Shown here: positions 1 through 53,338 of the stretch, piece by piece
How the letters are laid out: every line of letters begins with the position of its first letter
Numbering within the stretch: the stretch's first letter is position 1
DNA from: Octopus bimaculoides
Lineage: Eukaryota
DNA: 53,338 nt
NCBI RefSeq assembly: GCF_001194135.2
Contig: NC_068982.1
Location: forward strand, 190,517,549 to 190,570,886
Direction: 5' to 3'
Notes under the pieces: model-generated
Told to the model about the DNA's origin: nothing
Databases searched by the model: none
What the model saw: only the letters and a program-made list of their open reading frames with translations
Made by a program: the position numbers and the translations under genes

Positions 1-195
1 ATTTCAAATTTTAAAACAAACACATAATTTTCTTATGGTTTCTTAAACATTCTCTAGAACAATACTATGTACAAATCCAAATATATGGTACCCTAGGCAT
101 AACACCTACATGAACTTCTAACTTGTTGTCTCTTGAGGTCTCTGGGTGAGACTTGGATCCAACTTGTACAAATGCAAAACAAAAGTCAAACATAA
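1..195 (+). mobile_element. Probable 3' UTR/tail of a non-LTR retrotransposon running into (TAA)n
   Basis: Ends ...caaaagtcaaacataa directly into the (AAT)n array, like the R4/Dong-type tails downstream. No coding motif visible. Confidence 0.35.

Positions 196-269
<74 letters not shown>
196..269. repeat. (AAT)n microsatellite
   Basis: About 24 perfect AAT units. Confidence 0.98.
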
Positions 270-2596
270 GGCACCCGGGCACGACAAGATTTTCAACTTG
301 TAGTTAAACATCTAACAGGAACGCATAAAAAGCTGGCTGAGAACTTTAATAAACTACTAGCAGAGCCTGCCTGAATGGCTCGCGGAAGGGAGAACGATCC
401 CAATTCCCAAATCCACTGAAATGCAAACCTAAAATTATAGACCGATAACTTGTCTCCCAACAATTTACAAAGCCTTTACTGCAATAATATCGTAGAGGAT
501 GGGCAAACATCTGGACGAAAACAACCTGTTTCCAGAAGAGCAGAAGGGATGCTGCAAGGGCTCATATGGCTGCAAAGATCAGCTACTGATCAATAAAGCC
601 ATAACTAAAAACAGCCATAGAAAGAAGAAAGGTCTAAGTATGGCGTGGATCGATTACCGGAAGGAATTTTGATAGTATTTCCCAAACATGGATCCTAGAA
701 ACACTAGCCATGAACAAGGTAGCACCAATAATTATAAAATATAAAACACATTCCATGAATAAATGGCAGATACTGTTAGAGCTCCAGACAAAGCAGTGAC
801 TCATAAAAACCAAAGCAATCCCCATTAGAAGAGGAATATTCCAGGGTGACACGATCTCTCCACTCCTTTTCTGCTTGGCACTGACACCTTTATCTGACAT
901 GCTAAACAGAACTCGATGTGCATATAATTACGTCAAAACAATCAGCCATCTCTTAAATATGGATGACCTAAAACTGTACACTGCAAACGATAAACAGCTG
1001 GAAACATTACTACAGACAATACATGGATTTACCAACGAAATAAACATGAAAGTTGGCTTAGAAAATGTGCCAAAGCAACATTGAAAAGACGAAAACTAGT
1101 TAAGATTAACAACATCACACTAGATAAAGCAAATGAAATAAGAGAATTAGACCAAAGCCAGCCATACAAACACTTAGGAATAAATGAACCAGATACGATA
1201 CAACACACAAAAATGAAAGAGAAGATAAGAAAAGAATGCTATAGAAATGTTAGATTAATACAGAAAACAGAGCTCAATGCGAAAAACAAGATAATAGGTA
1301 TCAATACTGTAACTGGGAAGGCTAGAGCCTTCCCAGTTACGGCTACAATATTCTTAACTGGATTTTAAATGAACAAATCAAGATAGACAGGAAAACAAGA
1401 AAAATAATGACAGGTTTTAGGATGCACCATCCAAAATCTGACATAGAAAGGTTATATATACAACGTATCGGAGGTGGTAGAGGCTTTATGCAGCTAGAAA
1501 ACAATTACAAAATAACCACCATGGGACTACAGAAATACCTACTTCAGAAACAAGGAAAACTAATACAAATAGCCACAAAACACGAACAAAACAAAAAAAC
1601 TGTTTTCAGTCTTTAAGGAAGGTGACAAATACAAAAAAGAAGTCATAGTACCTAAAAACTATGAAGAAAAAGAAGAAACAACAAAAGCTGTAAAACAACT
1701 GAAATCCAAACTAAAAACTGGAGCAACAACGGACCATGATAAAACGATGGCAAGAAATGTCCCTTCGTGGCAAATATTGGGTTGAACTAAAAGCAAAGGA
1801 AATAGACAAAGCAAAATCTCAACAATGGCTGAGAAGCTCAGGACTCAAAACAGAGACTGAAGGATTTTTAATTGCAGCACAAGACCAAAGCCTTTCCATC
1901 AGAAATCACCAAAAACATGTAATGAAAAGAAACATAACAAGTGACTGTAGAATGTGTGGAGATGGACAAGAAACAATAAATCATATTATCTCTGGCTGCC
2001 CAGTCCTGGCTAAGAAGGAATATATTCATAGACACGACAGAGCTGGGACCTATATACACTGGAAGCTATGCCAACACTATGGAATAACAACAGAAAAAAG
2101 ATGGTATAGACACACCCCAGAAAAGGTCACAGAAAATGAGAAAGCAACAATACTATGAGATATGCCAATGCACACAAATAGAGAAATTAAGGCCAATAGG
2201 CTGGCTATAGTCGTCAGAGATCACCAAGAAAACAAATGCTACCTAATCAATGTATCAATACCAACAGATGACAATGTTTCTCTGAAATATACGGAGAAAC
2301 TTTCAAAATTAGAAAGACCTAGAAATAGAGGTAACTCGAATGTGGAGTCTAAAGACAGAAACAATTCCTATCATAGTAGGTGCATTAGGTATGATAAAAA
2401 AATATTCAGCCAAATACATAAAAAAAAAACACTAGGACTAACAAGTATATATAACATACAGAAAATAGCACTCTTAGGTACCGCACACATCCTACGTAAA
2501 ACACTTCAATACAGTGAAAATATGAGCAAAACAACAAACTACAGCACGTGCCCACGGCACGCATAGCTGCGCTCGGTAGTGCAGGGAAAGTGCATG
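270..2596 (+). mobile_element. 5'-truncated, frameshifted R4/Dong-like (RLE-type) LINE: RT, CCHC finger, restriction-like endonuclease
   Basis: RT motifs WIDYRK(A)FDS, RGIFQGDTISPLLFC, NMDDLKL (YMDD-like), YKHLGI; zinc knuckle CRMCGDGQETINHIISGC; RHD motif; RLE region ANRLAIVVRD..CYLINVSIP (PD to LA, D to N decay); C-terminal IQKIALLGTAHILRKTL. Confidence 0.92.
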
Positions 2597-2927
2597 GACA
2601 ACAGAATCAATGTGAAAGAAGAAAAAATAAACAACTCTGACGATTTGAAGTGGGAAATACGAAGGTTGTGATCAATGAAGAGAGTAGACGTGATACCAAT
2701 AGTAATTGGTGCACTTGGAAGTATCAGTACTCAACTACTATCATGGCTGAAAAAGATCGGTGCAAATGTGAAGATAGAACACCTACAAAAATCAGCATTG
2801 CTTAGAACACTAAGAATTCTTCGCAGGATTCTTGAAGCATGACCAGTAAACAAGTGTTACCTTAGTCTGCTGTCTGTGAACAGCTGGCACTTTCCACCAT
2901 ACCCAGCAAAATAAGCTGTGAGGTTTC

Positions 2928-2930
<3 letters not shown>
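2597..2930 (+). mobile_element. 3' end of a second R4/Dong-like LINE family
   Basis: DDLKWEIRRL..KRVDVIPIVIGALG..IEHLQKSALLRTLRILRRILEA*, then a 3' UTR and a (TAA)n tail. Confidence 0.85.
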
Positions 2931-2996
<66 letters not shown>

Positions 2997-3010
2997 TAAT
3001 AATAATAATA
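2931..3010. repeat. (TAA)n microsatellite / LINE tail
   Basis: About 26 units with one aac interruption. Confidence 0.97.
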
Positions 3011-3077
3011 CCCAAGGCACACAGAGCTGCGCTCGGTAGTGAAGTGAAAGCACGTTATAAAAATAAAACTACTGAAC
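3011..3077 (+). mobile_element. Extreme 3' tip of the same LINE family as 270-2596
   Basis: cccaaggcacacagagctgcgctcggtagtg matches cccacggcacgcatagctgcgctcggtagtg at about 2550-2581 and ends in (AAT)n. Confidence 0.8.
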
Positions 3078-3095
3078 AATAATAATAATAATAAT

Positions 3096-3790
3096 CAATA
3101 CACCATCTCATCTCGGGATATACTGTGCTGACACCAAACGAATACAAAAATCGCCACGATAGGGTAGGACAATATTTACATTGGAAAATTTGTAAACGCT
3201 ACAAAATCACTACTCCTGCTTACTCATATAAACATCATCCTGAGTCAGCCGGAAGGTAAAAATGTCAGTATTCTCTGGGACTTCCCAGTCAACACCGACA
3301 GAATGATCCAGGATAATCGACCAGACATAGTCATTAAAGAGAGAGAAGAGAATAATTGTAGACTAATAGATGTATGTATTCCCACGGATAAAAAAAAAAC
3401 ATATCTGTAAAGGAATTTGACAAATCAAGTAAACATAAAGACCTGGAAATAGAAATACAAAAGATCTGGCATCTTAAAGCGAGAACTGCTCCTGTTATTG
3501 TGGGTGCCCTTGGTATGATAAGAAAGGGATGCCAGAAACATCTAGATAAGGTCCCAGGAGAACCATGTCTCAGAGGAATCCATATGATTGTGTTGACAAG
3601 TACTGCCAACATCTTTAGAAAAACCCTATCAATTTAGATGTCTGTGTTGTATTACGTGAAGATATTTCGCTACTAACCCTGCTACTCCCCAATCTTTCAC
3701 CCATACTGTAACATCAATTATCCTTCACTCACCCTAGGATGCTGGGTGTGACTCGACAAGTGATTATAACAAATATGCAGATTAAAAGTA
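3096..3790 (+). mobile_element. 3' end of a third R4/Dong-like LINE family
   Basis: EYKNRHDRVGQYLHWKICK, DNRPDIVIK (intact PD), LIDVCIP, KHKDLEIEIQKIWHLKARTAPVIVGALGMI, STANIFRKTLSI*, then UTR and (AAT)n. Confidence 0.88.
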
Positions 3791-3805
3791 AATAATAATA
3801 ATAAT

Positions 3806-4007
3806 CCTTTCGACTGAAATTTGGGGGAGGGGAACTTGTCGATTACATTCACCTCAGTGTTTCACTGGTACTTGATTTATCGACCTCGGAAGGATGAAAG
3901 GTAAAGTCGACCTCGATGGAATTTGAACTCAGAGCGTAAAGACAGACGAAATGCCGCTAAGCATTTTGCCCGGAGTGCCAACGCTTCTCCCAGGTCGCCT
4001 CCTCAAT
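3806..4007 (-). mobile_element. tRNA-derived SINE, family A
   Basis: Reverse complement has the head gaagcgttggcactccgggcaaaatgcttagcggcatttcgtc, B-box-like gagttcaaattcc and the central block ctttcatccttccgaggtcgataaatcaagtaccag shared with copies at 33.9, 36.2, 41.0 and 50.9 kb. Confidence 0.8.
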
Positions 4008-4148
4008 AATAATGTTTATAATAACAGATTTGATAATGATGACGATAATGATGACGATAATGATGATGATGATGATGGTGCAGGTGGTGCTGGTGCTGGT
4101 GGTGAAGACGACGACGACGACGATGATGATATTATTATTATTATTATT

Positions 4149-4217
<69 letters not shown>

Positions 4218-4250
4218 GTTAACATTATTGTTTTTATTATTATTATGTAA
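4008..4250. repeat. Compound trinucleotide tract (GAT/GGT/GAC/ATT/AAT)
   Basis: Directly visible; produces the poly-I/N/L ORFs in the track. Confidence 0.95.
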
Positions 4251-4582
4251 GATGCTGTGTTATCTGGAAAGCTACCATGGTGTGGTGAACATAACAGTTA
4301 CGTTGAAAGCCACTTCTCAGAGAGAGAGAGAGAGAGAGTCTTTACTCTTCTGTTTTTGCTTATACTACGTCAGCAGAGGTGAACTTTACTTTGTGTAAGT
4401 ATTTCATTGATTTACATTCGTCCTGCTGACATGACGGGTAAACATTTGCTAATAAAATGTTAAGAACCTCAGTCAAATACCAATAAAACTAACCAGTGAA
4501 CTATAAAAATTCATTGGTTAATTTCATTGACATTTTGCTATTGCTCTTAACGATATTTCTAATGTCATAATATTACTGTTGC

Positions 4583-4585
<3 letters not shown>

Positions 4586-4664
<79 letters not shown>
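4586..4664. repeat. (ATT)n microsatellite
   Basis: About 26 units. Confidence 0.97.
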
Positions 4665-5059
4665 CGATAAGTTTTGTGTTCTTTCACACTTGCGCCAACT
4701 TATTTACGTATGTAGTTAGTAAAGTGTCAGTGTCGCTTTACTTAGAATACATTTTTGGTTACCTTTTATTTGTTTTTTTCTATTTTTCATTGATTTCTTT
4801 GTAATGGTAACTTGAAGATTTTTTACAGAGTTTAAGAGCATCACTTTAATTGATATTCGCGTTAAACTAAGGCCAGGTTCGATCCCCGTTTTGTAGTAGC
4901 CGGTGTTGATGGGCGGGGGTGCAGATATCTGGATATATTCTTTGTGGGTGACATTGAATCAATAGAAACTGTCCGAAAACCAATGAGACGAAACGTTGTT
5001 GTCCTTTTATGGCACGTGAGAAATTTGGTATGACTGGAACCTAGACTATAAGCTTTCAT

Positions 5060-5280
5060 CTTGTTACATGTTTCAGCCATTTGACTGCGGCCATGCTGGA
5101 GCACCACCTTGAAGAATTTTAGTCGAACGAATTGAGCCCAGTGCTTATTTTTCAAAAGCCTGGCACTTATTCTATCAGTCTTTTGCTGAATCGCTAAGCC
5201 ACGGGGACGTAAACACACCAACACCGGTTGTCAAGCGGTGGTGGGGGACGAACACAGACACAAACACACACACACATGTC
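5060..5280 (-). mobile_element. tRNA-derived SINE, family B, 3' half
   Basis: tttcagccatttgactgcggccatgctggagcacc...acaccaacaccggttgtcaagcggtgg, shared with copies at 14.2, 16.9, 20.1 and 43.9 kb. Confidence 0.8.
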
Positions 5281-5334
5281 ACTATTTGTTATCTCTCTCA
5301 CTCTTCCACGCTCTTTCTTTCTCTTACTTTCTCA

Positions 5335-5364
5335 CTCTCACTCACACACACACACACACACACA

Positions 5365-5422
<58 letters not shown>
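5335..5422. repeat. (CA)n(CT)n compound microsatellite
   Basis: Directly visible. Confidence 0.97.
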
Positions 5423-5426
<4 letters not shown>

Positions 5427-6411
5427 TTATCATTTGCATGGAGTAAACGTATTTAATACAGACCTGGAAAAGAAATGCATTAGGCGTTCTCACCAACCCT
5501 TGCTAGACGATTTTCGTCTCTCTCTGATATATATTCTGCTTTTAAACACAGTACGTTCATAATATATATTATCTCATGAGGGAAAAATCGTAGGAAATAA
5601 ACACTCAACACATTTGGAAGATATTGTTATTCTATATACCGTATCTCATTATCAACACATTACTTTAAGTTTCATACTGAAGTATTTAACCTAGCTTAAA
5701 TCAAGCGTATGCCATCTTCATCGCACGCGTTCGATTTGCTTACGAATGGTTCTTTTGAGCAAAGAGTTACTTGAAAGTAAATGTTCATCTGCCCTCTTCA
5801 TCAGTCTTTTTAAATACATTTTGAGTCATTGGAATCATCAGAAAATCAGTCCATTTTGAACGCTAAAATAACTATTCCCATTAAATGAAGGAAAAGTATA
5901 TTTCGGCATTTGAAGTTGTGTCGAAATTATTTACGTGCTTTTTTAGTATATATATGTTAGCTTTGTGTACTTTAGTATGTCTAAGTGTCTTGGCATTTAG
6001 TTGTATTTGTTTGATGATATACTTGCAAAGTAGATATTTTTTAAAGTGGAGAAGTGTGTCTTATACTTAAGTATGCAAATGGGAGGCTGGCCTTGAGAAT
6101 CCTCCTGCCAAGATAATCCTAGTGAAGGAGGTATTTTCTAATTCGATTATATGAACATGTCTTGTTGTGCACATTTAGTGAATATCTTAATTCTGGAATT
6201 TAGATAGTTCCTCTGAGTATTCAACTTTCGCACGATGCGTGTTCTTTCTGGTACAAAGGAACTGCATTTCTTTGTCTCATTAACTAATAGATTTTTCTAT
6301 ACCTCTGTGTTTCAGGGGAATGCATATCCTTTTTTATCGATTTTACTAAATAATACAAACCTTTCTGACGCAAAAGAGCACCAATGTCTTTGAAATCCGA
6401 CTGATATGAAT

Positions 6412-6466
<55 letters not shown>

Positions 6467-6579
6467 ACCCATGCATCAGACATTCACACCATGCCATACA
6501 GCGCATACACACAAATACGCAGAAGCTATAACAAACGGTGTCAATTCAGTTGCCATCGCAATATCCTAAATAAACATGG

Positions 6580-7643
6580 AACATGACTGGTCTGCCAGTC
6601 TCTCTACAGAATAAAGCTACAACACTTTATGACGATCATGCATGACACCTGCAGTAAGTTTGCTCCAAGAAAGCAGAAAAAATATAACACCCAGAGACAG
6701 GAGGATCCTAATGAGACAACGGGCAAACCTCTCAAATCGTTTAAAGGAGCCACTAAAGGATGACAAACGATCCTGCCTCAAACGAACATTACTCGAGATC
6801 GAAAATGAACTCAAGCGCTCCCATTAAAAGGAGAGGGCAGAAAAAGAGGCCAGGCCTGTTGAAAATATTAAGACAAACCCTAAAACCTTCTATAGATATG
6901 CAAAAGAATCTGCTTCAGTACAGTATAATAAAATAGGGCTACTATTTGAAGAAAATGGCTCACCGACTGCAGACCTCAGAGGATCAGTGAAATACTGAAT
7001 GTGCAATACAGGAATGCTTTCACCACTCCACTGGGACACTTGCAAGTAGCTATGCCTAATGAGTTCTTTGGCTCCACAGATCTACACAACAAAATAACGA
7101 CCATTGACAGTATCAACATAGAGGAAACTGATGTGATATCAGCCATTGATGGGATGAGCTGAAACTCAGCAACAGGCCCCGACAGATTCCCAGCAATCCT
7201 CCTAAAGAAATGCAAAGGGGCTCTAGCTAGACCACTTCAAATTCTCTTCCAGAGGTTACTCACAATAGGGAGGCTTCCCAAAAAGTTAAAGGAATGCATT
7301 ATATGCCCTGTCCATAAGGGTGGTAGCAGGGCAGACGCTAAGAATCATAGACCTGTCTCTCTAACTTCCTCTGTCAGCAAAGTCATGGAGTGCATGGTCA
7401 GGAAGAAACTAATTGTGTTCTTTGAAGATAATGACTTGCTTCCTGAGATTCCAGCATGGTTTTCGCTCAGGAAGAAACTGCCTTCCATACCTTCTGCAAC
7501 ACTATGACTGAATATTGAAACAATTAATGAATCGCTCAAACGTGGATGTGATATATCTGGACTTTGCAAAGGTCTTTGATAAAGCTGATCATGGGATGAT
7601 ATGTCACAAACTACGGAGACTCGGCATAACTGGGAAAGTCGGG

Positions 7644-7646
<3 letters not shown>
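6580..7646 (+). mobile_element. CR1-like LINE ORF2 fragment (linker plus N-terminal RT), pseudogenised
   Basis: NPKTFYRYAK, GPDRFPAILLKKCK..LARPLQILF, ICPVHKGG..NHRPVSLTSSVSKVME, VDVIYLDFAKVFDKADHG..KL..LGITGKV. Stops and frameshifts; ends in (TG)n at 7647-7702. Confidence 0.92.
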
Positions 7647-7703
<57 letters not shown>

Positions 7704-9055
7704 ATGCAAGTGCATGTGTGTGCTTGCTTAACGTTTGATATTCCGTAACTTCGTTTTGATTCTTTCCTATACATTTTGATTCAGGCCGGAATTCTGATAG
7801 AAATTATGGGGAAGTCGACTTTTAGAATTGATGTCAAATAGTGTCACAAAGCTGCTTTTGAAGTATTTTGAAACCATTGTATTCACTGAACCTGAAGAAT
7901 GTCTTTGGTTAAAAGCTTACAATTACCTGCTCTAAGTGAGTCCCGGGAGCCGCCTAAAACTGTTCCGCTCGTTCATAACAAGAATTCATTAAAACAATTT
8001 CTTCCAGGGAAACATTGTTAGGACTTCATATGAAAAGGAAATATTAGCACAATTTTCTTGGCAATATCAACTGGCTAAATGATTGGAATGGATTTAATTA
8101 GAATGGAGAATGGGTCACGGTAACCAGCAGCTGATAGTGAATCCAAAGTTTCCAAGTTCAAATACTTCTTTCGTAAACTTTACCTGTTATAGTCCTGGAT
8201 CAATGAATCAAATACTAGTAAACTACTAGTGCCAGTGTAATTGGTGATAGATCTATCGCAAAATTTTAGACATTGGGTCTTATGTTAGGAAGCAGCAGAA
8301 ACAACAAACCGCTCTACAGTATTCCCCATCGTACTCCTGTCGTCTGGAATCTTTCCAGAACCTTTCACGGTCGATAAAACCCGAGCGTCAATGACATTAG
8401 TATCGATTGAATCTGTCATACACTTTCCCGATAAAATATTGGATTCCTTTGATTGCAAATAAAGAGACGACCCCCCACCCAACCTTTTTTTTGTTTTGTT
8501 CAGAAAGTGAGCTTCTGATATTGTGAGATTCATGGATTCCTTTTTCATTTTCACTTTGTCTTATTTAATAGTGGCAATGTTAAAACCGCTTAGAATTAAA
8601 CGACGGTCGAAAACGAATGACAGTCTCAACTCTGCAGGCACTGGTCGGGTTTTTTCTTTGTCATTCGCCACTTCTCTGTCAATACTTTCAATGGTTTTGT
8701 GTTTAATAAAATGTTATTTATATATATATATAAATGAGAATGTGTGTGTGTCTGTCTGTCTGTCTGTCTGTCTGTGTGTTTCCCTAAAACTCGAGAACTA
8801 CACAACCAATTTCATTCAAATTTTACACATGTTTTACTTAGGGTTCCGGTTGTGTTTTAGTCAAAAAAAGTTTTTAACTTCTTGCATAGTTCGAGCCCAC
8901 AGCAACATCATATCTCCTCCACTATTTAAGTATTACGTGTCAAAAGTGAAACAAAAACACTCATGTCAAATACTTTCACTTTAAAAATGAAACTATTCCA
9001 CTAACTGATACAATCACATTTCGATACTGTAATGACAGATACTTTCACTTTAATG

Positions 9056-9150
<95 letters not shown>

Positions 9151-9479
9151 TATATATATATATGTATACATATACATGTATATGTACACGTATACGTATA
9201 GATATATATATAGATATAGATCTATATGCATACATGTATATGTATACATATGTGTAGATGTATATATATAGGTGCACATCTAATATGTACACATATATAA
9301 ATGCATACAGATATCTATACATATATACACCCATACACACACACATGTATATACACACATATAAGCGTGTGTGAAGACAAAGAGAAGCAGAGAGAGAGAT
9401 TATATATATATACACATATAAAGACATATAAGCGTGTGTGTATGTGTATGTATGTATGTATGTAGGTAGGTAGGTAGGT

Positions 9480-10723
9480 AGGTACGTTGAGGAAAAATTC
9501 ATGAACGTTATTTTGTTTTTTTCAAACTTAAAAATACACGCAGAAATAAAACGCATTGGAAAAATGTTTTATGCTATTTAAAAGAGAATTTGTTTTGCTT
9601 TACAAGATGGTGCGTTTTGATTTTTTAATTTAATTTATTTTTGTATTTCCAGGTCATTAAAATGGAATGTCAAGTGGACAAAACTGAGCATTTTCGACAC
9701 TGTTTTCTCTTTGCATTTCATCGAAATACTAAGACTACCAAGGCTGCTTGCGAGATTTGTGCCGCGCATAGACAAGAAGGAGCAATGCCCCAAAGCACCG
9801 CCCACCGTTGGTTTTCGCGCTTCAAAAATGGCAATTCTGACCTCAAGGATCGATCATACACCTATCGACCAACTGAGTTCGATTAAGGGCGATTGAATCA
9901 AATTCTTCACGAAAATCCACGTCAAACGAGCAAAGAATTCGTGGAGCAGATGGATTGTGAAAAGAAATCTGTGGTGAACCACTTTCACTCAATGGGCAAG
10001 GTTCAGAAACTCGGCACTCGGATGCAACACACTTTGAGCGAAAACAACGAATATCAAGGTTTCACAACCGCCGCCAGTTTGCTTACGCGACATCGTTCAC
10101 CGCATGGTCACAAACAACGTTTTTCTTTTACGGCATTGTCAACGTGAAGCAGCGAAAAGAATAGCTTAGTCCCGACAAACAAGTGATTCCGCGAGCAAAA
10201 CAAGACCTTCATCCTCGAAAGACCATGTTGTGTGCATGGTGGAGCTGGGAAGACATAATTCATCACGACTTGCTTGAGCACAACCAAACACTCAATACGG
10301 AGTTCTACGTACAACAACTGCACTGACTCAACGAAATTATTCAGCAAAAACGACAGAATAGGTGAAATGGTGTTCTTCTGCAACATGGCAACGCCCGTCC
10401 TCACATCGCTAATATGACCAAAGATGCGATTCAAGAACTCGAATAGGAGGAAGTGCTGCTTCATTATCCAACTCTCCAGACTTGGCGCCGTCAGATTTTC
10501 ATCTTTCAACCGCTTTCGAACGTTTTGTGCGGTGTATCGTTCAATAATGGCATGGAATTGAGAGGTTGGTTGGATGAATTCTTTGAGTCAGATTTCTATC
10601 ACCGTGGCATCGGAAAACTTACTAAACGATGGGAGGAACATGTATTATTGATTAATTTGTTACAGTATTTTTTGTTTCAAATAAATTTTTAAAAAAACGC
10701 TCATGAATTATTCCTCTACCCAA
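9480..10723 (+). mobile_element. Near full-length decayed mariner (D,D34D) transposon with both TIRs
   Basis: TIRs gttgaggaaaaattcatgaacgtt (9486-9509) and aacgctcatgaattattcctctacccaa (10696-10723) followed by TA. Transposase remnants MECQVDKTEHFRH, HRWFSRFKNG, KTMLCAWW, QHGNARPH (second D mutated), SPDLAPSDFH. Multiple stops and frameshifts. Confidence 0.92.
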
Positions 10724-10809
10724 TATATATATATATANNNNNNNNNNNNNNNNNNNNNNNNNNNNNNNNNNNNNNNNNNNNNNNNNNNNNNNNNNNNNNN
10801 NNNNNNTAT

Positions 10810-10980
10810 ATATACCATGGGCTTCTTTCAGTTTCTGTCAACTAAATACACTTACAAGGCAGTGCTGAGTCCGGGTCTAGAGTAAATGACACTTTTCCAA
10901 GCTGCAACGCAGTAGGACTGAACCCAGAACCATGTGGCTGGGAAGAAAACCTCTTAGCACAGAGCCACGCCTGCGCATGC
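10810..10980 (-). mobile_element. SINE family B, 5' half (tRNA-like head)
   Basis: Reverse complement gcgcaggcgtggctctgtgctaagagg...ttctgggttcagtcctactgcg, matching the heads of other family-B copies. Confidence 0.75.
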
Positions 10981-12729
10981 GTGCGTACGTCTGTATACGT
11001 ATGTGTTTGTGTCCGGGTGAATGTATGTACACGAAAGTGAATCTCTAGAATGGTAAATGGAATGAAATTTTCTCAAATACATATTTTTATTCCCTTATTC
11101 AGTGCACTTTACTGCTAGTCATTATGAATCCTATACAATACGGTACGTGCCCCATACTGGAATGGATTTAAGTGGCCATTCATCTCCTGAATAAAAATAT
11201 AGCGAAGCATTTTTCAAAGCTAAATCGCCATTTTGGGGGCACAGTATCGTCTTCGCCCTCGTTTGTCGGAAAATCTATCTTATGAGTAATCATTTTAAAA
11301 TGTGAAATATTTCAACATGGCTCAAACCGAGAGGTATACTTAGGCCGAGCATTATAAGACAATATTTGAATATACATTGCATATATACAATACAAAGTGG
11401 GAGATAAACACAAGAATAAGGTTTTCTCCAACACTGATATGCCATTCCGGAGAACAGTCTGGAAAAAATAGAACAGCTGTGAACATGCATTTCTATACCA
11501 ATAGATGTCCTCAGCAAAGAAATTAAATCACATTATCTTTAGCATGTGTAAGACTTAAACATATACAATGGCAGCGGTAATTTGCATAAATGAAAGTAAA
11601 ATAAGATAAGAGAAATAACTCAAAATGGCCAGTAGCGTGTATAGACTCAACAAAGACAAGGAATCGTGTTTGGTATATTAAATACCATGCAAGGGAAGGC
11701 GTTGATTTATCGAAGCGATCTCCGTTTCCAGAGACGGTAGACAAATAACTGGGTGGTTATTTGTATGCAGAAAAGAAAACAAGGCAGATGTTCGAGTTGA
11801 AGTGAAACACAGAGAAAGCCAGAGATGAAAATGAAATAACTGGTGTGACGTAAGACCATATTTGAGACAAGATGCAAAGCTGTCCCGTTGAGAACAATAT
11901 CACAAACAGCTGGGGGTTTTATTTTATATATGAGGCGATATTTTATTCCTCTATAATTGACTACTGTGGACACAATAAACCATATTTAAAACACCTTATA
12001 GGCATGTATCGAGGTGTATGTGCGTGAGTATATATATANNNNNNNNNNNNNNNNNNNNNNNNNNNNNNNNNNNNNNNNNNNNNNNNNNNNNNNNNNNNNN
12101 NNNNNNNNNNNNNNNNNNNNNNNNNNNNNNNNNNNNNNNNNNNNNNNNNNNNNNNNNNNNNNNNNNNNNNNNNNNNNNNNNNNNNNNNNNNNNNNNNNNN
12201 NNNNNNNNNNNNNNNNNNNNNNNNNNNNNNNNNNNNNNNNNNNNNNNNNNNNNNNNNNNNNNNNNNNNNNNNNNNNNNNNNNNNNNNNNNNNNNNNNNNN
12301 NNNNNNNNNNNNNNNNNNNNNNNNNNNNNNNNNNNNNNNNNNNNNNNNNNNNNNNNNNNNNNNNNNNNNNNNNNNNNNNNNNNNNNNNNNNNNNNNNNNN
12401 NNNNNNNNNNNNNNNNNNNNNNNNNNNNNNNNNNNNNNNNNNNNNNNNNNNNNNNNNNNNNNNNNNNNNNNNNNNNNNNNNNNNNNNNNNNNNNNNNNNN
12501 NNNNNNNNNNNNNNNNNNNNNNNNNNNNNNNNNNNNNNNNNNNNNNNNNNNNNNNNNNNNNNNNNNNNNNNNNNNNNNNNNNNNNNNNNNNNNNNNNNNN
12601 NNNNNNNNNNNNNNNNNNNNNNNNNNNNNNNNNNNNNNNNNNNNNNNNNNNNNNNNNNNNNNNNNATATAATATATACATATATATATTTATATTATTAT
12701 ATAAGTGAACGGCACGTATCATCTTCCAA

Positions 12730-12790
<61 letters not shown>

Positions 12791-13073
12791 AAGAGACACA
12801 CACACACATATATATAAATTTATAAATTTGTTTCAGATTTTGTTGTTGTTGTTGCTGCTGTTACAGAAGATTATTATCATTCGAAGGCGAAATAAAAAGA
12901 AACATGAAGCAGATGAAAAAGCAAAGATAATTAGAAGTTAATCATTAGCTGAATGTTTGTTCCAATGAGTGGGTGAGAGCCCACAATAGGGAGATCTGGT
13001 TACACATATTTACCCGCTCACACGCACACACTCACACACACACACATGCATACCATATATATGTATGCATTAC

Positions 13074-13112
<39 letters not shown>

Positions 13113-14194
13113 GCTATGTATATGTGTGTGTATGTGTGTATTTGTAATCAGTTTTTTCACGCCCACACGCACACAGAAGGGTTATTCGCAGACAATCGGC
13201 ACGTAGAGGAAGAATGGGGAGAAGGAGAGAGAGGGAGAAGAGAAAGGAAAAGAGGAGGAGAAAGAGGCATGGATTCAACAGTGAGGGACACGTTGAGTTT
13301 ATATATCTGGAATGTTAGTCAATGGAGAAGATAATGTGTATATTGTGTACAAATTTATGTGTGTGTGTGTGTGTGTGTGTATTAATGTATATAAATATAT
13401 ATATATATATGTACACCTATATATGAATATATATATATACAGGTATATACATAAATATATATGTATATATGTGCGTGTTTGTCTTGTATATAGGTATAAG
13501 TGTGTGTGTGCGTGTCGGAAATTAGCCAAATATTTCACACTTCATTACCAGAAAATATTGCTTCTGCGGTGTTAATCAATTACCTCTTCAACTCTAATTG
13601 TTGTAACGGCCAGTAACCTCATGTTGAAAATATCCACAACATTCCTTTCGCTTCTTCGCCCCTCATCAGCCGACCTCGTAACTGAATATGCCATCGCGAC
13701 ACTCAACATGCAAGTCAAGTAATAGACCAGATCAAAGGAATTTAACCAAAACAAGATGCAGAAGGCATGAATGGGACAGTAAAACCCTTTTCAAAGTAAT
13801 TAGCGGTGTCAACATCTTTAATAACGGCGTGAGCATATATCACACTAAACGACCACACGTAACACTACCACATTCTGCTCACAACTGGACACCCTTGTCA
13901 AAGTCTGTTCCTAAACAACAAAACACTACCCAAGACACAAATATTAAGATCAAGCAGCGTATTTTCCTCCAGCCACCCCGCTTTCCCCTATAGAACAATC
14001 CTGAATTCTTCCTTCTCTCAGAAGCCTGAGAAACAGTAACAAAATCCCTTAATCATAAAAGTCTCTGAATGTGACGGCATTCAAAATATTCGCCTAAATC
14101 ATCTAAAGTATTGAATATTAATTTTACATCCGCAACATCCTCATCTTCTACCATTGTACTGGATGCAGAAACTGGGAAATATTTAATTTTTTAT

Positions 14195-14384
14195 TCCTTT
14201 ACTTGTTTCAATCATTAGACTTCGGCCATGCTGGGGCACCGCCTTGAACGATTTTTTTGTCGAATGAAACAAGTCCAGTACTTATTTATTTTAAGCATGA
14301 TACTCATTTTATCGATCTCTTTTGCCGAAGTGCTAATTTACGGGTACGTCAACACACCAACACCGGTTGCCAAGTGGTGGTGCG

Positions 14385-14419
<35 letters not shown>

Positions 14420-14586
14420 CACAACGGGTTTCTTTCAGTTTCCATCTACCAAAACCACTCACAAGTTTTTAGTCGACTCGAGGCTATGAGTAGAAGACAG
14501 TCACCTAAGGTGTCACGCAGTGGGACTGAACCAAGTACCATGTGGTTGTGAAGAAAGCTTCTTACCACACAGCTACGCCTGCTCCA
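14195..14586 (-). mobile_element. Full-length SINE family B with internal (CA)n
   Basis: Head, ccttaggtgact core-like block, internal microsatellite and the 3' gactgcggccatgctgg-type tail are all present. Confidence 0.85.
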
Positions 14587-15039
14587 ATCTGCCAGATATG
14601 GAAACTGAGAAATAGTCAAACCAGTAATAGAACCCAACACAAACACAACTAGTGCAGTAATCTCGCTGCTCCTTTCATATCACCAGTCCACATATTCATC
14701 CCTCTAACTCAGGGACTTAAACTTTTGCAATTCTCCGACGCCTCTTCTCTTCCTCAAATCCGTTCCATCTCTACAGGGATGAAACCGATTTGATATGTAG
14801 ACATGTAGACATAAACGAAATGGCTCATATTCTTTCGAATATTTCATTGAACATTTTACATAGGTTTACATAGGTTGGGGTGAATGTATGTATGCGGGAG
14901 AGGGCGAATATATTTAACATTTAGCACTAGTTACCTCGTGAAGAATTTTGATGTTTCAATGACTATTCACCTCTTCAGAGGCAGGTTACCTGGACTCAGA
15001 TAGATAAGTTTCCTTACGAACACAGAGGGGACAAAATAT

Positions 15040-15089
15040 AGATAGATAGACAGACAGACAGGCAGACAGTCAGATCGACAGACAAACAC

Positions 15090-15131
<42 letters not shown>

Positions 15132-15140
15132 GGATGGATG

Positions 15141-15228
<88 letters not shown>

Positions 15229-15247
15229 CATAGACAGACAGATAGAT

Positions 15248-15338
<91 letters not shown>

Positions 15339-15339
15339 C

Positions 15340-15374
<35 letters not shown>

Positions 15375-15437
15375 CAGGCAATCAGAGAGACAGACAGATA
15401 GACATACAGATAGACAGACAGAGAGAGAAAGATAAAT

Positions 15438-15490
<53 letters not shown>
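15040..15490. repeat. Compound (GATA)n/(GACA)n/(GA)n array
   Basis: Directly visible; source of the YLSI-repeat ORFs. Confidence 0.97.
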
Positions 15491-15492
<2 letters not shown>

Positions 15493-16512
15493 TGTACTTG
15501 TATGACTTCACAAAAATTGTAACCAATTTTAGAATCTCTCAGAATATCTCTGAATTTCTTATATTACCGATATCAACAGAACAATATATATTCAAATATA
15601 ACAGGTCTTATCAGCATGAAACTGCATATAAAGATGTATAACAACAAATAATTGTATTGCTTTTATATATAATAACATATAACTTCAAAATTATACTACA
15701 TATAAGACCATATACCAACATATAATTGTATATATACCTACATGTCACTATTCAATGAAATTGTTACACATAGCTGCATAGACAGTTAATGACTACATGT
15801 TCTGCGTATAACACAACATACAACACATAACGGCATAGAACTGAATATAAGCGCCCTGGGTATATAACATAGAGTATATAACATCATATAACTGCATATA
15901 AATGCGTACAGCGATATATAACAACTGATATTAACATATAATTGCGTATAGCATCAAGTAGCAGCATATAACAGCATGCAAGTGCAATAAGCATACTTTT
16001 TTTTATGCTACATATTACTGCATACATTAGACTCTATCTACTAAATATGTCTTCCGGCAGTTTTGTTAGTTATAAGGGAAGATAAAATGGAAGGAACAGA
16101 GATGGAATGAACGGAAGAAAAGAAAATAGAAAAAGTAAGAAATAGAGAAGAGAGAGAGAAGGAAGGAAGAAAGGAAGGAAGGCAGGAATGAACGAACGAA
16201 CGATCGAACGAAAGGGTGAGTGAAAGAGAGAGGTTTAATCTTCCAATCATATTCAACTAAAGTATCGTCTGCTTATAACAACCAATTGACGCAAAACAAT
16301 GCCAAACAAGTAACTCTTTTATTTTTATGATTTCGAACTTTTGTACACACAGATACATACACACACAGCATACAGCAGATAACACATACATATTTGTCTG
16401 TGACTATACACATATGAATGGAAATTCATATGTTCATAGGTGCTAACACATACACGTATATATATCTATATGATTATGCATGTATTTGTGTGTATATATG
16501 CGTGTGTGTTGG

Positions 16513-16546
<34 letters not shown>

Positions 16547-16914
16547 TATGTATGTATGTATGTATGTATGTGTGTGTGTGCGTGTGCGTGTGCGTGCGTG
16601 TGTGTGCGTGCGTGTGTGTGTAACAAAAAATCCTCGTTCAAATGATCGATATCAAAGTTTGTCTTACGGCCATCATTTAATAGAAAAGAGTCAACAGAAG
16701 CTAAAACGTTTTTACAATTTTTAATCTTGTATTTCTCTATTTTAAGTTCAAAATTCACAGATTGGTCAATTTTTCTTCTTCGCCAACAAAACTTCATCAA
16801 AGTTTTATCTGTATGAAACATGGCGCTCGTTTCCATACAATTCGCCATGCTAAAAAAACTACTGTTCGTTTTTTTTTATCTTTCTTAATTCTTAAGTTAT
16901 CTTCTATCTTCTTT

Positions 16915-17150
16915 CGTTGCACTTGTTTCAATCGTTCGACTGCGGCCATACTGGAGCATTGCTTTGAAGTATTCATTTGAGTAAATTAAATTAAGTACTT
17001 ATCTTTTTACATATACTATCGGTCTCTTTGGCTGTACTGCTAGTTAAAAGGAAACGTAAGCAAACCAACACCAGTTGTTAATCGGTGTGGAGACAACGAC
17101 AAACACAAAGACATATGCATATAAATATACATACATATGTGTGTGTATAG
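16915..17150 (-). mobile_element. SINE family B, 3' half
   Basis: cacttgtttcaatcgttcgactgcggccatactggagca...accaacaccagttgttaatcgg. Confidence 0.7.
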
Positions 17151-17649
17151 ATAGATAGATGAGCATGTATATATATGTGTATATATATATATCCCACCCA
17201 CCTCTACTCTCTTGCTCCGACCCCTACTTCTTCTCTTCACTCCTATTCTCCTTCTCGCTTCTCTTCACTGCTACCTACCTTCTCCTTTCCTTCCTTCATC
17301 GTCACCCCTCCCTCGTAACCCCACCCCACACCTACACAATCCAACCCCACCTTCCCTTTCCATCCCATCCCACCACAACCACCCCACCCATCCTTCACAC
17401 TCACTCCCACATACCCACCTCTACCTCACCCTCAGCCTAACCCACACTCCACCCTTGCTTTCCCCACCTCCCAGCACCATCACGCCACACCACACAACAC
17501 CACCACGCATACACTAGCACTGACCACTTCCCAGCCCCACATCCACATATCTACGCATACACACACGCACATGTCAAGATCACCAGCCCTCTTCCGCACG
17601 CACATAATGCTGTCATATACACACACACGCGCACCTTCATTTTGAGATC

Positions 17650-17912
17650 ACCACTACTTTATTATCTCCCCTTCTTCCTAGCTCTCCTGTGTGACCCCTC
17701 TGTCCGGCATTCGCCATGATAGATCGCTAGCCACTACACATTCTTTATTTTCTCTCCTTGTTTCTTTCTGTGTTCCTCTCTGTGGGAGAGCGGAGGCTCG
17801 AAACGTTAAAGACTTTTCACTTCCCGAGCACTAAACTAATGCATCTGTTTGTTGTCTACACTACCTGTCTTCGTCTTTTCTTTTTTGTTCTTGTGAATTC
17901 TCCCTATATATA
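17650..17912 (+). mobile_element. Probable Penelope-like non-autonomous 3' repeat with a hammerhead-like remnant
   Basis: gagc-ggag-gctc hairpin immediately followed by GAAACGT (17788-17806). The upstream CUGANGA box is degenerate (ctgtggga). Confidence 0.4.
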
Positions 17913-18554
17913 TNNNNNNNNNNNNNNNNNNNNNNNNNNNNNNNNNNNNNNNNNNNNNNNNNNNNNNNNNNNNNNNNNNNNNNNNNNNNNNNNNNNNNNN
18001 NNNNNNNNNNNTATATATATATATATATGCATAAAGACTGAATGTGGATTCGTCCTTTAACTGGAGGTTTCCAAAAAAGATTTCTAATGTTCATTCTTCA
18101 TACTTTGCTGGGAGTTAACAGGCGTACATTTGCGAAGATATGAAAAGCAGTACTTGTATATGATATATGGAGACTTTATGGGATGAAGTTCCATAAATCC
18201 CATCAAATTCTTTAAAAATGGAGGAGACAAGTTGTTAAAATTTACGAGACGTTTAATTCTCGCAGAAGATCGTTTTGTAGAAAGATATAATAATATAAAT
18301 TCATGATTGAATTAAATAAAATAAATATCATCGTGCTCTTCAGTACAGGAAGGAAAGAAACCATAATACAAAAGAACTTTAAAAAGAATAGAGCAGAAAA
18401 AATTGGATCTAGGAGAGTCATATTTCTATTCGTGTGGGAAAGAGATGGGAGTCATGTCGCATATTGAACGATTGAGTTATAGTTCCCTAAACATAAGAGA
18501 AATAAAACAAAAATTAGGCGAGGAGTTGCAACGGCTGCGGCAGTGGAACAGCCG

Positions 18555-18812
18555 AGCAAGGTTGTTTATGGAAGTCCGGGCAAGGTTGTTTATGGAAACC
18601 AGCGGTCACCCATGCATACCAGCCTCCACTCTCCACGCCACCGATGTTATCCAAGGGAAATGCAAAGGCCAATACAGCTCGGTACCTGTGACGTCGCAAA
18701 TCATTTCTACAGCTGTGTGAACTGGAGCAACGTGAAATAAAGTGTCTTGCTCAAGAACACAGCACGCAGCCAGGTCCGTGAATCGAATTACTCGCTACGT
18801 CATGATTGAGCC
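18555..18812 (-). mobile_element. tRNA-derived SINE, family C (CORE-like block), head truncated
   Basis: Reverse complement tgtgttcttgagcaagacactttatttcacgttgctccagttcacacagctgtagaaatg; homologous to the + strand copy at 30.8 kb. Confidence 0.7.
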
Positions 18813-18836
18813 ATACATCTTTATACAATAATGCCG

Positions 18837-18882
18837 TTCCAATGCCGGGAATCGAACCCGGGTCACCTGGGTGAAAGCCAGG
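18837..18882 (-). pseudogene. 3' half of tRNA-Glu(TTC): anticodon arm, T-arm and 3' acceptor strand only
   Basis: CCTGG-CT-TTC-AC-CCAGG anticodon arm, TGAC variable region, CCGGG-TTCGATT-CCCGG T-arm, CATTGGA-A acceptor and discriminator. D-arm and 5' acceptor strand absent; no oligo-T terminator. Confidence 0.85.
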
Positions 18883-18887
18883 ACTTC

Positions 18888-19000
18888 TGGGCTTCCACAT
18901 AGTTTCCGTCTGCCAAATTCGCTCCCAAGGCACTGGTTCCCACCCCGGATCAATAGTCGTAGACACTTTCCCAAGATACCACGCAAGGACCGAACATGAA
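18888..19000 (-). mobile_element. SINE family B 5' fragment abutting the tRNA-Glu half
   Basis: gggcttccacatagtttccgtctgccaaattc...gacactttcccaagataccacgca aligns by eye with 14.43-14.52 kb. Confidence 0.65.
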
Positions 19001-19427
19001 ATCACATAACTTCAGATAGACCTTCTTACGACCATGCTGGAGCACTGTGTTGAAACCTGACGGTTCTGCATATTTTATATTGTCTCTGCGCGCCACTCAG
19101 TACAATAATTGTGAGTAACTATAATCGGTGGATCAACATATAACTAGATACTGTTATACTTAAATTGGAAAAATTCGTACGAGGCTGATTTCAGAAGCTG
19201 CAAAATAAATACATTGAGTTCTCTTTTAAATGTCGCAGTAAAGACTTTGGATAATTTTGCAAACCTTTTCGGAGACGCTTTTATATTTTCTGGCCTGGCC
19301 TTTGAATGCCAACCCTTGAAGTATTTCTTACTCTGCCAGAATTTAAGGAACGGTAGGTTGACATCTAAATATTCCTTCAATTACTTCCTTTCTGTTCATT
19401 TTTTGTCTTTAATCGAAAATTTAAAAC

Positions 19428-19464
<37 letters not shown>

Positions 19465-19941
19465 NNNNNNNNNNNNNNNNNNNNNNNNNNNNNNNNNNNN
19501 NNNNNNNNNNNNNNNNNNNNNNNNNNNNNNNNNNNNNNNNNNNNNNNNNNNNNNNNNNNNNNNNNNNNNNNNNNNNNNNNNNNNNNNNNNNNNNNNNNNN
19601 NNNNNNNNNNNNNNNNNNNNNNNNNNNNNNNNNNNNNNNNNNNNNNNNNNNNNNNNNNNNNNNNNNNNNNNNNNNNNNNNNNNNNNNNNNNNNNNNNNNN
19701 NNNNNNNTTCCATTATGCAACTGAGGAGTACATTTTCATTGTATTTTCTGTGGTGTTCTCACTACATGAATAAATGGAGCTTGCACGAAACGTACGTACT
19801 GCTATAACCTATTGAATTTTTGTTGCTTAACTTCAAATTTTATTCACCAAATCTCTTGATTTTGTTTTTGGTTTTTATCCTACCAAATTCTGGTGCCTCA
19901 AGCATTTTAAGTACCACATTTAATCTTTTGATTAAATCTAT

Positions 19942-19975
<34 letters not shown>

Positions 19976-19987
19976 TATATATATACA

Positions 19988-20064
<77 letters not shown>

Positions 20065-20083
20065 GTTAGACAGACAGAAAAAT

Positions 20084-20129
<46 letters not shown>

Positions 20130-20130
<1 letters not shown>

Positions 20131-20247
20131 GCACAAGGGTGGCTGTGTGCAAGAAGTTTCCTTCCCAACCTCATATTTCCGGATTCAGTTCACTTCATGG
20201 TACCTTGGGTAAGTGTCTCCTACTATAGCCATGAGCCGACCAAAGCC

Positions 20248-20279
<32 letters not shown>

Positions 20280-20530
20280 TGTATGTATGTATGTATGTAT
20301 GAATGAATGTCAATGTATGTGTCTGTGTTTGTCCCCCACTATCGCTTGACACCGGTGTTGGTGTGTTTACATCCCAGTAACTTAGCTGTTTGGCAATATA
20401 GACCGATAGAATAAGTACTAGGCTTAAAAAGAGTTCTGGGGTCGATTATTCGACTAAAAACTCTTCAATGCAATGTCCCAGCATGGCCACAGTTTCATCA
20501 CTGAAACAAGCAAAAGATAAAAGCTAAAAG
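20130..20530 (+). mobile_element. Full-length SINE family B with internal (TATG)n
   Basis: Head gggtggctgtgtgcaagaag, gtaccttgggtaagtgtc, 3' cagcatggccacagtttcatcactgaaacaag. Confidence 0.82.
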
Positions 20531-21003
20531 ATTCAGACGTCTCCGTACAAAAAACAAAAGAAAAAAACAGCAAGCTATGAGAATCCTTTGAATGTTTTGA
20601 AGAAAAATGCCTTACGGTGTTTGTTTGTTTTTTGTGAGTTGAAATCAGTCGAGGCCAGCTTCACCTTTCATTCATCCGGGATCGATAAAATAAAGTAGGA
20701 ATGATATTAACTAATCTTCTCCTCATAAAGTAACCGACCTAGAAATCATTTTTCATAGATAAATATATTTGCATGCATATTTACATTTGTACACATGCAG
20801 GAAAACGTCTTATGGTAGCATGAAAATGTAATATTATCACTTATTTCTTAGTCATGATTAGCACAAGTGAAACCGGTCGACTATGCAAATACTTAAAATC
20901 ATGAATATATATATATTGTCCAACATAAAATGTCCGTGCATTTTTCTTTATATTTTTCACTAGAATCCACCGCATGGAAAACTTTTTCTATGGGACCGTT
21001 TCA

Positions 21004-21043
<40 letters not shown>

Positions 21044-21462
21044 AGATACCTAGATACTTAGATAAATTTCAGCCAGCAGTGGCCCAGACCATAACTAACT
21101 TAATAGAACCATATGTGTGTATGTGTGTATGTGTGTGTGTATGCGTACGTGCGTGCATGTGTGTCTGTGTGTGTGTAAATAAAAACTAAGATTCTTGAAT
21201 TCTTAGTTAAAATTTATTCCTTACAAGGAGAAAAAAGAAATAATCGAGCGGCAGATGTTAGCGACTGTCAGAGGCAAAAGAGAAAAATAATTGTAAGAAG
21301 AACTAAGAATTTATCCTTCAGAGTTTGTTTTATTGATTTAAGGAAAGAAACTCTCTCTGCAACACCATTGTTTACCCAAGCAGTTCCAACACCATTCATG
21401 CCATCAGAGAAAGCTTCCCTATACAGTTTTGTTAGGTACGGTGTACCCTATTTGTATACATG

Positions 21463-22316
21463 CAGGTGGTTCGGACTAAATCTAAGAATTTCTATGAAAG
21501 TAAAAGAAAACACAGTAACCCATCCAAATTTTTTTTAATATTTTCACAAATTAAACAAAGCCACTACATTATGGTTGGGAAATATGAATTTACTCCAAGG
21601 CGCCGCCCTCAGATTCCACTACAGCTTCAAGACGGTTCCGGAACTTGGCGCATGCGTTCCTTACTGTGACCTGGGAAAGATCGAGCATTTCCTTGTTCTT
21701 GGCCACTAGCTCGGCCTTGATGTTACAATCAGAGTGATTACTGATTTTCTCAACCGCGTCCCACATATAGTAATCCATAGGATTAGAATCGATGGGAGAT
21801 TAAGAGGCCAGGACTTATGGCTGGTGAGGTCGTAGAAGTTCACCGATAACCACTTCTGACATCTTTTCTGAAAGTATGGCAAAGGACCGAATCTTGCTGC
21901 TACTCATTTTGGCCTTCCAGCAGCAGACCTCTGCAGCCAGGACTTGACCACAGAATCCAGCAGCTTGGGAAAGTCGTTTGAATTGATCGTAAAGCCCTGT
22001 TCAAAGGTGTGGTGTGAATTCCAGCGTGATGACTCAGTGTCAAAATCCTTGTTGTGTCCCTTCTTGCTGGCTTCCGGTTCGTAGTCTCCGTTGAGGCGAT
22101 CCATCTCACGTCTTACAGCTTTTACGATGTTCACAGACCATTGAACAGTTGTCATAAAGTTGACGTTTTGATACTCGCACGGTTCGTCATGATACAAGTA
22201 ACTTCTTCCCTCTGTTCAGATGACTTCAAGGCCTTTCACTGTTTACTAATACATCAAGCTGTTCCCTAAACATAAGAGAAATAAAACAATCTCCAAATTT
22301 AACCCGGACATCCTAC
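21463..22316 (-). mobile_element. Internally deleted Tc1/mariner element of DD37D (maT-like) type
   Basis: Imperfect TIRs caggtggttcggactaaat and (reverse complement) taggatgtccgggttaaat. Remnants QQDSVLCHT and (N)PMDYYMWDAVEK..VRNACAKFRNRLEAVVESEGG; the third catalytic residue is D (PMDY) rather than E. Confidence 0.8.
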
Positions 22317-23602
22317 ATGTGTACACACACGTGCAAATGGACGCATTGTACACATGTATACAAACGCATACATGTATGTATGTATATATGTATATACATA
22401 CATACATACATACATATATATATNNNNNNNNNNNNNNNNNNNNNNNNNNNNNNNNNNNNNNNNNNNNNNNNNNNNNNNNNNNNNNNNNNNNNNNNNNNNN
22501 NNNNNNNNNNNNNNNNNNNNNNNNNNNNNNNNNNNNNNNNNNNNNNNNNNNNNNNNNNNNNNNNNNNNNNNNNNNNNNNNNNNNNNNNNNNNNNNNNNNN
22601 NNNNNNNNNNNNNNNNNNNNNNNNNNNNNNNNNNNNNNNNNNNNNNNNNNNNNNNNNNNNNNNNNNNNNNNNNNNNNNNNNNNNNNNNNNNNNNNNNNNN
22701 NNNNNNNNNNNNNNNNNNNNNNNNNNNNNNNNNNNNNNNNNNNNNNNNNNNNNNNNNNNNNNNNNNNNNNNNNNNNNNNNNNNNNNNNNNNNNNNNNNNN
22801 NNNNNNNNNNNNNNNNNNNNNNNNNNNNNNNNNNNNNNNNNNNNNNNNNNNNNNNNNNNNNNNNNNNNNNNNNNNNNNNNNNNNNNNNNNNNNNNNNNNN
22901 NNNNNNNNNNNNNNNNNNNNNNNNNNNNNNNNNNNNNNNNNNNNNNNNNNNNNNNNNNNNNNNNNNNNNNNNNNNNNNNNNNNNNNNNNNNNNNNNNNNN
23001 NNNNNNNNNNNNNNNNNNNNNNNNNNNNNNNNNNNNNNNNNNNNNNNNNNNNNNNNNNNNNNNNNNNNNNNNNNNNNNNNNNNNNNNNNNNNNNNNNNNN
23101 NNNNNNNNNNNNNNNNNNNNNNNNNNNNNNNNNNNNNNNNNNNNNNNNNNNNNNNNNNNNNNNNNNNNNNNNNNNNNNNNNNNNNNNNNNNNNNNNNNNN
23201 NNNNNNNNNNNNNNNNNNNNNNNNNNNNNNNNNNNNNNNNNNNNNNNNNNNNNNNNNNNNNNNNNNNNNNNNTATATGCATATATATATGCATATGTATG
23301 TATGTATATGTGCTTGTGGAGGTGGTTAGAGTGGGTATGACGTGCACACCCAGAAATAACTTGTAGGCAAACTAGTTTACATAGCAATGCCGTGGTTCTT
23401 GTATCAATCCCACTGCACAGAATGCGTTGAACAAGGGTCTGCCATCACGGTAGTACGTTAATCCGATATCCTCTGCAAATCCGGAAACTCCACTGCCGCC
23501 ATCGTCATCAAGACTACAACTTGTGTTGTGATAGTCAAAGTTGTATTTGTAGTCGCTGTTGTAGAGATTACCTGTAATGACACTGGATGGTTTTGGCGAT
23601 TG

Positions 23603-23633
<31 letters not shown>

Positions 23634-24850
23634 GGTAGTGGTGGTGGTGGTGGTGGTGGTGGTGGNNNNNNNNNNNNNNNNNNNNNNNNNNNNNNNNNNN
23701 NNNNNNNNNNNNNNNNNNNNNNNNNNNNNNNNNNNNNNNNNNNNNNNNNNNNNNNNNNNNNNNNNNNNNNNNNNNNNNNNNNNNNNNNNNNNNNNNNNNN
23801 NNNNNNNNNNNNNNNNNNNNNNNNNNNNNNNNNNNNNNNNNNNNNNNNNNNNNNNNNNNNNNNNNNNNNNNNNNNNNNNNNNNNNNNNNNNNNNNNNNNN
23901 NNNNNNNNNNNNNNNNNNNNNNNNNNNNNNNNNNNNNNNNNNNNNNNNNNNNNNNNNNNNNNNNNNNNNNNNNNNNNNNNNNNNNNNNNNNNNNNNNNNN
24001 NNNNNNNNNNNNNNNNNNNNNNNNNNNNNNNNNNNNNNNNNNNNNNNNNNNNNNNNNNNNNNNNNNNNNNNNNNNNNNNNNNNNNNNNNNNNNNNNNNNN
24101 NNNNNNNNNNNNNNNNNNNNNNNNNNNNNNNNNNNNNNNNNNNNNNNNNNNNNNNNNNNNNNNNNNNNNNNNNNNNNNNNNNNNNNNNNNNNNNNNNNNN
24201 NNNNNNNNNNNNNNNNNNNNNNNNNNNNNNNNNNNNNNNNNNNNNNNNNNNNNNNNNNNNNNNNNNNNNNNNNNNNNNNNNNNNNNNNNNNNNNNNNNNN
24301 NNNNNNNNNNNNNNNNNNNNNNNNNNNNNNNNNNNNNNNNNNNNNNNNNNNNNNNNNNNNNNNNNNNNNNNNNNNNNNNNNNNNNNNNNNNNNNNNNNNN
24401 NNNNNNNNNNNNNNNNNNNNNNNNNNNNNNNNNNNNNNNNNNNNNNNNNNNNNNNNNNNNNNNNNNNNNNNNNNNNNNNNNNNNNNNNNNNNNNNNNNNN
24501 NNNNNNNNNNNNNNNNNNNNNNNNNNNNNNNNNNNNNNNNNNNNNNNNNNNNNNNNNNNNNNNNNNNNNNNNNNNNNNNNNNNNNNNNNNNNNNNNNNNN
24601 NNNNNNNNNNNNNNNNNNNNATATAATGCATTTACATACATATACATATCATACATGCATATATACGCATACACATACAGACATACACGCATATAATTAT
24701 GTGCATATGTGTATATAACCAAGTATATTTGTATACAAACACACACACATATATGTGGAAGTGGAGAGAGACATAGAGATGCAGACAGACAGTGGCAAAC
24801 AGAGAGACAGAGACAGAAAGAGTGACAGAGAGATGCAGATAGACAGTGGC

Positions 24851-24943
<93 letters not shown>

Positions 24944-25578
24944 GACAGGCAAAGCATTGTTTAAGATATGATACGATAATGGTTGCAACTGTCGGAGCAG
25001 TGGGTTCAAACCCCGCCGTGGTTAGCTTTACCTTTCAACAGTTCGGAGTCGATACTCAGGAAATATCTCCGGTGTACTGGTGCTGCCCTCTCACTCTCCA
25101 ATTGTCACATGGTGGATGTATCGCTGGTTCAAATGTGAGGAAGGCCGACGAGGCGCTGGTCACTGTATTGACACCTATGGCAATTAGTGAGTGATACTTC
25201 CTAGTAAATAATCATCGATTCGGTGTGGTGGTCACGGATTTTGTTTATATCTACAGGCAATGCATTCATTCATATATGTACGCATATATATATTATACAT
25301 GTAGCCATGTGTACATACATATATACATGGATATATACATAAATGCATGCGGACATATATTCATATATATACGTATGCACCCAAGCACACATCTATTTAT
25401 ACATCACCATATTTATTAGTTTGTTGTGTGCGTGTGTCTTTAAGCCTATATGAATGGATGCAAACATACATGTATATATGTGTATGCATATACATGCGTA
25501 TCCATATATATAATATGATATTATATGATATGTAGCAAATGAAAGGCGGAAGATGGAATATACGAGAATTTATTATTA

Positions 25579-25684
25579 ATCACGACAATTGTTTCGAGAT
25601 ATCCAGCATCGATTCCTCTTGGGTGGAACACTCAACAACCGGTTCAGGAGCATCCGGTGGTGCAGATGTATCTCGTCAGGTGAT
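25579..25684 (-). ncRNA. Minimal type-I hammerhead ribozyme motif with intact core
   Basis: AUCAC / CUGACGA / 77-nt stem-II insert closed by G-C and A-U / GAAAC / AAUU palindromic loop / GUC / GUGAU. Stem I is 5 bp perfect. Confidence 0.7.
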
Positions 25685-26357
25685 AAATAAATACAACTCG
25701 TTAAAATGACTGTTCCGCAATGTAACTTTCCGTTTTATAGACAGGAAGGCAACGAAACGGAGGAAATATCTTCATTTCTATGGAAGATCAAATATAAAAT
25801 CACAAATGGCAAAAAGAGAAACAGACACGCAATACAGCGAGAAAAGTATCAAAAATATATATGTATATGCACANNNNNNNNNNNNNNNNNNNNNNNNNNN
25901 NNNNNNNNNNNNNNNNNNNNNNNNNNNNNNNNNNNNNNNNNNNNNNNNNNNNNNNNNNNNNNNNNNNNNNNNNNNNNNNNNNNNNNNNNNNNNNNNNNNN
26001 NNNNNNNNNNNNNNNNNNNNNNNNNNNNNNNNNNNNNNNNNNNNNNNNNNNNNNNNNNNNNNNNNNNNNNNNNNNNNNNNNNNNNNNNNNNNNNNNNNNN
26101 NNNNNNNNNNNNNNNNNNNNNNNNNNNNNNNNNNNNNNNNNNNNNNNNNNNNNNNNNNNNNNNNNNNNNNNNNNNNNNNNNNNNNNNNNNNNNNNNNNNN
26201 NNNNNNNNNNNNNNNNNNNNNNNNNNNNNNNNNNNNNNNNNNNNNNNNNNNNNNNNNNNNNNNNNNNNNNNNNNNNNNNNNNNNNNNNNNNNNNNNNNNN
26301 NNNNNNNNNNNNNNNNNNNNNNNNNNNNNNNNNNNNNNNNNNNNNNNNNNNNNNNNN

Positions 26358-26393
<36 letters not shown>

Positions 26394-26529
26394 CGTGTGT
26401 GTGTGTATTTACTAATATCGAAGAGTGAGAGTGAGTGCGAAACACTTCATTGGTGGATAAATATTCTTTATTTTGGGATTAACAAGGCTACCAATGGTTT
26501 TATGTGAAGAGGAATTTCGTAACAAATAT

Positions 26530-26830
26530 AAGACCTACTCCTTGAGAACGTTGGTGCTCGTCTCTACTTTGGATGAGAAGACAACATTTGGTAGAGGCAA
26601 AATATATGAAAGGAAACCTATGATGCATGGCTCCGAACTTTTGACGTAAGGCAATGCCCGAGCTTCATGAAATTTGATTCTCCTGAATGAAACAGCGTCG
26701 GGGATATGGGGCTATTATTCTTTTGGGGTTAGAACCGAACAGAGTACGGTAGCGCGTCCGGGGTTGGCGTCTTGCAATGAAAGGTAATACAAGATTCAAA
26801 TTTGAACAAGAAATAACAGTTATTTGTGGC
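26530..26830 (+). mobile_element. Highly decayed RTE-like LINE fragment
   Basis: MMHGSE and NETA remnants resembling the RTE thumb region (LYGSETW..E). Confidence 0.3.
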
Positions 26831-27027
26831 CATGAATTTGAAGGTTTGCGTTAGAGAGGGTTACCACTCCAATAATGACCATCTCTGATGGAAGCAAACA
26901 GAATCATACATGTATGTATGTATGTATGTATGTATTTATGTATGTGTCTATATATCTATCCATGTATCAATCTATCTATGTATCTCTCTATCTAAATATC
27001 TGTCTATCTGTCTGTCTATTTGCAGTT

Positions 27028-27315
27028 ACTCTCTCCAGATTACAAGTTCAGGTTTATACTTGTACTTATTGGGGCCCTGGGATATGCAACACACTGCCTA
27101 AATACCAATCTTGAGAAATTAGGCTTCTCAAAACCAGAAAGGAGAAAGCTAATTCGAAGACTACAGATCCAATCCATCAGTGGAACTGTAAAATCTGTAA
27201 AACTTTCCAGAAGTTCATCATTTAAATATATATGAGCATATTTAGATTTGCAAGTATATACATGAGAAGACAAACATAAAACATACAAACCTACACCTAT
27301 ACATACATACATACA

Positions 27316-27349
<34 letters not shown>

Positions 27350-27475
27350 CATACATATATACATACATACAAAAATACCCTGTTGTTGATGTTGAAATTC
27401 CAATGAAGAAATCTTGGATCTAGGTTAGAAACCGGTTCTTTTTCTAGTGGCAAGAAATCTTGAAATAAACTGAAT
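27028..27475 (+). mobile_element. 3' end of an RLE-type LINE with (CATA)n-containing UTR
   Basis: DYKFRFILVLIGALGY..LEKLGFSKPERRKLIRRLQIQSISGTVK. Same family in the opposite orientation at 52480-52790. Confidence 0.8.
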
Positions 27476-27854
27476 AATGACATACATAGATATAGATGTG
27501 TTTATATATATAAGTAGAGTTAGCGGTTAGAATAACCGTCAAAGGGATAAGAATATCCGTTATTACTACCGGTTTAAATTACCTATGTTAACCCTGGGCA
27601 GGATATGCAAGCATACTATGCTCGTAGGATACAAGCAATAACAGAACAAAAAAGAGTTTATCAGGAATCAAAATTAAAATGAGCAGAAAACGGTGGAAAC
27701 TTGTATATATGTCTAAATTTAATTAGAGGTTAAAATAGCATCATTAAGGGATAACAATATCCAATAAATTACTGGTTCCTTGCCTAGTATTTTTTGTGAA
27801 TCTTAGTTTATAAATATTCAAAAGAAAATTTAGAAAATGGAGATGCGCCGTACG

Positions 27855-28571
27855 TTAGAGCTGACAACAGTGTTAAAACGGTAACCTTTGAGCTGCATGT
27901 TCATCTTGGAAAAAAGATGGAAGTCCGCAGTTGCTAAATCTGGCGAATAAGGTGATTGCGGAAGCGACACCATGTTGTTTTTGACGAGAAACTCACGAGT
28001 GAGGAGAGGACAGTGACAGGTCGCGTCGTCGTCGTGAAGAACCGAGACGATAGGGTCGCCTGCTGCACGGACCCATGCAATAGACCAACAGCATCAGGGA
28101 CGTTGTTAATTGTCCTCCGACGATCCGCATGCATACGCTGATGAATTTCCTCTGTATTTCTGGGGTTGACGACGTTCGTGGCAGTTATTCTAGATCTCTC
28201 ATCGTCTTCCGGGGACGTTCGTCCGCTATTGAAAGGTCCGTGCCTTTGAAACATTGCGTACGACCCATTGCCTTATCGCTGTAAGCTTGTCGAGGCATGC
28301 GCAATGTCTCCGAAGCAGACTTCACAAGTTTAATGCAAAATTTCACGTTGGCTCTTTGCTCCAATTTCCTGTCCATCACAAAAATCGCAAACTACAGCAT
28401 ACACGCGATCACAACACAACAAATTTCACAACTTGCAAAGTAAACACATCGATGTCACTCGGTACACTGTCTCACGAAGGTCACTGCTGGCTCTCACTGC
28501 GCATGCAACCGTGTGCCGCCATCTGTTGGCACGCGACAGAACTAGTCCGGGAGCTTTTCGATACCACCTCG
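27855..28571 (-). mobile_element. Internally deleted mariner
   Basis: 5' end TA|CGAGGTGGTATCGAAAAGCTCCCGG. MDRKLEQRANVKFCIKL N-terminus joined near 28060 to LHDDDATCH..PQSPYSPDLATADFHLF. Confidence 0.85.
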
Positions 28572-29039
28572 TATGTTCTTTTTCCGAAGATAATATATAT
28601 GCTCTGCGAAAGAAGTAGATGTGCTATGATTTTCGTATTTAAAATAGTTTAAATGCCCAGATGTTTGAAATTAACCATAGCTCCAACATAAGTCTTGGGA
28701 GAGTTTTGGAGCGTCCTTAATAAACTATTCTAGAAACATCTGTAAGAGATTCTATATCTAAATTAAACGTCTCTTTTGAGTAATGCCAAATGTTTTGCTT
28801 TTTCGTTTTTATTTTCATCTCTGTCTACCAGCTCAAGGAGAATTCACTTCTAGCCGCCTCTGACAGGAAGTCTCAATATCAAACCCTCAGTTACAGTTCA
28901 AGCCGGAGTATTAGTATTAGTAGAAAACCAAGCTGAACACTCATATTATATACCTATTACATTACGTCAGTTGACGAAAACTCACGGTATATTCTCCCTC
29001 TCACTTGCTTTCTCTCTCACTTTGTCCCTCTCTACCATT

Positions 29040-29465
29040 CGTGCAGATCAGTTACGATTCGGTTCAGTCCATTATCACTGAAGATTTGGGTACGAGACGC
29101 GGGTATGTTAAGTTTGTGCCAAAACTGATTTCAGCTGGACAAAAAGACATTCGGGTTTCAGTTGCACAAAATCTCCTTGATTGTGTCAAGAACGATGAAA
29201 ACTTTTTGAAAACTTTGCGTAAACCTCTGAGCAGGTATCGCCAAGCTTTTATCAAAATTCGATGCAGATTCTCTGCTCAGCTTTCTCTGTCTACTCCCTA
29301 TCCTTCGAAATATTGCTGTAAACAGCAGAAGTGAGATAGAACCTTAAAACTTAGTGCACATGCACAACAGAGTTTGAGGTCAATCTCTGCCAAGCAGCTT
29401 TACCCTGCGTGCTTTAGCTTCGTTACTATGGCAACAGCCCGGATACTTATTGATCAAACCACTCG
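29040..29465. mobile_element. Rearranged mariner: 5' end and N-terminus on minus strand, middle segment inverted on plus strand
   Basis: Minus: cgagtggtttgatcaataagtatccggg TIR-like end, then EQRICIEF**KLGDTCSEVYAK. Plus: SYDSVQSIITEDLG..KFVPKL..VAQNLLDCVKNDENFLKT. Confidence 0.8.
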
Positions 29466-29470
29466 TGCGC

Positions 29471-29517
<47 letters not shown>

Positions 29518-29754
29518 ATGTAGGGGAATGGACAATGACAGCTCAATGTATGCTATGAATGTTTCAATAGGATGGTAATTTATTTGCAATCATTATATTA
29601 CGTAAACCAAAAACGCCACGCATCTATTCAGGCATTGTAGAATAATCAGTTTCAAACACATACATACATACATACATAACATACATACATGCATACATAC
29701 AGCAATCTTTTAAGGTCAGCAGTCATCATTTTCTTTTGTGAATGCTAATAGTTT

Positions 29755-29793
29755 CTCTGTTGCTACTGTTGCTGTTGTTGTTGTTGTTGTTGC

Positions 29794-29833
<40 letters not shown>

Positions 29834-29878
29834 GCTGTTGTTGTTGTTGTTGTTGTTGTTGTTACTATTGTTGTTTGG
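29755..29878. repeat. (TTG)n/(CTG) imperfect trinucleotide array
   Basis: Directly visible. Confidence 0.95.
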
Positions 29879-30447
29879 CCCGCCGGTTAGAATTGATTGG
29901 TGATTATCAAAGAATTCCAATAACAGCCAATAAGTCTAACTTTTCTTTTCCAGACATTGTGTGTATCTTGGAGTATCAGTTACTGTGATCTCTATTTTTT
30001 ATACTCGTAGGAAGGGATTTGAGGGTAACTTAGCTGCTATTTCAATCAGGTCACACAATTACGTAGAGGTTTCCCCGACTCAGTTTCCGCCCATTGTTAA
30101 TAACGTTGTGTTAGTACTCACGCAAGCATTGTTTCATACAGGTAGCGTCCCTAAGCAATTTACTTCCATTACTATTTTGCCACACGAACTTATCAATGTG
30201 AGTTATACTTCCTCGCCAGGATCAGGGATGGTCATATCTACTTCATGTTTATATACTTATACTCTTTAATTTGGTCTGTTTTGTTCTGCAGATGAGGACC
30301 AATAAGGATGAAACTTATCCTAAGGAACCATCTTGTTTGTCGAAGTTCACATTAAATTATTTATCATTGCTCTTCCAATTAACGTTTTAGACATCATTCT
30401 GTAGCTTCATTTTCATTAATTATCATTACTAAGCCCATTAAATATTG

Positions 30448-30533
30448 TTGTGTCTTGGGAGGGTCATTACGCCATCGATAATAAACACACGCACTACTTA
30501 TCATCGTTGGCGTAATGACCCTTCCAGACACAA
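30448..30533. ncRNA. Pre-miRNA-like hairpin (candidate)
   Basis: About 36-bp stem (1 bulge, 1 G-U, 2 mismatches) with a 13-nt loop, in non-simple sequence. Confidence 0.35.
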
Positions 30534-30774
30534 GACTTGTTTCAGCACACGAATTCGCTTTCAAGGGTCTTGCAAACCAAATATAGAAACTCATTAAATA
30601 TATTATTAATCACTTATCTAAGACATGCTTAGTTAATTGGTTCCAGTTAAATGGTTCCTGCCACGCTGCTATATCACTGCTTTTAAAAACAACCATAACA
30701 ACAAAAACAAAATCACGGTTTAATCTCAGACTCCAAATCCTAATTTATTATAAGCTGCATTGTAGGCACGAGTT

Positions 30775-30990
30775 CTAGTCGTCAGGTTGTTGTGTATACA
30801 ATTGCAAGGTCGTGGGTTCGATTCATGGAATAGGTGGTGCATTGCGTTCTTGAGGAAAGCACTTCGTTTTATGTTGGTCCAGTCCACTCAACTGTAAATG
30901 GCTAAACCTGGGTCCCGTTTAGGGGGAAACGTTGTGATCTCGATCACTTCTGCACTATGGAAACTGGGTAACTGGTCCTTAGGGTCGTGC
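30775..30990 (+). mobile_element. SINE family C, decayed
   Basis: gtcgtgggttcgattc B-box; ttgcgttcttgaggaaagcacttcgttttatgttggtccagtccactcaactgtaaatgg. Confidence 0.65.
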
Positions 30991-31164
30991 GACTCCAGAG
31001 AATAATATATCCAGGGTGGTGGTTGAGGAGGAGATGAGGGCAACGATGGCGGCTACGGCGACGACGGCGACGGCGGCGGCAGCTATGATGATGATGGTGA
31101 TGATGATGATGATATAAACTTGCGTTATGATTTTCAAAAATTAAACGATTTTACATTTGTCCAC

Positions 31165-31250
31165 GTGGAGGCACACGGCCTAGTGGTCAGAGCAGCAGAC
31201 TGGCGGTCGGGGGATCGCAGGTTCAAATCTCAAACCGGAAGCGTTCTCTG
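31165..31250 (+). mobile_element. Isolated tRNA-like SINE head
   Basis: ggaggcacacggcctagtggtcagagcagc (A-box) ... caggttcaaatct (B-box). No intact cloverleaf. Confidence 0.6.
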
Positions 31251-31264
31251 GAATAAACCCATTG

Positions 31265-31836
31265 TAGTTCAGGTTTCCGCCGCTAGAATCCACTTCATTC
31301 GACAGATATCTTTGAGTGTGGTCGCACTGCTACGTAGTGCATCTTGGTTTTGAAGTGCTCCTCCCCTGTTCGCCGATTTTTGCAATGGTCGAAACAAAGG
31401 AAGAGCGTGCTTCCGTGTAATTCTGTTTTCTTCTGGGGAAAATAGCGTCGAAACAGTTGTCATGCTTCTAGCAGCTTACAAGGACGCTGCCATGAGCAAA
31501 ACACAAGTTTACAAATGATTTTCACGTTTTAGGAATAGTCACTTGTCGCTTGAAGACCAATCTCATTCAGGGTGTCTGTCGACCTCCTGAACGAATGCAA
31601 ACATCATTAAAATTCATGAACTGATCTTGGGGAACCATCAGTGAACAATTGACAAACTTGTTGATACGACTGGTATGTCTCGGAGCTCCTGCGAGGAATT
31701 GCGAATGAAAAGAGTTGCAACAAAATTTGTGTCCCACTTGCTCATGGAAGATCAAAAGCAGTCATGACTGAACGCGTGTCTTGAACTGAAAGAACAGCTG
31801 GAAGTTGATCCGGACCTTTTCCCGAAGGTCATCATT
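31265..31836 (+). mobile_element. Mariner 5' half (DNA-binding region), decayed
   Basis: ATG at 31385: MVETKEERASV*FCFLLGK..MSKTQVYK*FSRFRN..KRVATKFVSHLL..LEVDPDLFPKVII. Stops just before the first catalytic Asp. Confidence 0.82.
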
Positions 31837-32427
31837 CCGTTTATAAAGCGAATCACAGATGGAAATGCGATCCAAAAGATTCTTCTCACTCAACTCATGT
31901 GGTACCCAAACATCGTAGCGATTTCTGTACCCAAGCTTTACCAGGTGCTCATGAATGACGGATTTTGATAGGTTGAGGCTTTGTGCCAATTCTTGGGTTG
32001 TGCAATGCGGGTTATTCTCAATTAATGACTTGATTTGGTCACCATCTGTAGTGGATGGTCTGCCTGATCGCTCTTTGTCAATAAGGCTACAATCTCCAAC
32101 TCGGAACCTTGCGAACCATTTCCGTACAGTTCATTCGGATAAAGAAACATCACCGTAAACTGCGCATATTTCTTTGGTTGCTGGTGAGGCATTTTCCCAT
32201 TTATGGAAAAAGAAAAGCATCAAGTGCCGAAAAGGAACTTTCTTATCTTCCATTTTAAAGAGTTAACACAGGTTATAGGAACATAAACCTTCTTCCACGA
32301 AAAGATAGCTTATACTGTGCTCTAAATGGAGGTGTAGTCAAATCCTATTTTATGGACTCAACCATGTTCTAAAATAAGTCGAAAGGTAAGCTACTATAAA
32401 TCGGCACGAACTTTCCGTACAACCCAA
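31832..32427 (-). mobile_element. Mariner 5' half of a different (mellifera-like) family with intact 5' TIR
   Basis: TA|TTGGGTTGTACGGAAAGTTCGTGCCGATTT. MEDKKVPFRHLMLFFF..VRKWFARFR..RSGRP..WVPHELSEKNLLDRISICDSLYKR. Confidence 0.9.
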
Positions 32428-32610
32428 TAATTTTTTTTTTCAGCTCATCGTTCTTCGATAAAAGAAAAATATCCGCAACGTTCCGTCTCAGTAAACCACT
32501 ATTTTTCCTAAAAGTCTTTTTTTTATATGTATATTCACCACGGCTTGCTCGAAATTAACTTTCTTCCTACACCTCGACCCTGAATCTTACATATATATGT
32601 GTGTATATAT

Positions 32611-32661
<51 letters not shown>

Positions 32662-33107
32662 CATACATACATACATAGATAGATATGCGTATATATATAT
32701 ATACAGTCTGTTAAAGTCTGTCATACCGGCCATGATGAAATACCACAAGGTATAGAAAATATGAAATGCCACAAGGTATAGAAAATACATATTCGCCTTT
32801 ATATATTTATATAATCCTTTATATTGAACACTCAATATTTCATCTATTCAATAAGACATATTCCATATATTCAATAAGACATTCAATACTTTATTTCATA
32901 GTACCATCCATTTTTATTTTATATTATATATTGTATATTATATTATATATTGTATATTTCATATTCTATATCCCACATTGGTTTTGCAGGAATATAAATA
33001 AAACATAAAAAACAGACAGTGTTGGAACTCTTTTAAACAAAATAATATATTCCTCTATACACAATCATACAAAAAAACCACCTTTTTTGTATTTATTTTT
33101 ACTCGCA

Positions 33108-33112
<5 letters not shown>

Positions 33113-33187
<75 letters not shown>
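33113..33187. repeat. (TA)n microsatellite
   Basis: About 37 units. Confidence 0.97.
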
Positions 33188-33190
<3 letters not shown>

Positions 33191-33398
33191 TTGTTTCTAA
33201 TATATGTATATTTTCTGGAATTAGGCATATTTATATATTCACAGGTGCATTCAGATTTTCTTTGGTTTCAACCCATGCAGTGAGTTTCTTACATACATAT
33301 ATATATATATACATACATACACGCACACATATATGTATATATGTATGTATACATGCTCGTATGTGTGCGTGTGTGTATTGTGTGTTTGTATGTGTGTG

Positions 33399-33429
<31 letters not shown>

Positions 33430-33863
33430 TTCCTTTGTCTACGGGGAGTTCTACGAAATTTCGTGATGTGCTTAACAATATTGTTTATTGTAATTTATGC
33501 AAATCTGTGAGACCTGATATCTTACCGGTGCTGTTTTTCTATTTTCAACTTGAAAATGTCCAACGTTGACGGAATACATTGACGTATGTCTCTACAAATG
33601 CTTCTACCTGGAAACCAGTGTCTTTCTTCCGTTGATGTTTGGTTAGTAACATAATGCACCGTTGTCTTTCATGGTAATGCGGTCTACATATTGTAACATG
33701 AAATACATTTGGAACGAGAAGGAAGGCAGTCGGTATCGATGGAAGTGTGGGCTGATTCAATACTGCGGGGGGAATCAAAATGAACATTTAATCAAAATGA
33801 TTTTTACTCCTGTAATGAGAAAAAAATATTCTTAAGACGAAGGACGAAAATACGGTGATGATC

Positions 33864-34078
33864 TGACAGAATCGCTAGCATACCGGGAAAAAAGCTTAGC
33901 GGCATTCCGTCCGAATTTTTTATGTTTTGGGTTCAAATTCCGCCGCGGTCGACTTTGTATTTTCATCTTTTCGGGGTTGATAAATTAAGTACCAGTTGAG
34001 TACTGGGGTCGATGTGATCGACTAAATTCCTTACAGCCTCGAAATTTCTGGCCTTGTGCTAACATTTGAAAACAATAT
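33864..34078 (+). mobile_element. SINE family A
   Basis: gacagaatcgctagc..gggttcaaattccgccgcggtcgactttg..ttttcggggttgataaattaagtaccagttgag. Confidence 0.82.
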
Positions 34079-34169
34079 GAATAATAAAAATTTTCTGTTA
34101 AAAAGGTTACAATTTGATGTTTACAGGTGTTATGTCTCAAGCTACTGCTATCTAGCACCGTCAGATGAT

Positions 34170-34428
34170 CTCTACTCAACCACTACACAACTGCTACTCG
34201 ACTGTTACTCAACTGCTACACAACTGCTACTCGACTGCTACTCAACACTCCTACCACAGCCAGACTACCTCTAGNNNNNNNNNNNNNNNNNNNNNNNNNN
34301 NNNNNNNNNNNNNNNNNNNNNNNNNNNNNNNNNNNNNNNNNNNNNNNNNNNNNNNNNNTTACTCAACTGCTACACAACTGCTACTCGACTGCTACTCAAC
34401 ACTCCTACCACAGCCAGACTACCTCTAG
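34170..34428. repeat. Degenerate 11-bp minisatellite (ctgctactcaa-like) spanning a gap
   Basis: Repeated ctgctactcga/ctgctacacaa/ctgttactcaa units; an identical 70-mer lies on both sides of the N-run. Confidence 0.85.
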
Positions 34429-35129
34429 TCTTGGGAGATCCTACTGCTTTGCCTGGGGGCGTCGACACAACAACAGGAAAGAAACGAGGAAGAAGGGAAG
34501 GAATTCCTTAAATCCAACATTCTGGGTGCAGAGGCTACTTGGAGGCCATGGAGTGCTAATGAGGAGATATTTGTGAATTAGGAGTATCTGTACAAAGAGT
34601 ATACAAGACTAGACATCTTGTGTCATCTCTGAGGAGTCAAAAACAGGGAGAGAACGCAGCATGTCAGTGAAACCCGAGTAATTAGCGAAGGGTTCCTTTA
34701 TGCTCGAAGAACTTTTATCATGGTTTCCATTATGCAATGAGCTCTTCCATTTACTAAGACAGTAGGATTCGCTTTGGAAGGGGTTGTCTGTTATTTCTAG
34801 AATGTTGAACGACTACGTAAAGGAACTTACATTCTAATTTTTAATCTTACGGCATATCATATATTTTCTGCTTCTAGAGAGAATGTAACAATTAGATATA
34901 CATTCTTAAGAGGCGAGGAGAGTAGAGCATGGGAGAAGAAATAGAGCACATGAGGAGCTACTGTGATGTAAAGAAAATGAAAGAGAAACGGAGATAGAAG
35001 TAACCATTATTCATACACAGAATCAATAGATACAACAGACGCTGCATTCCTGAGTAAACGAGGGGGAGAGAAACACAGCTTAGTAGAAGCAAATTATCGT
35101 TACAGCAATATGACAGGAAACATTAAAAA

Positions 35130-35400
35130 TAAATATTTTTCTAATAATTTACCTTTCTTTAGAGACAGATATAAAAAGAAAAGAACACCACAAAATTGGC
35201 AGACTACAAGTGGTTATTAAAAGAAAGGTAAATTTGAAATTAAAGGCATAATTTGTGCACAGCAGAGAAGATAAAATCGTAAACAACCTCCATAAAAATA
35301 CAACCTCTTCTTTTAAATGCTAGATCAGAGATAATCGAGAAATGCAGACTCTTGAAGAAGCACCGATTATGCTACAAGGAAGCATCACCTTCAGTCGGTT
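35130..35400 (+). mobile_element. Penelope-like element, GIY-YIG C-terminal remnant
   Basis: NTTKLADYKWLLKER and LNARSEIIEKCR correspond to the PLE motifs STxLSKYIWxLK and LNKRSEIISKCRH. Confidence 0.6.
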
Positions 35401-35483
35401 AAAATTTTATTTGAGCATAGACATCTATTACTTCACCTCGGAATTTCTTTTCTCTTTCTTTTTCCAGCTTTGCACCTTCTATC

Positions 35484-35653
35484 TTTCACCTATTTTATTT
35501 TTACTTTTCCTGTTTTACACCCATCTTTGTACACCTTACCTCCATTATTTTCACCCGAGGCAGGCGGTTCAATTCCTTTAATTTTATCTGATCTTTCGAT
35601 AGGTGTACAAAGATGGGTGTAAAACAGGAAAAGTAAAAATAAAATAGGTGAAA
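35484..35653. repeat. Perfect 53-bp inverted repeat with 64-bp spacer
   Basis: 35484-35536 is the exact reverse complement of 35601-35653. Confidence 0.97.
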
Positions 35654-36174
35654 TAAAATAAGTGGTTCTTCGACATGCTAGAAGTAACAGTTACATCTCT
35701 CACAACTTCTACTCTATCATCTATGATCGTTAATGCACTGATCTCTGTAGGTGGGAAATGGATATGATGGCCACGACTGGAATGTCTTTTTATCATGATT
35801 ATGCTCGATCAGGGATAGCTCTAACTTGCAGCTAAACAACAACTAAAGAAGACTTTATGCAGCAAGACATATTTTTCTAGTAAAATAACAAAAAAAGTAG
35901 AATGGGGGAGGGGTGAAAAATAAAACGTTTCGGGTGTAGTCCTTCTTCAGTGAAAAGTCGACTGGAGAGAAATTGATTAGAGATAGCAGTGTTTTAAATT
36001 TTCTAAATTAAAAAAGCACTATAGCTTAGTGCCCTGAAAGTAAAGAAGTATGAATAAGAGAATGCAGTACTTCTTATACAAAATGCCCCACAATTAGGGG
36101 CGCAAAGCCTTCGTCATGGAAGTGCTCAGGCAGAGTTGACATGAACGAAACAACGGCAACTATAGATATTGAAT

Positions 36175-36390
36175 TCATTCAGATTTTGGCACAAAGCCAG
36201 CAATTGTTCGGGAGGTAAGAAGTTGATTACGTCGACCTCTAATATTCAGCTAGTACTTATTTTATCGATCTCGAAAGGATGAAAGGCAAAGTTAACATCG
36301 GAGGAATTTGAAAACAGAACGTAAAGACGGACGAAATGCCGCTAAACATTTTGACCGGCGTGGTAACAATTCTGCTAACTCACCACCTTA
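36175..36390 (-). mobile_element. SINE family A
   Basis: Reverse complement ggtgagttagcagaattgttaccacgccggtcaaaatgtttagcggcatttcgtccg..ctttcatcctttcgagatcgataaaataagtac. Confidence 0.82.
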
Positions 36391-36881
36391 ACGGAAAGTA
36401 TAAATATTCCAAGCTAAAGAAGAAAGATGGCGTGTTAGCGCTAGTTTTCATGACAATAAGTTTAACAATTGTGATATAAATTTTTAATGATTCAAACAAA
36501 CGGATTTAAGATTTAAGATTATATATTATCAACAACCTGCAACTAAATCAGGCACAGAATAATTTCAGCAGTATTAACGTAAAATGTCGGCGTTCAATAA
36601 AGTGTTACGAAAGAACGAGTCGCATTAAATCATGATTCATTGGAAAGAGCAGAGGCCCTAGCCTGTTGCAAATAGGCAACGGAAAAAACAAACCTCAATG
36701 CAATAATGTATGTTTATTTATTGTTTTTAGCCATTAGTCAGGGAACTAATTTAAGAGAATCAAACCAAAAATGATTTACTGTCCACAGGAGTGAATACCG
36801 ACACAATAAACCTGCAGTGAATATATTTCTGTCACCAAATAGGTATTGATATATGTGTCTCTGTGTGCACAAACACACACA

Positions 36882-36979
<98 letters not shown>

Positions 36980-36989
36980 AATATCAGCA

Positions 36990-37320
36990 TCATCATCATC
37001 ACCATCGTCGTCGTCGTCGTCGTCGTCGTCGTCATCATCATCCTGAAGATCACTTAACTGATGTAGCCAGTCATTGGGGTGCCACCCTCGACGCTTTTCT
37101 AGTCACTCTGTCGTGTGTAGCAGATTCGATGTGTTGCGACCTTTCTTGTCTTTGTTGTTGTCAAACCAAGATATTCTTTGTTTGCCTCTCTTTCGTCCTC
37201 CCCCATCAACTGCGCCCTGAAGAATGGTTTTCGACAGGGAGTTCTGACGGGATACCTAACTGTGCCAGGCAAGCTTCCGTTTTTTTACCTGTGCAAGGAG
37301 TGGTTCCTCTCTGCCAGCAT
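36990..37320 (-). mobile_element. RTE-like LINE 3' end with (GAT/GAC)n tail
   Basis: EEPLLAQVKKRKLAW..GGRKRGKQRISWFDN..DR, typical of the RTE C-terminus, followed by a trinucleotide tail. Confidence 0.78.
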
Positions 37321-37329
37321 ATTTGGTGA

Positions 37330-38918
37330 TTTGCTGCCTGAGAAATTTGTTTGTTTTGTACATGGTACAAAAAATTGTCCACTAGTTGACCTGGCTACAA
37401 ACACAAACTGGAAACTACACCCACCACCACATAAGGCCGCCACCGAGAACAGATACAGGATGGTCACCACTAACACCAACACAGACGTCACAAAAATATT
37501 TCTACTAAATATTGGAGGTCTGTTGCACGGCAACTGTAAAACAAAAATCTTGTTCCTGAGACACCTTGCTGCATGCAGTCAAGCTTTATGCATAGCGCTT
37601 CTGTAAACGCATCTTAGATCTGATATAAGGAATGCAGAAGCACAGATGCCACATGGTGCAGTTGCTGTGTACATCCGAGAGAACCTCGCGCCCCAGGTCC
37701 TGCTGTCATATTGAAATTCAGTCTGACACTCAAATGGTACACATAAGACAACTTAATATTGTCATATGTATTGCATATTGCCCGCTGGATGCTCCAAATA
37801 ATACAGAAAAGTTTGAAGATTGCCTAGCAAAGATACAAGTTTTCACCAAACTGGAACAACACATCAGCATATTCCTTTTGGATGACTTTAACTTCCCCAG
37901 TGTGGGATGGCATGGGGGTCAAGATGCTCCTAGGAATGACACACCACCAGCAAGCACAGGTGGAATCCCTGCTCCACCTTACCAATGCTTCTTTCATGGA
38001 GCAAATTGTGCTGCAACCAACCAGTGGATCTCTGCTTCACAAACAATATGGACACTATCTATAATGTTAATGTGACACCGACGCTGGTCTTGGATCACAA
38101 CATAATAGGGATGTCTATGTACGGACCAAAAGCCTCTGCAGACGTACAGCCTATATGAAGCACTTAAAATCTCTCCAAACTGAATTTTCTTAAAGAAAAC
38201 TGGAAGTTTATTGAGAAAGAGATCCTCAAACAGCATTGGCCGAAATGCCTCTCCGCATCAGACATTGACATGAAACACAAACATTTCATGTCCATAGTGC
38301 AAGCCATATGTGACAAATCTGTTGCAGTGCACAGGGCCAACACATACAAAAACAAGATCCTTAGGGAAAGAAAGATTCTTATGAGACGACGGACAAAGAC
38401 TGCGAACTGCCTGAGCAAACACTCCAAAAGCGGCGAGAAGTCTCGCTTGGTGAGAAGTCTCGCTTGGTGAGAAGTCTCGCTTGGTGAGAAGTCTCGCTTG
38501 GTGAGAAGTCTCGCTTGGTGAGAAGTCTCGCTTGGCGAGAGCGTTGTTGGAGATTGAGAAAAGACTGCATCAATCTCACGAAAAGGAGAGAGCAGATAAG
38601 GAGGCTTGGGTTATAGAAAATAACAAATCGAACCCTAAATCTTTATTTAAGTTTGCTAAAGAAACAGCCTCAGTACACCACAAGATAGGACCCTTCTTCC
38701 AAAAAGATGGCTCCTTCACAGGCAATCCAATGAGGTTAAGTGAAATATTGAACGAACCGTTCCAGAGCGTATTCACTACACCTCTGAGACACAGGTAAGT
38801 GAACAAACCAGCAGAATTCTTTACCATTTTATCTATAACCAAAGGGGCGAATATTTATTATATCGACATTGAAGATGTAACTCTGGCCGTAGATGAGATT
38901 GACAAAAACACAGCTGCT
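37330..38918 (+). mobile_element. CR1-like LINE: ORF1 end, APE endonuclease and linker, decayed
   Basis: FLLNIGGL, A(L)L*THL, GAVAVYI, DDFNFPSVGW, LDHNII endonuclease motifs; ALLEIEKRL..NPKSLFKFAK..SEILNEPFQSVFTTPL, homologous to the 6.6-7.6 kb fragment. Confidence 0.88.
38435..38536 (+). repeat. 6 x 17-bp minisatellite inside the CR1 relic
   Basis: (gagaagtctcgcttggt)x5 + gagaagtctcgcttggc. Confidence 0.98.
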
Positions 38919-38981
38919 ATTTATTTATCTGTGCCTGTCTGTCTATCTATGTATCTATCTATCTATCTATCTATTTATCTG

Positions 38982-39023
<42 letters not shown>

Positions 39024-39207
39024 TATATCTATCTACCTATCTATATAAATATATATATATTAAATTTTGCGCATTAAATTCGCACAGACACCTCATTATC
39101 TTACATTATATTGATATACACTTTTATTATATTGCACATTACGTACATGCATTATAATGCTACTTTTTTAAAATTAGGTACATTTAAATTTCTTTATATA
39201 AATACTT

Positions 39208-39208
<1 letters not shown>

Positions 39209-39238
<30 letters not shown>

Positions 39239-39285
39239 AAGAAGAAGAAGAAGAAGAAGAAGAAGAAGAAGAAGAAGAAGAAGAA
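39209..39285. repeat. (GAA)n microsatellite
   Basis: About 25 perfect units. Confidence 0.97.
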
Positions 39286-39454
39286 TGCGGGAGTGGTATG
39301 ACAGTTGTAGGATGTTGGTGGAATCCTCTTAAATGGTCAAATGACCTAAAAGTGACCTGTTGTGGTTGTAATAGTAGTGATTGGAATTATTCAGAATAAA
39401 TTCATGGGTTGTGACTCTTCTGAATATATCGTTTTTAATATTCGCGTAGGTATT

Positions 39455-39720
39455 ATTCTAAGGCCCTTCTAATAGTGTCATTTGTGGTGGACGCATTCAA
39501 AAGGGGTTTATATTTTGTGATAAAATATGACTGTTTGCTAATGCGCTGACTACAGGTTGCATCGTCCCTGAATTTATAGAGGGGAAAAATTCTAAAGTGG
39601 GGTTGTTTGTTAGTAGCGTAAATGTCGATGTGTTCGTTGAATGCTATTTTTGTGTATTTCCGAATTTTGATCTGAGATCTATGTAGAGCCATTCTTTGAA
39701 GTAGATTGTTTTTGGTTTGG

Positions 39721-39727
<7 letters not shown>
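39455..39727 (-). mobile_element. Penelope-like GIY-YIG endonuclease C-terminal fragment
   Basis: YIGQTKNNLLQRMALHRSQI..EHI..FRIFPLYKF..FITKYKPLLN. Confidence 0.8.
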
Positions 39728-39801
<74 letters not shown>

Positions 39802-40019
39802 GAGAAGGTATTTAAAATATACTTCATAGTGCTCAAGTGATTTGAACTTGAGCAGGTAGAGGAGTAAAGGTAAGGACAAGCAAATTAGGAAGTCAATATA
39901 ATAAACATATTAAATACATTTTATACAAAGAATGTATATATCTATACATATAAAGAAAGTCCAACTTACACAGAATAGAAATGATATCAGGAATTAAGGA
40001 TGTTGAGTAGGAGTTTTAC

Positions 40020-40790
40020 GAGTTTAACACCTGTTTCTGAGCGCTTGATGATCTAAAATAATGCTTTCAACTTGATTCCATCATCGAATGCCACCAGCCT
40101 CCCTCTTCAGGGGAGAATTTTACATTTGAGGTGTTGAAAGAATGGAGATTAAAGATGGAATGATTTTGCGGAGAACTAAGTGTACTAGAAACAGGAGTTG
40201 GGGGTGCTTAGGTAGAGAGTACTGTGAGGAGAAGATAGATTTGTGGTTAGGGTTAATGAGGCTAGTGATAGTAGTAGAGGTGGAAAGTGGGAGAAGGGAG
40301 AAAGGTGGTTTAGGTAGTATATGAAAGATGACCTTTGTGTTGGTTTGTATGAATGCTATAGTGTTTAAGGTTGAGATAGAGAAACAGAGATGATTATTAA
40401 TTGAGGGATTATTAATTGACTGGTTCAGTAGCTGGAAGGTGAGGAGTTGGTCAAAACTCGTTGTGAGTGGGACAAAGGAATTTGGTTGGTTTTGGGGGGG
40501 TTAGGATGAGGTGTTATGGTCAATAGAGAAGTATGGAACTGAATCGACGAGTGTGAGTATGGAGGGGTAGAAGTAGACTGGTTAGTTTTCAAAAGAGTTG
40601 AGTATTGTTAAGTACTTTCAGAGACTGGGCAGGGTGGTGAGGCTAAGAGGGAAGTGTGAAGAATTTCGAAGAAATTGGAGATATGTGTTGGAGAGAGAGT
40701 AGGGGAGGTTAGTATGTTTTAGGTTAGTGGGTAGCAAGGCTCACTTTGTCTTGGTTGATGGATTTTTAGGATATGGAAAGTGATTGTGGG
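40020..40790 (-). mobile_element. Probable Penelope-like 3' region with degenerate hammerhead
   Basis: Strong strand skew; weak ITFHILK..PSTRQSE coding remnant; ctgaaga..gaaac-aggt-gtt at about 40045-40110 (minus). Confidence 0.35.
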
Positions 40791-40886
40791 ATTATATAGA
40801 TTAGGGGAAGTGCGTAATAAATTTCCATACTGTAATAAAACCCTAAACGAAGACAGTTTTGCAACTTACTGTTTAAAAGAATGCTA

Positions 40887-41216
40887 AACACCGAAAGCGC
40901 ATTGCATGCTCCTATCGCTGGTCACTTAGATGCTGCTGTAAAGTGCCCATCTCTGTGAGGAATCTTTATTAAAATCCATGGTGAAAAAGGGGAGCGAGCT
41001 GGCAGAATCGTTAGCACGCCGGACAAAACGTTTAGTTCTGAGTTCAAATTCCTCCGAGGTCGATTTTTACCTTTGATCCTTTCGAAGCCGATAAAATAAG
41101 TCCCATTCTGATCGACTTAACCCCTCCCCCGAATTTGCTGGCCATGAGCTAAAATTGTAAGCCAATATTCATGGCTCAAAGGGTAATTAAATAAAATGAA
41201 ATCTAGATATTGACTG
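40887..41216 (+). repeat. Duplicated block copy 1 (unique flank, SINE A, unique flank)
   Basis: Collinear with 50822-51189, including about 105 bp upstream and about 50 bp downstream of the SINE. Confidence 0.9.
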
Positions 41217-41394
41217 TCAGCTTATAAAATACACATTATTACATTAGCCAGTCGCTGAAATTTGGAATCAGCTGTAAAGCTTAATCAAAGATTATATTTA
41301 TTTATTTGTCAAATATGTTTATACTTATATTTAATGTAGAATGTTTTATTAATGACTTAATGATGTGCAGCGCCTTTTTTTTACATTGGAAAAT

Positions 41395-41800
41395 GACATA
41401 AGATGGTTGCACAGACGATTTCTCATGGTGTCTCCGGTACCACCAGCGTGTACTTATTTTTGTGTACCCGTCTCCACTTCACATTTGTAAACCACATTCG
41501 TTACCATCCAGTTGTTATTAAATTTGCACTCGTTTCTGTCTGCAGTTGCATGTTTTATTATCATTTCCGGTTCTGTAAGCGGAGTTATTATCGGTGCTCG
41601 CATTTGTTCTCCCTCCTGCAAAAGTGCTCTCATTTTTGCGCAGAAATGGATTGCACTACCAATTGTAAGGAGCTGTTTGGATCCGTCTTTGTAATTGATA
41701 AGCTTGTATCATTCTTATTTGTAACTATTCCTTTGTTCTTTATTTTGTTTTGATCTGTAGGCTTTCCGTAAGCCCCGTCTAATTTTGACTTATTGGATTA
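41395..41800 (-). mobile_element. Penelope-like GIY-YIG N-terminal fragment
   Basis: KTCNCRQK..ECKF..TNVVYKCEV..GGTGDTMRNRLCNHLMSF (CxC..C..C, VVYK and H..SF pattern). Confidence 0.75.
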
Positions 41801-42296
41801 TTGCGATTATTGCGATCTCAGCACAGAATAACCCAGAAATCGTGATACACAGATATTGTTTTGAGCTGAGTGGGGGTGCTAGATTCCCTTGTTCAAAAAT
41901 ATAAGGACACAGATCGTGTCGTATAGCCAGCTGGAGACGATGTCTCCTGGGGCTAAATTACAGCAACATTCGTCCTAAACCAGGACTGCCATGTTATGTT
42001 GGCAAACAATCTTTACTCCAAAGTACTGTTGCTGAATATCTCTCATTGTGAGATTTAAAAATAGTAATTTACTAAAATCTTTTCAGTTTTATAAAAAGAT
42101 TAAAAAACATCTGTGTCCATTTACGTCCAATTACGCGGGAGCTCTGAGCAAAATGTTATAATGCATGACCATCGTTGGGGCATAAGTAATGTGTGTGTTA
42201 AGTTTGGTGAGAATCAGTTGAGAATTGTGGAAATGTAAGCGTTAGTCATTATACACACACTGCGATCTATATATACTAGATATATAGATGTATAAG

Positions 42297-42356
<60 letters not shown>

Positions 42357-42711
42357 CGTATGTGCGTGCGTGTGTGTATGTATGTGTGTACATATGCATG
42401 TATGTATGTATGTATGTGCGTATATATTACTAATAACAGTAAACCTTGGATGGAATTTACAAACATTGAAGACGGCACTACGCGCGTTTCCACGAATCAC
42501 ATGTCACTTAAGATAACAGTCCATGTTCCTTAGACAGTGGCCGGCATAATGGAATAGGAACTTTATTTGCATGTTAAAAATATTTCCTGTAAAAAAATTT
42601 AAAGACATATACGTGCATATATAAGAGAAAATTAAGATTCAGTTGGATTAGGTACTTAAGATGAGGTACGAAGTCAGTCAGGTAGTATCCGTCAGATCGA
42701 AGTTAGGTGAA

Positions 42712-42971
42712 TAAAAAGCAGATAAGTAACAAGGATGTCCAGGTATTTGTGCATTACGGCCGTTTCAAGCGGCTCCATTTATTCGATCAATGCAAGCATT
42801 GCATCAGTTTGAAATACACCGCCTTCTTCGGTTGCATAAGATCTTATGCATTCGAAGAAGGCGATGTAATTCTAATTGATGTAATGCTTGCATCGATCCA
42901 ATAAATGGAGCCGCTTGAAACGGCCGTAATGCACACATACCGGGACATACTTGTTAATTATTTGCTTTTTA
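42712..42971. repeat. 260-bp spacerless palindrome (foldback/MITE-like)
   Basis: Two 130-bp arms centred on gcataaga|tcttatgc (42841/42842); 14 mismatches counted; TA at both ends. Confidence 0.95.
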
Positions 42972-43229
42972 TATGTATATATATATATACACACAAATAA
43001 ATATTATATAATGATTTCTTTATTATTTATTTATTGTTTATTGTTTTTATTATTGTTTAGTATATATCATCTGTTTATATGCATATACGTATAATGTGTG
43101 CGTTGTATATATATATGTGGGGGGGGGTGTAACACTTTTTTGAACGAATTCAAGAAGTGCACAATATATAAGAGTTCACATATTTATTTAAAACCAAGTC
43201 CTCTTTCCGTTGCTATTGGCAACTATTGT

Positions 43230-43640
43230 TGACTTATTGTGATATGTGTGTATCTGTGTGCATGAATGTATGTATGTGTATGGGTGTAATTGCTGTATTA
43301 GCGCTCAAGTGGAAGGTTATCTGGTATACAGCAGGTCAGTATGTGATTACACCATACTGTCTTATTTTTACATGTCTTACGAAATTCTTGGCCAGGCATC
43401 GTACACTGTATGAAGGATTTCGGGTCCTCAATGCAACCAAAGTAGAATTCTCTTGCTGGGTAATTTATCTTCGGGTCCTTGGGTTTGCAATGTTTGACAT
43501 TAGATTTGCATACAATGGCGCGATTGTTGATGCAAGCTTTCAGATTGGCACTGAATACGGTGTCGGGAAGACATCTACCTTTCTTCGGGGGATAAGTTTT
43601 ATCACAAATTATGAATCTGGAAATCATCAAAATAAGAGAT
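43230..43640 (-). mobile_element. Penelope-like GIY-YIG fragment
   Basis: KGRCL..IVCKSNV..EFYFGCIEDPKSF..KNKTVWCNHILT: decayed CPLxGxCL / VVYK / FYIG / STxLSNHIW. Confidence 0.65.
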
Positions 43641-43703
43641 AAAATATTTTAAAGAACAACTTTACCATGTATCAGTTTCCAATACTCGCACGTACACACA
43701 CAC

Positions 43704-43745
<42 letters not shown>

Positions 43746-43914
43746 GCGCGCGCAGGCAGACACACACGCACCAAGGCAGGCAGACACAAACACACATGCA
43801 TACACACACATGCATACACACACACATGCATACACACACATGCATACACACACACATGCATGTACGTATATGTGTGTAAATAAATAAATACAAGCATGCA
43901 TATATCTATTCCTT

Positions 43915-44110
43915 TATTCTTTTAAAGATTTCAGTCATTTGACTGCGGCCATACTGGAGCACCGCCTTTAGTCGAGCAAATCGACCTCAAATCTTTCTAA
44001 GCCCAGTAGTTATTCTATCGTCCGTTTTGCCGAACCGCTAAGTAATGGTGACGTAAACACACCAGCATCAGTTATCAAGCGATGTTGAGGAACAAACACA
44101 GACACACAAC
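43915..44110 (-). mobile_element. SINE family B, 3' half
   Basis: tttcagtcatttgactgcggccatactggagcaccgcctttagtcgagcaaatcgacc..ttgccgaaccgctaag. Confidence 0.8.
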
Positions 44111-44574
44111 CATAATTGTATTTGTATGTATGTGCGTACGTACGTATGTACGTTTATGTGTGTGTGTGCGTATGCGTGTGTGTCTGTGTGTATGCATGCA
44201 AGGTAACCCTAACTCTAACCCTCTCCTCCCCATTCCTTCTATCAATTTATTCTGACTGACCACTAACCAGTACCCTTTCCCTCTCTCTCTCTCTCTCCGC
44301 CTTCCATTTCTTTCTTTTTTCATTTCTATTTTCCTCTCTTCCTGTTTTTGATTTGACCATAAAAACATTCCAAACTTTTAAGTCTCTTCAAATAAAACCC
44401 TCGATTCAATAACACTGTTTACAAACTCTATGCTTGGAAGGTACAAGAATCTTATGTGTATACCATTCTGCCTAAATAATGGAACTGAAAATACAATATC
44501 CCTGCATATCTCACGTTTACTTCCATTCCTCCACTTCACTCTCTATTTCGTATCTTATCTATAATAACTATTGC

Positions 44575-44725
44575 TTAACCATTTTCTCACACCGTCTCCG
44601 GTGAAGAGATATATAAAATATCCCGGAAACAACTGTAAGACCTTCTCTTTATAAATGTTCTGAAATCTTTCACAACCTTGGATTTTTATCTAAGATTTTT
44701 ATCTCATTCTGAAAAAAATTTATAT
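44575..44725 (+). mobile_element. Penelope-type terminal repeat, copy 1, with degenerate hammerhead (44594-44642)
   Basis: gtct-CCGGTGA-agagatat.ataaa.atatccc-gGAAAC-aact-GTA-agac; the core box carries two substitutions. Confidence 0.75.
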
Positions 44726-45200
44726 ATATATATATATATATNNNNNNNNNNNNNNNNNNNNNNNNNNNNNNNNNNNNNNNNNNNNNNNNNNNNNNNNNNN
44801 NNNNNNNNNNNNNNNNNNNNNNNNNNNNNNNNNNNNNNNNNNNNNNNNNNNNNNNNNNNNNNNNNNNNNNNNNNNNNNNNNNNNNNNNNNNNNNNNNNNN
44901 NNNNNNNNNNNNNNNNNNNNNNNNNNNNNNNNNNNNNNNNNNNNNNNNNNNNNNNNNNNNNNNNNNNNNNNNNNNNNNNNNNNNNNNNNNNNNNNNNNNN
45001 NNNNNNNNNNNNNNNNNNNNNNNNNNNNNNNNNNNNNNNNNNNNNNNNNNNNNNNNNNNNNNNNNNNNNNNNNNNNNNNNNNNNNNNNNNNNNNNNNNNN
45101 NNNNNNNNNNNNNNNNNNNNNNNNNNNNNNNNNNNNNNNNNNNNNNNNNNNNNNNNNNNNNNNNNNNNNNNNNNNNNNTGGGTCATGCATCAGCATGCAG

Positions 45201-45338
45201 ATATAAATTGACAGAATGAGATATAAAAAAAGACAAGGCAGTAAATAGATTTCATAACATTTATCAAGAAAAGGTCTCACAGCTGTTTCCAGGATATTAT
45301 GTATATCCCTTCATCAGAGACGGTTCGAGAAAATGTTT
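45201..45338 (-). mobile_element. Penelope-type terminal repeat, copy 2, hammerhead at 45274-45323
   Basis: gtct-CTGATGA-agggatat.acata.atatcct-gGAAAC-agct-GTG-agac. Core intact; the triplet is GUG, not NUH. Confidence 0.8.
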
Positions 45339-45366
45339 GAATATTAATTATTGTAAAGAAGATATG

Positions 45367-45498
45367 AAACATTTTCTTGCACCGTCCCTGATGAAGGGAT
45401 ATATAAAATATACCGGAAACAGCTGTACGATTTTTCTTGAGGTATGTTATGAAATCTATTTACTGCCTTTTTTTCTAATTTCATTCTGTCAATTTATA
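45367..45498 (+). mobile_element. Penelope-type terminal repeat, copy 3, inverted relative to copy 2, hammerhead at 45384-45431
   Basis: gtcc-CTGATGA-agggatat.ataaa.atatacc-gGAAAC-agct-GTA-cgat. Core and GUA intact; stem I mismatched. Confidence 0.8.
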
Positions 45499-45639
45499 TA
45501 TATATAAATTGTCATAAAGGATCAGATGTGTTATATATGCCTTGTAAGTAATGACAAGCTCCTCAACTTTCCATTATCCTCTTAGAAGGGGTAACTTCTT
45601 AAAACCGAAAACCTTACCTACTAGCTTTTTTCTATACAA

Positions 45640-46040
45640 GCACAGACATTGGCTGTCTCCAAAAGCTCAAATGATCTTAAATTATGGCAAGCTAAAGAAA
45701 GTTATTTTCCAGAAATTTCGATTTGTCGACTTTAAACTTACTCTCGAAACTAACATAATATCAGTTAATTTCTTAGATGTTCGAAATTATCTTAAGCTTT
45801 AAGAGGATCGAACGCCGGAATCAGTGACATAAACACGGGGTCATGATACCACATTTTCTTAAGAACGTTATAAAGAGAGTCAGTAAAATTATTTCAAATT
45901 TGTGATCCTAGTAAGGAAGTTTTTGATAGGATCCCGCCCTTTTGCTACACGCTCAAAGATATTAGATTCAACGCTGAAATCACTTACATTGCCAACTCGT
46001 AAGTCTGCAAAAGGAAAAGGCATAGAAACCTCAATTAGAA
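45640..46040 (+). mobile_element. Penelope-like RT thumb fragment
   Basis: FKLTLETNIISVNFLDV, INTGS, ISNL..SKEVFD, FNAEITYI..KRKRHRN. Confidence 0.75.
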
Positions 46041-47047
46041 CTCTTCTGAAATCTCGCTAAATGCGAGGCTGGGCATAACTAAAACCCGCTTCAGATTGAC
46101 GTGCAGAGGATATAGAAGATTGCATAATAGGCATGCGCATCAAATTATGATTTGCTGTACTGCAGATATTTAATAGGATATTAATCAGGAGGCCACGCGT
46201 CTAGTAAGCCTGGCCGCTCATGCAGAGATATTTCTACATATCTCTGGAATAGATCCTGCAATTCGAAGTCTATAGACTCAAACGATACAGCTGATCTAAA
46301 GCGCTACATCGGTATGGCGGAAAAAACTGTTGAACTAACGACTTTTTCAACCTTTCTTTTTTTTCATCAGGCACATGCAGCCATGCAATGCAATAAAACT
46401 TACAAACTATGATGTGTTATTGAAAGAGATAAGGGCGGNNNNNNNNNNNNNNNNNNNNNNNNNNNNNNNNNNNNNNNNNNNNNNNNNNNNNNNNNNNNNN
46501 NNNNNNNNNNNNNNNNNNNNNNNNNNNNNNNNNNNNNNNNNNNNNNNNNNNNNNNNNNNNNNNNNNNNNNNNNNNNNNNNNNNNNNNNNNNNNNNNNNNN
46601 NNNNNNNNNNNNNNNNNNNNNNNNNNNNNNNNNNNNNNNNNNNNNNNNNNNNNNNNNNNNNNNNNNNNNNNNNNNNNNNNNNNNNNNNNNNNNNNNNNNN
46701 NNNNNNNNNNNNNNNNNNNNNNNNNNNNNNNNNNNNNNNNNNNNNNNNNNNNNNNNNNNNNNNNNNNNNNNNNNNNNNNNNNNNNNNNNNNNNNNNNNNN
46801 NNNNNNNNNNNNNNNNNNNNNNNNNNNNNNNNNNNNAAGGATGGAGTCGATGCACGTGTGGTATCCCTGATAAAAATAGTAAATAAACATCCCTCAAATT
46901 ACACCACTTCGGAGAAAATACAAACCAAACAATGTAAAACCCCAGTGAGATGCACATAAATCGGGATGGGCATGACTGGATTACCTCTAATTAAAGGTTT
47001 GCACGAACGAAAGAATAAACGCAAGAAAAAGACTGTAATGTACTTAC

Positions 47048-47345
47048 GAACTGTCATCTCCGGGATACGGAAGATAATCGCATGTCTTACTCTTTAAATC
47101 ACAAGAATTACTAATTTTTAAAAGTTCCGTCGTTTGGCGAGCCGATGCGGGTGGTTTACAATGTTCAGCAGGAATGATGTTACAACTTCTGCTAGCGCTA
47201 TCAAACAGTCTGTTGTTCGGGCATATTCCAACACAACCGACCATTATGTCACTGCAGACAACGAATCTACGAGGATCCGAGGCATCGTGTTGCACAAGGA
47301 TCTTTTGCTGGAGTGCCTGACGATTACACAGCAGATGGATTTTAG
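47048..47345 (-). CDS. Internal coding exon: chitin-binding type-2 (peritrophin-A/CBM14-like) domain plus start of a second domain
   Basis: Acceptor tactttctgcttcttctag| (AG at 47347-47346) and donor TC|GTAAGTA (GT at 47047-47046). 298 nt, phase 1 in and phase 2 out (2+294+2), open throughout. Translation (x)KIHLLCNRQALQQKILVQHDASDPRRFVVCSDIMVGCVGICPNNRLFDSASRSCNIIPAEHCKPPASARQTTELLKISNSCDLKSKTCDYLPYPGDDS(S). C-x10-CP-x4-FD, C-x12-C and C-x7-C match ChtBD2 spacing; YLPYPGD resembles the start of the next domain. Confidence 0.8.
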
Positions 47346-47559
47346 CTAGAAGAAGCAGAAAGTACACTCAGGGTTAATGAGGCGAGCGCTAGAAGAAGAA
47401 AACAGCAAATTTAAATCATCCGAGATACCACGTAGATAAATCAAGCCTGAGGCATTACGACTGGGAAGCAACCTTCTTAAACACTGACTGCTGTTGTTAC
47501 GAGGTAGCAGTACTATGACACCGAACATCAACTGCCACTACTTAAACTTGTAGTTGGGA

Positions 47560-48060
47560 TCACCAGCGTATCGACCGTATAAATTTCACCAAAATCTATT
47601 AAAACTAAAAAGGTACTTACTGGTGTTAACGGATATGGAATTGTCACAATCTGAAAAGAAGAGAAATACAAGAAGAGAAATATTTTATATACAATGGAAG
47701 ATATTGATACTTAATTTATATACCTATATATTGTTACCGTACGTTATTCTAATAGCGAAAGATTGTCTTCGACCTAAATGAGGTTGGATTAAAATTATTT
47801 GAGATATATAGAAATATTTTTCGATAGTTGTAGATTCTACTTAATTATTTTGTCCGTTATAATTTTGTTAGTTTTTAATTGTAATTGAGATGTAGTTGAA
47901 TGGCTAACGCTTATAATACATAGGCATTTGAATGAATTTTTTTTCACACGGAATTTCGTCTATCTTTAAACCTAAGCTCTGATGAGATTTATATAAGAGA
48001 ACTGAATTGCTTATATATCAAAAAATGTATGTAAGTCGAAACAAATTGCTGGCTTTTTCT
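47560..48060 (+). mobile_element. Possible Penelope-like 3' end terminating in a hammerhead variant (47974-48055)
   Basis: Weak RRE.FYIQ..LILN remnant; aagct-CTGATGA-gattt..aagtc-GAAAC-aaatt-GCT-ggctt. Confidence 0.5.
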
Positions 48061-48187
48061 GGGTTTTTTTAATGATTTTTTAATGTTATGTTATCTTATA
48101 TTATATTATATTCATAGTATATTATGTTATATTATAGAATAAATAAATTATTGGATTGTCAATTGTATCTCTCTATTTAATTCATTG

Positions 48188-48235
<48 letters not shown>

Positions 48236-48277
48236 CATACATACATATATATATATATATATGTGGGGGGGGTGTAA

Positions 48278-48400
48278 AGCAAATAAGTAACAAGGGTGTC
48301 CAGGTATCAGTGCATTATTACAGCCGTGTTTCAAATGGCTTCACTTAATCGGTCAATGAAAACATTACATCAATTTAAAATAAACCGCTCTCCACGGTCA
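48278..48400 (+). repeat. Single diverged arm of the 42.7-kb palindrome family
   Basis: aagcaaataagtaacaagggtgtccaggtatcagtgcatta..cagccgtgtttcaaatggcttcactta aligns with 42715-42800. Confidence 0.8.
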
Positions 48401-48879
48401 CAGACGACCATAGAGATTTACAACATAAAGGATAAACCATTATTTTTTTTTTCACAAATTTTCATCAGTACAAGAGTCTAAAATAATTACATTGTTTCCT
48501 CTTGCTATTTTTGTGGCCGAATGAATTAAGGAAAAATGTATACCTGAAGCCTACTTTAATTTAGGGTGACAGAAGGAAATAATGGCGGGGCCAAGAAAGA
48601 GGAATGGTGATAGAGCTACATTTAGATGCATCTTCATCACATTCAAACGACTTAATGCAGCATGTTGTCTACAAGTCCTTAGAATTAAATCCATCGGGAA
48701 TTGACACTTTCTGAGGAGAGCAATAATTTAATGTCAGATACTCTCCCCGGTCGCTATATTACTGGGACCATATATCCAGCCCTTATCTACATAAAGGGAT
48801 ATATCTCAGAGTTGCTAGTGAGATAATGACAGTCAGAGAAGAGGTGATAGCCAGAAAGAGTAAGGACAGGAGTGGCTCA

Positions 48880-49310
48880 GCATATTATGATTATCAAATA
48901 AAAGGGACATAAATTAGAAAACAAAAGGGTCAAAATGAGTTCTAAGTGTGAGAATTAAAAGTAAGGGTAACGCGATGCATCCAAACTTAGCAAAAATTAT
49001 ATATGAAGAATTTAGAAAAAGATTTTAGAACTATGTAAGAGAAAAAGGATAGATAAATCAACCTAAACCCTTAAAAGTAGGGTACTTTAATATATAAGAG
49101 AAAGAAGATAGGGTCTTTTCCTCGCATATTGCTAAGGTGGCCATGCTAAAACTATTCAGCAATGAACATATAATGAAACTAAGATATCATCAGAGTAGGG
49201 TTACACAGTTTATATTAAATCAACACTAGAGATTAAAGGCTAAAAAATAAGATAAATTTACATAAAAAAACTTTGAAAAAAGCATGAAAGGATACAAGAA
49301 GGTATAAAAA
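48880..49310 (+). mobile_element. Possible L1/Tx1-like LINE 3' coding remnant
   Basis: A-rich coding-like remnant IAKVAMLK..KLRYH; weak motif resemblance only. Confidence 0.3.
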
Positions 49311-50339
49311 TACCGCATGTATATATACATAAAAATATCATATGTATAAAGAATTTTATAGAATTTATGAAATATATAACGCAATTATGTGTGTATATAT
49401 ATATATATATNNNNNNNNNNNNNNNNNNNNNNNNNNNNNNNNNNNNNNNNNNNNNNNNNNNNNNNNNNNNNNNNNNNNNNNNNNNNNNNNNNNNNNNNNN
49501 NNNNNNNNNNNNNNNNNNNNNNNNNNNNNNNNNNNNNNNNNNNNNNNNNNNNNNNNNNNNNNNNNNNNNNNNNNNNNNNNNNNNNNNNNNNNNNNNNNNN
49601 NNNNNNNNNNNNNNNNNNNNNNNNNNNNNNNNNNNNNNNNNNNNNNNNNNNNNNNNNNNNNNNNNNNNNNNNNNNNNNNNNNNNNNNNNNNNNNNNNNNN
49701 NNNNNNNNNNNNNNNNNNNNNNNNNNNNNNNNNNNNNNNNNNNNNNNNNNNNNNNNNNNNNNNNNNNNNNNNNNNNNNNNNNNNNNNNNNNNNNNNNNNN
49801 NNNNNNNNNNNNNNNNNNNNNNNNNNNNNNNNNNNNNNNNNNNNNNNNNNNNNNNNNNNNNNNNNNNNNNNNNNNNNNNNNNNNNNNNNNNNNNNNNNNN
49901 NNNNNNNNNNNNNNNNNNNNNNNNNNNNNNNNNNNNNNNNNNNNNNNNNNNNNNNNNNNNNNNNNNNNNNNNNNNNNNNNNNNNNNNNNNNNNNNNNNNN
50001 NNNNNNNNNNNNNNNNNNNNNNNNNNNNNNNNNNNNNNNNNNNNNNNNNNNNNNNNNNNNNNNNNNNNNNNNNNNNNNNNNNNNNNNNNNNNNNNNNNAA
50101 TGTTTATTATCAATGTTACAACCGTTTTCGGCATATTTTACTTTCTCACGATCAGATTAAATCAAAAAATAAATTTAGTTTTTAATTCTTTCTTGAACGA
50201 ATCTTCACGGAGAAATGGTATTCAACTTCAGAGAATTATTGCTGATCGAACAGGAATTTCCTGCTTTCGATTGTCAGATAAATTTATTCGATCTTTTTCC
50301 TCCACTTGGCAGTCATCGCCATATTTGTGAAAAGAAGTT

Positions 50340-50408
50340 TGAAGGTACGTAGCTTAGAAGTTACGGTATTCGGCCTAGAAATGTAAGATTTTGAGTTCGA
50401 TTCCCAGC
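50340..50408 (+). mobile_element. tRNA-like SINE head (family C type)
   Basis: gaaggtacgtagcttagaagttacggtattcggc..tgagttcgattcccagc. Confidence 0.55.
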
Positions 50409-50510
50409 GATACACACACATACATACGCACACACACATACACACACACACAAATATATATATATATTTATATACACACATACACACAAATACACTCACA
50501 CACACACACA

Positions 50511-50568
<58 letters not shown>

Positions 50569-50645
50569 ATAAAACTCAAGTTCGGTAATCAATTATCTTT
50601 ACATACTCATACAGTAATAAATTCGACTTAAATGCGTCTATAATT

Positions 50646-50687
<42 letters not shown>

Positions 50688-50821
50688 GTAAATGAACTGG
50701 GAGAAAGAAGTAAAAGTATCCAATGGCATCTCTTTGTACGACATATACCCATAAAGGTTCATTAAAAATGGCTTCCTCTGAAGATATCGGTGATATAAAC
50801 AATATACAAGGGCTACAAATG

Positions 50822-51189
50822 AACACCGAAAGCGCATTGCGTGCTTCTATCGCTGGTCACTTAGTTGCTGCTGTAAAGTGCCCATCTCTGTGAGGAATCT
50901 TTATTAAAATCCATGGTGAAAAGGGGGAGCGAGCTGGCAGAATCGTTAGCACGCCGGACAAAACGTTTAGTGGCATTTCGTCCGTCCTTACGTTCTGAGT
51001 TCAAATTCCTCCGAGGTCGATTTTACCTTTGATCCTTTCGGGGCCGATAAAATAAGTCCCAGTCGAGGATTGAGATCAGCGTAATCGACTTAACTCCTCC
51101 CCCGGAATTGTTGGCCATGAGCTAAAACTGGAAGCCAATATTCATGGTTCAAAGGGTAATTAAATAAAATGAAGTCTAGTTATTGACTG
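50822..51189 (+). repeat. Duplicated block copy 2 (contains a more complete SINE A)
   Basis: See 40887-41216. This copy retains two segments missing from copy 1. Confidence 0.9.
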
Positions 51190-51409
51190 GCAACTTTGAT
51201 TCGACATGCTGAATGAGACAAAGGCTAAATTCACCAAAACTAAAAAAAAAAAACACAAACAATTAAGAATTTTGACGATATTTCATTTCTTTGTAGGTTT
51301 TCCAGCTTCTAAACCAATTATTGTCATTGTGAAACTGGTGTGCAGACATCATGTTGACAGGTTCTGGTTTCGAGAAGCGAATACAAACTACTTCACTTCA
51401 TTCATATTA

Positions 51410-51733
51410 TTAGGTTGTCAAGAAAGTTCTTGCGGAATTTTTAATTTTGGTTTTAAATGATGTATTTTCAAATTAATTTTCGTTAAATTACTTTATATAT
51501 CATCTCAAAACGCGTTTTTTGCTCTATCTAATTGTGCTACTCTTTTATTTTTTGAATAATTAGGGCAGAACGCAGGCTTTTTACGCAACTGACATAAATA
51601 AACTTGTTTCGCGTTGGCAAAAGTATGTTGATTCTGATGGCGTTTATTTCAATTAATAAAGTTTTGTTTGAGCCGAGATATGTGCATCTGAACTTAAAGG
51701 TTAAAAACCACAAGAACCTTTGTGACAACCTAA
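51410..51733. mobile_element. 324-bp mariner-derived MITE with TA target-site duplications
   Basis: TA|ttaggttgtcaagaaagttcttgcgg ... ccacaagaacctttgtgacaacctaa|TA. Confidence 0.85.
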
Positions 51734-52030
51734 TAACAAAATACATGGCAAATGGGTCAACGAAAGATCTTCTATGCAGTCGTTTTACCTCCTAGAAATA
51801 GCAACAAACTCTCACTTTGAAATATTTTATCACTTTTAAAGGGGGAAAGATTGACTCGGTGGAAGGCCCGAGATTTTGAAGGTGAGGGGAGAAGTCAATT
51901 ATGTCAACCACAGTGAAGAAAGGGAAATGTAACGTCTGCGGTTGATGAAGTGTGACCATTAAACCGCTATTGAAACACTTCGCTAACAAAGCAGCTTCTT
52001 GCGTGAATTGCTGAGGAAATCGCCCGGATT

Positions 52031-52197
<167 letters not shown>

Positions 52198-52372
52198 GTG
52201 TATACACTCATATATGTATATTTATAAAAATGTATATTAATATTTGCTTTTATGTTATAATAAAAAAATTATTTTACATTATATTGAACGATTCCTCAGT
52301 ACATTTGTTGAGTACAAATTATTCTTTGATAAACTCGGCGGTGAAATCGAGGTTACCGCCAGCTAAGCCATC

Positions 52373-52376
<4 letters not shown>

Positions 52377-52469
<93 letters not shown>

Positions 52470-52476
52470 TGTGTGT
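52377..52476. repeat. (TG)n microsatellite
   Basis: About 50 units. Confidence 0.97.
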
Positions 52477-52479
52477 AAT

Positions 52480-52790
52480 TATTCATTTTTTTTTCAAGAT
52501 TTCTTGCAAATAGAGAAAGAGCCAGTTTCTAACCTGGATTCAGGGCTCCTTCATTGGAATTTCAACATCAACAACAGGGTCTTTTTGTTTGTATGTATGT
52601 ATGTGTGTGTGTGTATATGTGCAGATCCGTATGTTTTGTTTTATGTATGTCTTCTCATGCATATATTTGCATATCTAGACATGCTCATATATATTTAAAT
52701 GATAAATTTCTGCAAAGTTTTACACATTTTTACAGTTCCAGTGATGGATTTGATCTGTAGTCGTCGAACCAGCTTTTTCTTTTCTGTATT
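52480..52790 (-). mobile_element. RLE-type LINE 3' end, same family as 27028-27475
   Basis: Shared UTR cctgttgttgatgttgaaattccaatgaag and coding end RRLQIKSITGTVK. Confidence 0.82.
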
Positions 52791-52844
52791 TGTGGGTTCT
52801 TATTTCTTTGTTCTTGTAAATATGTATGTATATATGTATGTATG

Positions 52845-53338
52845 TCTCTTCTAATTGCTTAATTATCATAAATCATCCACTGAGACGGGGGCTGGTTTCC
52901 AACAAAAATATAAGGTTCCATCTTTGGCATGTAGTTATCACAGACAAATTCAGGTTTGGAAATTGAGAAAAGTCTTTCATATTTTTACTGTTCCACTAAC
53001 ACATTGTACGAATTATCCGGTCAATTTCTCTTTCTGAAAATCCCAGTTTATCCAGATTCTCTTTAAGCATTTACTAACAAAACCTAGTGCTCCAGTTATT
53101 ATTGGTAGGAATATGAATTCGTAGTCTGGATATAGAAGCTAGAGGTTTCGAAGCAGTCTTTTCTCTTTGATTTCAAAGAGATATTTATATCTGCAGGGCA
53201 GCTGACCTCTATGACAGTACATACCTTCGCCCCTCTGTCTCAAACAACAATATCCGACCTGTTATGCTTACATTTGACAGACACTTTTATGGGAATATTC
53301 CATCAGTATTCCTAGAGTTGGTATTTACGAATGTATTC
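52845..53338 (-). mobile_element. RLE-type LINE 3' coding end (continues beyond the window)
   Basis: CKHNR(S)DIVV*DRGAKVCTVIEVSCPADINI..LYPDYEFIFLPIITGALG..SGTVKI*KTFLNF. Confidence 0.85.

What the first reader, a model, noticed from the sequence alone, without database searches (positions are those of the whole stretch)
47048..47345. Hidden exon encoding an atypical chitin-binding domain that lacks Cys2 but has an extra Cys
Seen: splice-bounded, fully open 298-nt exon whose C3-C4 (10), C4-C5 (12) and C5-C6 (7) spacings match ChtBD2/peritrophin-A. The canonical second Cys is Pro (SD-P-RRFVVC) and an extra Cys sits in the C3-C4 loop (VGCVG). The following half-domain also has Asp where Cys2 is expected (YPGD-D-SS) and an extra Cys (KTCD). 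Established: ChtBD2 normally has six Cys in three disulfides. Inference: a re-wired disulfide variant in a multi-domain chitin-binding protein, a class used in cephalopod beak, radula and gut lining. It is the only convincing host-gene exon in 53 kb, so the introns would be very long.
Basis: partly seen in the sequence, partly recalled or inferred. Interest (0 to 1): 0.7.

Follow-up and report, generated by a model that had tools for sequence, protein, structure and literature searches.

The report
Annotated octopus chitin-binding-like gene exon
The stretch is a real coding exon of an already catalogued Octopus bimaculoides gene for a small secreted protein with three peritrophin-A (CBM14) type domains; its odd cysteine pattern is real and conserved across cephalopods but lies within known variation of this family, so the finding is largely ordinary.

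Summary
The 298-nt exon (minus strand, 47345..47048) is real. Spliced to a 30-nt micro-exon (47650..47621), a terminal exon (43616..43298) and a signal-peptide exon, it gives exactly XP_014772866.1 / UniProt A0A0L8HEW1. That is Octopus bimaculoides LOC106871090 "isoform X2", named "Chitin-binding type-2 domain-containing protein". So the exon is not hidden, it is not the only exon in the window, and the two introns that can be measured are 275 nt and 3.4 kb.

The cysteine observation holds. All three domains lack canonical Cys2 (Pro63, Asp136, Pro203) and carry extra cysteines. All 20 cysteines are kept in five octopod gene copies, and 18 are kept in a cuttlefish transcript. dN/dS is about 0.3.

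Missing Cys2 is the norm among the nearest relatives, which are mollusc and annelid four-cysteine domains. It also occurs in the solved mite allergen Der p 23, the best structural match to a model of domain 1. The part that is unusual is that Cys6 is kept and seems to pair with a relocated cysteine.

Chitin binding is inferred, not shown; two solved relatives are reported not to bind chitin. "Isoform X2" is probably a separate tandem gene whose first exon lies in the assembly gap 49411-50098.

The parts
50099..50470 (-). 5' flank (promoter-proximal region) of the gene
   Evidence: It aligns at 85-91% with the sequence just upstream of exon 1 in O. vulgaris and O. sinensis. In the O. vulgaris locus L003 this is about 4645-5245, and exon 1 starts about 330 nt further on. 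The alignment stops exactly at the gap edge, 50099.
49411..50098 (.). Assembly gap (688 N) predicted to hide coding exon 1 (start codon and signal peptide)
   Evidence: Inference. No exon-1-like sequence is found anywhere in the sequenced part of the window. In gap-free relatives exon 1 lies about 1.9 kb upstream of the micro-exon, which falls at about 49.5-49.6 kb here. The upstream homology ends at the gap edge.
47621..47650 (-). Coding micro-exon of 30 nt, encoding (D)CDNSISVNT(T), including Cys30
   Evidence: The acceptor is ttcttttcAG| and the donor is |GTAAGT. The phases fit exon 1 (G+AT = Asp) and the next exon (A+CT = Thr). Homologous micro-exons are present in all related loci.
47346..47620 (-). 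Intron of 275 nt
   Evidence: GT...AG boundaries.
47048..47345 (-). The finding: a 298-nt coding exon covering residues 39-138, i.e. all of domain 1 (C45, P63 at the Cys2 position, C69, C76, C80, C93, C101), a linker, and the first half of domain 2 (C120, C127, D136 at the Cys2 position)
   Evidence: A structure model of domain 1 has pLDDT 79 and its best PDB matches are all CBM14 structures.
43617..47047 (-). Intron of 3431 nt, containing assembly gaps at 46439-46836 and 44742-45178
   Evidence: The donor is |GTAAGT at 47047-47042 and the acceptor is tttccAG| at 43618-43617.
43298..43616 (-). Terminal coding exon covering residues 138-243 and the TAA stop (43300-43298): the second half of domain 2 (C142, C153, C166, C174) and domain 3 (C181, C199, P203 at the Cys2 position, C209, C220, C227, C233, C234)
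   Evidence: TC + A = Ser keeps the reading frame. Pfam CBM_14 scores 25.1 bits on this exon alone and 37.1 bits on the two exons joined.

Best explanation
Shown:
- The stretch is the third of four coding exons of a small gene on the minus strand of Octopus bimaculoides chromosome record CM046602.1. The gene spans about 6.5 kb, roughly 50.1 to 43.3 kb in the window.
- Its product is the 243-residue protein already in RefSeq and UniProt as LOC106871090 'isoform X2'. It has an N-terminal hydrophobic signal-like peptide and three tandem, divergent peritrophin-A/CBM14 domains.
- The four core cysteines C1, C3, C4 and C5 are present in every domain. Cys2 is replaced in all three (Pro63, Asp136, Pro203).
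- The family is found in both octopods and cuttlefish, is under purifying selection, and is tandemly duplicated in O. bimaculoides and in Argonauta.

Inferred:
- The protein descends from the lophotrochozoan branch of CBM14 that has lost the C2-C6 disulfide.
- In domains 1 and 2 the C-terminal Cys6 position is used again but bonded to a relocated partner (Cys76-Cys101 and Cys127-Cys174).
- Cys30 and Cys199 may form a bond between the N-terminus and domain 3. Cys227-Cys234 would be an octopod-only extra pair.
- The secreted protein most likely binds and cross-links chitin fibrils in an extracellular matrix. It would do so through the two aromatic positions per domain that contact chitin in the squid beak domain (F66/F86, F139/F159, F206/W226).
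- The window copy is a separate tandem gene whose own first exon is lost in the assembly gap 49411-50098.
For: Gene model:
- Splice sites and phases fit.
- The spliced CDS is identical to XP_014772866.1 / A0A0L8HEW1.
- The window is 100% identical to GCA_001194135.2 over 1528 and 3240 nt.

Family:
- Pfam CBM_14 gives 31.6 bits on the whole protein, in 3 stretches.
- The family profile hits 14 solved CBM14 entries.
- The domain 1 model has pLDDT 79.4. Its top 14 PDB matches are all CBM14, the best being Der p 23 at rmsd 0.7 A.

Cysteine map: alignment A3 and the alignment with 7BWE.

Conservation:
- All 20 cysteines are kept in 5 octopod gene copies.
- 18 are kept in the Sepia esculenta transcript P0057 and in the genomic homologue L005, which has the same intron position and phase.
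- dN/dS is 0.27 between the two O. bimaculoides copies and 0.30 against O. vulgaris.

Relatives without Cys2 and Cys6.

Pairing hints: the loop cysteine always co-occurs with Cys6 (4 of 4 cases). The cysteine 15-17 residues before C3 co-occurs with a C-terminal cysteine in P0019 as well. The canonical pairs C1-C3, C2-C6 and C4-C5 are stated in PMC10619976.

Aromatic contacts: Y164 and F183 of DgCBP-3 (bioRxiv 10.1101/2020.01.08.899344) map to positions conserved in all three domains.

Own first exon.
Against: - No transcript or junction read of the O. bimaculoides gene itself could be examined. Expression evidence comes only from a cuttlefish homologue.
- Disulfide pairing was not determined. 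The tools return no coordinates, the co-occurrence cases are few and phylogenetically dependent, and the full-length model failed (pLDDT 35).
- The domain 1 model was driven by an alignment of CBM14 domains, so its fold match is not independent of the sequence assignment.
- Chitin binding is not shown. The two structurally closest solved proteins, Der p 23 and the mollusc three-domain protein EHEP, are reported not to bind chitin (PMC10619976).
- Domain 1 lacks the aromatic-rich first strand seen in domains 2 and 3.
- Exon 1 in the gap is an inference. RefSeq instead joins the window exons to the first exon of the upstream paralogue.
Confidence: 0.6

Rival explanations
1. Same gene and fold, but the ligand is not chitin. 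The three re-wired domains would form a compact secreted module that binds something else, such as a polyphenol or xenobiotic, another glycan, or a protein. The precedent is the Aplysia three-domain protein EHEP.
For: - EHEP (8IN3), a mollusc digestive-fluid protein of three peritrophin-A domains, is the best profile hit among solved structures (E 6e-24). It binds phlorotannin, not chitin.
- Der p 23, the best fold match and also lacking Cys2, is reported not to bind chitin (PMC10619976).
- Odd cysteine counts in domains 1 and 3 (7 and 7) suggest an inter-domain bond and hence a compact arrangement.
Against: - Both aromatic positions that stack on chitin in the squid domain are kept in all three domains and in all copies.
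- There is no specific sequence relationship to EHEP; a single-sequence search does not find it.
- EHEP has the canonical six cysteines.
Confidence: 0.3
2. The RefSeq model is right. The window exons would then be an alternative three-exon cassette of one gene, spliced to the single first exon about 20 kb upstream and mutually exclusive with the paralogous cassette, rather than a separate gene.
For: - This is the deposited model: isoforms X1 and X2 share residues 1-28.
- No second exon 1 is visible in the sequenced parts of the window or of L001.
Against: - In gap-free Argonauta each tandem copy has its own exon 1 about 1.9 kb upstream of its micro-exon.
- The region upstream of exon 1 in O. 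vulgaris and O. sinensis aligns to window 50470-50099 and stops exactly at the gap edge. This places the expected exon about 330 nt inside the gap.
Confidence: 0.12
3. The window copy is a decaying duplicate (pseudogene) of the upstream paralogue.
For: - It is the more diverged of the two copies relative to O. vulgaris and O. sinensis: 77.7% against 83% identity in the finding's exon, and 86.5% against 89.4% in the terminal exon.
- Its first exon is not visible.
Against: - All three visible exons are open, with consensus splice sites.
- All 20 cysteines are kept.
- dN/dS is 0.27-0.30 overall and 0.18 in domain 1 against the paralogue.
Confidence: 0.03

Closest known systems
XP_014772866.1 / UniProt A0A0L8HEW1, Octopus bimaculoides LOC106871090 isoform X2, 'Chitin-binding type-2 domain-containing protein'
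   Same: Identical. The three window exons plus the upstream exon 1 translate to exactly this 243-residue sequence.
   Different: Nothing differs in sequence. The deposited model borrows exon 1 from the neighbouring paralogue, which is probably an artefact of the assembly gap. No paper mentions the gene.
Der p 23 / Der f 23, house-dust-mite allergens (PDB 4ZCE, 5ZJL)
   Same: CBM14 fold. Pro occupies the Cys2 position within the same D-P-x-x-F-x-x-C motif (DPHKFYIC against DPRRFVVC and DPKSFIQC). It is the best structural match to the domain 1 model (rmsd 0.7 A over 39 columns, TM 0.76 on the target).
   Different: It is a single domain with four cysteines, no Cys6 and no extra cysteines. It comes from an arthropod. 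It is reported not to bind chitin (PMC10619976).
Lophotrochozoan four-cysteine 'P-T-D-x-x-K-F-I-Q-C' multi-domain proteins (for example Littorina XP_070176467.1, Dreissena XP_052249573.1, Mactra KAL4227026.1, Pomacea XP_025113623.1, Owenia CAH1789632.1, Argonauta GAB1597859.1)
   Same: These are the nearest relatives outside the cephalopod family (E 1e-17 to 1e-4). They keep C1, C3, C4 and C5, lack Cys2, often have Pro at that position, and share the FIQC motif.
   Different: They also lack Cys6 and the extra cysteines. Most have 3-11 domains and some have other modules. They pass Pfam CBM_14 much more strongly, at 75-117 bits against 32.
Aplysia kurodai EHEP, '25 kDa polyphenol-binding protein' (PDB 8IN3, 8IN6)
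   Same: A mollusc secreted protein of about 230 residues made of three peritrophin-A domains. It is the top profile hit among solved structures and the second-best fold hit.
   Different: It has the canonical six cysteines per domain with C1-C3, C2-C6 and C4-C5 bonds. It binds phlorotannin and not chitin (PMC10619976). There is no close sequence relationship.
Dosidicus gigas beak protein DgCBP-3, domain CBD-gamma (PDB 7BWE)
   Same: A cephalopod CBM14 domain and the best single-sequence PDB hit to domain 2 (E 0.039). The chitin-contacting aromatic positions are conserved.
   Different: It has the canonical Cys2 and Cys6. Its octopus counterpart is another gene (XP_052824458.1, 'obstructor-E-like'), so the window gene is not a DgCBP orthologue.
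Sepia esculenta transcript homologue (Logan SRR20545815 contig 11245, P0057) and decapodiform-like genomic homologue (ENA ERZ21867824 ctg84616l, L005)
   Same: Same architecture: signal peptide, N-terminal cysteine and three domains. 18 of the 20 cysteines are shared. In L005 the intron sits at the same position and phase inside domain 2.
   Different: Only about 33-41% identity. Cys227 and Cys234 are absent. Neither is annotated.

Membership tests
Peritrophin-A / ChtBD2 / CBM14 (Pfam PF01607) | Sequence match to the PF01607 profile at or above the gathering score (22.1 bits) | tested here: met
   The exon alone gives 19.3 bits, E 0.0012, below the cut-off. The terminal exon alone gives 25.1 bits. 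The two exons joined give 37.1 bits. The whole protein gives 31.6 bits, E 1.8e-7, in three stretches.
Peritrophin-A / ChtBD2 / CBM14 (Pfam PF01607) | Six-cysteine framework C1-x(11-24)-C2-x5-C3-x(9-14)-C4-x12-C5-x(6-7)-C6 with bonds C1-C3, C2-C6 and C4-C5 | tested here: not met
   C1, C3, C4 and C5 are present in all three domains. Cys2 is replaced by Pro63, Asp136 and Pro203. Cys6 is present in domains 1 and 2 only. The canonical pairing is taken from PMC10619976. Solved and Pfam-accepted members such as Der p 23 also fail this feature, so it is typical of the family rather than obligatory.
Peritrophin-A / ChtBD2 / CBM14 (Pfam PF01607) | CBM14 fold | tested here: met
   The domain 1 model has pLDDT 79.4. 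The top 14 Foldseek PDB matches are all CBM14 structures: Der p 23, EHEP, CHIT1, Avr4, Blo t 12 and tachycitin. Caveats: E-values are weak (0.02 or more) because the domain is small, and the model was guided by an alignment of CBM14 domains.
Peritrophin-A / ChtBD2 / CBM14 (Pfam PF01607) | Aromatic residues at the ligand face (3 residues before C3, and after C4 in the 'G-x-x-F/W' position) | tested here: met
   F66/F86, F139/F159 and F206/W226 align with Y164/F183 of DgCBP-3 CBD-gamma, which contact chitopentaose.
Peritrophin-A / ChtBD2 / CBM14 (Pfam PF01607) | Binding to chitin | not testable with these tools
   This needs a binding assay. Some members of the fold do not bind chitin.
Four-cysteine CBM14 branch without Cys2 (Der p 23 type; lophotrochozoan FIQC domains) | Both Cys2 and Cys6 absent; only the C1-C3 and C4-C5 pairs remain | tested here: not met
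   Cys2 is absent in all three domains. Domains 1 and 2 keep a cysteine at the Cys6 position, and every domain has one to three additional cysteines.
Four-cysteine CBM14 branch without Cys2 (Der p 23 type; lophotrochozoan FIQC domains) | D-P-x-x-F-[IV]-x-C motif before C3 | tested here: met
   The motif reads DPRRFVVC in domain 1 and DPKSFIQC in domain 3. Pro is the commonest residue at this position in relatives (44 of 177 domains).
Obstructor / CPAP3 and squid beak DgCBP proteins | Orthology, or close sequence relationship, to canonical six-cysteine three-domain cuticle or beak proteins | tested here: not met
   The only link is a marginal hit to 7BWE (E 0.039). The octopus protein clustering with DgCBP-3 is XP_052824458.1, a different gene. 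The nearest relatives are four-cysteine mollusc proteins.
EHEP-like polyphenol-binding proteins | Three peritrophin-A domains in a secreted protein of about 230 residues | tested here: met
   243 residues with three domains. EHEP's architecture is taken from PMC10619976.
EHEP-like polyphenol-binding proteins | Specific sequence relationship to EHEP, and polyphenol precipitation | tested here: not met
   A single-sequence search of PDB does not recover 8IN3 at E up to 10. Only the general family profile does. Ligand binding is not testable here.
Secreted protein | N-terminal signal peptide | not testable with these tools
   No signal-peptide predictor is available. By inspection, MATSMNLLVFATVFIATLLHLSQA|L has a hydrophobic core and a small-x-small cleavage motif. 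The exon that encodes it is not in the sequenced part of the window.

The most novel reading that the evidence does not exclude
A family so far seen only in coleoid cephalopods (octopuses, argonaut, cuttlefish) has replaced the canonical C2-C6 disulfide of the CBM14 fold with a different substitute bond in each domain. An extra bond between the N-terminus and domain 3 would lock the three domains into one rigid module with a new binding specificity. That would be a natural example of disulfide re-engineering in a carbohydrate-binding scaffold.
Probability: 0.2. Interest if true: 0.4.

Novelty: already known. Interest (0 to 1): 0.2.

Why it matters
The practical value is modest.
- It corrects an annotation: 'isoforms X1 and X2' of LOC106871090 are most likely two tandem genes. 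The second gene's first exon would be lost in an assembly gap.
- It shows that the nearest mollusc and annelid relatives of this protein routinely lack the C2-C6 disulfide, and that cephalopods re-used the Cys6 position with new partners. This may interest people working on chitin-binding scaffolds or cephalopod chitinous materials.
- The protein is uncharacterised, small and secreted, so its ligand and disulfide map are easy to test.

It does not open a long-standing question.

Tried and rejected
- Open reading frame length as evidence: rejected. The window has 52 stop-free frames of at least 100 codons.
- Pfam on the exon alone: below the threshold.
- Single-sequence PDB search: only a marginal hit.
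- Structure prediction of the full protein with a 5-sequence alignment: failed, pLDDT 35, so it says nothing about how the domains are arranged.
- Disulfide pairing could not be read from the model, because no coordinates are returned.
- A search for the signal-peptide exon in the window found nothing, by tblastn including relaxed settings and by blastn with the exon-1 region of the paralogue.
- Literature searches for LOC106871090, LOC115230802 and the protein accessions found no paper.
- Pfam on ten other long frames of the window gave only a near-threshold zf-RVT match, so no other host gene was detected.
- Comparisons with Argonauta gave saturated synonymous distances, so only comparisons within Octopus give usable dN/dS.
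- The idea that the gene is an orthologue of squid beak DgCBP proteins was rejected.

Full report
**What is at the coordinates**

On the minus strand, 47345..47048 is a 298-nt stretch open in one frame. It is preceded by a pyrimidine-rich tract and AG, and followed by GTAAGT. It translates to (T)KIHLLCNRQALQQKILVQHDASDPRRFVVCSDIMVGCVGICPNNRLFDSASRSCNIIPAEHCKPPASARQTTELLKISNSCDLKSKTCDYLPYPGDDS(S).

Pro63 sits six residues before C3, where Cys2 is expected, and Cys76 lies in the C3-C4 loop. The next half-domain has Asp136 at the Cys2 position and an additional Cys127.

Openness alone proves nothing here. The window has 52 stop-free frames of at least 100 codons against about 6 in shuffles. The exon alone also falls just short of the Pfam CBM_14 threshold (19.3 bits against 22.1).

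**The exon is part of a gene with more exons in the window**

A second open frame on the same strand, 3.4 kb downstream, also looks like CBM14. Its acceptor (tttccAG|A at 43618-43617) fits the phase of the first exon exactly: TC + A = Ser, followed by FIIC, which is the missing C3 strand of domain 2. The two exons joined score 37.1 bits for CBM_14 in three stretches.

A 30-nt micro-exon lies 275 nt upstream, at 47650..47621. It encodes (D)CDNSISVNT(T) and has consensus splice sites and fitting phases.

**Identity of the gene**

A protein search found Octopus bimaculoides LOC106871090 isoform X1 (88% identical), an Argonauta hians protein (68%) and an O. sinensis fragment.

The window is 100% identical over 1528 and 3240 nt to the O. 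bimaculoides chromosome record CM046602.1, just downstream of the isoform X1 exons. By arithmetic, window position w corresponds to about 190,517,548 + w in that record.

Adding the annotated first exon, which lies about 20 kb upstream and outside the window, to the three window exons gives a 729-nt coding sequence. Its product is exactly XP_014772866.1 = UniProt A0A0L8HEW1, 'isoform X2', named 'Chitin-binding type-2 domain-containing protein'. The exon is therefore already annotated. No paper mentions the gene.

**Gene structure and the 'long introns' claim**

The measurable introns are 275 nt and 3431 nt. The isoform X1 exons (locus L001: 14606-14635, 15806-16103 and 19655-19975) form a tandem paralogous three-exon cassette.

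RefSeq lets both cassettes share one first exon. Three observations argue against this:
- In the gap-free Argonauta locus each of two tandem copies has its own signal-peptide exon about 1.9 kb upstream of its micro-exon.
- The same 1.9-kb distance holds in O. vulgaris and O. sinensis.
- The sequence just upstream of exon 1 in those two species aligns at 85-91% to window 50470-50099 and ends exactly at the edge of the gap 49411-50098. In those species exon 1 begins about 330 nt further on.

The most economical reading is that the window copy is a separate gene of about 6.5 kb whose first exon lies in that gap.

**Evolution**

All visible exons are intact in O. vulgaris, O. sinensis (where the contig ends before the last exon) and both Argonauta copies.

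Nei-Gojobori dN/dS is 0.27 between the two O. bimaculoides copies and 0.30 against O. vulgaris. Comparisons with Argonauta are saturated at synonymous sites.

Divergence between the two O. bimaculoides copies is mosaic:
- 28 differences in 47345-47210.
- None in 47209-47029.
- Six in 47028-46991.
- None down to 46837.

Synonymous distance is 0.42 in domain 1 but 0.09 in the linker plus domain 2. This suggests gene conversion, or possibly an assembly problem next to gaps.

A search of 1.84 billion representative proteins gave only 42 hits at E up to 0.001, and only the Argonauta protein below 1e-30.

More distant homologues with the same architecture exist:
- A genomic contig (L005, about 40% identity) has the same intron position and phase inside domain 2.
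- A full-length, intron-free contig comes from run SRR20545815. That run is a juvenile Sepia esculenta transcriptome (PMC9538352).

The family is therefore present in both octopods and cuttlefish, and is transcribed and spliced as predicted in a cuttlefish.

**The cysteine pattern**

An alignment of the three octopod domains with canonical and related domains (A3) shows C1, C3, C4 and C5 invariant. The Cys2 column holds P, T, D or R in octopods. The Cys6 column is occupied only in canonical domains and in octopod domains 1 and 2.

The mature protein has 20 cysteines, at residues 30, 45, 69, 76, 80, 93, 101 | 120, 127, 142, 153, 166, 174 | 181, 199, 209, 220, 227, 233, 234. All are kept in five octopod copies. 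In Sepia 18 are kept; Cys227 and Cys234 are octopod-only.

Missing Cys2 is not unusual in this neighbourhood:
- Among the 41 nearest proteins, about 155 of 168 domains lack both Cys2 and Cys6.
- Pro is the commonest residue at the Cys2 position.
- These proteins come from gastropods, bivalves, other Argonauta genes and an annelid. They pass Pfam CBM_14 strongly.
- The solved allergen Der p 23 has the same DP..F..C motif.

The canonical pairs are C1-C3, C2-C6 and C4-C5 (PMC10619976). What is particular to the cephalopod family is that Cys6 is kept without Cys2.

The loop cysteine co-occurs with Cys6 in all four cases seen. The cysteine 15-17 residues before C3 co-occurs with a C-terminal cysteine in octopod domain 2 and in another protein, P0019. 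From this I infer Cys76-Cys101 and Cys127-Cys174 as substitute bonds. The odd counts (7, 6, 7 in octopods; 7, 6, 5 in Sepia) suggest a possible Cys30-Cys199 link and an octopod-only Cys227-Cys234 pair. None of this was measured.

**Fold and function**

The full-length model was useless (pLDDT 35). Domain 1 modelled with an 84-sequence domain alignment reached pLDDT 79.4. Its 14 best PDB matches are all CBM14 structures, led by Der p 23 (rmsd 0.7 A over 39 columns), followed by Aplysia EHEP, human chitotriosidase, Avr4, Blo t 12 and tachycitin.

In the NMR study of the squid beak domain CBD-gamma, Y164 and F183 contact chitopentaose (bioRxiv 10.1101/2020.01.08.899344). These residues map to the aromatic three residues before C3 and to the F/W after C4. 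Both are conserved in all three octopus domains.

This supports chitin binding and, with three domains, cross-linking of chitin fibrils by a secreted protein. The inference is weakened because EHEP and Der p 23 are reported not to bind chitin. The tissue of expression is unknown. The octopus counterpart of the squid beak protein is a different gene.

**Verdict**

It is wrong in calling the exon hidden, in calling it the only exon, and in expecting very long introns.

The object is an already deposited but uncharacterised predicted protein. Its lack of Cys2 is typical of its branch. The relocated partner for Cys6 is a small, untested twist. Interest is low.

Noticed in passing
window 49411-50098 and 50099-50470: The RefSeq 'isoform X2' model borrows the first exon of the upstream paralogue. 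Homology to the region upstream of exon 1 in O. vulgaris and O. sinensis ends exactly at the gap edge, so the gene's own first exon is probably inside this 688-N gap.
   Followed up: yes
window 47345-46837 and 46287-46438, compared with L001 15732-16707: Divergence between the two tandem copies is mosaic. It is about 20% in the first 136 nt of the exon, then zero differences over 181 nt running into the intron. A 152-nt block is 100% identical and abuts assembly gaps in both copies. This is either gene conversion or a scaffolding artefact.
   Followed up: partly
L002 (Argonauta hians) 50278-56947 and 59837-65359: Argonauta has two complete tandem copies, 93-94% identical, each with its own signal-peptide exon. 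The deposited Argonauta protein (P0002) has a wrong N-terminus taken from about 40 kb upstream.
   Followed up: partly
L003 (O. vulgaris) 32550-32464, opposite strand: An extra, inverted copy of the signal-peptide exon (93-96% identical at protein level) with no recognisable downstream exons within the 72-kb locus. The deposited O. vulgaris model (P0005, 163 aa) is truncated and runs off into unrelated sequence.
   Followed up: no
window 43172-43639, plus strand: A 156-codon open frame lies antisense to the terminal coding exon. It is most likely a by-product of the coding strand, not a gene.
   Followed up: no
window 994-2566, plus strand: A run of open frames with a near-threshold zf-RVT match at 1736-2158 (25.8 bits against a cut-off of 27.5). 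This is a degraded non-LTR retrotransposon. A reverse-transcriptase-like peptide (VIYLDFAKVFDK...) at 7512-7745 found no Pfam match.
   Followed up: partly
window 50929-51139 (also 3815-4130, 33860-34078, 36158-36381): An interspersed repeat is shared with several places in the paralogue locus L001 and with the first intron of the O. vulgaris and O. sinensis genes, in the opposite orientation.
   Followed up: no
whole window: There are eleven assembly gaps totalling 4932 N. Microsatellites are very abundant ((TG)n, (TC)n, (TATC)n-like units, and a (TGC)n run at 29752-29985). They create many long spurious open frames.
   Followed up: partly
L006 (Sepia esculenta transcript contig) 258-2396 minus strand and 2553-3269 plus strand: The cuttlefish homologue sits on a 3.3-kb transcript contig next to an oppositely oriented 712-residue CCDC154-like reading frame. 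This is probably a chimeric assembly or overlapping transcripts.
   Followed up: no
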